Shown: piece by piece, positions 1-64,000 of the stretch
How the letters are laid out: every line of letters starts with the position of its first letter
Position numbering within the stretch: position 1 is the stretch's first letter
Assembly (NCBI GenBank): GCA_010093815.1
Contig: ML996573.1
Reading direction: 5' to 3' (one strand)
DNA: 64,000 nucleotides
DNA from: Pseudovirgaria hyperparasitica
Taxonomy: Eukaryota
Notes under the pieces: model-generated
Database searches by the model: none
Told to the model about the DNA's origin: nothing
Seen by the model: the letters and a program-made list of their open reading frames with translations, nothing else
Made by a program: the position numbers and the translations under genes

Positions 1-434
1 CATCGTCACAGTCTCATCCATCACTGCTCACTGTGTCTTGCCCGGCTATCGCATGACGGGATATAACGCAAGTAAAGGAGGCGTGAAGATGCTCACCTCA
101 GCTCTCGCTGTTGAACTTGGGCCCAAGAACATTCGTGTCAATGCCATAGCTCCAGCATTTACTGACACGGCTCAGACAAAGGTAAGAAACATTAAATCCA
201 CATCGGAACAACATCATTGATGAACTACAGGCTGCTCGTGATGTTGCTCATCCAGAGGCAGTACATCACATGTACAATGCAGCGCCCCTGAAGCGGATTG
301 GAACAGTAAACGACATTGTTGGTGCAGCCATTTATCTGCTGAGCGATGCATCTGCATATACAACGGGATGCGAGCTTACTGTTACGGGAGGCATCCACCT
401 GGGCAGATCTACGGATCATGCAATGTACGAATAG
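1..434 (+). CDS. Short-chain dehydrogenase/reductase, 3' part (5' end outside window)
   Basis: IVTVSS...YNASK (YxxxK), IRVNAIAPA, PLKRIG..DIVGAAIYLLSDASAYTTG. Intron 182-230 (GTAAGA..CTACAG). Stop TAG 432-434. Confidence 0.9.
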
Positions 435-1427
435 ATACCTCGAGATGTGGAAATGAAAGGTTATGCAACTGCGTCCGACTCCGCCCATACTATTGAAACT
501 AGCCCACAAAGCTGACACCGTTCTGAGCCTGGTGTGTACTTTTTCGTGAATTACATTCATCAAGGGGCATGCTCCGATCTACAGAACGAACCTCGTGTAA
601 AAATCTTCATGTTTTCTCTGCATAACTACCGCTGAAGCCTGAACGACCGCTAATGCTCAAGGTCTACAGCTTTACTTTTTTAGCATTTGCTTGTTTCGAT
701 CAAGCAGCCCCACATAAGACATCGATATGCAAGTAATGTTGATTAACAAATGTAACCCCTTTCTCTCTCTATCTCACGGAACGACCGAACACCAACTCCA
801 TACCGAAGCCGCATCGGATCAAGACCCAAGCCCTATCATCGCGACGGCGGACTCTCTAACAACAAACGTCTCCTACTTCGGCACGCGACAGGCGCAGTCT
901 AACCCCGCTTCGGCAAACACTCAAAAATACCCGGTCCCAAACTCTTCAGTCGCGGGCTGGCCCAACCCTTATTTAGACTAACAACACTTAGTGCGCGTAC
1001 GACTCCGCCTCGGGCGATCTCCTTCTAATCTTGATATTATCTATTCTTCGAGCGAGCCATTGCCCGAAGAACGTTTGAAGCCATGATAGCAGTGCCTCGG
1101 TCCGTGAGCGTTGTGGTGTGCCCTTGATCCGAGCCTATGTTTTGGCCATGGCCTGGGATGTCGTGGCTGAGTGAAAGATGCCGTTCCCTGCTATCAAGTA
1201 AACTCTCCTCCCCTATCGAGATAAGCTATACGCGGAGCGTTATGCTCATTAGCTTTTAACGGCCCGTATGCCCTGAGGAAAAGGGTGGAGACAAGGCAAT
1301 TGATGAAACGACTCCTCTTTTTGTAGCAATACTGGATCACTGAGTACGTGTGTTACAGCTTGTGCGACTGTGTGGGGTCATTGTTAGAGTATACAACATA
1401 CACACCAGGCCTCTATCCTAGAACAAC

Positions 1428-3155
1428 ATGGCAGGCGAACGCGACATGGTAGTCGTCGGCGCCGGTAAGTCCCCTCGTACTCCCTTCAACATGCAATCTA
1501 ACAAACCAAAAGGCTGGTTCGGTCTCGCCGCTGCAAAAGCCTACATCGAACTGCACCCGGACGAGGACATCCAAGTCCTCGAATCCGCCGCGACATGCGG
1601 CGGCACATGGGGTCGCGACCGCCTCTATCCAGGCCTCAAAAGCAACAACCTGCACGGCACATACGAGTATCCCGACTACCCGATGAGCGAAGCCCTCTAC
1701 GGCGTCGCACCCGGCCAACACATCCCAGGCGCCGTCCTCCACGCCTATCTCACCGACTACGCAAAGAAGTTCGGCGTCTACAAACGCACGCAGTTCAACA
1801 CAAAGGTCACCTCGCTCGCGCCCTCTGCCGCCGGCGGCTGGACCATCACCACAACCTCCGACACGAAAGGCCCGGAGACCATCCAGACGAAGAAAATCAT
1901 CCTCGCGACGGGGCTTACGTCGACGCCCAATTTCCCGACGTATCCGGGCGTGGAAGCGCTCAATGTGCCAATTTTTCATGCTAAAGACTTTTGCATCAAT
2001 GGCGACACCACCAAAACTGCGAAGCACGCGGTTGTGATAGGAGGTGCGAAATCTGCATATGACGTTGCGTACGCCTATGTCGACGCCGGCGCTACCGTCG
2101 ACCTCGTCATCCGGCCCTCTGGCAACGGACCCGTATGGATCTCGCATCCGTGGGTGATGGGCGGCAAGAAGCGGCTCGAGAAGCTGCTGCATATCAGATG
2201 GATGTCATGGTTCAGCCCTTGTCCATGGGAAGGCGAAGACGGGTTTTCGTGGCCACGGCGATTCCTGCACGGCACGCGTGTAGGCCGATTCATCGTGGAC
2301 AAGTTCTGGGCTGCGCTGGCGGCGGATGTGGTAGAGTTGAACGGGTACAACTCGCATGAGGAGACGAAGAAACTGTTGCCGTGGAATACGACGTTCTGGA
2401 TTGGAAGCGGGCTGAGTATTCATAACTACGATCAGAATTTCTTTGATATGATTAAAGATGGAAGAATAAGGGTGCACATCGCGGATGTCGAGAGGCTCTC
2501 GGATCATACAGTACATCTAACAACGGGCGAGACTTGCGCGGCTGATGTAGTTGTGTGTTCGACGGGGTGGAAGAAGGAGCCGAGCTTCAGCTTCAGCGGC
2601 TTTGGGACAACAGGTATCGGCTTGCCACTGCCACTAGAAGACCAAAAGAAGCTGGCAGCACAGGCCGATAAGGATATTCTGACAATGTTCCCCAGGCTTG
2701 CAAATCAGCCGAAGTTGAACTTCACTCCGAAGAACGATCCTTTCCGCCTTTACCGCTTCATCGTTCCCCCGGCGCGGATCAAGGACCGCAATATTGCGTT
2801 TGCTGGGCTTGTCTCGTCTGTTAGCACGGCCATCTGTGCAGCTACACAAGGGCTGTGGATTTCTGCATTCCTGGACGGAAGATTGGATAGGCTGGCTAGC
2901 TCGGATGAAGAAGTTACAAAGGAGGTCATGCTGCATACGCAATGGGGCAAGTGGAGATATCCGACTGGGTATGGTGCCAGTTTGCCCGATTTTGTGTTTG
3001 ATGCGATTCCGTATGTGGACCTGATGCTGAATGATCTGGGGTTGAAGGTACGTAGGAAGGGAGGGTGGTTCAAGGAAATTACGGAGCCGTATGGGCCGGA
3101 GGACTATGTCGATCTGGTTGATGAGTGGAGTGCGGCGCATATCAAGAGCGGGTAA
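1428..3155 (+). CDS. FAD-dependent (FMO-like) monooxygenase
   Basis: Removing the in-frame 48-nt intron 1465-1512 gives VVVGAGWFG (GxGxxG). Also GGTW, ILATG, FHAKDF, VVIGGAKSAYD and VVCSTGW. Confidence 0.9.
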   Translation: MAGERDMVVVGAGKSPRTPFNMQSNKPKGWFGLAAAKAYIELHPDEDIQVLESAATCGGTWGRDRLYPGLKSNNLHGTYEYPDYPMSEALYGVAPGQHIPGAVLHAYLTDYAKKFGVYKRTQFNTKVTSLAPSAAGGWTITTTSDTKGPETIQTKKIILATGLTSTPNFPTYPGVEALNVPIFHAKDFCINGDTTKTAKHAVVIGGAKSAYDVAYAYVDAGATVDLVIRPSGNGPVWISHPWVMGGKKRLEKLLHIRWMSWFSPCPWEGEDGFSWPRRFLHGTRVGRFIVDKFWAALAADVVELNGYNSHEETKKLLPWNTTFWIGSGLSIHNYDQNFFDMIKDGRIRVHIADVERLSDHTVHLTTGETCAADVVVCSTGWKKEPSFSFSGFGTTGIGLPLPLEDQKKLAAQADKDILTMFPRLANQPKLNFTPKNDPFRLYRFIVPPARIKDRNIAFAGLVSSVSTAICAATQGLWISAFLDGRLDRLASSDEEVTKEVMLHTQWGKWRYPTGYGASLPDFVFDAIPYVDLMLNDLGLKVRRKGGWFKEITEPYGPEDYVDLVDEWSAAHIKSG

Positions 3156-3842
3156 ATGTTTGATGAGCGAGTCGAAAGATTGGATTTTCTGTCCCCGTTG
3201 AGCTTATGTATGTGTGTGATGTTGCAAATGAACAACATCACAGGCACTGCAATCGGTAGCAATTTGTGTTATTCCGGTGACAGGGTTGTTGAATCGTGCT
3301 CAAGTGTTGCGATAGGCATGTCAGCCATATCTTCATCTGAACTGAAAGGTCAGTATCATAAACATTGATATCTTGAATTCGATATACTACAGAGACTAGT
3401 ATATTCTACATGGAGGGCAAGTTTCATACAATCTGTATAGATCTTCAACCAATGAAATGTTAGTTCTTCCAAAACCATCCCGTCCAAGTACCCTGCCAGA
3501 CATGGATGGTTGATCCCGAGACAAATAAACCCCCCAAGCTAAGCAGAAAAAGATTTCAGCACGAATGAGAACATCCCATACCTTCGACCCTACAACATCA
3601 ACAGGCATCAACAGGTAATAACAGCCCGGCTCCAACATCATCGCAGCCGTTCATTGGACATTCGTGGGAAGCCTCCATGACAGCTTGCATAGTCGTCTTC
3701 AGTGTGGTCGGCCATTTCATGCCTGCTGACAGCCTCTCTACATACACACATCCATACACTTGAAAGCTCATAAGCAACGATCAGCCCTGATATATCGTCT
3801 TTCATCCGACATTCAAGAGACAATTTTTGGTTTCTTTCGGAT

Positions 3843-5708
3843 ATGTGGTCTACATTCGCCTCTGATTCACTCATGGTCCACATGAATATCTGGCTTATAC
3901 TGCTTACTCTCCTAGCCGTCATCTTGTATATCGTGTTGCACGACCGCATGTCTCCACCCGAGTATAAGCCCGTCGCAGATAACGGTGTCTTCATCAAGAT
4001 TACTCCTTTTCCATACTCCAACAACAACAACGACACCTCCAAGAAACAGGCGCCACATCTAGACATAACCATGATCCTAGACAGCGCAGCCCTCACCACA
4101 TTCCCCTATGCTCTCGCCATCCCCGTCGAGGAAAACGGCATCAAACTACCTACATTCGACAAGAACCCCATCTTCGCATACGACGACAAAGGAAACCTGC
4201 CTCTCCACACACACATCAACACACACGCCTCCCCACCCAGACGAGAATGGTTCTTCCTCCAACGACACCCCCACGGCAACATCCGATTCCAGCTCCGCGT
4301 CGCCGCCCACGACACCAACCACACCGACCCCCGAACCTTCCCACACCTCCGCTACGACGCCAAAGGAGCATTCACCGGCGCGCTCAACACCTTCATCCCC
4401 CAGCCCCCGTCCCACCAACCCTTCACCTGGACCCTCACATTCGACCTGCGCAACATGCCACCCAACGCCCTCGCAGCATGGACATGGGGCGAGTACCACC
4501 CTGCTCTCAGTCCCGTCCTCACCACACGCGGCACACCCGCCGCCGCACTCAACACCGTCCTCGCCATCGGCGCCCTGCACAAATACCCACCTGGCGTAAA
4601 CGCCGCAGAGAGCTTCGGCGCCTACAGCACGCAGCACACGCCTCCCGCCAATATCACGCAGTGGACCGCCGAGCTAGCCGCGAAAACAGCCTCCTTCTTC
4701 CACGAGCCGCACCGCGCATACAGGCTCTTCTTCGTGCGCAACCCGTACCGCGGCGGCGCAGGCATGTGCGCGTTTGCGCAATCGCTTGTGCTCGCGTACA
4801 CGGACGGAATGTCCGGTCCGGATCCCGGCGTTACGCGGGACTTGGTCGCGCGGAGGCTCGTCCAGAGCTGGCTGCGGCTGGTAGAAACGGCGGCGGATGT
4901 GCGGGGCTCGGCGCGCTGGTTTAATGGGGGTGTGGGCTTGTACTATGGTGCTTTGCTGCCGTGTGGGTTTGGGATGATGTCGTGGTCGGGCGTGCTTGTG
5001 CTGCTGAATCGCTTTGCGGCGGCGTATTATACGTCTGAAGCGATAGCCTGGACTAACGATGAACTTACTGCGGCACCTGCGTCCCGTGAGACGATCCATA
5101 TGCAGGCCGAGTTTCGCGGATTCATGTATTTCGTCGGTCTGGCATATGAGTTGCGCAACACGCCCAACGCGCCCGATCTTGATAGTTTAATGGTGCAGAT
5201 TGTTGCGAATGAGCGCGCGGGACTGCATGATCATGTGCAGACATGGAAGAATACGGTGGCGCTGTATCTGGGACAGAAAGGCTGGGATGGCTTCGAGGCG
5301 ATGATGGATGGGGCGTTCATGATGCCTCACCCGGATAGCTTCGCGTATCTGGGCATGAGGTGTGTTAGGCAAGATCTGTATGGCTTTGAGCTCGGGTTTG
5401 CGGAAGAGTGCCTTGATGGGTCTGAAGAGGAGCGCGTGGTGTACGGTCTTGTCGTGGGGTCGAGGGCGGAGAAGGCGGGCGTGAGGAATGGCGATGTGGT
5501 GGTGGAGCATAAGTCGTCGACGTTTCGGCCGTTGGTGGAGGACTATGAGGCGAGGATGGTTTTGAGGGTCAGGCAGGGTGAGAAGGAAGTGGAGATAGAG
5601 TACTGGCCGAGGAGTTGGGAGGAGGTGGAGGCGTATCAATGGATTCTTGCGGACGCTGAGAAGGAGATGAGGAAGGGGCCGGGTCAAATCGTTGTTGGAG
5701 ATGCTTGA
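3843..5708 (+). CDS. Peptidase M61-like protein with N-terminal hydrophobic anchor and C-terminal PDZ domain, apparently catalytically dead
   Basis: Intronless 621-aa ORF with YRLFFVRNP, FELGF, PDZ-like GLVVGSRAEKAGVRNGD and IEYWPRSWEEVEAYQW, as in fungal M61-like proteins. The HExxH position reads RRLVQ. The start could be a downstream Met. Confidence 0.75.
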   Translation: MWSTFASDSLMVHMNIWLILLTLLAVILYIVLHDRMSPPEYKPVADNGVFIKITPFPYSNNNNDTSKKQAPHLDITMILDSAALTTFPYALAIPVEENGIKLPTFDKNPIFAYDDKGNLPLHTHINTHASPPRREWFFLQRHPHGNIRFQLRVAAHDTNHTDPRTFPHLRYDAKGAFTGALNTFIPQPPSHQPFTWTLTFDLRNMPPNALAAWTWGEYHPALSPVLTTRGTPAAALNTVLAIGALHKYPPGVNAAESFGAYSTQHTPPANITQWTAELAAKTASFFHEPHRAYRLFFVRNPYRGGAGMCAFAQSLVLAYTDGMSGPDPGVTRDLVARRLVQSWLRLVETAADVRGSARWFNGGVGLYYGALLPCGFGMMSWSGVLVLLNRFAAAYYTSEAIAWTNDELTAAPASRETIHMQAEFRGFMYFVGLAYELRNTPNAPDLDSLMVQIVANERAGLHDHVQTWKNTVALYLGQKGWDGFEAMMDGAFMMPHPDSFAYLGMRCVRQDLYGFELGFAEECLDGSEEERVVYGLVVGSRAEKAGVRNGDVVVEHKSSTFRPLVEDYEARMVLRVRQGEKEVEIEYWPRSWEEVEAYQWILADAEKEMRKGPGQIVVGDA

Positions 5709-5859
5709 GCTATGTGTAGCCAGTCATGCTTTCGGCTCTTATTCTCTTGAACTCTGTTGATTCATATTTCTGCCATCATGCCGGGCTTTGCGATCCCCAC
5801 AGCCTCCTACATCTTCCTAGCTGGCTCCAGAACAATTCATCACCACGACAAAACCCACA

Positions 5860-5940
5860 TCACACCACATCCTCTTCACCAACCCTCACCACCCCCTCCA
5901 CCCCAATCCTCCGCGCCACCTCCTCGACCAAAACCCCCGC

Positions 5941-5976
<36 letters not shown>

Positions 5977-6492
5977 ACCCCCCTCCCCCCCATGACTCGT
6001 CACAAACCGCCGCATATGCACGCCCACCGCCGCAATCTTCCGCTCTCCCTCCCCCTCACCCACCCCCACCCACACGCCCGTATGCTCCGTCGTGCCCGCG
6101 CACACCCCGTACCGCGCACACGTCGCTATCAGCGCCTGCTCCAGCATACACACGTAGCGCCTCGGCGTCAGGCCGTGCGAGCGCAGGTCCAGGATCGGGT
6201 AGGCGACTAGTTGGCCCGGGCCGTGGAAGGTGGTTTGGCCGCCGCGGAGGGCGTAGTGGACTTCGGCGGCGCCGTTGTGGGAGAGGGTTGTCTTTTGCGC
6301 GGGGGTCAGGGTGTCTTTGTCGCGGCGGCCGAGGGTGTAGACGGGGTGGAATTGCGCGGTTATGATTGCTGGGGGTGGGAGGGGGGTGTGGGTGGCTTTG
6401 GCGGAGAGGAAGGATGCGACGAGGGTTTCTTGGAGGGCGGAGGCGCGGAGGTAGGGGATTGGGTTGGGGATGTGGATGTGTCGGAGGATCAT
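5860..6492 (-). CDS. LIP2: Lipoyl(octanoyl)transferase LipB/Lip2; C-terminal region interrupted by a poly-G tract
   Basis: FHPVYTLGRR, RGGQTTFHGPGQLVAYPILDL, TGVWV, RKIAAVGVHMRRFVTSHG. Confidence 0.92.
5943..5991 (+). repeat. Poly-C tract (34 C uninterrupted, then interrupted C runs)
   Basis: Read directly from the sequence; lies inside LIP2. Confidence 0.95.
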
Positions 6493-6849
6493 GGTGATGG
6501 TTGTGATGAGGGAGTGGTGATTCGAGGCTTGGGGTTATTGCGAGAGCATGTTGCTGGCTGGCTGGCTGGTTGGCGAGAGTTTGAGACGGAGATGGAAGTT
6601 TTGTATAAGTGAAGCGGATAGATGTTAAAAGTGACGACGTTAAACACGGGCCGTGCTCAGCCCTACCCGCACGGTCTGTGCGCTACCGTCAGTGGGGAAA
6701 GATCTTGAGCTGCTAGCTAATTAATCCATACTCGAAAACTCTCATCCTCACTCATATCCAACTTCATACACACCTCACACACCTCAACCACACCCACCAA
6801 CCTCCAAACACGCAACACCCAATCCACAGAACCAACTCAATCACCCACA

Positions 6850-7537
6850 ATGGCACCCACACCACGACAACCACCACACACCCGCAAACCCAACCCCCAC
6901 AAACGCGCCAAACTCCCAACCAGTACCTCCCCCCTCCCTCCCCCTCCCTTTCCCTTACCACACAACCTCCACTAACACACCTCTCTCCAAAGCAACGAAA
7001 ATCACAAAACGCCCCCTCCCGCACCCCCCCCTTCCCACCCCACACTCCACCGCCCGACAAACAATCTACCTCCGCCCCACCACCCCCTTCATCCCAACCA
7101 TCAAACGCATCCGCACCCTCCTCGCCCACATCGCCGCGCGGCGCACACAAGCCCTGATCCCCCGCCGCGGCACCGAGAGCCTGACGGCTGCACACGTCGA
7201 GACGGTTACGCTGGAGGAATTGAGGCGGGGGAGGAGCGGTGGTGGTGGTGGTAGTGGTAGTGGTGGTGCAGGGACCAGGGCGGACGAGGCGGTGTATGTG
7301 AGGGCGAGTGGGAGGGCGATTGAGCGGGCGTTGGGGCTGGCGAGGTGGTTTTTGGAGAGGGGGGAGGGGGTGAGGGTGCGGACGGGGACGGTGGGGGCGG
7401 TGGATGATTTGGTTGTTTGTGAGGAGGGAGAGGGGGATGGGGATGGGGATGGGGATGGGGATGGTGGTGGAGAGGGGGGAGAGGAGGCGAGGGTGAGGTA
7501 TATTAATTTTGTGGAGGTGGCGGTTAGTGCGCGGTGA
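6850..7537 (+). CDS. POP7: RNase P/MRP subunit Pop7/Rpp20 (Alba-like)
   Basis: ATG 6850, intron 6923-6992. Spliced product has ITKRPL, IYLRPTTPFIPTIKRIRTLL, VYVRASGRAIERALGLARWF, VRVRTGTVGAVDDL and RYINFVEVAVS. Confidence 0.85.
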
Positions 7538-7915
7538 GTGGAGGGCTGCTGGGGGTGGTGGTGTAGAGTGTATTAAACAAAGGCTGCCTTGAAAATAATT
7601 GCTCATCAACAATGGGTGCTTCTTAGCTTAGAGCACGCAGAAACGATGCATGGAACATGAATGGGTACAACGGGGGCTCTCCAACCCTGTCCAGTCTATA
7701 GTTACATGAACAATGCGCAAGGCGTACGCCATAGACTACTAAACATAATACAAATTCCCACCCTCGAGGTGAGATATCCCCAACGGAGGAGCGTTGCCGT
7801 GTCTATCGTACAACATAATAATACAACTGGCGCCCGAAGCCATGCCGACCATTCTTTTTTTAGATATATAATCTTACAGTTTCCCAATGATCCCTCCCCA
7901 TCCCCCAGCCATCAC

Positions 7916-10462
7916 TCAAGACAAGTCCTTCCTCAAATCCTCAATCTCCTCCGCACTCAAGTCCTCCGCAACACCCTCCAACTCCCTATACGCATCCTCA
8001 TTCGCCCGGGCCATCGCCGCCGTCCCCGCGATTTCCCGCTCCTTATTCCGCACATCTCTGCGCTCGCGCCTGCTCGCCTTCCGGCCCAGCACGATCGGAT
8101 TCTCCAGCCTGACTGAACCGTCCTCGTTGATCTCGTAGTAGTCCGTCTTCCTCGCGCCCTTGTCGCCCCCGCGCTTCGCTTGCCTGCCCTTGCCCCGCAC
8201 GTCGTTGTGCCCGAAGCCCTTCTTCGGACGGCCGGTGCGCACGTTCTTCGGGACGCGCGTTTTGGCGCCGAGGGCCCAGAGGTCGCCCCATTGGGATTTG
8301 CGGGCGTCGCGGTAGGCTTGCTTGCTGTAGCTTTGTGGGACGGTCCAGCGGTCGAGGGTGCCGGCGGGCGTGCAGACGTCGATGATGACGTGGCCGCGGC
8401 GCTTTAGAGGCTGCAGAATCATGCGTGGTAGGCTTAGAGTGTTGATTGCGGGGGGTTTACGGGCCTCTTGTCTGATCTCGTCGGAGATTGTGATGTCCTC
8501 GAATTCTTCCTCTGCGTCCTCGAGGTCGTAGGGCGAGTAGACGACGTCGTGATCGGGTCCGCGGTTTTGGGCGGGCGAAGGCGCGAGAGGCTCATAGCCG
8601 GCGAATGCGGCGTCGGTGGCATGTGCGCCTTGGGAGACGCCTTGGGCATGAGTGTCGAATTCTGCGCGACGCTGGTCGCGACCGCGCTGCACCGCAATGT
8701 AGCTGAACTGTATATCTTCGTGATTGGAGTGGGCGATACCGACAATGTTTTGGAGGTAGGCTGGGCGGGTAAAGCGTTGACTGAAGTAGCAGAAATCTTT
8801 GCGACCGACCATTTCGCCTGGGATGGTGTACATTGGGCATTGGACGTGGTTGGTGCAAGGAGCTACGATCATGCCGGTTTCTTTCTTCCATGTCGGTCTG
8901 TCTCTGTTCTCGTATTCTGGCTCGACAATGGGTACAGAAGGATCTTGGATATGTCGATTGAGAAGCATTTCTCGAGCTGCACCTATAGCTTCGAAACCTC
9001 GTGGAAGCCCCTTCTCCATGAGGATGAGAACTCCCCCGTTGGGATCTAGAAGTGACCACAGGCGCTGAACGTGTCGCTTTCGAACATGCTCCTCTCTTAT
9101 GCCCAGCAGGTTGTGAGGGGCAATAATTACATCATACAACTTTCGTGGTTCCGGGCCGACTTCTGGTGCCCAAGGAAAGACTGTTTCGGGTAAGCGAGGG
9201 AGGAATTGGGTATTCTCCAATATGCGACTGATCCTATGTCGGAGAGTGTCAGACCCAATAATGACAGATTGTCTGGAAGGGGGAATCTCGTCCATGGCGG
9301 CAATGTCATCGTGCTCTTCCCTGAGTCTACTAAACTCAGCTCTCAAGATCTCTTGCCAGGCCATGATACCTGCACCACCAGCTCCAGCGTCCAGAACTAA
9401 TGGGCCGCCTGGCTTCCTCACCAAGCGTTCGATCCAGCCCGATCCAAGTCGCTTGCGCACCTCAACCAACACCGACAAAGCTGAAGCATGTAGGCCAGGA
9501 GTCATCGTCGCCAAGTAGACATCCGCATCGACATTAGACATGGATGACTCTCCGGCATCCATGGCGACTGGCATGTGGATCTGATGTGACGGTATATGAG
9601 ATGGGGTGGCCACAGAAAGGGGGAGATTCTTTCCACCAAATGTTTCATGTGCCCTCTCAGACAGATGCTTATTGCCTTGTCTCTTCAGAATGATTGACGA
9701 GGGCTCCTCCCACGCGACAGACATTCTGGCAGTCGAAGGCCACGTTCTCATACGACCAGCCTCGGTCAATGGATGCGTGCGCGCAAAGTCTGAACTGGGT
9801 CGTAGAGGGTCGGATGAGACACCTTTGTTCCGCATGGCCTCCAGCTCTTCCAATCCTTGCAGACCTTCTTCAGATCCGAAGTCGTACATGCTAGCTGAAT
9901 CCTCTTTCTCTTCCGCACCCTCTTCGGCCTCTTCCATGTCTTCCGTATGTTCCACTTCTTCCAGCTCCCCCTCGTCATTCTGCCGCAGGAGTATCTGTTT
10001 TCCATCTCTTTCGACCTCCGCTACTAGCTCGCCTCTCGCACTAAGCTGCTCTTTCCAATCCGACGCCATGAAGGTTGCCTTCCCATATAGTCGCTCATAT
10101 GATCTCTCTTCCCCTTGTGACAAGAGACCTGGTGGTAATTCGTCTCCGAATCTTTGCCTCGCACTCCGTGCAGCGGTCTCATTCTGCTCTGCCGTTCTCT
10201 CGACAATAAGTGATTGTAGAGTCGGATCCGCGCTATTCCCGGATATCTCCTCTGTTCGAACACCTCCCGTGAGATTAACCCCCGCATACAGCGTACGTCG
10301 TGATGGAGCGTTGCGCTTTGGTAGAGGCGTCGCGCGCCGTCCATGCGAGCTGAAACTCGTCAAATATCGCGGAGAGCTATTGATGCCACGGACGTGTGCT
10401 CGCGCCAGGAAGCGCAGTCTGCATGTTATACATACTGGGCTCAACGAGCGACCCGAAAGCAT
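7916..10462 (-). CDS. RSM22: Mitochondrial small ribosomal subunit assembly factor Rsm22 (METTL17-like methyltransferase fold)
   Basis: 848-aa intronless ORF with VLDAGAGGAG, LMEKGLPRGFEAI, cysteine cluster APCTNHVQCPM..FCYFSQR..DVCTP, and YRDARKSQWGDLW. Confidence 0.92.
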   Translation of the reverse strand: MLSGRSLSPVCITCRLRFLARAHVRGINSSPRYLTSFSSHGRRATPLPKRNAPSRRTLYAGVNLTGGVRTEEISGNSADPTLQSLIVERTAEQNETAARSARQRFGDELPPGLLSQGEERSYERLYGKATFMASDWKEQLSARGELVAEVERDGKQILLRQNDEGELEEVEHTEDMEEAEEGAEEKEDSASMYDFGSEEGLQGLEELEAMRNKGVSSDPLRPSSDFARTHPLTEAGRMRTWPSTARMSVAWEEPSSIILKRQGNKHLSERAHETFGGKNLPLSVATPSHIPSHQIHMPVAMDAGESSMSNVDADVYLATMTPGLHASALSVLVEVRKRLGSGWIERLVRKPGGPLVLDAGAGGAGIMAWQEILRAEFSRLREEHDDIAAMDEIPPSRQSVIIGSDTLRHRISRILENTQFLPRLPETVFPWAPEVGPEPRKLYDVIIAPHNLLGIREEHVRKRHVQRLWSLLDPNGGVLILMEKGLPRGFEAIGAAREMLLNRHIQDPSVPIVEPEYENRDRPTWKKETGMIVAPCTNHVQCPMYTIPGEMVGRKDFCYFSQRFTRPAYLQNIVGIAHSNHEDIQFSYIAVQRGRDQRRAEFDTHAQGVSQGAHATDAAFAGYEPLAPSPAQNRGPDHDVVYSPYDLEDAEEEFEDITISDEIRQEARKPPAINTLSLPRMILQPLKRRGHVIIDVCTPAGTLDRWTVPQSYSKQAYRDARKSQWGDLWALGAKTRVPKNVRTGRPKKGFGHNDVRGKGRQAKRGGDKGARKTDYYEINEDGSVRLENPIVLGRKASRRERRDVRNKEREIAGTAAMARANEDAYRELEGVAEDLSAEEIEDLRKDLS

Positions 10463-11523
10463 GACTACGTTGGCGAGAAGATGAGGAGGATTGGCACACT
10501 ACATTGAACCTGCAATGTTCAAAAAGTTTTGGGTTGCAGGTTGCTGCTGACTAGCCCGCTGCTGATTGGACGCCACTAGTCTAAAAACTAGGGGCACCCG
10601 GCTTGGAGATCCTAGCCAAGACACGATTGGATGCGGAGCCCAAAACTTAGAGCCATTAGCTGTGACAAGTCAGAGACACAGTAATTAACAGCAGTATTTT
10701 GGAGTGTTGCAGTAAAGAGAGAAGATATTGAATTTAGGAAAGTACGAGCGATTTGAACTATTTCTTCCCCTTCACCTGGCAGACCACTCCGACAGCCTGA
10801 TTACCACTCCGGAAGCCGCCCTTCAGATCCATCCCATAGAATCTCCCAACCATTTGAGATTCTACGCCCCTACAAAAAGCATGCCAAAGTGATCTGCCTC
10901 ATTAATGTCTTGCCATTGGCCCACACATGATGATGATGATGGTGCGTGTTTTGTGATTTTCGATTTCGTCCCCGGTTTTTAGTGCAACCTCCCCAGACAT
11001 GATCCAGACGTGCCGAATACTCGCAAAGAAAGCAAAGAAGAGACATGAAGTAACACGATTTGGGGGGAGTGAAGTTTAAGTTGAGTAGGATAGCAGCAAT
11101 ATTGAGAAACCGAGACATTGCTCAATCCTCTACATCTCTGGTCGAGCGCGTCCCTCCAAACCGTCTTCGAGGCGAAAATCCCGGGAGTCGACGAGACAAG
11201 AGCAGACCAAAGGTCCAAAAGTCCGAAAAGTGTCGCCCATCGAAGAATTGACGCTGACGAGGAACCTGGAATAAGAGCGTATGGATTACCGAGAGATCTG
11301 TTGAGGAGAGATGTGTAGTCTTTGCCTGTGCCATGGAAGTTGAAGCCATAGAAAAGGACTCATATGCTGATAAGATGCAGGCCAGCCGTCTGGGTAAAGA
11401 AAAGACGGCGAGGCCGCATTTCCCACATGAGAGAGAGATGCCACATTCCAGAGAATACGGACATCTTCGAGTAAAGTGCATGAGTAGAGAGAATTTGACG
11501 TGGACTACTCCGCTTCAGTTGTA

Positions 11524-12930
11524 TCAATAGCCTCCCTGCTGGTATTGATCCCCACCGCGTTTGTTGGCAGAGCGGAGTTGCCTATGGGAAAACAGGAAAT
11601 TAGCAACTCTGTCCACGGCACTCCCCCCGCGCCAAGCGTCATCATCGAGCACTAAACGCAGAGGAGAGGAGGATCTTACAGGGACCAATAAATCGCACTC
11701 ACATTCCAGTACCCCCTTCGCGGGCATTCACGGGACCACGGCGTTTGTCGTTGACAGCACCAGCAGCCGGTGTTGGGGCTCCGGTGGCAGCACCAGTTCC
11801 AGTGACGTGACGGGCACGCCCCTTGTCATCATCGTCGGCTTGGCCCTGGTTCCCGGCAGCCTGAGCAATGGCCTGGGCATTCTTCTGGTACTTGTATACG
11901 GTCCAGTCAAAGACGTAGTCGTACTGGAATCCTTCACGGACGAAGAGGTCACGGAAGATCTTACGGAGGTATGAGTAGTCGGGCTTGTCGTCGAAGCGAA
12001 GGGAACGCGTGTAGTTGAGGTAGATGGCAAACTCGTTGGGGAATCCACGGCAGAGAACTTCGGTAGGAGTGGTCATCTTCTTCTCCATGATACGGTCGTA
12101 CTTTTGCTTCTTCGTGGCAGCCTTGAGTCCTTGCCACGGAAGGGATCCACGGCAGAAGTAGAGCATCACATATCCGAGGGATTCCATATCGTCACGACGG
12201 GATTGTTCTATCAATGTAAGCAATACGAACGCGGGATAAAAGGATGGAAGTGTACGTACCGACGCCCAAATGGGTGTTGATACTGGCATAACGGGCAGTT
12301 CCAGTCAGGTTCTTGTTCTCTCTGTAGGGGATGTGGAAGTGAGTCTTTGGATCTCTGTACTTCTTGGCAAGACCAAAGTCGATCACGTTGACCTGGTTGC
12401 CCCGTTTCCCAATGCCCATGAGGAAATTGTCCGGTTTGATATCACGGTGGATGAAGGACTTGGCGTGGATGTATTCGATACGCGAGATGAGCTGGTCGGC
12501 GAGTAACAGGACGGTCTTCAAGGAGAATTTACGGTTGCAAAAGTTGAACAGGTCTTCCAAACTGGGGCCGAGGAGATCGAGCACCATGGCGTTGTAGTCA
12601 CACTCAGTACCGAACCAGCGTACGAAGGGAATTCCGACACCACCAGCAAGGGACTTGTATACACGGGCCTCATACTCGAGTTGTGGATGCTTGGCCTTGA
12701 CAGACTCAAGCTTGATGGCAATTTCCTCGCCAGAGATAATGTTGGTGCCTATTGAGATTAACCTTCAGCTTGATAAAGAGATTTGTGCTGACTGACCGAG
12801 GTAGATGTCACCAAAAGAACCACTACCAATCTTACGACCGATTCGGTATTTGTTTCCGACACGGAGATCCTATACTGGAGTTAGAAGGTCTGTTATAAAG
12901 CTCTAGTAGGACGCGTACCATTGTCGTCAT
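11524..12930 (-). CDS. HRR25: Casein kinase I (Hrr25/Hhp1/CK1a)
   Basis: [64 protein letters not shown]. Last intron 11582-11702 gives the C-terminus [19 protein letters not shown]. Confidence 0.97.
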
Positions 12931-13054
12931 GTTTGAGGGGCTGTCGTCGAGGGGACGAAGGCCTTGAGGATATGTATTGGACGGGTTGGATAAGAGGATG
13001 AGCTGCTCGTTATCGAGGGGGTGAAGTGAGGATGGAGTATTTCAAGAGGTCAGC

Positions 13055-13289
13055 CTGCGTAGGAGGTTCCGGTCAGTATAAAGTGGAGTAAGAGTAGGTG
13101 AGGAGGTTGGCGTGTCAAGCGAGGCGGTGTGTTCGAGGCTGAGAGAACAGGTGACTTGGGCAGCCGGAAAGGCAGGATGGTATATGGCTGCTGAAGGAAA
13201 GAATACAAGGAATGGAAGAGGATTGAAGGTGATGATGACGAAGAATTGATGAAGAGTAGGGTGCAGGGACAAGGTGGTGGTGTACGTAC
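13055..13289 (-). other. Putative 5'-UTR intron of casein kinase I
   Basis: GTACGT donor, CTGAC branch site and CGCAG acceptor, inside an ATG-free pyrimidine-rich leader of about 700 nt. Confidence 0.6.
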
Positions 13290-14172
13290 TTATTATGAAG
13301 TATGGTGCCGAGCCTTGGGAGTGAAGTGGGCGAGGGCGGTGGAGACGCTTGAAGCCCGAGCGGAGAAGAGCAAAGAGCAAGCCGCGAACAGAAGGCGAGT
13401 GTGGCAAAGAGGAAGCACACAAAGGCAGAGCTGAAACAGAGTGGCAAGCAAACCGGGATGTTGATATGAAGCCTTCGAGGAATGTTGGTCTCGAAGGAGA
13501 AGAGGAGAGTGAGTTGTTGGGAGGTGAGAGTGAGAAGCAGGAAGGCCGAAGTGAGGTGGTGGTGGTGGTGGTAGTGGTGGTGGTAGAGTGGTTAATAGTG
13601 GAGGTGAAGGGTAGCGCGGCTGGGTGGGTGCTACTAACCTTCAAGGTTAATTTAGGTATTCAGGCTTAGTTAGCAGTCAGTCACTTTACAAGCAAGGAAG
13701 GCGAGCAACCAAGCAACCAAGCAACCAGGCCAGCTATTATTACAGTGTTGCAGTATTACTTAGACAACGGACAGTGGACAGTGGACAGTGCGCCCTGCAA
13801 AAAGACTCTCTTCTTGTTCCGAATGTTCCAATGGCCTCGAAGCTGGACGCGCGCGAGACGACGACCACCTACACACTCACGCACTCTCTGTCTGACAAGC
13901 TTTCTGGTCACTGTCGACGACCGGTGGACAAACGCGCCCTTTTGCTGGGAAAACCCCACTTTGCCTGAGTTGTGAAAAAAGGTAAATTTGGAAATGTGGT
14001 CGGTTCAATGTCACTGTGTCACGTGTGAACCCGCCCAAACAGTGAAGAGGACAAGAATAGAAACTCACGTTATATGAATGAAGCCGGTCCGGAAAAGGGT
14101 TCAAAGAAAGCAAAGCGGCAGCCCAAGTCCGCCCAACAAGCTACGTGTGTGTGCGGTGTGTGGCGCCCTTGC

Positions 14173-14207
14173 TGTCAGTGTGTCAGTGTGTCAGTGTGTC
14201 AGTGTGT
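14173..14207 (+). repeat. Tandem repeat (TGTCAGTG)x4
   Basis: Read directly from the sequence; lies upstream of casein kinase I. Confidence 0.9.
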
Positions 14208-15376
14208 ATCTTGTCGGCCAACTTCCACTTGACACGCTTTGTGCCACACCCTTATTACTGGTGATGATATTATATGCCCGACCTTGCATCGATACCCCCG
14301 ACTATCCCTCTCACCATCAATCCAACCTCTTTTGTGTCTCGCTCTTCTGCTTACTGTCACGTCACTGGTCTTACGCTCCAGTGCCCTTCTGACAAATGCC
14401 TCATCAATGCCTCACTTCCTCGACGCGAGTTTCATCAACATTTACCTACTAATTACCCATAACAATCCTGATTTCACGCTTGCGAACCCTGCTCGCTTAT
14501 CGCAATACCACACCGCCGGATTGTTACTTGGTCCACATCGACGTGTTGTTTTCCTTTTGTCCCAAAAATGTCCGAGACGGTTTGCATTTGCGGGAAACTC
14601 GATTCTCTACTGTACTGTACTGTGCTGCACTCGTTTCGTTGGCTCGCTATTATCCTGTTGACGAGCTCAAGCCCGAGCTAGCCGCTGATTACTCCTCTAG
14701 ACGCTGACCGGACAGGCGACAGGGGTGCGGAGCGACGGTCAGCAGGCCTCCTGACTGTTCGCCTTCCACACAGCACTGCTATTCCAGAACACCGGCCTAA
14801 CATTCCTAGACCCATGGTAATGCTGAATGCATGCTGACAACTGACCACCTCTCAACAATGGTACAGCAAGCTTTTAGGCTTCCCCTCATCTGCGCGACCT
14901 TCCACCACTCCGCCTTCAATGAACCTTATGCATGGCCCTTGGCTTGTATTCGTAGATTAACAAAAACCTTGCAAACGATTGTCTTGCCATCGTCAACAGT
15001 CGACGTGTCTGTCGTCCAGAACGTACACTGCGGCATTCTATTGGCTTGACGTGTCACAATCTTGTTGACCTTGAGCATAAGGCCGGCCTGTATGATATAG
15101 TCTCCGAAACGTCGTCCATGCTTTGCACAAATCCGATGTTAGTTCTCCAGCGCCTTGGTTGGTAGCTAGTGTTATCTCCTTAATACCATGGGTGTGTTGT
15201 AAATACTTCTTTCATATACCGTAGCCGTGTATATCATCTTCGGACTCCTACTGTACCCTTGTTCTTGAAGCCCAAGACTCTGCAAACATGTGGCTCGCCG
15301 ACCGGGTATAATCCAACCACAAAACTCCGTGTTATGTAAAGCCCCCTATGTCCCGATCCGTTTCTTTCAAAAGTCA

Positions 15377-15975
15377 TCATCCAACAGTTTGCTGTGGCGC
15401 CGCCATGCTCATTCTCAGCTGCCTTTCTCGCTGATTCGCTTGTAGCGTGAGTCGATCCACAGCATAGCTCAGTCTCTCCTTCTTCAATCTCATCTGCTTC
15501 AGCTTCATCACTTCCGACGGGCCCAGCTTCTCTCCATTTCCACCCGCCACACTTCTTCTCCCCGACACAGTCGAGTTTGGTCGTGTTGGCTTGCTGGCCG
15601 AAGATTCGCTACCTAGACGGCCCTCATTCAGATCGAATTTGGCCATGAGAGACTTCTCGCGCCGCTCGAGTCTGTCCAGATAATTTGAGACCCGGTTGAG
15701 GAGAGAGTCAACTTCGGGGTGTATTTCGGAGACGAGGGAGGATTGAGCGGTTTGGAGGTCTGGTTCCGATATGAGTTCAAAGTGCTAGTCGCTTGTCAAT
15801 TTCTAGGCAAGTAAATCGCGTAAGAGCTCGCGCCTACTCTCGTCGTTTGCAGCACTTTGGCCAACCGTGGGAAGTCCTGGACCCCGCTGTCGAGTACCGA
15901 GATAGAGTTATCTAGCAAGCGTCGCGATGTCTCGAGAGAGTGCACGCAGCCCTCGAGGGAGGCTGCAAGAGACAT
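15377..15975 (-). CDS. SPC19: DASH/Dam1 complex subunit Spc19
   Basis: MSLAASLEGCVHSLETS..DFPRLAKVLQTTR|HFELISE..LERREKSLMAK..KKERLSYAVDRLTLQ. One intron at about 15786-15837. Confidence 0.9.
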
Positions 15976-16215
15976 GTTGTGTGGACTGGATGCAATGGTA
16001 GAGGTTGTGCTTGCAAATCACTTGAAACGAGTAGCCGATAGATGTTGTGCCAAGCCAAACACTTATGTCATCATTTGTTACTTGCCAAGCCACTGTAATT
16101 AATCCAATAGCTTCTTTGACTTTGACTCCGGATCAGGTCCATCGACGACCTTTCCACCACGACTTCATCACTCGACCCCTCAGAAACTGTCCAATTCGCA
16201 AAATCCAATCACACA

Positions 16216-16658
16216 ATGTCATACCTCGGAAGAAAGTGGCCGGCGCCCGTCGGTACGTTATTCAATGAGCACCCACTGTCCATGTTCCAAAGCTAACGAA
16301 GCTGCTACAGCCCGACCCATGATCCCCTTCTACGCTGCCGGTACGTACTGAGTGATTTCATCTTTCACGAAGGCTCAATTAGGCAAACACATATGCAAAA
16401 TATACCATCAGCGAAAAAATAGAAGATCGCAACCTTGCCGACTTTACGGCGCACCCACAAGATATCAATGCACTTACACTCGACCAGGTCTCATCGTCAT
16501 GTACGGTGTCAACTCCTTCGCTGGCGCTCTCGCTCAATGTGCGTAATCATACTCTCGTCCTTGCGTTTTATTGTCGTCCCATATCTGACCCCATTCTAGC
16601 CGACGAGTACAAGAACGACCCGCGCAACCCGGCGTCCAAGAGCTCTGATGCCCACTAG
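16216..16658 (+). CDS. ATP18: Mitochondrial F1Fo ATP synthase subunit j (i)
   Basis: Four exons splice to MSYLGRKWPAPVARPMIPFYAAGLIVMYGVNSFAGALAQSDEYKNDPRNPASKSSDAH. Confidence 0.92.
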
Positions 16659-16975
16659 AGTGTGACAAGGACTGAGTAGTGGATGATACGGTGGGCGTGT
16701 CCGCTATACAAGCACAGGCGGACCAAGCAGATGTACATATGCTATAGACAAGAAGCGATCACAAGCATCAAGAGTTGCGGATGTCACAGTATCTCGTTGA
16801 TAAGGCCGAACATACCATGATATGATATTACCAAATACTTCCACCAACGCCATGCATTTAAAAGTGCCGCAGACACCTTTACAGTTTTCCGCAAGACCGA
16901 AGCGATAATTGAGATAACCCAAACCTAGGCTTACAAAGGTATTTGACGAACATGGCTGGTACTACACAAAAGGTA

Positions 16976-19325
16976 TTATTCATACATGTCACCTTCCACA
17001 GGGACTCCAACTTCCCGACTCGAGAAACCCAGGTGCCCCTTCCCCATGACGCCCCACATGACCTCTCCCGTCCAGTCTTCCCTTCTGTCTGTGTTCTTCT
17101 CTGGGTGGCACGCCGCCGCGATAGCTATACTACAGCTTGCAGCAACCGGCATCGCCACTCTGAACTTCTTCGCCCCGACCGCCAGTATCCCAACAATCAA
17201 GAGGCCCGTAGCACAGATAACAAGCACGATAGCAAGGGGCGAGTATCCACAGCTCATAAAGTTGTCAACGGGAAGCTGCTGCGCGGACGAGGCGTCCTGC
17301 GAACTCGTTGTATTCCCACCTGACACCTGCTGTGAGGCATACGAATACGTCTCGACATTGACCAGAAAAATGCTCTGCGAAACCAGCCAGTGCAAGAATC
17401 CCGACGCTCCCATCAACGGCAGCGCAATCCGATACGGCAGTTGCAGAAAATACGTATCGCGCTGCGCGCCCCTGGGCACGGTCGACACACGGAGACTCTT
17501 GCGCACGCGGGCGTACGAGTTCCACTCCTGGCTCAGGAACATGGACGTGAACAGGCCGTTGTAGGTGAAGTACATGAATGAGAGGATGGGCTGGGCGGCA
17601 TTGGCGACGAGCACGTTTGCGAGCAGACCGCTGGCGCCCGACGAGGGGATCTCCCAGCTGATCATCGTCATCGGGTTGATTTCGCCGAGGCCGAGTTTGG
17701 CGAGACTGCCTATGTCGCTGGGGCCCGTGATGGCGCGGCGGCCGAAATCGAACAGGAATGTTACGAGGGCAAAGGCAAAGGAAAACATCGACATGCATGC
17801 GATCCAGCGTTTGACGGATGCTGCGGTGTACCAGCGCCGGTGTAGCAGCTGGAATCGCCGGGGACCGGTATGCCAGATGTATTTCGAGTTGGTGATGTCG
17901 GTCTTGGAGGTGAGACACATGTCTCTGCTGAACATATCCTCTGACGATAGAAACGAAGCAACACCGTCTCCCATGGTCATCAGCGGATTCTCCTTGACGC
18001 CGTAAGCCAGATAAAACATTATTGATGCTTTTAGAGCGTTGAGGATAATGACCACAATGGCAAGTATGAGGGAAAATTGGATTTTGCAGTACTCGTTGGT
18101 TTTTTCCGAGTAGCACTCGTTGATATCGTAGTAGAATGGCCGCCAGCCTGAGGAGTTTGTGTAAATCCCGGAAATGCGGTCTCGGCAAGGATCATCATAC
18201 ACTGGATACGAGGAGCAGGTGGAATACCGCACATTCTGTTGGTTGCAAATCCATCCGTAGGGATCTACTTGGTACTCGCCAACAACTGCGGAGGAGGAAT
18301 GACAGATTACTTCGATCTCAGTTGAGGAGTTATAATCGGTTGCGGGCATGATAAGGGATGCGCGGTTAGTGACAAAGTCCTGGGCGTAGGCTCTGATACA
18401 GTCGTCCCTACTCAATGCTTCAACATTCGGCGAACCCTCCTTGATCATGCGATGGAGGTTCAAAAGATCGGCTTCATAGAGATTTACGTGGTCGAGCACC
18501 CAGGTTTGATTGTCTGCAGGTGGGTTCAAAAATGCTTCCGAAACTGTGTATATCGAATACTCATTGGCGGCGATGGAGCTGTACACGGCAGAGTTGTAAC
18601 TACTGCTTGTCAGCGAGGTGAATAACACGTACGACGACAACTGACAATAGATGTAATGGTAACGATGAGAAGCCGAGAGCCACCCAAAGAATGGTTCGAA
18701 GGGGGCTTATATGTCGCAGATTCCGAAAACTTGGCACTCCAATATCCAGCCAAACTCCCTTTGCATGCGCACTGTCTATTTCAGCTCGCGTTGGAGCAGA
18801 TAGACACTGCATACAGTAGTTACTTGAGCTCAGGAGCACAGTGCTTAGAATGTTGATGAGGAGATGGAGAAAGGTGTTCAGCGGCCGCATCTTGTCGCAG
18901 CTCCCATTGAACAACGTAGACCGGCCCTCCACAACATCGTACTTCGCCGTCGCCCATATCGTCACCACAAGATTGACCACAAAGACAACGGAACTGCCTA
19001 CCGCACAGGACATCGCGCCCGCCCGCCAGCCCAGAAACTGCCGGTTCCACCATCGCATGAATCGTCCATGTCTGCTCGGTGGTTGTGGTGTTGACGACGA
19101 CGGCTTCAATCCGGAGTCGAGCATATCAGTTCCATGGTCACCGTGCGCTGTAATGTCCCGTAGAGGGATGTACATGGTGTCTTCATCGTTGGTGTAGATA
19201 CTCGATCCGTAGAGCGATGGTTTCGAAGACGTTATCGAGGGCGCGGGTAGTTGCAGTGCGTGCTGCTCTGTCACATCGTCGAGCCTGTGATATCCCTGCG
19301 GACTCCAGACGTCACGACGCGACAT
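16976..19325 (-). CDS. DUF6536-type fungal multi-pass membrane protein
   Basis: INILSTVLLSSSNYCMQCLSAPTRAEIDSAHAKGVWLDIGVPSFRNL, TMGDGVASFL, GAQRDTYFLQLPYR, ASCSIAIAAACH. Intron 18600-18645. Confidence 0.85.
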
Positions 19326-20599
19326 CGTGCAGCAATCGCATAGCAATATTTGGAGGAGGGTGGTAAGAGTCGCGTGGTCCTCTGAGACTGCTCAAAACAA
19401 AAGACAAGTTTGCAAATTAAACACACACGCAGCGGGGGGTCGATGTCGATGTCGATGTCGACTAAAGAATTAAAGATGAAGTCAGCCTCCAAGTCTAAGC
19501 CCGCATCGAAGAACAGATAGCCAATCTACGCTGTGGCGCTGCCAATGATCCTGTGTAGCCTTCGTTTAAAATAAGTTCGGGGGCAGGTCAGAGGGAAGCG
19601 CCACAAGTTCCCCGATTCCAATTCGTTAATTGTTCATGGCGATTTTTAGGCCGATCTTGAAACGCATCCATGGATGCATTAATGCGTTGGGGGCTGAAAA
19701 GGAAAGGAGAGATTTGTTGGCCGACCAACGCCACACAGTTGGCTAGACATATATTTTGTGGCAGGACTGAGTGAGGGTGATGGCTCAATATATCGTGAAG
19801 CGTAGGTAGGTAGGTGATTACTGGTTACAGAGCGACATTTGTATTCGTGGGAAAAGGAGCTTGAGTGAACCTAGCTTTGCTGTTGGTGTTGGTGTTGGTG
19901 TTGGGTTCGTTGCCTAAGGCAGCAATCCATACCCACCTGTACCTTTCTCGCTAAGCTTCTTTTATCTACCGTATACGATCTCGCGGCCTCATAACATGAC
20001 TCTCCTTCCTTACCCGCCGAGTCGCCGTCTTCAACTGTTGACTCCTCATGCACGGCGAAGACTCTGCTCAGCAGCGAGAAGGCCAGAAAGCCAAAGCAGA
20101 ATCCCTATATAGACATACCCGAGGCTGCAAATATCGACCGCTCCCTTTCGATAACAGAAAGCAATCTACTCGTCTTCACCAAGATCAGCAGGTATCTCGC
20201 TCATACAGGCGGAGCCACTCACTCTAGACGCCAAAACCCAGGAATCAGCGGCACGGAACCGGACTGCCAGGCTGCTACGGTGCCCAATCCATCTGTTGTA
20301 CCTGGATTTACCATTCGGGGTGTATATCTTGTGGGTGTCGTATACTTGGCCATGTACAACGTAATAGTCTATTAGTCTGCGAGTAAGACACCAGTTATGG
20401 GCGCGAGCTAGACGTATGTGATCAGGAATGTAAATGAACGGGAGTCGGTGGAGCAACATACCCATATGATATAACCGTCCCATAGAGTTGAGTAGGGCCG
20501 AGGCAGATGGTAGGATTTTCCAGGAGGTCAATGCCTAGGCTCCAACAGATGCGAGGATGTAAGATCCACGATGCAGATTGACATGCTGTCTGATATCAA

Positions 20600-21455
20600 C
20601 CAAAGGACTTAGAACTACACCGCATTCCAGACGAGCCTGGAACTTGCTGGGAGGAGACGGTTCAAAGGGAAATCGGTCGGCGGGTATGGTGGGAATTGGT
20701 TGAGTGGGAATTTCATTATAGCCCCTATACTGGTACTAGTGTTGTCATTATCGACCTGAGACAATTCACAATACGACTTCCTTGGAATTGTAACGACGAT
20801 GACCTGTGTGGTCAAGACGAGGCCTGCGTAACGAGCAGTACATATACTATTACCACATCCCGTATGTCGCTCCTGATACCTACTTGACTAGACGGGCCAG
20901 ACGATAAAGCTGATATAATGTCGCGCTACGAACATGTCATCAATGTGGATCGACAAATGAGGCGACTCGTGGCTAATATACCTACCACCAGCCATCCTGC
21001 AGAGTCAAGACGAAGTCTAGACAGGGACCGAATCGCTCGACCTCGCTCGGCGTACCCTGGCAATCGCAGCTGCAGACAAGATAAGCATGATACGCCGATC
21101 TTTCACAATTAGAAGCCTACAATCGCCTGCATATACCTGTTTACTAGGTAGACAGACATGTATTTCTGCAGCCATGACGATACTCCGCGAGCACGAACAT
21201 CTCTTCAAAGCCGTTCCACGCTCCCCATCCCTGTGGCTGCACTCTGCTTTCCGTGTGACCGCGGTCGTAGTACTCTGCATAGAGCTTTTATACTATCACT
21301 CGTCAATGACGACTGACCAGCAACAATATCGTATGAATCTGGTCCGGGAGGCCAGTGCTCGCCTCAACCAATCTATGAACGATACCATGGCGCTCAGAGG
21401 CGTCAATTTGGTGCAGATTGTATTAGATGATAATCTCCTCTCTCTCCTACAATAA
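20600..21455 (+). pseudogene. Relic of a fungal-specific (Zn2Cys6-type) transcription factor, middle and C-terminal region
   Basis: LELHRI..VQREIGRRVWWELV, FTIRLPWNCNDDDL, LARRTLAIAAADKISMIRR, TCISAAMTILREHE. In-frame TGA 20885-20887, a frameshift near 20985 and a TAG near 21018. No zinc cluster or start found. Confidence 0.75.
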
Positions 21456-21779
21456 GCACCAATGTACAGACGGATCTAGCGAGAGATAAAAATCTCAAAC
21501 AGATTATGCATTGCTTTCGACAGCGAGAATAGCATAGTGTATTATAATGGCTGACTATAGGCACGATGAGCTGTCCTAGCCAAGCAAGCACAGAACCTCG
21601 AGGATTTTGATACATGGTTTATTGGTGCTTTTGGATGAATGGTGGGTAGGATGTCACGGATAGGACTTGCTCGTCTCGGATACCCCATGTGTCGATGGAT
21701 ATTGGGAGAGATCCATAGAAACTCGACTGAGAATTCTACTTGTTTGTTCATTTTAAATTCACTATATCAGCAGCTCATC

Positions 21780-22839
21780 ATTCAGCATTCAGGAGGCGAG
21801 AAACAAGTCACAGGTACTCGCAACATTCTATCGCAAAACAACTGCTCGCGGATTCCACGTGCCCCGCAAGTGACCGTCATCGGCTCAGGGCGTTTTGAAA
21901 ATCACGAAGGCATCTCTGAGCTTGACCTCAAGCATCTGGTGGCATACAGTCAATGGAGACGCTACTGATGCTTGTTGCTCACCAGTACCAATCCAGTTTC
22001 CATGAAGATCCATTGTCTCCAGAAGACATAGCGAATGACCTTACCCAGCCGTATAGATGGCACATGGATGCCGCGCTATATGCGACTTCTCCCCGGTGTT
22101 GTCACATCGCTCCATACCATCGACATCCCCCACAGCAACTCCATTTCCCTGAATCACGCACCATGAGCGTGGCAGCAGGAGCCACTCTATGTGAGTCAAA
22201 GAGTATACATGTATCCTAGACAACGAACCCCTACAGTCTTCTCCAGTGCGCGAAATTTCGAAGGTCTGTCCGACAAAGACAAAGACTTCGACGTGAACAC
22301 GACTGTCCAGTATGCACCACTACCATACGAATACATGCACAACTACAAGGCATCAGCTGATCGACCATCAATCCACAAGACCGGCAGAGAACAGGTCCTG
22401 CACACACTTCTAGACTGGACATGGGATGAAGTCCAGTCCGACCCTGTAAATCCATCCCCCCAAAACTTCGTCCCTTTCCTCGCAAGTCCTCATTAACAAC
22501 AACAGGTAGTCTGGAAAAAATCCCTCTAATGGCCAACCTCACACACAAATTGCCGGGTGCTGCGTATACTCCCTCACGACGACCAATCCCGAAACGGGCC
22601 ATAAGTCGCTCATCTCGAATCTTCAGGAGGTCCGAGACATCTGCCATCGACTCCAGATGCCTGTCTATTCACCTGAGAGTGTGTATGCACATGCATGGCA
22701 GAGGGGCGGTCTGGTTTTGCTCCACAACCGAGGCGTGATGCACAGCGTATCTGGCAAGATATCCCGGTATGGTGAAGGACGGTTATTGTGGCAATGTAAT
22801 TTAGCTAGTGGGACGGCGCCGTCAGCATGGAAGAACTAA
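21780..22839 (+). pseudogene. TauD/TfdA-family 2-oxoglutarate dioxygenase (XanA-like) pseudogene
   Basis: RIPRAPQVTVIGSG, YRWHMDA (HxD), NTTVQYAP, LHNRGVMHSV, RLLWQCNL. Frameshifts near 22088 and 22130, an apparent internal deletion after about 22450, and a missing 5' end. Confidence 0.8.
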
Positions 22840-23243
22840 ACTTTGCCTGTATACAAGTCCTTGGCGGATGACATGAATGGGTATATCCCAGTTAAAGGAG
22901 ACCTGTCAGTCATGACAAAAGCACTAGGCAGAAGTGTGGTATTCGAAATATGAAAGAATAAACATGAAAAACCAGGATCTGGCCTGGAGAAGGCAGTATT
23001 ACCAGCGAGTCCACTACTACTATACTCACTCTCACGCCATACATATTTGAACTCGAGATCAAGTACACCTCTAACATCTCTCTGATTATACTTACATAGC
23101 CTATAATGATACATCCGAGAGAAAACAAACCTATATATAGGATCCCAGCCCCTATTCACCGAGGGGTACGACCTGACGCCCAAAAAAAGGGGGGAAAAAG
23201 GGGGAAAAAAAAGGAAAAAAAAAGGAAAAAAAAGCCAAAACTC

Positions 23244-23342
23244 TGCGGGCCAAGGGTCGAACCCAGGCGATTATGCAGGCGAAAACCAGACGAACTGAGT
23301 TTTTTGGAAATCCACGTTGTGGGACCACTAGACCATGGCCCC
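23244..23342 (-). tRNA. Degenerate tRNA-like element (pseudo-tRNA or poor consensus; anticodon ambiguous, TCC or CCA)
   Basis: A-box TGGTCTAGTGG, B-box GGTTCGACC, GGGCCA/TGGCCC acceptor-type pairing and downstream oligo-T runs. D and T arms are imperfect. Confidence 0.5.
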
Positions 23343-23664
23343 GAAGTGTGGGAACTGAAAGCTACTGTTCTAGAATTGTTTATAAAGGACGTGTGGTCAA
23401 GTGAAGGGGGCTTGGGTGGTTGTTGGGGCGTGTTCTTTGGGTCATTTCTTGTCGGGCAAGGGAGATGACGACACTGTTTCTGTGAGCAGAGTGGAGCGTT
23501 CCTCACAGGGCGGAGCGTTCCGGTGAACATTACGAAGAAGGTGAACAGTGATGATAGTTTCGTGATGAGTGTCTTTTGGTGCGCGCAACATCAACATGCA
23601 TAGAGAGCACGCGTTTCACAAACATTTGGCACACGTTCATACAGCACAACTCGTCTTTGTATAA

Positions 23665-23672
23665 ACACGCAC

Positions 23673-23717
<45 letters not shown>

Positions 23718-23752
23718 NNNNNNNNNNNNNNNNNNNNNNNNNNNNNNNNNNN

Positions 23753-23824
<72 letters not shown>
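23665..23824 (+). repeat. (CA)n microsatellite spanning an assembly gap (N 23718-23752)
   Basis: Read directly from the sequence. Confidence 0.97.
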
Positions 23825-23831
<7 letters not shown>

Positions 23832-24256
23832 CAAAAAAAGCTCAAGCCATTCAGTCCTCTCGTTAGCTGCATAAGAAAACTCCTGGGTCATCACATTATC
23901 AACGCCGCTCCCACAAAGCCTTCCAGACAACCGACAACATCACTAGAAGGTAGTAGCTAAATAGAAACACCCACTCATCCAAAAGACGCGCCCCAAGATA
24001 TCAAATAAGGAGCAAGAAACGCAAGCAGAATATACTCAGACAATAGCAATCGTGAACAGCACATCGGCAAAAGTGCAGTATATATTCCAGGGTCGTGGTA
24101 CAAAGCCCATGGGCCAAAAAACAAGCTAGCTATTTCAGCCACTCTCGAATTTTGTCAGACGAAGAAAAGAAGAGGGAGGAAACGAGAGTAGGACGCTAAA
24201 AGCTTGAACACAAACTACTTTTCCCTTTTTGTGAAGGTCTCTCATCCTCGATAATA

Positions 24257-27200
24257 CTATATCATGTTTGTAGATTTGAGACCCAGGCCTGTCGCCTGCG
24301 ACATGGACGCCTTCGACTCGCCATCACCGTGAGCTAAACCTTTGTTCCACCCACCGAGACTTTCGCTGAAGTCTTTCTCAGTTGTTGGGGTTCGTTCAAA
24401 GTCGAAGCGATCGCTCAGGCGGTAATTCTTGTTTGTTGTCTCCCATTGCGACCGTAATGCGTCCAATTCTGTGGCGAGACTGTCTAGAGCTAAAGAGTTC
24501 CGGTCCGCGGCGTGCTCCGCTGTTGCCGTGCCTTCACTGTGTGCATCATCGTTACTGTATAGACTCTCGCCTGCGATGCTGTCGTGGGGATTATGTTGGC
24601 GCATGCCATTGGCAGCTCCAGGTGGGAGCGTTGATTGTCGACGGTAGTTGTCAACCGAATTCTCGAATTGATCGAGGAAACGCTGAACGCGCGACTCGGC
24701 GTCCTTCGCCCGTTCGTCCAAGAGAGCATTATCGCGGCGCAAGTTCTCAAGATCGATTTTTGATTGAGCAGTAAAGGCCTCGAGAGACGACATTTGTGCC
24801 GTGGCGGCATCACGAGCCTTCCTAGCTTCTTGCAACTCGTTTTGCACTGTTGACAAACGTGTCTCTAGGTCGCCGACATTCTGTTTGAGTGAGTCTTGTA
24901 GAGCGGACACTTCTCTCCGCAAGGCATCGCGTTCGCCTTCCCATGCAGCGGATTCTGTGGCAGAAGCAGTGCCACTCTTTTGGCGGACCTCGACGAGTTG
25001 CTCCTCTAGCTTGGTGTTGGCTGCTTTGTAACGGTCGAGTTCCTGCTTCATCTTCGCTAGCATCTTCTCAGTACCACGTAAATATTTGACTGCAGCTTGG
25101 TGGTCATTCGACAGCGCAGACACTCTATCTTCCCATTCCTTGTTCACTGCGCTCTGCTGTTGCTCAAAAGTTGAACGCATCTCGTCATGAGCCTTGAGTG
25201 ATGCATCGAGTTGCTGTTCGAGTTCGCGCATGCGTCCTAGTTCTGGCGTGCCAAAGCGGGAATTTGGGCTGTCCAAGCCGCGAGATCTTCTCGCATCACT
25301 TGGATTTATTCCCCTTTCCTCCAAAAGGCCCTTCAACGTTTTAAGCTGAATCTCGAGAGCGTTGCTCTCCAGTCGCTGTTTTTCGTACCCTAGAAGCATC
25401 TCATCCCGATCTCTCTGGACATTTTGGCACTCTTTCATAGTGACTTGAAGCTGCTTCCGAATGGTCAGGCTTTCACGGCTTGTCTGTTCCTGATAGGCCT
25501 CGAGGCCAGCAATGCGCTCTTCCGCCCGTCTCAACTTATCAGAAGCAACGTCAGCCGCGTTTTGGTTGTTCCGTACGAGTATGTTCGCAGCTTCCACCTG
25601 TTGCTGTAATATAGTAACTCGTTCATCGATGACATCTTGGTCGTTGTTTTCCATATCGATAGATTTTCCTAAACCTATTAGGACTGCTGATCGGTGCGTC
25701 TCGGCCTCCGCAGCATGCTTTTGGGCCAGTTCTTCAGCATCGCGCAGACGAGCAGTGGTAGAATCCAGTTCTCTCATTTGGCTCTCTTGCTCTGATCTAA
25801 TCTGCGCGAACTTTTGCTCGATGACCACTCGCTGCTGTCGTTCCTCCTCGAATTTGCGTTCAAACATGGAGGCTCTGTCAGATGAGGCTGCTACCGCATC
25901 TCGAAGTGACTGTAACAGCGATGAATGGTTGTGTGTATCACCCACAGCCCTCGTAAGCTTCGTCTCAATCTCTTGCTTGTCAACCGTCAGGAGTCTAGCG
26001 GTGGCTTTGGCTTCAGCTGCATTAGCAGCCTCTTCCCTTGCCGCGCGCTGAACTTCATGCAGCTCCGCACGAAGAGACTCAACTTCTGAAGCATTGCGCT
26101 GTCTGTACGTGTCAAGCTCAGAAACACGTGTTTGCGCTGCTTCGGCAGTCTCTTCGGCTAGCTGTTTAGCTCTGCGTTCGGCCTCGACTTCTGTAGTCAA
26201 GGCTTCAATCTTGTTTGACAGCTCTGTCTGAAAAGCGAGCGAGTTTGCTAATTTTCGGCTTATGTCGTGGACACGATCTATGTCAGGCGTATTCACTCCT
26301 CTACCACCGTCAGGTTGGGGTGTACCTGCTTGACTTCCACCGCCGTGTGCGGCCAACTTTGCCTTTGCGTAGACTGCTTCATTGACTGCCGCGTCGCGCT
26401 GCTTTTCGACCTCTGCAATCTTACCTGCAGCCGATCTAGCTTGGTCGTCAATAGTTTCTTGCACTCTTTTAAGCTCTGCCTTCATGCGTAATAGGGCCTC
26501 GACAAGCGGTCGATCTTCATCGCCGAACGTGTCGGGAGATCTCTCTTCAAAGACTGGGCTGTTGGACGTATTCGCATTGTATCCGGCTTTCCGAGCTAGA
26601 GCAAGCTCGGAAGCAAACCAGGCATTCTTGCTGCGAGCAGCATCAAGTTCCTTGATCAAGTCATCATTTTGCTGTTGGAAGAGCGCTGGAGACGATCCAA
26701 CGCCGCTATCTATCGGTCTTTCTGCCTCCCGACTGAGTCCTCTGACCTGATCTGCAGATGGTCGTGGTGTACCCTGCTCTACGCTATCAATGGAATACTG
26801 TTGTCGTTGTGCTCGTGATCCGCTCCGCGAGGAAAGACTGCCTGAGCGCGTTGTATCCATAGAAGCTTTGGCAGACTGGCTGTGCATCTTGGACTGACCG
26901 CTTGGACTTTGGTCTCTTCTGGAGCCGGACGACTCTACGAAGCCTGTAACCGGGCTACTTTTAAGCGTAGGCGATGCATTATCTAGACGATCAATCTCTT
27001 TCAAGTTTTCCACGCCAGGTCCATAGCCTCTACTGTCTTTTGTTGGAGTCCTACTGCGAGCGTTGTAGCTCACGGCAGTCCCATTTGCTCTAGGCTGCGG
27101 CGGTTGCTGTTGCGGAGGCGGTCCAGGGGGGGCTTGGTTACCTGCTGCGCGTGGCAATCTTGAGCCTGCAGGAGCCGGAATGCCACTCGACTGAGGCTCC

Positions 27201-28886
27201 GTATTCCTTGGCCCACCAATAACACTTTGTCGGGCCGCTGCTACGCTGCCTTGCCCTTGCAGAACCACACTTTTCTCGTTGCTTATCTTACGACCATTAG
27301 GTGCCTGAATTCTGGAGTCATTTAGAGTAGGTGGTGCAGCTACTGGAGGTCCTGTTTGAGGAGCGACAGTATCACTTGCCGGGTAACGGATTTTAGAAGT
27401 GTCCAGGACGTAGGAACAGCTTAGTTCCTCTCGATTGCTTGGTGATGAGCTGGGTTCGCCAGCGAGAACAACGATATGCCTTCCGAAAGCAGTCATACTA
27501 TGCCCTGATCGTGGTGACGGCGCAGGCCCCATGTTTTGAAACATATACCACCTGCGCGACGGGATGCGGAAAGCGGCCAAATCTCCCAAATCGTTCCCGT
27601 CTTTCGTACGACCACCAAAAACGTACATTGTATCATTTACCAAGGCCGCGGCATGGCCTTCTCGAGGTGTAGGAATGTAGCCAATACAATCGAGTTCTGT
27701 CCAAGCATTTACTCGTGGGTCGTAAGTCCAAACGTCGTTGAACCATGTGTTGCCATCGGTCCCGCCGAATCTAGCAATCATTTCGTCAGTCGCATTGAAC
27801 AGTCATCATCGGAAGAACATAGGGCTTACAGATAGAGTTTATCATTATATGTTATGATGGTATGATTTGTCCGGGCAGGCGGTGAGAGTCCTTGTGGTAA
27901 TGGCTCGTCGCCACTGTTGGGGATCAGAGTCTCCCACGTACTGTTTGTCGACTGAAGAGCGTTGAGATCGAAGGCTACCAAGTCGTTGAAGAAAAACCCT
28001 TCGACCTGACCACCAAAGATGAAGATCCTGGACCCGAGCAGATTTAATGTATGTCCGTATCGTCCAGTGGGGCGATTACCAGAGGGCACCGCTTTGGACC
28101 AATGTTTCGTTGCTACTCTCAGTAAGCTCATGACAATGGCAGGACCGAAGCTGGTCGCTACTCACATGTGTTGAGGAGGTACAAATTGTCGTCGAGTTGG
28201 TCACCTTCGTCCATCTTCGTGTCTCCTCCGAAGACAATGAAAGCGTTACCAACTAGTAGACTTGAATGTCCTACTCTGGGCCCGGGACCATCGCCCGTCG
28301 CAGGGACAGGATAACATGGCATATTTGCGTTTCCCGCCTCGCACATCCAGAGGTCACCCTTGACTGTGGTGCCGTTCACAAGACCTCCCATAAGATATAC
28401 GATACCGTCTTTAGAAGCAGACGAGTTGACGGCAGGCCCATACCGGGGAAAGGGATTGGCATTGGCAGAGAAATTGATCCTTCGCTGAGACCATGGGTAT
28501 GGCGAATCGCCAGGAGGTCTTTGAGGACCTTGCGCGCCACGTACGAGTTGCTGCAAACTACGTGTTAACAATGCGCTCTGGGAAAACGTTACCTCTAGAA
28601 ACACTCAACATACCTGTGATTCACCATCTGGTCGCACCGCCAGGGACTTTGGTTCTTGGCCCTGAAGTTGACTTTGCATGCTTCCTGACAGCGAGTTCTG
28701 GGAGTTGTTCACACTTGCGCCTTGGGTGGGGGTATTTCTTCCATTGTCAACATTACGAGGACCGACTAAGCCCCCATTGGCGACGGGTATAGAGGAATTT
28801 TGACCATGAGAGGAGCCCAAGTCTCTCGTCGCCGCAGGCAGGGCGCTATTCTGGTTCTTCTTCGATTTGCCGAAAAGGAAAGACAT
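24257..28886 (-). CDS. tea1: Kelch-repeat, coiled-coil cell-end marker Tea1/TeaA/Kel1
   Basis: MSFLFGKSKK start. Kelch repeats (PGPRVGHSSLLVGNAFIVFGG, PTGRYGHTL, PTPREGHAAAL), a long coiled coil and ALDSLATELDALRSQWE. Three introns. Confidence 0.92.
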
Positions 28887-31010
28887 GACCGGCGGCGCGC
28901 CTCGTCAGCAGGAGGTACAATCGCTGGAGATAATGTCTTTGTGAGGGTCAAGAGAGCATCCGGACGAAGTGTCGGTAGAAGAGATCACTGGATTGATGTT
29001 TCGAGGCGTATGAGGGTGGGTCTTTGGTATCGTAGGAGCGGACTTGAGGAACGGGAGGAGGTATGAGGCTTGCGCAACCGGGGCAGGTCAGGCACATACG
29101 CCACGAGGTAATCAAGGGATCCCGACGAGATGCGGCGGACGGGAATGAGACAGTAAAAGAAACCGGACGTGATACTGTTGCTGGCGGCCTCGTAGGTGAG
29201 ATGCATAGAAATTATTCTTTGGGGAGGCTGGTTTCGTTCGAGAGCGACTCCAGGGCAAAATGACGCTAAGCCGGATTAGACAAATAACCCTGGTCCAGGG
29301 GGCGCGCGATGGACTTTGCGCCATAAATTGCCGTTGCTGTAATATCTCAAGAGCTATATTTTACAATGTCTTTCTACATGGTTGTAGAGAGTTTCCAATT
29401 GTATAAAACTCGGTGTATAGGTATCTTGGTAGCAGCATGACGACATACCCAATTTTCTTGTGGCGGCTGCGTCGTTGTGTGGTACCTGTCATGCTTTCCC
29501 CTGACCTGAGCTTTGTTCTAACGTTAATAATGTCTGGGCAGCTGCACCCTGAACCTGCGGGTGGATACTGTGGGCATGTACATAGTATCAGTATCCCAAG
29601 AACCTGCGCCAACTACTGGGCCAAACCTTGACCTGTCCCAGAATCCCTTATATCCATTGGAGCATAATAGAATGTAGTTCGGAAGAACAAGCTATTAGTC
29701 GCTTGCCATTTGTTGTCTGTATTTTGCTGACCGTCGCTCGCAGTATAGCCTGCATTGACAAGACTGCCAATGGAGCAACTTGGGCTGAACGAACCAAGTA
29801 CATGGATGCGCTCCTCGTTCCGTAATTCGCTCTGCATGTTTTTCTAGTGTCACATCAATCCAATACACCTCAACAAGCCTTCATATGAATGGATTTCGTG
29901 GGGTTGAGCGACGCGAAGGATGCGAAATTACGGAAACCCATCCCTGCATCCGATCAATTATATCTCCCCACGAAACCTACTACATTGCAGAGCCTATATC
30001 TAGCATTCTTCATATATTCTAGTATAGGCTCTTTCTCAGTATACGGTCTGTAAGAGTCCAGATGTTGGTCTATCCTAAGTCATATGATAGATGGCGAATC
30101 GTTCTCGATCCACGATGCAAATTCTCTAGAGCCTGCTGCTAGGCGCATGCACAACAACCTCAATATTGAATCTCATGTGCACCACCACCTAGAGCTCGTA
30201 GATCTAAATCCTAAGGATGCACACATTGCACACGCCTGAAGGAGCAGGAGGGCCGTCGTAGAGGTGGTCGATCAAGTCAGTGGGCTGATGAAGATGGCAC
30301 ATAGATAGTTCACTTCCAGGAATGTAAAATTCGAGAAAAGCCACTTCTCATACGGTGTCTATCCTACCGATTTTGCTCGTAGCGAAGCGTACTGCCTAAG
30401 TAATGATTGGCATTGTATCCTATACTTATACCATTGTTGGTCAAAGCTAGCCGACATATCCATGGATAGACGTCCTGGCACCAACAGCTCTCTTGTTTCG
30501 GGATAAGAATCAAATATGCGAATATCTCGAACCGCCGTGCTATGTTCAGGCTTCTGCGCAAAGCAGAAGATTATAAGCAAATGAGTCACAACACTGTTGA
30601 GTAAGCATGAAGTCGAATTTCAAGGTGTTGAGCGAATGTCAGAAGTGCAGTGAAGGCGAGAATTGTTGTTGTATGCCACTAGACTATTCCTTCCGTTGAG
30701 GGTTGTGGAGGACGAAACAAAGAAGAAGCGGTCAAGTGAATAATAAATTGATAGCATTCCAGAACGGCAGCCTGAGGCCTCATCGGATAGATGATGAATC
30801 CAAATCTGTTTACATGTGTAATATTAGTGCCGCGCGCTAACCATGCACCCGGGGTCAAGACTAGCAGCTGGCCCAAGTACCTACGTACTTTAAGACTGGG
30901 CATGCGTTTTCACCTTCAACGTCAAAGTTCACGTCGCAGTTCGCAATTTTCCCCTGGTCACGCCTCTCAGCCGGCTTTAAACACCTTGTAAGAATCGTCT
31001 TCCTTTCGCC

Positions 31011-31046
31011 ATGGGCGCTCCGCGAAAGCCTCCCTCAAAAATATAG
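31011..31046 (+). promoter_or_regulatory. Candidate uORF (MGAPRKPPSKI*) upstream of KOG1
   Basis: GCCATGG context, TAG at 31044-31046, 26 nt before the presumed KOG1 ATG. Confidence 0.45.
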
Positions 31047-31072
31047 TCGCGTGAAGCGTGACAATATTCAAG

Positions 31073-34000
31073 ATGGCGATGCGACCAAAGCATGCTTCGC
31101 AAATACTGGAGCTCGAAACACCTTCAACACCGGACGAATACGATCAGCAGCCGTACAGCTCGTCAAGTCCGCATGCAAACTCAGATTCGCGAACGTCGTC
31201 CTCGCGGATGACCAATGGTGGTTCGAATATGCGTCGAGACGGACGGGCGGAAAGACCGCAAATGCTGCGAGCAAAGAGTGATTTCGGACCTCGGAGAGAG
31301 GATGCTACAGAAAATCATGACGATGAGTCAAAGAGTAGCGCGGAAGGAGACTTCAAGATCAGGCATGGCTTTGAGTCGCAACTGACTTCTGAGGAATATA
31401 ACACCATACTCAACTCTGTATGTGGAGCTTTTACTTGCTTTGGTCTCTTTAGCGGCAGGCTGCTGACCCTCAAACACAGACGTTTTTCATGTACTTTACC
31501 GACAAGAAGCACGAGACCGGCGGTCACCCTAAAGAATACGACGAATCATACCCATTACAAGAATGGCGCACGAAGGACAGGTTGAAGACCGTGTCTGCAG
31601 TTTTGGCACTCTGCCTTAACATCGGTGTCGATCCGCCAGACGTTATCAAGACGAATCCTTGCGCGAAGTTAGAATGCTGGATTGACCCTACTGCGTCAAG
31701 TGGCGCCTCCGGACACACTCCCATGAACCAGATCGGTAAAGACCTCCAACAACAATATGAACAACTCAGCATGCGCACGCGTTACAAGCTATGTCTAGAC
31801 CCGACCGTCGACGAAACTAGAAGATATTGTCAGACCCTTCGGAGGAATGCGAGAAACGAGCGCGTCCTGTTCCACTACAATGGACACGGTGTGCCCCGAC
31901 CTACATCCTCAGGCGAGATTTGGGTCTTCAATCGAAATTACACGCAATATATCCCCATCTCTTTGTATGATCTTCAGACATGGATTGGCGCACCTAGTCT
32001 CTTCGTGTACGACTGCTCAGATGCTGGTACCATTATCTCGAATTTTAATCGTTTCGCCGAAAAACATGAGAGCGAGAACCTTGAAGCACGCCGCAGAGAT
32101 CCCAACATCGAATCGGTCGATTTCAGCGACTGCATACATCTTGCAGCGTGTAGGGAAAGGGAAACATTGCCTGTCAACCCTGACCTTCCTGCCGATGTCT
32201 TTACGGCTTGTTTGACCACTCCAATAGAGATGGCTGTTCGATTCTTCATATTGCAAAATCCGTTACCTTCAGGCATCACGTTAGCTGATGCTCAATACTT
32301 CTCCCATTCTGCAGAGAAACTGGGCCGTGCTTCGGAACGAAGGACACCAATCGGAGAACTGAACTGGATTTTTACCGCCATAACTGATACCATTGCCTGG
32401 AACTCACTGTCGAAGCCCTTATTCAAAAAGCTTTTTCGTCAAGACTTGATGGTGGCCGCCCTTTTTCGAAACTTCCTCCTCGCACAGCGTATCATGCGGG
32501 TATATCACTGCCATCCCGTGTGCCATCCTGAGATTCCTCAAACCCACGACCATCCTTTATGGCGCAGCTGGGATCTTGCTGTGGAGATGATTCTAGCGCA
32601 ACTGCCTGATCTTTTGGCGAAGAACAATGGCGAAAAGGCATACGAGTATCAGCATTCAAATTTCTTCGCTGAACAACTCACTGCATTTCAGGTATATCTT
32701 GACCGAGATGCACAGGAAGGCAAGGTGCCAGAACAACTCCCGATTGTCTTGCAGGTTCTACTGAGTCAGGTTCATCGATTGCGTGCATTGGTCCTACTCT
32801 CGAGATTCTTGGACCAAGGTCCATGGGCAGTGCTGCTCGCCCTCAGCATTGGCATTTTCCCCTATGTCTTGAAATTGCTGCAATCTCAGGCTATAGAATT
32901 GAAACCTGTCATGGTCTTCATATGGGCACGTATCTTGGCGGTTGATCAATCCTGTCAGGCGGACTTACTGAAGGACAACGGATATCAGTACTTTATCAGT
33001 ATTCTCCATCCCTCGTCTGGTAAGTACTCGGGAAAAGTATAAGTCATCGATGATGCTAACTCGCGGGTAGCGCTGCCTGTGGTGAATCAGGTTGAACATA
33101 GAGCCATGTGTGCATTCATCATTGCAATGTTTTGCAAAGACTATCACCAAGGACAGACGGTTTCACTTAGTCCTGAGCTGATCGAAAACTGTATTACACA
33201 CATGGCTGACGTTCATAATCCACTAATTCGACAATGGTCATGCTTATGCCTTGCCAAACTCTGGGTCGGCTTTCCCGAGGCCAAATGGGCTGGCATTCGC
33301 TGTCTCGCGCACCAAAGGCTCTGTGAGCTCGTTTTAGATGCTGTATCCGAAGTTCGCGCAGCAATGTTGTATGCGTTAACCGCATTTCTTGGTATACCAG
33401 ACCTCACACCTCAAGTCGCACAAATCGAAGAGTCCATTGCATCAATGGTTCTGGTATTGTCATCAGACGGTAATAGTATGGTACGCAAGGAGCTGTTAGT
33501 ATTCTTCTCGACATTCATCGTCCGATATAGAACGCGATTCAACGTGGCTGCATACGATCAGCTGGTCGAAGAACGAGATGAGTTCCTACGCCCAAGCCTC
33601 GGCAAGCCGGATAACTCACAGGGTGGTCAGTCCACGAAACAGGACAATGATGCCACCAAATCTGAAGGCGCAAGATTTCAGTCTGTGTCCTCCAATACCG
33701 TCTTTTCCGCCATCTGGAAGCAAGTACTAGTCATGTCGGTAGACCCTCACCCTGATATAGCTCAAAGTGCAGGTATAATCGTGGATAACGTTATACAATC
33801 GCTTCTTGACTCACCCCTGGGTCCATTCGCTGAGCCTATTCTCAAAGAAGTTGAACACCATAATCGTCAGAAGCCACGGGTAAACACGACTGCTGCAGAG
33901 GTTCCTCCCGCGCCACAGCCGTCAGCTCCACCGAGCCCAACAAGACAAGACGGGTACTTTTTTGCAGGAATCAGACGCACGGCAAGCGTAGCTGCCTCTC

Positions 34001-35501
34001 TGAAGAATCTAGCTTGGGGTTCAACGAGTCAAAACACTTCGCCAAGTACCACCATCAAGATTGCACCACGAGGTACTCCAGACCGTCCTGGCCGTTCGAA
34101 GCTTCCCAGCGATTGGAACCGGCCACCGGATGAGAGAGATCGTCCCCATACACCGCATTCCCACATGCCTGCTAAAACACCAGAAACCCGCTATTTTCGA
34201 CCCAGAGACCTCAGTCAACCTGCAGAGTTACCTCTTCCAAGCACATTTTTTGAATGGTCTGTGGAATACTTCCGCGAACCCCAGATGAAGTCAAGTGAGG
34301 CCGACGAACCAGGAAGCGTTGACTATAATGAGCGCCTGTGGAGAAGGAATCGCAATGACAAGATCATTGCTGAAACGCAACCTCAAAAGGCTATCGCCGG
34401 CAGCAACAAGTGGGACCGGTCTAAAGCATTCTTCAATAATGTCTCGCAGCCGACCAAGATGTGCTTTCATCAATTCGAGAACCACCTGGTCGTAGCCGAC
34501 AATCGTGACACACTGTGTATCTGGGATTGGGACAGACAGCAGCGACTCAATAGGTTCTCGAATGGCAACCCGTTCGACTCAAAGATTACCGAAGCACGAT
34601 TTATCAACGAAGATGACCAGGCGCTATTAATGACAGGTGCATCTGACGGTGTTATAAAGCTATTCCGCAACTATGATTCTGCAAAAGAAGTCGAACTTGT
34701 TACAGCATTCCGGGCGTTGACTGATTTGGTCCCCAGTAATAAGAATGCTGGGCTAGTCTTTGATTGGCAGCAAAGTCGAGGTTCGATACTTGTCGCTGGT
34801 GACGTCAAAGTGATCCGTGTCTGGAACGCAGGGAGCGAGCTATGCTCAACTGTAGGTCCTTAGGGTAAACAGATATGAGCAGATTTAATGACTAGATTTA
34901 GGATATACCAGCTCGATCGGGGTCTTGCGTCACTTCACTCACTTCTGATCAGGTTGAAGGCGAAGTTTTCATTGCTGGCTTTGGCGATGGAGCCGTCCGC
35001 GTATACGACCAACGAGAAAAGCCAGCCACGGCGATGGTTAAAGTATGGAAGGAGCACAAGCAATGGATCACCAACGTTCATCTTCAGCGAGGTGGGCAAA
35101 GAGAGTTAGTCAGTGGCTGCAGGAGCGGGGAAGTCAAACTATGGGATATCAGGATGGACAAAAGTGTCAAAACGATTCGAGCGACTCGTGATACTTTGAG
35201 GAGCTTAAGCGTGCATGAACATGCTCCGGTCTTCGCTGTGTATGTTGCTCCTCTTTGCTCTGTCATAACCGCTAATCTAGGACTCACTAGTGGCTCTGAG
35301 CGACATACTGTCAGGTTGTACAACCTTAACACGGGGAGCCCACTCTCGTCCTTCGAGCCGTATTCTGGAGTTCTCAATCGGAATCGATCCTCGCCTATCT
35401 CATGCACCGCGTTTCATCCTCATCGAATGATGATTGCTGGGGCTGCACTACACGACACGCATGTTAATATTTACGCAGGAAACTGGGAAGGCGCTGTATG
35501 A
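31073..35501 (+). CDS. KOG1: TORC1 subunit Raptor (Kog1/Mip1)
   Basis: RLKTVSAVLALCLNIGVDPPD, VLFHYNGHGVP, HEAT repeats and C-terminal WD40 repeats. Four introns at about 31418-31480, 33020-33070, 34852-34901 and 35240-35290. Confidence 0.97.
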
Positions 35502-35980
35502 AAGCCATAAGGCAACTTTATTCCCCTATCAACCCGGCCACAGCGACGGAGCATCGAATCTTCCTCTGCATTGTAAGATATGGGAATATGGAGTCATTTG
35601 TGATACGCATGGCTTCGGGCAACTTTGCAAAGGCGCATGGACTTTGGATTACGGATTTAAGATAGTCTAGTGGCTTTGACATAAGTTCAGACTCACAATG
35701 TCGAAATACCTTGTACGCGTGTGGATTATTTTATGATGAATTCTTGATCTCGCTACTCGCAAAGATAAATATGTTAGCCGACACTATGAAATTCGTTGCC
35801 CTGACTTCGCTCCGATGTCTCTAGCCGCGTTGATGCGATTGTGTAGACACTTACCTATAGGTAAGGTTGCCACCCGGTAAGTATCCATGAAGCTTCGGAC
35901 CGACCCCACCGTTCCCTTCCTCCACGCTTGTCATCACCAACGATTCCACTCGATTACTCTGTTCAAGTGTATAAGTCGAC

Positions 35981-37097
35981 ATGAGGCCGGATCCTGCTGT
36001 GCTGGAAGTTCTATCTCTATCTGAAGGGAATGTGACCGTGGAAGACCATGGTGGTGGTGGTGGCTCTTCCTCCGCGTCAACATCGAAGATTATCTCAAAA
36101 CAAGACGACGGCACTAAGCTGGAATACTTCATGAAAACAGGGTCCGGCAAAGATGCAGAAATAATGTTCCAAGGTCTGCACCGCGACAACGAGCGATCTT
36201 CTAGGTTCCCCGTTGATGCCTTCTAGGTGAACACGCATCCCTCAACGCAATCAACGCCGTGGTCCCGTCTCTGTGCCCTAAATCCCACGGGAGCGGCCCA
36301 TTCTCCTCCGACGCAAATACTTTCTTCCTCGTAACGGATTTCCTGAATCTTTCTGCTCGCAGCAATCTTTCGGCAGACGATGAACCGGCCTCTCTCGCGG
36401 AGAAACTTGCTCAGCTACATACTACCCCGGCGCCCATTCCTGACGGCTACGACAGTCCTATGTTTGGCTTCCCCGTGCCCACATGCTGCGGTGATACTCC
36501 GCAGGACAACACCTTCAACGCCTCCTGGGCTGATTTCTACGCCAACAGCCGGCTGAGGTTCATTCTTGAGCGGGCAGAAAGTGCGAATGGTGTTGATGAC
36601 GAGTTGAGGCGTATGCTCGAGACGGTTGCTTCCATTGTCGTACCACGGCTGATTGGCGACGAGCATTTGAACGGTGGCAGGGGCGTAACTCCAGTCGTTG
36701 TACACGGCGATCTATGGTCGGGTAACGCCGGGAGAGGGAGGATAGGAGACGATGATGTGGTGCAAGAGGTTGTGTATGATCCCTCTGCGTGCTATGCACA
36801 CAGCGAGTATGAATTGGGAATCATGAAGATGTTTGGGGGTTTTGGGGACGTGTTTTTGAGGGAGTATCATAGGGCGTGCGCGAAGACGGAGCCGGTGGGC
36901 GAGTATGAGGATCGGGTAGAGTTGTATGGATTGTAAGTGCAGTTGTGTAGAGATGGAGGACTAGTGTAGAGGAGAGAGCTGATATGTGCAGGTATCATCA
37001 TCTGAACCATTATGCGTTGTTTGGAGGTGGCTATAAGGCTGGGGCAAAGGCGATCATGAAGAGGCTTATTAGGACCTATGTGCATGATAAAGCGTGA
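35981..37097 (+). CDS. Fructosamine/ketosamine-3-kinase family protein
   Basis: YFMKT, MFQGEHASL, FGFPVPTCCG, VVHGDLWSGN, YDPSACYAHSEYELGIM, YHHLNHYALFG. Two introns. Confidence 0.93.
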
Positions 37098-37554
37098 GTG
37101 AACTTCGGCAATAGGAACTAGGTTACCGGAGCTACTGTCGAGTATGCACGAGGCACTGGCGTACTTGTTTAGAGGGTTGTGACTAATTTTATAGGTAGGT
37201 CAGCTTGAAGAGTTTGGTGAAGTCGATACCAGGTGCGCACCGCCTGTCGAAGAAACAGGAATAGCTCCAATACGAAAGGTCTCTGACTGTTTTCATAATA
37301 AAGAGATGACAGGATGCAGTGGGTGTTCGAGTATGAATATATGGTCGACGAAGAGAGATCTTGATGGCTATTGGTATTCAGGAGAGAAGGCTAGACCTCA
37401 ATTATGTCCTGCCGTCAAAATCGGACCCTTGCTCCTCCATATTAACACTGATCCATACAGACGACTAAACATTAATATTTTATTGACTTATAAATCCCAT
37501 GCTCGTACAACTACCACAGCAAACGACATTAAGCCATAAACCAATCACTGATTT

Positions 37555-38943
37555 TCAATCGTGATCCCTCTTTACGACGTCGGTATTGGTGGTATCATCA
37601 TCCTTCCGCTCAAGACGAATTTGCCGGAGTCCCTTATCCAACATGTCGAGCTTCTCGTGAACTTCTGCTAATCCCTGCTGCATGCTCACATCTAGTCCCT
37701 GATGTCCACGTTCCGTACTGCCCTCATAGCTGCTTCTCGTTCTGTCCAGCCCACCATGATGTAAACTCTGAGATCTCTCCAGCCCAGAATAGTGGCTATT
37801 ACCCATCCGTTCCAGGGCTGCATGACGGCTGCTGTTCGCCCTCTCAAACGCTCCATCAACAGTCCGCTGGCCCCTCGTAAACGTCGATTCAAGCGCACTC
37901 TGACTACGCGACAAGCGTTCGTGAATTGCCTGCTGCCCTCTTCCAAGCCCCTCTTGCAACTCCTGCTGCCCGTGATCCGCATGATGGTGCATCTTCTCAT
38001 TAATCCTCTCGATACCCCTATGTACCGCATCTAATCCCCTTGCAAGCCCATGATGCCCTCCCTCAGCCACTTTTTCACCAAACCCCCCTGCCGTACTAGC
38101 TATTGTCCTGTGCGACTCCCCGATCGCCGGTAAAGGCGCGACACGCGCTGTATCTAACCGGCCCGCACGTGTCACAGATGTATAAGAATCCGGCACATTT
38201 GCTTCGACATCGGCGCGCACGTTCTCGTACATCAGCTCTATGATGCGTGCTTCTTCCTCGACAACGAGGGTGCATGTCTCGACGCCGAATTCGCGCTCAC
38301 GTTGCTCGATGTATTCGCGCACTTTGCGCCACTCGGACTCGAAGTATGTGAAGCGGTTGGGCAGTCCGGAGCCCTTGAGGTAGGTCAGGAAGCCGGCAAT
38401 TATGGTGTTCACGGCGCCGAAGAAGGTCACAGCACTGCGGCCGCCACCGGCGGCACCTGTGATAGTTAGTCTACACAGAAGGATGGTCTATGGAGGGACA
38501 GAAAGCATACCAAGGGCGGTCAATGTCGCCGCTACGACAATTTGTAGGCCCAAACATCCGTTGATCGCTATCGAGAAGAACTTGAAAAGCTTCCCGCAGT
38601 TCTTTTCTGCCGAGACCGTTCGTGTGTATATACCCACGTTTGGGGCTTTCCGTTGCAGATATGTAGTATCTGTTAACGTAGACACTGAGTCGATTCCCAC
38701 CAATCTACGGAAATGGGCCAGCCGGTCGTGTGTTCCAACAAATTCATGGACTGCAGATCCGATGGGGGCGGGCGGGCGACTTGTTCCTGCGTAGATCCGT
38801 TGTGGTTGAGAGGGAATGCCTTCAGACTGTGACATGGTCTGGGGAGCATGTGTGTTGTCAGGCGCGTTCGCGAAATTGGCCTTTTCTACATCGCCTTGCA
38901 TGCTTCGCTTGAGCAGAGAAGAGACGAAAGGTATCTTCTTCAT
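37555..38943 (-). CDS. Fungal SLATT (SMODS/SLOG-associating 2TM) domain protein with C-terminal 11-mer repeats
   Basis: GIYTRTV..INGCLGLQIVVAATLTALGAAGGGRSAVTFFGAVNTIIAGFLTYLKGSGLPNR matches my recollection of the fungal SLATT family. Intron 38457-38510. Confidence 0.82.
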
Positions 38944-40230
38944 GATGATCCCGTCGCGTAAAGAGGAACTCCCAACTCCCGGGGCAAAGACACAAAAAAC
39001 CAGTCCGCAGCGCGCTCAGAACAAGAGGGAAACGCTCCAACAAAACTCTCACACGACAGCCCCCCAACGCGCACCTGGAAGTCTCTCGCTTTTGAAGACC
39101 GGAATCCACCCGCAACAATATCAGCGGTAGGATGGTCGATCCCAAGCTAGGCTCCTTGCGATGGCCCGTAGACCAATCATCGAGTGTGATTGTACATGTC
39201 CGCGCGCACCAGCCAGCCACATACTGCATGGGCTTTCAGGATCGTCTTTGCTCGAATCACAGGATTTGCTCTACTTGGAACTGGTGCCGATCATTGTTTA
39301 AAGACGGTGATACGCGGGCGACTTCTGCTTGGCAAACGTATCTCAACTAACGATGTCTTGTATTCTCCCATCACTAATTATGTGCAGGACATGTGAGCCT
39401 TCCACCGGGACAGCTTTTGTGTTGTTCTAGGTATATCTCGGAGCGGAGATTGGGCGGATTGGTCCTTCATGCGGCCCGCGGCCCCGTTGCGGGAGCGTAC
39501 CCTAATCCGGCAATCGAAGAGTGGTGTCTGGAGGCAGTAAACAGTAGTGTGAATTCTCAATAGACTATCGCAAATCGTCCAACCTTTTACCCCAGGGCGC
39601 TGTTTATGTTTCGAGTAGTGCATAGAACCTCCTCGAGATCGTGATTCTACACTATTTGATCATCTATGCCTTCAGACTATACATTATTAGTATGATATTC
39701 TCGCATCAAGTGATAGCGATGGGGCATTCTTTACAGTATTGTGATGATACTACATATCCAAACGCGTCTATTGCAGGCCAGTCCAGAAGTACAGTATCTA
39801 AAAAGCATTGAATTTTCTAGAAAGAAGGGTGAGAATCTCGGGCTAAAGGGCACTAGTCTTCTTCAAGTAGTAATCGACATCCAAGTCAAAAAAGTAAACA
39901 CTGCTTTGTAATCATCGCCCTGCTCCACCAGACACTGGGAACCTATGTATAGGTGTTCAATCGGGGAGACATCACGGTATAGCCGAAAACTGCTAATTTG
40001 AGGAACCCTGAAAGACGCACTAATCACTAGCCAACAACCTCAATGGCCGCCCTTGATCGATGACGTGGGATCGCGATGTCGGATGTGGGGTTGGCTTCAT
40101 TTCTAATCCATGCTTTTTAATATAGCTGTGCCGGCCTTGTCAGAGGTATATATAGTCCACTGGTTGCAACTGATCTTCTGCAATTGTATATGATATCTTC
40201 CTTGCTAAAGCAACAACAATCAGAATCAAA

Positions 40231-40994
40231 ATGTCAAAGCCAATTACCTTGTATGGCCATGCCGGCGGCCCAAACCCGTGGAAAGTTGTCATCTTCCTCG
40301 AGGAGCTCGGCATCGCCTACGACATGAAGATAATGGACTTCGGGGATCTCAAGAAGGAGCCCTATGAGTCCATTAACCCTAACGGTCGTGTGCCAGCGAT
40401 CGAAGATCCCAACACCGGTATCCAGGTCTGGGAGGTAATTATGCACCGTGATAACGCGACACCTTCTGCTTAACTAACTGGTATTATCAGTCTGGTGCCA
40501 TCATCGACTATCTCATCGAGACATATGACAAGAGTGGCAAGTTCGCTACCAAGTCTTCACAAGATAAATGGACCGCGCGAGCTCTCCGTGATTTCCAGAT
40601 GAGTGGACAAGGTCCATACACAGGCCAAAAAGGTGTGTTACATCTCCGCTCATCCTGGCATCCAGCCACTAACATATAGCTAGTATGGTTTACGAAGTTC
40701 CATCCTGAGAAAGTTCCTTCGGCAGTTGAGCGTTACGGCAAGGAGACCGTGCGCAACATCGGCGTCATTGAGAAGCAACTCAAGAAGAGCGGTGGTAGCT
40801 ACTTGCTGGGTAACGACATTAGTTATGCCGATTTGATGTTTGTGCCTTGGTACTGGTATAACGCAATTACGGTGCCAGAGGGAACCGACTTGGACAAGGA
40901 ATTCCCGTCGTGGTCGGCTTGGTATCAGAAGTTGAGTGAGAGGCCGTCGGTCAAGAAGGCGGCGGCCGATCGGACGAAGGCTATGGGTGGATAG
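40231..40994 (+). CDS. Glutathione S-transferase (Ure2p-like class)
   Basis: GPNPWKVVIFLEEL, INPNGRVPAIED, WE|SGAIIDYL, FQMSGQGPY, ISYADLMFVPW. Two introns. Confidence 0.93.
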
Positions 40995-41640
40995 ATATCA
41001 AATTATTGACCTTGAATACACGCAAGCGATGTAATAAACCATTGATGGAGCATTACCACTGGAGCTCTTTTTATTCGGAGTGATGTCTTCATCGCGCGTG
41101 GATGTTTTATTGAGAAATATCATTTACTTTAGACAATCACGCTAACCTTGGGACATATGCGCCATGCATTTACGGTAGCACATGATAGGTGATTTGCCAT
41201 GGAATAGTTTTATTGTGCTACGTAAATGCAGCAAGTGGTTTAGCTGATCTATCCAAGATTAGCGAGGCATACAAAGAAGGTTTAAATCCTCATGCAGGTG
41301 CATCGTCCAACAAGTGAAGCGCTGTGCTGTCGGAGGATGCTCCTAATCTTCCGTCTCATCTCATCAACGGTCTCGCCCAAGAGCGACATCAGGCTATGGA
41401 TTGCGCTGAAATATCATTGACATCGATAGCCTAGAGCTACAGGGGTTCGGTGTGGGTGTTGTGACCTTCCCTATCTATCAAGGCTCGGGTGATCGCTGCG
41501 TGATGTACAGCGTCCCGGCTCGTCTGCTATTGTGCGGAAGCTCGAATTAGTTCAACTTTGCCTCTTGGGCAGCTTTCAAGGTTCAATCGCTTTTTAGTCC
41601 AGTAGACATCTACTCCTGACTGTAGGGATGCGGATGAGCA

Positions 41641-42587
41641 TCAAGTGTCGGCTTTAGACTTCTTCGATTTCTTCTTGTGTGTCTTCACGCCATCAGAGCT
41701 CTTCATTTTGTGCGTTTTGCCATCGGAATCTTGCTTAGGTGCTGTTGCATTCGATTCAGGCTTGGGCACTACTGGTCTATTCAGAAGAGCCTGAAAAGCT
41801 TCACTGCGTCCCCTTGGCGCTTTGTTCGATTTCTGTTTCTTAGCAACGGGCTTTCCATCGCGCGGTGCATAGTGTTTGTCGCGAGTCGCTTCAACTCCCT
41901 TGTTACTCTGTTTCCTGTTGGGCTTGTGGGAAGCCTGTTTTGGTTCTTTCTCCTCTATTTTCAGCTTCATATCCTCAGTCTCTGACTCCTCAGAACTTGA
42001 ATCAGATGAACTACTATCTTCGTCCGCGCCGCCCTGTCGCTCCGCAAGCTCTTGCGCCTTCCTCTTCTTTTCTAGTCTTTCCATCTCGACCTTTTCCGTC
42101 AATTGATCGAATTTAATCTTAGCCGATGCTTTCTCTCGCTCCTGTCGCACTGTGCGATCTTTGTCGTACTGCTCGTTGCCGGATAAGCCGTGCTTTATGA
42201 AACGGTTCGCCGCCGAGGTGTCGAGCGTTCGATGCCCAGGACGTTTGACTGGTCCTTCTTCTGCAAGTTTGATCTTCGCGAAGTATTGTTTAACTCTACT
42301 GAGCTCCTCAAAGATAGGATGTGCCTTGGCATCGACGGAGGAGAGGTTGAGGTATGCTGGTGGAAGTGTTAGTCGATGTTTATTATCTGATCGAGAACTA
42401 CCATACAAAATATTACTGATTCGATAGCATATGTCGTGAGCACATGGAGCTTCGCCTTGTCAAGCAAAGGTAGCTTGCTAGACGTGTCGCGCAATGAGGT
42501 CTTCAAAAGTGGCTCGAGAGCATCTTCAAGTTCATCGATGTTCGCGGACAAATTCTCGATTAGCGGGTTGAGATCTGTTGAATCCAT
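41641..42587 (-). CDS. Exosome cofactor C1D/Rrp47/Lrp1 (Sas10/Utp3/C1D family)
   Basis: LPLLDKAKLHVLTTYAIES, HPIFEELSRVKQYFAKI, LDTSAANRFIKHGLSGN, and a Lys-rich tail. One intron. Confidence 0.88.
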
Positions 42588-43068
42588 GGTAGTTCAAATA
42601 TAAGCGTTATTTCGATTTCGACTTTAGACCTAGCTATATCGAATACCTGTAATTGTTATGTAAAGATATGTAGAATTTATGTTATTCCGAAGATCCTCCG
42701 ACCGGTTTCAATGACGAAGGTCGTGGCGAGAACACCGCGATTCAGCGCTCAATACTGAAGGAGTACGATGATTAACTTTTCTCGTATATTATAACCCCAT
42801 ACGAATGCTGTCAAGCTGTCTTCCATAACGCTTCCAATCCTTTTACCCAGGCTCCGGCCTCGAAGACTCCCGCGCTCCGGATGGTTCTCCGGTAACATTG
42901 ACTGCGGCCGGGCGGCCTTGTCATGTTCTCAAAGAAAGAGGACCCCAATGGAAACACAAAGGGAAGCTGGGGTAGCTCGGGAAGATGAAATAATGTTTGT
43001 AGCCTCTACAGAATGCATTGATAGCTATTAATGATACACATAGCTCCTCGAACCGTACATCTAGCAAT

Positions 43069-44853
43069 ATGATGTCGCGCAAGCGCTCTTCTGATCCGAG
43101 GCCAGAGAGGACAGGACGACCGCCTCAAGATAAAATACACGTTGTTGGACTTGGGTCTATTGGATTATTCATAGCACACTCTCTGAAAGCTGTACCTTGG
43201 GAGGGGACGCCCGACGTGATCCTCGTTTCACACAAAAAGTCAACAAGAGATAAATGGTTACGGTCTCCGCAACGGATCACCTGTACAGTCGATGGAGACG
43301 TTCTCAATAGTGGCCACTACTGGATGCAGTTCGCAACACCCAATCGAAGATATCATGGGTCTGAGATCTTACCTGGTAATCCTCTACCGAAGAGTGGTAT
43401 ACGGAAAGCCAAGGACGATGCAACCTACCATGTGACACCTGAGGAGTTTGCTGAGCGCGAGAAGTCAGACTCTAGCAGTCGGAATGTTGGTAAAAGGGTC
43501 CATACAGACACTGGTCGACCGGACCTCGCAGAGAAATCCACCCAAGAGGCAGTACAACAAAGCGTTGCAGGAGCTGTCGAAAATAGAAAGTCAGGACAGT
43601 CTATCGAAAGCAGCCAAGAGGAGTCCACACCCAAAGCACACAGAAGTCCAGATAGGATCGAGGCAGTATCCGGAAGCGGCACGCAAAGTGGAACTTGGTC
43701 CAAAGAAGATGAAGAAGCATTCAACGATGAGCTCACCCCTGAGCAACGCAGAACGCTCGATCAGGTGGACCAGATGATGGCCGAAGCAGAGGCGTCTCGA
43801 ACACGCAAGACTCCCCTTGAAGACAGATCACTCCCCGACATCAATAAAGTAGGCCAACAAATAGCCCGGAGCTCAGACGACGACCCCATTCTCCATCTAA
43901 TCCTCTGTGTCAAAGCCCCCGACACAGTTTCCGCTCTTTCTGCCGTCGCCGGACGCCTCTCTGCCGCCAGCAGCATCCTCTTCCTCCACAACGGCATCGG
44001 CATCATCGAAGAAGTCAACACCAAAATCTTCCCCGATCCCGCCACCCGCCCTACATATCTCCTCGGAGTCAACTCGCACGGCGTCAACAAACAACCAGAT
44101 CACCCATTCGCCATCGAATGGGCCGGTCAAGGCACCATCGCCATCGGGCCATACCCCGAAATCCCCGACCCAACCTCTCCTCGCGCCCACACTCTACCCC
44201 CATTCGACCCATCCCCATCCGCCCGCTGCCTCATGAACCACATCAAGCGCGTCCCCCAGCTCCAAGCCGCCGTCCACCCACCCGACCAACTCCTCGCCCT
44301 ACAACTCGAGAAACTCGCCATAAACTGCGTCATCAACCCGCTGACCGCCCTGCTCGACGTCCGCAACGGCTACCTGCCCTATTCCTACTCCCTCCTCCGC
44401 GTCGCCCGCCTCATCATCTCAGAGGTCTCCCTCGTCCTGCGCAACCTGCCCGCGCTCTCCCATCTCTACAACACCGAACGCCGCTTTTCCCCGCGCCGTC
44501 TCGAGGCGCTGTGGGTCGGCGTCGCGACACGCACCGGGCAGAATGTTAGTAGTATGCTTGCGGACGTGCGCTTTGGGCGTGGTAAGACTGAGGTCGAGTA
44601 TATGAATGGCTGGGTGCATCGCATGGGCGAGAAGCTCGGCGTGACGTGCGTGACGAATTACGGGCTCGAGAAGCTGGTCAAGGGCAAGGCGACGATTGTG
44701 CAATGGGAGAAGCAGATGGATTTGCCGTTTAGTGAGGAGACGGAGGTTAAGTTGAGGGATCAGGAGGAGTGGGTTAGGGCGGAAAGGGAGGAGCAGAGGG
44801 TGAGGAGGAAGGAGAAGCAGAAGGAGAAGGGGAACAGGTCTGTACAAAAATGA
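43069..44853 (+). CDS. 2-dehydropantoate 2-reductase (PanE/ApbA)-family protein with a long insertion
   Basis: IHVVGLGSIG, LCVKA, LFLHNGIG, EKLAINCVINPLTA, SSMLADV..TEVEYMNG. Start codon uncertain. Confidence 0.88.
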   Translation: MMSRKRSSDPRPERTGRPPQDKIHVVGLGSIGLFIAHSLKAVPWEGTPDVILVSHKKSTRDKWLRSPQRITCTVDGDVLNSGHYWMQFATPNRRYHGSEILPGNPLPKSGIRKAKDDATYHVTPEEFAEREKSDSSSRNVGKRVHTDTGRPDLAEKSTQEAVQQSVAGAVENRKSGQSIESSQEESTPKAHRSPDRIEAVSGSGTQSGTWSKEDEEAFNDELTPEQRRTLDQVDQMMAEAEASRTRKTPLEDRSLPDINKVGQQIARSSDDDPILHLILCVKAPDTVSALSAVAGRLSAASSILFLHNGIGIIEEVNTKIFPDPATRPTYLLGVNSHGVNKQPDHPFAIEWAGQGTIAIGPYPEIPDPTSPRAHTLPPFDPSPSARCLMNHIKRVPQLQAAVHPPDQLLALQLEKLAINCVINPLTALLDVRNGYLPYSYSLLRVARLIISEVSLVLRNLPALSHLYNTERRFSPRRLEALWVGVATRTGQNVSSMLADVRFGRGKTEVEYMNGWVHRMGEKLGVTCVTNYGLEKLVKGKATIVQWEKQMDLPFSEETEVKLRDQEEWVRAEREEQRVRRKEKQKEKGNRSVQK

Positions 44854-45047
44854 TTGGCTATGAAGTTAGGCGACGTTTTGAGGTGTGTTATGATGGAGAT
44901 ATGGCGGGATTTATTTGTAGTCGCGGATTGTAAGTGCATGACATCCGGCCACTGTAGCAGGTCTGGTGCTGCATGCTCAATACAGGCATTTTCTATCTGA
45001 TCTATATAATTACGCAAAGGGAACTATGTTGGTTCGATATTCGAGAT

Positions 45048-47119
<2,072 letters not shown>

Positions 47120-47609
47120 GATGAAATGAGATGAGGTATGATATAGGAGTGGAGGAGGGAGAAGATGGAGAGAGGTCAAAAGCAAGCAATTGGAGACTGT
47201 ACAGAGAGAGAATGGAGGATAGGAAGAGGGGAGAAAGAATATGAAGGCTAGGACAGGTAAGCTAAAGGAAATTTTTTGTATACAGATTATGGCGGAGTGG
47301 AAAGGTAAGGCCTTTTGGGGGGAACTGCCGACCGACGTAATGTTGTTTCGGCTGCGGGGCAGAGCACGGACGGCGTAGTCCAAAGCACGCAACCTTGTTA
47401 CTACAGGGGGTCCCGGTCGGGTGGAGTCGGTTTACGAGCACTGCTGCCCGTGCGACGAAGTGGTGAGGGGCTTCGGGGAGACTTTAATCCAACACCAAGT
47501 CTTGATCTATTCACAGCTTCGGGGGCCATGGTCTATATACTATCTCACGACCTCGAATGCCAGCTGTCACAAACAAGCAATTCTCAGCAAACAGGGTACG
47601 TGCGATGAT

Positions 47610-47622
47610 GACAAACGGCAAT
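47610..47622. promoter_or_regulatory. 13-mer GACAAACGGCAAT upstream of MET3, shared with the MET16 upstream region
   Basis: Exact copy at 49235-49247. Confidence 0.5.
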
Positions 47623-48066
47623 GATAACACACCAATGCGTGTCAATCAAAGAGGAAAAGCTTGGTACGATGGTGTGATCGGTCGCACACGAGGCGTGTTC
47701 CAAACTTCCTTTTGGCTGTCCGGCCTGGAATGAGACATACATTCACGGGGTGCGGAGACGCCTCATATACACACAAGGCGATCTTACACAAGATAAGGAT
47801 TGCAGAGATCATAGCGTCTGATGGGCCTTTAGAGGTTGAATGCTGCTTCACTGTGATATCGCGATAACTATGTAATTTTGCCGGCGGCTCTCATCCGAGA
47901 GATTCGCATCCTTCCACTTCTTTTGTATCTTTTTGTCTTCTATCTCTTACGAGATGCTGACCGCTGTATAGTCCCCAGCACTCATAAATGCTCACTGCCG
48001 AACGCCAATATGCTGTGGTATACGCTAAAAATCGCACGAAAGAAATGTACAGACTATGGGAGACTA

Positions 48067-49050
48067 TTACACCGAGATGGAGGTCTGATTGAGCTGCTCG
48101 ATAGTCTGCTCCATGCCTTCTTGTTGTAAAGTTCGCTTACGCTCTTGATCCATGAGAAACTGAGCGTAGCGGGACTTCTTGTTGTGGATGCCACACTCGG
48201 TTTTGTTGCGGCCTTTCCAACGTCCAGAACGCTCGTCCTCACCGGCAGCGACAGGCTGCGTGGAGTGCCAGTCACCGACGCTCTTGTAGCCGCGCTGGAG
48301 AAGTTCATTGGAGGGAACGTCATTTTCCTTGATGTAGGTGTTGACTTGATCAAAGGTCCAATTGGCTAGTGGATTGACCTTGATCATACCGGTGTCGTCA
48401 ATCTCGACAATGTCAAGCTCGCTGCGTTTCCCGCCTTGGGTGCTGCGGCGACCGGTGATGACAGCCTTGACCTGAAGTTCGGCGTAGGAACGTTGGGCAG
48501 GCTCCACTTTGGCCACCCAGTCGTAGAGTTCCTCATTGGACTCCCACAGCTTTTCGCCGTGCTTAGTGGCGAATTCTTCAGCGGTTTCGCAACCTTCAGG
48601 CTTGTAGATGTGCATATGGAACTTCGGATAGGTCTTCCTCACGCGGTTGGCCAGGTCAAGAGTCTCGGAGAAGTGGTGCAAGGTATCGAGGAAGATGAGG
48701 TCAATGCGAGAGCTTAGTGGTCCAGAGATCTTGGACAGCTTATCGAGAATGACGAGGCCTGAAGGTCCAAGAGCGGTGGTTTGGTATAACGATGGCAATG
48801 AGATCAGGCACCATTGCAGGATTTCTGCAACATGTTAGCCCTCGAGTTCGACACGTGATCATGGGGAAAGAGTTTACGCACCATCTGGCGACAATTTGGA
48901 CAACTGCTGGTTGATGTGCTTCAGGTGTGTCTTGGTAAAGAGTACTTCAGGCTGTGGGGAATCGTTTGATTCGCCAGAACCATATCCAGACTCTACATCT
49001 CTCAGTGACGCGGTATCCTTGTCGTCGTAGGTGGTTGAATTGCCCGACAT
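48067..49050 (-). CDS. MET16: PAPS reductase
   Basis: LYQTTALGPSG, IFLDTLHHF, KVEP, TGRRSTQG, GYKSVGDWHST, ERSGRW..KTECGIH. One intron at about 48827-48878. Confidence 0.96.
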
Positions 49051-49234
49051 GTCGAAACGAGCAAGAGTCGCGCGTACTCTGTCAAGTATACTACAGAAAC
49101 GTGACTGAGACGCTTGGGGCAGTTTGTGCAGGGAGAAAGGCAAAGAGTTGTTACGGCTGAAGAGGATGATGCGGAAAAGAGAAGCAATGGACAGCAGAAG
49201 AGACTGACATATGAAGAGAGAGGGTCATGACTAC

Positions 49235-49247
49235 GACAAACGGCAAT
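49235..49247. promoter_or_regulatory. 13-mer GACAAACGGCAAT upstream of MET16, shared with the MET3 upstream region
   Basis: Exact copy at 47610-47622. Confidence 0.5.
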
Positions 49248-50964
49248 ACTGGAGATTACGAAGGCTGCTTAGGAATTGCGTGCTTGATGTGTCCGCTACC
49301 GGTGTCGTAGTTTGTCAATACTATGTAATTACTGTCTATTAATCATCCCCTTCGGCCAAATCTCTCAACCTTCCAGAAGAAATTTCGCAATCAGCACGAT
49401 TGAGCACGCAATTGCACGAGATAGGCTACACCGCATCCGGTAGTCTATACTAACTGTCCACCACTTACAACGGCGTAAAATAGCGGATTGAGGCTGGATG
49501 CTTATTGTGGAGAAGATCAGGTTCGGGGGAATCGGGGCATCGGGGATCTGCTCTCGTGTCCTATGTGCATCATACATAATAGCAGAATTTTGTTGGCCGC
49601 CGCATCCGTCATTACACTCACACTGAGCACACACTTTCTCAGACTACACATGCGTTTCAGCAATGATGCATTAGAAGCTGTTTACTTATCATCTATCTCC
49701 CTCTGCGTCTGCTCTGGACAATCAAGCGATGGCTTACCTAAGTATTACACCATCAGCATGACGATGTGCCAGGTGGATCCAGCACGCCATAATCCTCCAA
49801 TACATGAGGCCTGGACCTTGCAGCTGTGGCGTTCGTCTTAATGCGGTATAGACCCGCATGAATATCGGGATCCTGCGTAAGGCTGTTGTGGCTAAGTACC
49901 CACCTTGCTCGTAGTCACGATGTGGAGTTGCTTTACCGATCCCAGTTGCCCTTCGTTCAGCCTTTTGATGCTAACTTCCATCTTGAATTGATCCAGGACA
50001 TTGGCTGCATCCTCGCAAGATAGAGCCTCGGCTATTTTTTTTTTTCATGAATTGTGCTAGCTTGGCTTTGGAATTGTTTTGGTGACCCAACGGCTGGTCT
50101 TTGACAGCTGGTTGAAACGCGGAGACGTTGTAACTGCTTTATTGCTTTATTTCTTGCTTACTAATCTTCGGTCAAAGACCTCGTTGCCTCTGCAACTTTG
50201 TATCGTTAAGTGCTTCCACGTCAAGTTAAAAGAGCAGCTATCGACCCAAAATATGTCCAAACCGGCTCTGTCCAATGAGTGTCTCGCTCTGTTAAGGCTG
50301 CAATGCTGCGCCTGAACATTGCTGTTTTATACATTATGAAGTATGCTGACAGCTTTATCACATTTCAGGATCCTTAAGCAACAATCTCATTGACAACATT
50401 ATCATCGCTGTAAACTTGTATGTGCCGATCGATGTTGATAACCTGGGGATGCGGTGTTGCACACCCTTCAAATTACACCGTTCAGCTGTCTCTAAAGATA
50501 TACACCTGCGTCTGTCAAGAAGGCTCGAACCTCTGTGATACACTCCTGAGCTTTGCTGTCGAGAACTTTTACAAGCTTGATCTTTTGGTTCCTGGAGATA
50601 TTCAACGCAACATTGATGATCAGGTCCCATTTTTGCATACTGCGAAACTATTGTTCGTTTATCGCCTGTTGGTATGACAGGACAGGTATCGCCGTTGACA
50701 GTCCCCAACAAAGCCTAGGTTGATATTCAGTCATCCGGCAGAGCTGTTAAATTGATATCCCAGCATAGTCTGCTCAAGCGGTCAGCTAATAGGATATTCC
50801 ACACAACTTGACTCAGCCTATATGTCGTGCTGCCAAGACATTAGTCATCAGCATTGCCACGCCCGCCATCAAGAGACGGGCACGTTCATGTACAAGATAG
50901 AACCTTTGGAAGGCGCCATTTTGAATCGTGTCTCCCGAAGTCTCTCACTGCGACCTTGTTCATC

Positions 50965-51430
50965 ATGGCGCAATTCAGGTCAAAGACATTGGACATCAGC
51001 TGTTTCATTAACGCGAGAAATATTCGCGACCATACCAAACGGAAAGTCTTTGCAGAATACGAATCGGAGAGGTACGAGAGCATTGGAATCCCGTATCTCG
51101 ACGGAGATCGTCTGAATAACATCTGACACAGGCAAGCCCTCCGATACATCACACGAAATACCACCCTTCCTCAAAGAATGCGAGCCCAGGCACATCTCCA
51201 ACTCTCACAAATGCACTGCTACACAAGGTTCACACAGATCAAGAATCGTTGCATCATGGGCGGAAGAGGTCGTGGTGTATTCAGTGACTTTAAGATGGCA
51301 AGGGTAGGCTTGCAGATGCTCTTACTCATTCGTCAAGGACAATTGCTAATTTACATTCACTCGGTAGTATCAATTCAGGGTTCAAGCTCTAGCTGGAAAT
51401 GTTCCAGGCGTAAAGAAAGCCAGTTGGTAG
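50965..51430 (+). CDS. MRP2: Mitochondrial ribosomal protein uS14m
   Basis: Three exons: MAQFRSKTLD..RDHTKRKVFAEYESER|QALRYI..QIKNRCIMGGRGRGVFSDFKMAR|YQFR..GVKKASW. Confidence 0.94.
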
Positions 51431-51924
51431 TCACCTTAAGGCCGTCATGCGGAGCACTGCTCGAGAACTGGAAACCTCATCCCGCCGATGTACAATATGC
51501 ATAGATGGAAGCATGGAAGGCGTTTTTGTACATACGAAACCTTTACGCCTTTTGACGCCTCAGCAAGGTACTGGAAGTTTCCTGTATTTCCATAAGTTTC
51601 ATTTCTCTCGTGTCAACAGTGCTTTTCGTGTTCTGTTTCGCCTTTGGGGACTGTTGTGTCGCACGTTCCTCATAAGTCTCTCACACGCGATAAACACGCG
51701 GGTCGTTTCCGGGTTGGCCCACAAGGTAGCAAGTGAACGCAAACAGTGCAACTGCAACCACGTGATGAGGTCCTACCCAGCTCATCGACCACCAGGTTGC
51801 TTCACTCTATCTCAATCACCTTTGGCTGAAGGTAGGTAGTCCACATCTCGTCTGAGATTGTTCTTCTTCTTTACAGCTTTTTGATAAGACTCCCAACTCT
51901 CCTGTCTTCGTCATTGAATTCGCC

Positions 51925-53892
51925 ATGTTTCGCCGCCTTGAAGATGGCCTGGTCAAGGATCATCCTGACCCGCATTGGCCTGATGATATGAACAAACTTG
52001 GGTATGTACAAACTCAGATCTGGACTGTGGCTTGCTTACTGACATGTGATTCCAGATGCTTCATCACTGAGGATGGCCTCCTGCGAAGGAAGGACAAACC
52101 TGATCAGAGGTTTGATTACTGGGTCACAAACCACGAGCGTTACAATGAAGTCCATCGCGAGGCAATGCAGAGTAGTGACAAGCCAATTTTGACAGATTCA
52201 GGCTAATTTGGACTAGAATGCATTCGCCGTGAAATTGACTCTCGAATGGCACAGCTTGGTATCGAGAAGCTGTACATGCCACAACTCATCTACGAAGAGC
52301 CTCGGGACGAGCCCCATATACCAATCTATGCACCGCCGGTGGAGATATTGAGAGCGAGGAAGCGAGTGATCATACTCATCAACGATGATTTTCAAGATCT
52401 TGGAGTGCTAGCATACCGCCATCTCTACGAACAGGGAGGTTTTGAGCATGGCTCCTGCGTAAGCACTGTCAAGGACCTCATTGCAAGATCTCCGCCTCTA
52501 GGTGTTGACGGCGATGTTAACCCTGAGACTGCAGCTCAAAGCCGCGGTGCACCGGCTTTGATTGTCTTGAATCCGGGTCAGCTGCGCTATTCGCACAAAT
52601 ATAACTGTGCTATGACGCGTATTTCGTGGCTGGCGATGCCGCGAAAATCGATTGCCCATCCTGCAACGGCCTTCGATGGAGACGAGAACACCGTACCGGG
52701 CCATCGGACCATAGAAGATCACATAAAGACAGTATTTGAGCAAGTCGTTGGCGACACTCGATTCGTTTCTCCAGAAGCTGAGGTATATGTAATTGCAGTC
52801 AGCGAAGGAGCTCGTGCGACCCTTGACATTCTTGACGAAAACTGGCCAAAGTACTCTCAAAGATTGACTGGTCTAGCTCTCATGGACCCTCCCGGCAATT
52901 ACAAAGTTTGGGACGTGAACTTTAGGTCGTTCCTCAAGTACAGAACCCGTGCTTGGATCAAGTCTGAAAGGTCATCTAATACTCTCTTGGAGACTCATTT
53001 CACGGCCCTACCCGATAACTTTAAGGTGTATGACATCGCCAACGCCGACCAAGAGCATTATCCACCCGAAGAGAACCGGTCCGGAGTTCCCTTAGTCAAG
53101 CATGAAACCAACTGGCTCGAAAATGTTACGCAAGGCGTCTCCCGTCAACAGATCAAAGAGATCATTGGCTTCAACGATACGAAAGCTTACCTTGACCACG
53201 TCAAGAATATTGGTGCAGAAAGCGTCCTCACCAGCGCTGGAAATAGTATGATAAACCTGCCTAAAGCTGCGGCATCGGCCCAGAGTTCCACAAGCGGTCA
53301 TGCTTCAAAGATTGTACAGTCTGCAACGGCTGAGACAGGTGCAAACGCAAAGAATCTTGAATCACGCATTGATCAGCTCGTCAAAGACAGCTTCAGTCAA
53401 GCCCTCTACCCTACTTTTTCCGGAGGAGATCCTGTCATAGCAGAAATGTTATTCCCGCAGGTGAAGGGATCTGTACTTGATTTCTTCGAAGAGATCGCCC
53501 AAGACCCGACGGCGTATCGTAATCCTGAATTTGCCCTTACACCTAGAACTGCTGCAGCCGAGATAGCAGATGCTGTCGACGCATTGGACCTGATGGATCC
53601 TGACGAAGCAGGAAGACTCTATGACGGAGATACACCCCTTCAGCTCGATGGCGCTACCTCTGAGGTTCAGAAAGTGCCTTTTGCTGGGACAATGGTTGAC
53701 TCGCAGCTGTTGAACAAAGCAGGCTTGAGTGATGTCAGCCGTGAGAGGAGCACCAGCGTAACACTTGTCAATACCGACTGTGTCGAGCAATGTCATGAGC
53801 AAGAGAGCGAGGCCAAGGTTGGGAAGCTTGGAGAATGCAAGGGCGGTGATGATAAGTCAGGTCAGGATCTCAGAAAGGACTCTGGGGCGTGA
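51925..53892 (+). CDS. arb2: Arb2-domain protein (Argonaute siRNA chaperone subunit-like)
   Basis: MFRRL..DMNKLG|CFI..FDYWVTNHERYNEVHREAM, KRVIILIND..QDLGVLAYR, LIVLNPGQL, EDHIKTVFE. Two introns. Confidence 0.8.
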
Positions 53893-54179
53893 GCACCATA
53901 TGATGTCCTACCCTTCGCCGCCCAATAATCTCGACCAGACCGTAGTTTCATGGGCATACTAAAGAACTCAAATGATAAGAATAATTATAAAACGCCTCAT
54001 AGCTTAAGATGAGTTATTATTCTCATAGATAGTGATGAGTTAATAATTCAAGAATAACGAGCCGACACTTGCGCGATTTATACGTTCGTAGTGACCTGAC
54101 TCTCTAGGTATATATACCCCCCCTTAATTAGCATTAAGCTCGTAGTATCAGCCTTATAATATACTTCTTCCTAGGCACT

Positions 54180-54788
54180 ATGTTCTTCCTTCTACCCTCT
54201 CTTGCGCTTCTTACAGCACTCTTTACTTCTTCTCTAGCGGAATTTGATTATGCCTTTCATCCATCGTGTGGGCAGTATCGTTCAATCCGTTCTCATGCCG
54301 AGGAAGCTATAACAGCGGCGACTCTAGCCATGAGGGTTTTACAAAACTTCGACCAGCTCGACGACGACGACGTCCGTAGAATATATTTTGAGCTAGATAT
54401 CGTCAGAGACACCGGGCGACCTGATATGGAGGTTCGAAACGTATTCATTCGAGCGTATGATGTAGTCAGGATGTATGGAGAGATGCCACCCGAGGACAGC
54501 GCGAGGAACTGGCGAAGCGCAGAGCTTCTTATCTTCTGCGATGATGAACGCTGGATACGGGAGAGCAGAACAAAATGGCATGATACTGTGACTGGTCTGG
54601 ATATAAACACTTGGCCGGATTGTCATGAGGATACAATTTTCCCTGGACGGGAGACATATGTGATGTACGGGCCGCATAACAACAATCGTGCGAGCCGATC
54701 AGCCTCATGGTGCGGACAGCAATGGCCCTCAACAGGCTACAAACTCATCGCCAAAAAAAAAGGTCGGGAAGAACTGGAACCTCGATAG
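54180..54788 (+). CDS. Secreted protein of unknown function; 3' end probably eroded
   Basis: Signal-peptide-like MFFLLPSLALLTALFTSSLA, four Cys and an upstream TATATA. An A9 run at 54753-54761 precedes the stop, followed by AT-rich DNA. Confidence 0.6.
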   Translation: MFFLLPSLALLTALFTSSLAEFDYAFHPSCGQYRSIRSHAEEAITAATLAMRVLQNFDQLDDDDVRRIYFELDIVRDTGRPDMEVRNVFIRAYDVVRMYGEMPPEDSARNWRSAELLIFCDDERWIRESRTKWHDTVTGLDINTWPDCHEDTIFPGRETYVMYGPHNNNRASRSASWCGQQWPSTGYKLIAKKKGREELEPR

Positions 54789-54789
54789 G

Positions 54790-55450
54790 GACTACTTCTA
54801 TAGAAAGTACATAAGCCCTTCATTACTAAGTATGTTTTTAGACATGCCGCGTACTCAGTGTAAGTTCTTGAACTTTTCTCTTTCTTTTATGTTTATGCTT
54901 ATAATGGTACCGTGTATACTAACAGAGTAAAAGCTGTCATACCACATGAACCTGGTCGTGATGGTGGTCTAGTACGGGTTTTTGACTATGATATGGATCA
55001 ATTTGGTAGGTCTTTAATAATGTAAGAAGGCGAGCAATAACTAAAGTCGTACAGCAAGATTTGCCCTTCTCATCCTTGTTTTACAGAAAAACCCTGGGTA
55101 TAACCCAAATCCGTCGTTTTTCGAATAGTCTACAAGAGACGGATTAAGTATATAACGCACCTCCGATTCGGACAGTGACATAGACTTAGACGATACTCTA
55201 TGAGTCACTTAGAGGCAGATAGCGAAAGGTAGTAACGCAAATGGAAATAGAAGAAGAAAGCATACACTATAAGGAAGAGTCATAATTCGAGAATTCCGTA
55301 GTCGTAAGTAACATAGATGGGTTCTTCTCTAAGATATCTACTATTACATAGTATTCTTAGAATAACTTACTTATCTACTCTTATATTGTTATTTGTATAT
55401 ACTTAAGAACTTTCTAGAGTCTTGACTCTAGAGTTATCAAGTTGTGTGAT
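54790..55450. other. AT/TpA-rich, RIP-like degenerate island
   Basis: Sharp drop in GC with abundant TA, TAG and CTA, and no intact ORF. Confidence 0.6.
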
Positions 55451-56160
55451 ATATGATATGGATTTGGATGCGTGCGCTCGGTAAAGGCTTGGTCCACATT
55501 AAGTGCTATTGCTGTTGATGCGTATTGGTAGCCAGTGTCAGATGAGCCAGCCGTCGCGTGCAATGTAGATAACGCGCGAGACGCGGGAAGATACTGGCAG
55601 AAGAAATACGAACGAGTGAAATGGTAAAGTCCGCACGTAGTGAGGCCATTGGTCGGGCACTGGTCGCGGCGGCGGCTAAAAAGAATGAATGGACGGCTCC
55701 GAAAGAGGCGAAGCTCCTCGTGGTTACAAGCTGTATCAAACGTGTTTGAGCAGGACGGTCGACCTCACATTTGAGTCTGCTGCTGCCTTGGATTTGCTAC
55801 ACTACCATCCCACGAATTTGCCTTCTTTCGACTGTGTTGCAGTTTGGTCGTGCGTTGAAAAGGGTGCTGAAAGAGCTTACTTTGGCTTGGTCGATCGCTT
55901 GTCCGGCCTAATTATTAACTTCGAGATACGCTCCACCAAGTCTGTGCTGGACACTGCTCTCTTAACAACCAACAACATCAACATCAACAACCTCACTTCC
56001 ACCACAAAACTATACGATTCACTACACGTACCCGACTTTAAATCCCTCTTCTCTCTCGAGATTTCACGTCAATATAAACGTTGGCAAGCCGCCTTACCGC
56101 TACTAATACTTGGCCCTCCTTTCTTCACTCACCGACACGCCGCAGTTTCGCGCATATTCC

Positions 56161-56250
56161 GCAAGTCTAAGTTAATTCTCGTCATCAGTCAGTAGTCAAG
56201 ATCTAGCAAGAAACTGCAATGCGACTGCAAGCTAATTCTCTCTCTATCAG
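56161..56250 (+). other. Putative GC-AG 5'-UTR intron of rac1
   Basis: GCAAGT donor, GCTAAT branch site at 56231, pyrimidine tract and TATCAG acceptor. Confidence 0.5.
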
Positions 56251-56333
56251 CATAATATTACTGCAATCTCACCGAACCTGTGCGACCGCAAACGCTCTAT
56301 ACCCACGCAACACTACTTGATATTCTTGGAAAG

Positions 56334-57222
56334 ATGGCCTCAGCTCCCGCAACACAGTCCTTGAAGGTATGCAAGAGAGACAGGCTATATACTATCTCGG
56401 AAGATCTGTACTAACTATAGCTTGCAGTGCGTCGTCACTGGAGATGGTGCTGTAGGCAAGGTCAGTACACCGCTGCAAGTTTCTTGAAGCAATAGTTAAC
56501 TAATTCCGAACTAGACGTGCTTGCTCATCTCTTACACAACGAACGCTTTCCCTGGAGAATACATCCCTACCGTGTATGCGATCATTCCCGTCGATCGAGA
56601 CAATGCGGACGCTAACTTTGGAGCAAAGCTTTGACAATTACTCTGCTAATGTAATGGTCGACGGAAAGCCCATTAGCCTTGGACTGTGGGATACTGCCGG
56701 CCAGGAAGATTACGATAGACTGCGTCCTTTGTCGTATCCCCAGACCGATGTCTTCTTGATCTGCTTCTCAATCGTCAGCCCACCCTCTTTTGACAACGTC
56801 AAGGCGAAAGTAAGTCAATCGATGAAATACCATCACAAATCAGTCCTGACTCCTGCATAGTGGTACCCAGAGATCGAGCATCATGCACCCAATGTCCCAA
56901 TCATACTCGTCGGTACGAAGTTGGATTTACGAGATGACGAGGCCACCCGTGAGAGCCTGCGCCAGAAAAAGATGGCACCTATCCAGTACGAGCAGGCCGT
57001 TATGGTTGCGAAGGAGATCAAGGCGCAGAAATACCTCGAGTGCTCAGCATTGACCCAACGTAACCTCAAGAGCGTGTTTGACGAAGCTATCAGGTCTGAA
57101 TTCACTCTCGTATCGTTGTATCGTTTACACTGGAACCTGCTAACCATTCCTCGTACAGAGCGGTCCTTAGCCCACGTCCAGCCATTGGCTACAAGAAGAA
57201 ATCAAAGTGTGTTGTGCTGTAA
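56334..57222 (+). CDS. rac1: Rho-family GTPase Rac1/RacA
   Basis: [56 protein letters not shown], and C-terminal KKKSKCVVL (CAAX). Five introns. Confidence 0.97.
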
Positions 57223-57861
57223 ATGATGTGACAGGCGATATGAAGATCAATTTTAGACGCAACATTCCAAGAGCTATGCCATACTTCGACCGAATGAAGC
57301 TGTTTGATGACCTTAATACCATACTTTTCACCGGCGGCGTTACTTGCGATTCAGAAATGCGACACTACAACTCTCACCTCGCGCCGTAGGCGTTGCGTGA
57401 AGGATGCACTGCCTGAGACTGTACCATGCGCGGTGTCAATGGCCCCGCCTCCATGGAATTTTTTCTGAGTACCAGCATTTTTCGCACATTGGCAGTTCGA
57501 ATTTCTCGCAGTCTTGGCAGAAACCTCTGACTTTTCTCCTTCACTGTCATTTGTCTTTAAGGCATTCTCCCAGAGATCCATCTGATACTTTGCGGGAATG
57601 TGGTTTGTGATACCTGGTGACAGTTGTAGATAGCGTAGAGCAATCATCTTAATGTTTCATCTCTGTCTCTTCATTGTGCTCCTCCTACATACGCTCGGAT
57701 TCACTAAATAGTGCGTGATCATCTACCCCTGCGACGTACTTTAGATAAACTTGTGACTGAGGTCATCGTCGTTGTACCCTGTTAGTCCTAATCATGGATT
57801 ACCACTGTGATAGCGTTTGCTGCCGGTGTCCAAGCTATACGATTTAGCTGTCTGAATCCTA

Positions 57862-58281
57862 CCCACTCTAAGCACTTGAGCACAAGTGTCGTTACTCTGC
57901 TTTAAGCTATAGCTCTTCATACACACATACTCTATCATCATACACATGAATACAAATATGTAAAAAGATCTAAAGAGAGGAAGATGAAAGTATCTTATGA
58001 TGGAAAGTGATTCTTCAAAAGATAGTCTATATGAATATATACAACTATTTATAGAATCTATTTCTACTCTCTTTACTCTCTTACTCAAGTTTTTTCCGTT
58101 TCAAGAAATAACTCTTTATATAATACACTAATCAAAGAACTTCGATTTACTATACTTGATTTATCATCTTATTATACTATCTATATAAGTCTATATAAAT
58201 ATTATAATATATATAGTCTAAAGATAGAGAAACTTAATGGAATAGAGAAGAGAGAGTGACTATAATATATACTAAGAGTGG
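57862..58281. mobile_element. AT-rich RIP-like relic, possibly a MITE-sized TIR element
   Basis: Very TpA-rich core bounded by TA|CCCACTCTAAG ... CTAAGAGTGG|TA (imperfect inverted ends). Confidence 0.4.
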
Positions 58282-58418
58282 TAGAATTTGTTAGGCATCC
58301 ATTGTCCATTATATTTGTTGCCTTGTTGCCTATCCGCCCCACCAGAAATCCAACAACAGAAACGCATGTCGCAGGCACTTTCGCCGCGGTACTCACATGT
58401 ATTCCTCAAGCGTACGCT

Positions 58419-60293
58419 ATGTTTCATACGGGTGACTTGAACAGCGGCATTACGCTTGCGCTCCAGAGCCGAAAGTCCGTTGCGTGCTTCGTTCGAGGTA
58501 AGGCTTCCGCTTCTACATTATCCCCTGAGCATGGAAGCTCCAAGCTCCGCAGCAGGAAAGCTACCCAGCGTCGTACCACCAGGGTAGACCTGGTCTTTCA
58601 GAGAAGTGTGGGCTAATGGGTAACGGCAGATACGAACGAAGAAAGCCAGAAATGGGAAGAGAGTTGGCTTCAGGACGAGGAGGTATGAGACTGGGTATAC
58701 GCCGTGGCAGCAATAGGAGAGAAAGAGCTAACGAGCGCGTAGCTTGCGAGGTTACTGAGTCAAAGAGCTGTGGTGTTGAGGTTGGAAGAGGGATCTCAGG
58801 AGGCGGGCTTTCTGGGTGCATTTTGCCCGCTCAAGGAGGTTCCGGCTTTGGTGGTCATACAGTATGCTTCATACTATCAGGAAAAGGAAGATATGCTGAT
58901 CTGATTTGGTAGTAATGGACAGTTGAAAGAGCACATCGCGAGTCCGGTCGATGAAGATCAATTCAGAAAGAGGCTGAAGGCGGCGTTGGATCCAGGAGAG
59001 AGCATACCCAATTCCGCGAGTGCACAAGGCCCTACACCCTCGATCACAACACCAGCTTCTACCACTACTCCTACCGCTTCCACCACTACAACAACCCCTA
59101 CCTCCCCGCCCACAACCTCCCCACCATCCCGCACCCCAGAGCAGATCCTCGCCGAGCACCAAGCCCGCGTCGAACACGAACGCATCGCCCGCGAAGCCCG
59201 CCAAAAGCAAGAAGCCGCACAAGCCAAACAACGCGCCCGCGAAGAAGCCGCCGCCCGCCAATCCCAACCACAAATCTCGCCCGCAGAGTCCAGCCGCGCC
59301 AAAGGCAAGCAGAAAGTCGAGCCCCCAGGCCTCTCCGAGCGCGAGCGCCAATCTGCTGAGGCGAAACGCATTCAGCAGACTGCGGCCGAAGAAGCACGCA
59401 AGCATAAGCTTGCGCGCGAGAAGGATCTCGAGCGCGTTCAGGCTCGCTTACGGCAGGACCAAGAAGAGCGGCGTGCGCATCAGCGGGCGCGCGAGCGCGA
59501 GCGCGAGGCTGTGGGTGTGGGTGTAGGTGCGGGTGCGAGTGCAGGTGCAGGGGCAGCGAGGAGCACACCTAGTCCGCGGCCGCAGACGAGTCGGACGACG
59601 AGTGCGGTGGGGAAGAATGTGAGCTTACAGGTCAGACTGTTTGACGGGAGTACGGTGCGGAAGAGTTTCCCGTCGGCGGAGAATCTGACGACAGCCGTGA
59701 GGCCGTGGGTGGATGGGCAATTGGAAGAAGCACCGCCACCGTACACGTTCCGGCATATCCAGGCGCCGCTGCCGAGTCGGGAGATATCGATGTCGGAAGA
59801 GGCGTCGCCGCTGGCTGAGCTGGGGTTGTTCCCGTCTGCTACGCTTGTGCTTGTTCCTGTTGCGGGATACACGAGTGCGTATGCTTCGGGACAGGGCGAT
59901 GGGTATCTGGGTACGGTTCAAAGAGGTACGACGGGGGTGTTTGGGCTGGTTGGTAGTGCAATAGGGGCTGTTGTGGGTACCATGAGGGCTGTACCTGGGC
60001 TTAGGCTTCTTGTGTCGCCCGGCACAGATGGTTCACAGGATGGGAGGGCATCGGCGCCCCAGCAAGGACGTACTATGGACCAGTCGAGTTCAAGTGGTGC
60101 GCAGGGTACGCAAAACAACTCATCTGGTTCTGGACTGAAGATTAGGACATTGGCAGATCAGAGGAGGGAAGCGGGCAGGGATGATACGGAGCTGTATAAT
60201 GGTAACCAGGTCAGTGGACTTTGAGTACACGATGAGTGAGTGCTAACCAGGTCTCAGCTCAACTTTGAGCCCAGAGATGACGACAATAAGTAG
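58419..60293 (+). CDS. UBX-domain Cdc48/p97 adaptor (Ubx7/UBXN4-like)
   Basis: MFHTGDLNSGITLALQ N-terminus, EAGFLGAFCP, a coiled coil, LQVRLFDGSTVRKSF..LGLFPSATLVLVP, and YNGNQ|LNFEP. Four introns. Confidence 0.9.
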
Positions 60294-60554
60294 TCAGTCA
60301 TGCTCGCATAGTCCAGTTTCGTCTTAATAGCACGATATGCGGAGATTAATGCCATATATATGAGCAGAGAGGGTTTATGATTGAGATGCTATGCTTTAGT
60401 GATTTGCCCCCCAACGTACATATTGGAAGACAGCATGCAAGTCGAGTTTTATACACATTTATAAATAACGGCTGTCTTGATTTCCGTACTGTCCGTATGC
60501 ACATGCTTGCTCCATTTCCAACCCCACGCTATCATACACCGTTTGCTACCTTGT

Positions 60555-61161
60555 CTACCACGTCGAGGAGCTGTTGCTAGACGGTCCCTTGAAGCAATTC
60601 ATCAGGGTGTCCATAGGAAACTTGCAAGCTGGCTGGTCGCCCCCGTACGCTGCGGCGCATTCCTTGAACATGCGAAGCTCAGTCGCACACTCGCCATTCT
60701 GTGCCATCTGGTCGAACTGTTGAGCCTGGGCGGGTGAGGCGGCCATCTGCTGAACTTCTTGGGGAGCGGCACTGCTGCTGCCACCGCTGAACCAGCCACC
60801 GACGGCGTGGCCGATGGACGATCCGACTGCTACACCACTGGTACACGTTAGTTATTCTCTTTATAGTATCAGGGGGGTGGAAACGGGGGGTCGAAGGTAG
60901 GGTTTTTCTTCCCCGAAAGTGGCGTTGGTAGGGCAAGAAAGCTACATACGCAGCGGTGGAAGCCATCTGGCCGAAAAGACCTGGGCCAGCGCTCTGCTGG
61001 GCCGCTGGTGCTGGTGGAGGAGGAGCCTGCTGTTGCATCGGGGGGCGAGCAGTGGCGGTAGAGGAGCTGCGAGTTTGCTGCTGCGATGGAGCTGCAGGCC
61101 GGGCTGGCGGAGGGGCCGGGCGACGTGCCGGAGCGGATCTGCCACCACCTTGACGAGGCAT
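60555..61161 (-). CDS. MIX17: Mitochondrial twin-CX9C protein Mix17/Mic17 (CHCHD2/10 family)
   Basis: GPGLFGQMASTAA|GVAVGSSIGHAVGG, and C-ATELRMFKE-C...C-KFPMDTLMN-C. One intron. Confidence 0.92.
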
Positions 61162-62642
61162 TTTTGATATATGTTTGGTGTTTTGGGGGGTTGTTTGTGT
61201 TTTGGATGAGAGTTGAGTTTGAGGTTTGAGAAGAAGAGGTTGTTGATGGACGACTGTAGAAGATGCGAGGTGGCTTGGCGAATCAGAGGTCTGTGCTACA
61301 TTTCACGTAATCAACAGACTAGTACTATAACTCTCTGACCTCACTCCTTTTTATAGTATTGAAGAACATCAGCGTTGGTTCTATGTGCTCAGGCATCGTC
61401 TGCCTTGCTTGCTGGCAATATAACATATCATAGTTGCGCCGCATCATCGAAACCGTATAGCACACGCAGCTCGACAATTATGTAAACCAACTAGCAGACT
61501 CCGAAGATATTGAAATTGTCAATTATATTGACCTTCCTGTTCAAAGCACTCTGTGGTGAACGGCTGGAGAGTCAGTTTGCTGTCTATGAGTCTCCGAACA
61601 GACTATTCATCTTTAAGCCGATCGTCAAAGGGTAGCTTTAGTCGCGTATACAGCAGTAAGTGCCACAATCTAGGATGACTTCAATTACCCTGGTATTTGT
61701 AAATGTCGAGGCTGTGGCTCTGTATACCTCTCTAGTAAGACGTCATATTTTTGCTTGTACTCGATTCTTTCATCATAGGATATGCTGAGCTTGTATATTT
61801 GCAGTGGTCCACCGATGTACTATCGAGAGCTTTGAACGATCGTCATGGCGCTTGAAGTCGAAATAGCGCATCATGTTCAGATGTATCGCTGAAATGGATC
61901 GGGGGCCTGGATTATAACCTTGGAACGCTCTCTAGATCTGGAATAGGCTGGTATATCAAGCTGTATAGTGCACCTGTCCTCAATCTAAGGTTTATATATT
62001 TGGCTATTGATTTCGAATTGTCCGACTATGTCTCAATGCAGTTTGATCTGTTCTCCACAGAACACTTGTCCGATGTATGCACTCATCTTCTCAATCATAC
62101 ACTCTACCAGTATGTCTACGACCAAGAAAGTAAAAGACTGGCACGTGGGAGTCCATGCCAATCGACCGAACGCACCGGAGCACTGTTTGTGCCCCTGATT
62201 TCCAAAGGAGAAGATCTCTATGATCATGAACTTAGGTATGCCGACAGCATAAATCTATGGGAGCGTTTAAGGAGCCTGGGAGCAAACCAGTATAGAAGTC
62301 TATCTATCTGAGTAGTTTCTATAGAGTCGTCTTATGCGAAGAGCTTAGGGCAGGACCAGCAAGATGTAATCCTGCCACATGAGGAAGACATCAGGAGAAA
62401 GCATGTTCGATAATAAATTCGATGTTGCCTGATCCTGAAGAGGAAGAAAGAGGTACTATAATCGCAGCTGCCATATTTTAAATTATCTCGAACATTCCCA
62501 CGGCTGAACTTGTCCTACTTCCCGTAAACACACTTCATGAATCACCGCCGACATCCTTAACATCTCTGACTTCGAACATCCTTATTCATCTCATCCTACG
62601 CAAATCACCTTCTGGGAAAACTACAGGTTTCCCTTCTCTATC

Positions 62643-63755
62643 ATGAAGTCTTCCATCACTCTCGTTCTCGCCGCTCTGCTACACAGCAGTTCAGTAATCG
62701 CTCTGAGTCGATGTGCGACCACAGGCAGCTCAGGTGGCTTGGCTTTGGCCGCACAGATGCGCGAAGATGAGATGTTTGGTCGAGTCAATGACTCCGTAAT
62801 GGACGCAAAAATTACTATTCCGACGGTGTTCCACGTTATTTATGACACTGATGAGCCGTCTTCACCAAATGTGAGTCCTTTTCCGTCCTTGTTCCATCAG
62901 CATTTCTTTGTCTTTCGGGTTTTGTCAACATTTGTGTGCACGGAGCCATTTTGCCTATTCTGCCCTCGAAGTCTTTCTCAATTGGCTCTCCATGTGACCA
63001 TACTAAACCGAAAGTTGATTATTTGACTGTACAGGATAAGCGCCTCAAAGACCAACTGAAGGTCCTGAATGACGAGTACGAGCCCGCGGGATTTTCATTT
63101 GACCTCATCAATACAACGCGAACGAAAAATTCCAGATGGGCCAAATGGTCAGACCGAACTGACCGTGATATGAAAGAAGCCTTGAGGCAGGGTGTCCAAA
63201 ACACTCTTAATGTCTTCTTTGTCCCGTCGATGTCTGTTGGGCTTGGTGGAGGGGTTCTAGGGGTATGTGCTATTCCTTTCACTTCTGTGGCATACGGTCA
63301 AAGGCTAAGGCTCTGATGCAGTATTGCGGGAATATAATTCAATCCCCGGAACTGGACTTGATCGAAGATGGCTGCGTCATCTTGAACTCAGCAATGACTG
63401 GTCCAGGTAGCAAAGCGCCATTCAATGAAGGAAAGACCGCCGTGCATGAAGTAGGCCATTGGCTCGGCCTCTGGCATGTCTTTGATATCACATGCCTCGG
63501 AGCCGGTGACCTGATTGACGACACAACTCCCCAGTCCATGGCAACCCTTGGTTGCAATACGACCCAAGATAGCTGTGAAGGTGGCCTGAAAGACAACATT
63601 CACAACTTTCTTGACTACTCCGATGATGCATGCATGAATGAGTTCACACCTGGTCAGGTGAAGCGGATGCACAGTTGTGAGTACTTCTCTCTGCTGTATG
63701 AGTAGCTTTGCTGACTACTTCAGCATGGGATAAGTTTAGAGCCCAAGATGAATAG
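62643..63755 (+). CDS. Secreted zinc metalloprotease, family M43 (Mep1-like)
   Basis: Signal peptide, TIPTVFHVI, MKEALRQG, GKTAVHEVGHWLGLWHVF, HNFLDYSDDACMNEFTPGQ. Three introns; stop TAG 63753-63755. Confidence 0.94.
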
Positions 63756-64000
63756 ATCGCAAGGTTTCATCGGCAAGAGCCAATTCGGTAGTAGATTAGT
63801 AATGCATTGATACTGTTTGCTCCCGTCTTTTAGCATTTCGAGTGAGCTTGAGATCGCCATGAATGAGGAAGAGGACGGTGTCTTGACACAGGAGACTTTG
63901 GTGTACCAGTATCCATCGGTAGACAAGATATGTACCTCATTGGGTCTCAGGTGTCCGTTCAAGTGTTCCTCCTTTACGGGACAACAGATCTCAAGGACAC

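What the first reader, a model, noticed from the sequence alone, without database searches (positions are those of the whole stretch)
37555..38943. Fungal SLATT membrane effector fused to 13 in-register 11-residue (hendecad) repeats
Seen: after the two-TM SLATT core and helical region, 37648-38076 encodes EKVAEGGHHGL/ARGLDAVHRGI/ERINEKMHHHA/DHGQQELQEGL/GRGQQAIHERL/SRSQSALESTF/TRGQRTVDGAF/ERANSSRHAAL/ERMGNSHYSGL/ERSQSLHHGGL/DRTRSSYEGST/ERGHQGLDVSM/QQGLAEVHEKL with no indels. Arg is at position 2 in 10 of 13 repeats, L/I/F/M is at position 11 in 11 of 13, and the array is His-rich. Established: SLATT domains are predicted pore-forming effectors of prokaryotic nucleotide-signalling conflict systems, and 11-mer repeats form lipid-binding amphipathic 3-11 helices (perilipins, synucleins, apolipoproteins, group 3 LEA) or hendecad coiled coils. 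Inference: a candidate fungal membrane-disrupting or cell-death effector gated by a lipid-, pH/metal- or oligomerisation-sensing tail. I know of no description of this architecture. No nucleotide-generating partner is visible in this window.
Basis: partly seen in the sequence, partly recalled or inferred. Interest (0 to 1): 0.7.

Follow-up and report, generated by a model that had tools for sequence, protein, structure and literature searches.

The report
Fungal SLATT protein with amphipathic tail
This spliced fungal gene encodes a conserved membrane protein related to bacterial immune membrane effectors, and it carries a tail of 11-residue repeats that most likely binds lipid surfaces; tails with the same period but different sequence occur in many of its fungal relatives.

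Summary
This is a two-exon, spliced gene (444 aa) with SLATT_fungal (PF18142, 121.8 bits) and 13 gap-free 11-residue repeats (z 18.9; hydrophobic period 98.0 degrees, a 3-11 helix).

The architecture is not a one-off. Among 150 non-redundant relatives, 22 of 75 long tails have period-11 arrays (at most 4 for other periods). The arrays share period and amphipathy but not sequence, and the 43 named Aspergillus records have none. The core is strongly conserved (55-71% identity across classes) and not linked to any signal-making gene. The tail is therefore optional, not a conserved gate, and the His richness is particular to this species.

Best reading: an oligomeric, probably ligand-gated membrane hairpin whose tail folds on lipid surfaces and tunes targeting. 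Main rival: a hendecad coiled-coil stalk. Boldest reading: a conserved executor of HET/TIR nucleotide signals, like the cADPR-gated bacterial SLATT ThsH. Function is untested, and I found no paper on the fungal family.

The parts
38511..38943 (-). Coding exon 1 (residues 1-144): variable N-terminus, conserved pre-SLATT helix, first membrane helix
38457..38510 (-). 54-nt spliceosomal intron (GT..AG, with branch-point motif), at the end of the first membrane helix
   Evidence: skipped in contigs of both runs
37555..38456 (-). Coding exon 2 (residues 145-444 and stop)
38878..38892 (-). Short acidic N-terminal motif (D-x-E-K-A type, residues 18-22)
   Evidence: matched in 30 of 109 representatives; shuffle mean 1.8, maximum 6
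38620..38733 (-). Conserved extension before the Pfam domain (residues 71-108; R79, G83, R98, N102, G104, Y106 conserved in 93-100% of aligned representatives)
   Evidence: helix 71-82 in the model
38209..38619 (-). SLATT_fungal domain PF18142 (residues 109-227, spans the intron): two hydrophobic helices plus basic/acidic cytoplasmic helices (K172, R179, R191, E195, E198, R199)
38521..38577 (-). Hydrophobic helix 1 (residues 123-141; Kyte-Doolittle 1.83) with conserved polar N128 and Q134
38377..38433 (-). Hydrophobic helix 2 (residues 153-171; Kyte-Doolittle 1.64) with conserved N161 and T162
38077..38163 (-). Low-confidence, proline-containing linker (residues 243-271)
37648..38076 (-). 13 in-register 11-residue repeats (residues 272-414): weakly hydrophobic, proline-free amphipathic 3-11 helix
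38944..39928 (-). Transcribed leader of at least 927 nt, with a 58-nt intron (39677-39734) and 14 upstream ATGs

Best explanation
The gene is the local member of a conserved, low-copy SLATT_fungal lineage of filamentous ascomycetes. Shown: a membrane hairpin of two moderately hydrophobic helices with invariant polar and small residues, flanked by helices with invariant Arg/Lys/Glu/Asn/Tyr. Inferred from bacterial SLATT proteins: protomers assemble side by side in a membrane and are switched by a small anionic ligand bound between the cytoplasmic helices, which changes membrane permeability. Shown: the C-terminal tail is optional, and where long it is a proline-free amphipathic helix of about 100 degrees period, often amplified as exact 11-mers whose sequence differs between lineages. 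Inferred: this tail is unfolded in solution and folds as a 3-11 helix on a lipid surface (bilayer or lipid-droplet monolayer), where many weak contacts add up with length. It would then tune where and how tightly the SLATT protein sits, rather than being the sensor that opens it.
For: Core: PF18142 hit. Cross-hits to bacterial SLATT_1 in 7 of 75 members (best E 2.3e-4) and to a PADLOC 2TM effector model in 26 of 75 (best E 1.5e-4). Model-to-model TM 0.64 to a bacterial cluster of which 28% carry SLATT_4 (a lead only). 51 positions are at least 80% conserved in 150 representatives, and core identity is 55-71% to 13 orthologues chosen across classes. Bacterial ThsH systems are activated by cADPR and ThsH is modelled with basic pockets between protomers (10.64898/2025.12.03.692087, passages). 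Tail: mean moment 0.36, hydrophobic fraction 0.27, aromatic 0.03, charged 0.27, no Pro, close to Plin3 (0.35, 0.37, 0.01, 0.23) and synuclein (0.30, 0.47, 0.02, 0.24) in Table 1 of PMC5889406. 129 of 195 long tails are significantly amphipathic, peaking at 94-102 degrees with none at the heptad value of 103. Lag 11 is the strongest pooled lag: mean z 3.3, 121 of 163 at z>=2; N-terminal control 0.13. In 22 strong arrays pooled, Lys/Arg peak beside the non-polar face and Asp/Glu further out. 21 of 75 members give sub-threshold Apolipoprotein hits (best E 1.2e-12). This array matches other tails no better than reversed or column-shuffled controls (10.8 bits against 11.2-18.6). The tail alone models as one extended helix, not a bundle (pTM 0.36).
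Against: There are no experimental data. The same 11-mer pattern fits a hendecad coiled coil. This array is not class A: its Arg lies about 147 degrees from the non-polar face. Its net charge is -2 and its hydrophobicity is low (0.09), and in Plin4 a reversed net charge abolished droplet binding. All Apolipoprotein hits are below the 90-bit cut-off, and PDB sequence hits are non-significant (E 0.14 or higher) and include ATPase stalk subunits as well as apolipoproteins. No close prokaryotic or viral relative was found, so ligand-pocket residues could not be compared with ThsH.
Confidence: 0.42

Rival explanations
1. The repeats form a hendecad (straight or right-handed) parallel coiled-coil stalk projecting from a SLATT oligomer, acting as a spacer or scaffold like the tail of ZorA.
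For: Exact 3-11 period with no indels or prolines. Columns fit a-d-e-h as Leu / small / Gln / Val-Leu-His. Weak hits to ZorA models (E 0.0019 for this protein over residues 221-431; up to 14 of 75 members per model), to Gp58 (5 of 75) and to ATP synthase b and V-ATPase G (E 1.4 or higher). That the ZorA tail and these stalks are hendecad-type bundles is recalled, not from a call.
Against: Only one column is consistently large and hydrophobic; the second has His or Arg in 4 of 13 units; Gly is 13%. Large hydrophobics are only 10-23% in 28 strong arrays. Talaromyces-type relatives use 7- and 18-residue units instead (read by eye), which fits any amphipathic helix better than a fixed supercoil. 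The hits are generic periodic matches.
Confidence: 0.25
2. One reading: a cell-death effector whose His-rich tail is the sensor (pH, metal or lipid) that gates the pore.
For: His sits in columns 7-9, next to the non-polar face; only 9 of 163 tails are as His-rich. No signal-making gene is linked.
Against: The tail is short in half of the representatives and carries no array in Aspergillus, while the presumed ligand-binding core stays invariant. His enrichment is not shared by the other strong arrays.
Confidence: 0.08
3. The tail is a hydrophilin/LEA-like low-complexity appendage that expands by unequal crossing-over with little selection; only the core matters.
For: Length varies from 0 to over 300 aa. 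There is no sequence homology between arrays. A 33-nt DNA periodicity is still visible.
Against: Period 11 recurs in separate parts of the core tree: the strong label needs at least 9 changes on well-supported branches. Tails have 1.7% Pro and keep helical amphipathy; drift alone would not favour 33-nt units.
Confidence: 0.13
4. The core has lost pore function and works as a monotopic hairpin anchor (oleosin- or reticulon-like); together with the 11-mers it coats lipid droplets or shapes membranes.
For: A hairpin with a very short loop plus perilipin-like repeats; housekeeping neighbours (Raptor, fructosamine kinase, GST); slow evolution and a tree that groups by fungal lineage.
Against: Invariant polar residues inside both helices and invariant charged residues outside them exceed what an anchor needs. 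No SLATT domain is mentioned in the A. oryzae lipid-droplet screen, although that library seems not to include the orthologue.
Confidence: 0.12

Closest known systems
SLATT_fungal (Pfam PF18142; defined by Burroughs et al. 2015, paper not held, recalled)
   Same: Full-length domain hit, 121.8 bits.
   Different: The Pfam entry covers only the core. The conserved extension at residues 71-108 and the recurrent 11-mer tail lie outside it; I found no paper on either.
ThsH, effector of type VII Thoeris (10.64898/2025.12.03.692087; passages read)
   Same: SLATT membrane protein. The system is activated by cADPR, and ThsH is modelled as an oligomer with basic cytoplasmic pockets; the fungal core has invariant basic residues on its cytoplasmic helices.
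   Different: ThsH is encoded beside its TIR enzyme, whereas the fungal gene has no linked TIR/HET gene. No 11-mer tail is mentioned in the passages read. Direct sequence similarity to ThsH was not tested.
DRT10 / UG17 SLATT effector (10.64898/2026.04.29.721553; passages)
   Same: SLATT protein required for toxicity.
   Different: SLATT_5 family, coupled to a reverse transcriptase and an ncRNA; the activation mechanism is still open.
Perilipin, synuclein and apolipoprotein 11-mer helices (PMC5889406; passages and one section)
   Same: Gap-free 11-mers, 3-11 period, moment about 0.35, few aromatics.
   Different: No Perilipin Pfam hit, no proline-punctuated 22-mers, net charge -2, Arg not at the polar/non-polar interface, and fused to an integral membrane hairpin. 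An analogue, not a member.
ZorA of Zorya (membrane oligomer with a long helical tail; structure recalled)
   Same: Membrane domain followed by a long periodic helical tail; weak profile hits over the tail.
   Different: ZorA has a MotA-type core and needs ZorB; the hits are non-specific.

Membership tests
SLATT_fungal PF18142 | Profile match above the gathering cut-off over the full model | tested here: met
   121.8 bits against 26.5; positions 2-121 of 121
SLATT_fungal PF18142 | Two hydrophobic helices joined by a short loop, followed by soluble helices | tested here: met
   Hydropathy 1.83 and 1.64; model helices 105-147, 151-174, 176-201, 210-230, mean pLDDT 91-97 per 10-residue block over 101-230
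Nucleotide-gated SLATT effector systems (type VII Thoeris, CBASS-type) | Linked gene for a signal-making enzyme (TIR, nucleotidyltransferase, SLOG) | tested here: not met
   None in 30 long window ORFs. Among 135 neighbour ORFs from 23 related loci: one HET gene and one NACHT gene; about 0.7 HET matches are expected by chance over 335 kb at this genome's density
Nucleotide-gated SLATT effector systems (type VII Thoeris, CBASS-type) | Activation by a nucleotide second messenger, with growth arrest or membrane damage | not testable with these tools
   Needs an assay; only conservation of basic residues is shown
Nucleotide-gated SLATT effector systems (type VII Thoeris, CBASS-type) | Homo-oligomeric membrane assembly | tested here: inconclusive
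   See Tried and rejected
Perilipins | Perilipin/PAT domain | tested here: not met
   Only three Pfam families match at E<=1: SLATT_fungal, Phasin and Apolipoprotein
Perilipins | Gap-free 11-mer repeats with a weak 3-11 amphipathic moment | tested here: met
   compared with Table 1 of PMC5889406
Perilipins | Lipid-droplet localisation | not testable with these tools
   No localisation data found
Exchangeable apolipoproteins PF01442 | Profile match above cut-off; proline-punctuated 22-mers; class A charge pattern | tested here: not met
   13.8 bits against 90; no Pro in 143 aa; Arg about 147 degrees from the non-polar face. The pooled family arrays do show basic residues beside the face
Group 3 LEA proteins | LEA family profile match | tested here: not met
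   No LEA family among the three Pfam matches at E<=1
Hendecad coiled coils | a-d-e-h core pattern with period 3.67 | tested here: inconclusive
   Period met (98.0 degrees); one strong and one mixed hydrophobic column, with small or polar d and e

The most novel reading that the evidence does not exclude
[quoted passage not shown] Many lineages would have independently bolted on a perilipin-like 11-mer helix to aim it at particular membranes. This would supply a downstream step for HET domains (77 matches in this genome), whose molecular function a 2023 review calls undeciphered (PMC10197012, passages; SLATT is not mentioned there).
Probability: 0.2. Interest if true: 0.88.

Novelty: new variant of a known kind. 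Interest (0 to 1): 0.52.

Why it matters
SLATT_fungal is a widespread, strongly conserved but experimentally blank fungal family descended from a class of bacterial immune membrane effectors, one of which is now tied to cADPR. That makes a cheap test available: does the fungal core respond to NAD-derived messengers, and so link HET/TIR domains to a membrane step? Separately, the family is a natural experiment in repeated evolution of 11-mer amphipathic helices on a fixed membrane core, with tailed and tail-less orthologues (A. nidulans AN1562 has a short tail) ready to compare. If the tail is only a variable appendage, the finding is a modest annotation.

Tried and rejected
Complex prediction of three copies of residues 100-432: no answer, score 0.00, alignment not used; this is no evidence either way.

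Fold searches: full model against the PDB, no match at E<=0.001; wide VIA search, best Z 9.7 to generic helical bundles and BAR domains, below the level that means anything for helical proteins; tail model, no matches. A weak or missing match does not show a new fold.

No RNA holder was listed for the locus. The two unlabelled runs turned out to hold spliced contigs.

No relatives were found by pattern scans of prokaryotic genomes or viral contigs, or by tblastn of phages and plasmids. These searches only reach close relatives. The Atlas feature search without PF18142 gave only sub-0.9 leads, mostly unnamed giant-virus clusters.

No synteny: none of 10 window neighbour ORFs matched any of 68 related loci, and no neighbour was shared by more than 3 of 25 long locus groups.

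The array has no second copy in the own genome.

Literature: six orthologue locus tags were in no paper. SLATT terms and AN1562 were absent from the 9 readable supplements of the A. oryzae septal-pore screen (identifier format checked); its main supplementary PDF was too large to read, and supplements of the bioRxiv lipid-droplet preprint were not available. Burroughs 2015 is not held.

A tail-against-tail phmmer step printed nothing; I did not use it and repeated it with controls.

No Neurospora, Sordaria, Fusarium or Magnaporthe name appeared among the best 120 of 531 hits to a Sordariales query. This is not proof of absence, but real absence would weigh against the novel case.

Earlier scan notes had nothing on this family.

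Full report
GENE AND OBSERVATION. The feature is a minus-strand gene with exon 1 at 38943-38511, a 54-nt GT..AG intron and exon 2 at 38456-37555, giving 444 aa. It equals database protein P0001, labelled by NCBI as a hypothetical protein of Pseudovirgaria hyperparasitica. Contigs of two runs (one sample, one study, not on record as RNA) skip this intron and the introns of neighbouring genes, cover the whole array without differences, and extend the leader to at least 39928 through a second intron. PF18142 matches residues 109-227 at 121.8 bits. Period 11 has z 18.9 against a best-of-any-period shuffle maximum of 5.1; the hydrophobic Fourier peak is at 98.0 degrees; the whole-array moment of 0.34 exceeds all 2000 shuffles (maximum 0.18).

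THE CORE. An AlphaFold2 model (75 sequences) is confident for residues 101-230: helices 105-147, 151-174, 176-201 and 210-230, plus a conserved helix 71-82. The two hydrophobic segments are moderate (1.83 and 1.64) and carry nearly invariant polar and small residues. The flanking helices carry R79, R98, N102, Y106, E113, K172, R179, R191, E195, E198 and R199 at 89-100% in 150 representatives. Core identity to 13 orthologues picked across classes is 55-71%. The profile search found 943 clusters at 50% identity, of which 150 were listed and analysed. All named hits displayed (120 rows each, of 302, 531 and 814) are filamentous ascomycetes, and the core tree groups largely by lineage (139 columns, many forks unresolved). 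The own genome has two further PF18142 loci: an intact, divergent paralogue (44% over 77 aa) without repeats, and a partial copy of that paralogue. Links to bacteria are weak but consistent: SLATT_1 in 7 of 75 members, a 2TM effector model in 26 of 75, and a model-level match to a SLATT_4-bearing cluster. No close prokaryotic or viral relative was found.

THE TAIL IS A FAMILY TRAIT, BUT OPTIONAL. In 211 proteins from the first two searches (redundant, rich in Xylariales and Sordariales), 16 tails were under 55 aa. Of the other 195, 129 were significantly amphipathic, peaking at 94-102 degrees and never at 103. Pooled autocorrelation peaks at lag 11 (mean z 3.3; 121 of 163), then 22, 7 and 18; N-terminal regions give 0.13. 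In the non-redundant set, 149 of 150 had a complete core; 26 tails were under 50 aa, 48 were 50-99, and 75 were 100 or longer. Of those 75, 22 reach z>=5 at period 11, against at most 4 for periods 7, 9, 10, 12, 13 and 14. Strong arrays occur in a black-yeast clade around P0011, around P0066, in Xylariales and elsewhere. Of 43 named Aspergillus records, 33 have tails under 77 aa, and none of the 10 longer ones has an array; two of those are acetyltransferase-fused gene models. Talaromyces-type tails use 7- and 18-residue units (read by eye). This array matches 338 other tails no better than reversed or column-shuffled versions of itself. Its nearest cores have tails of under 100 aa, though that branch is long and support is only 88. 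On the tree the strong label needs at least 9 changes, but it is also clustered more than shuffled labels. I infer repeated independent expansion or complete turnover; an ancestral amphipathic tail with losses is not excluded. His richness is particular to this species (8.4% against a median of 4.2%).

WHAT THE TAIL RESEMBLES. Its moment (0.36), aromatic fraction (0.03) and charged fraction (0.27) sit near Plin3 and synuclein; its hydrophobic fraction (0.27) is lower than any helix in Table 1 of PMC5889406. That paper shows such helices bind droplets by length-dependent weak contacts and depend on net positive charge; this array is net -2. Pooled over 22 strong arrays, Lys/Arg peak next to the non-polar face and Asp/Glu further round, as in class A lipid-binding helices, but this protein's own Arg column lies at about 147 degrees. 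Sub-threshold hits go to apolipoproteins (21 of 75), apolipophorin III (9) and phasin (7), but also to Gp58, ZorA tails and ATPase stalks. Alone, the tail models as a single long helix. Conservation of physical pattern without sequence, scarcity of large hydrophobics and interchangeable 7/11/18 periods favour a lipid-surface helix over a coiled coil, but not decisively.

CONTEXT. The window neighbours are housekeeping or metabolic genes: Raptor, fructosamine kinase, GST, Utp3-like, ketopantoate reductase and sulfate-assimilation enzymes (30 long ORFs scanned, short exons not). In 68 related metagenome loci (38 distinct groups, 25 long enough to scan) there is no shared neighbourhood. Of 135 neighbour ORFs from 23 loci, one is a HET gene and one a NACHT protein, as expected by chance (0.7 HET matches). 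The operon-style test for a SLATT conflict system is therefore not met. In a eukaryote an unlinked partner remains possible.

MECHANISM. Most likely (0.42): an oligomeric, ligand-switchable membrane hairpin with an optional lipid-binding 3-11 tail that tunes targeting. The gene structure, domain, periodicity and distribution are shown; oligomer, ligand, lipid binding and cell death are inferred. Rivals: coiled-coil stalk (0.25), near-neutral appendage (0.13), monotopic droplet or membrane coat (0.12), His-tail gate (0.08). An earlier scan note led me to the type VII Thoeris preprint, where SLATT-effector systems arrest growth on cADPR and the effector is modelled as an oligomer with basic pockets (passages). 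With HET domains described as remote TIR relatives of undeciphered function (PMC10197012, passages), this gives the boldest reading (0.2): a conserved executor for HET signals. A shared executor of a common messenger would be expected to be conserved, low-copy and unlinked, as seen here; so would a housekeeping protein.

NOVELTY. Ten full-text searches (listings seen) found no paper describing the fungal family's function or its tail. The library lacks most subscription papers, including the founding 2015 paper, whose content I cite from recall. Papers seen as passages only: PMC7159879, PMC9503650, PMC8502044, the DRT10 preprint and the lipid-droplet preprint.

Noticed in passing
window 38944-39928 (-): The SLATT transcript has a leader of at least 927 nt with its own 58-nt intron and 14 upstream ATGs (uORFs of 1-123 codons), which suggests translational control or a shorter true start.
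   Followed up: partly
L002:1499-2409 (G000:C26): A 97-98% identical partial copy of the C16 SLATT paralogue, interrupted by an element of about 415 nt with 24-nt inverted arms (1829-1852 and 2232-2255) and an apparent 5-bp target duplication; it looks like a captured gene fragment with a MITE insertion.
   Followed up: partly
L001:1075-2145 (-) (G000:C16): An intact second SLATT_fungal subfamily member with a Pro/Ala/Asp/Lys-rich tail and no 11-mer array by eye.
   Followed up: partly
L023:2986-6718; L028:2988-7692: One related locus has a HET-domain gene convergent on the SLATT gene and another has a NACHT gene about 2 kb downstream; the frequency is at chance level.
   Followed up: partly
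window 38878-38892 (-): An acidic D/E-x-E-K/R/E/Q-G/A motif near the N-terminus, often after a short basic amphipathic stretch, in 30 of 109 representatives against a shuffle mean of 1.8; a possible trafficking signal (recalled resemblance).
   Followed up: partly
window 37093-37199: The 3' leader of the convergent fructosamine kinase gene has an alternatively spliced intron (three joints) and its transcript meets the SLATT transcript's 3' end.
   Followed up: no
window 45048-48834: ATP sulfurylase/APS kinase and PAPS reductase genes lie next to each other.
   Followed up: no
P0001 residues 95-240, Atlas: The nearest non-fungal feature neighbours of the core are unnamed giant-virus (Nucleocytoviricota) clusters, scores 0.82-0.85; a lead only.
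   Followed up: no
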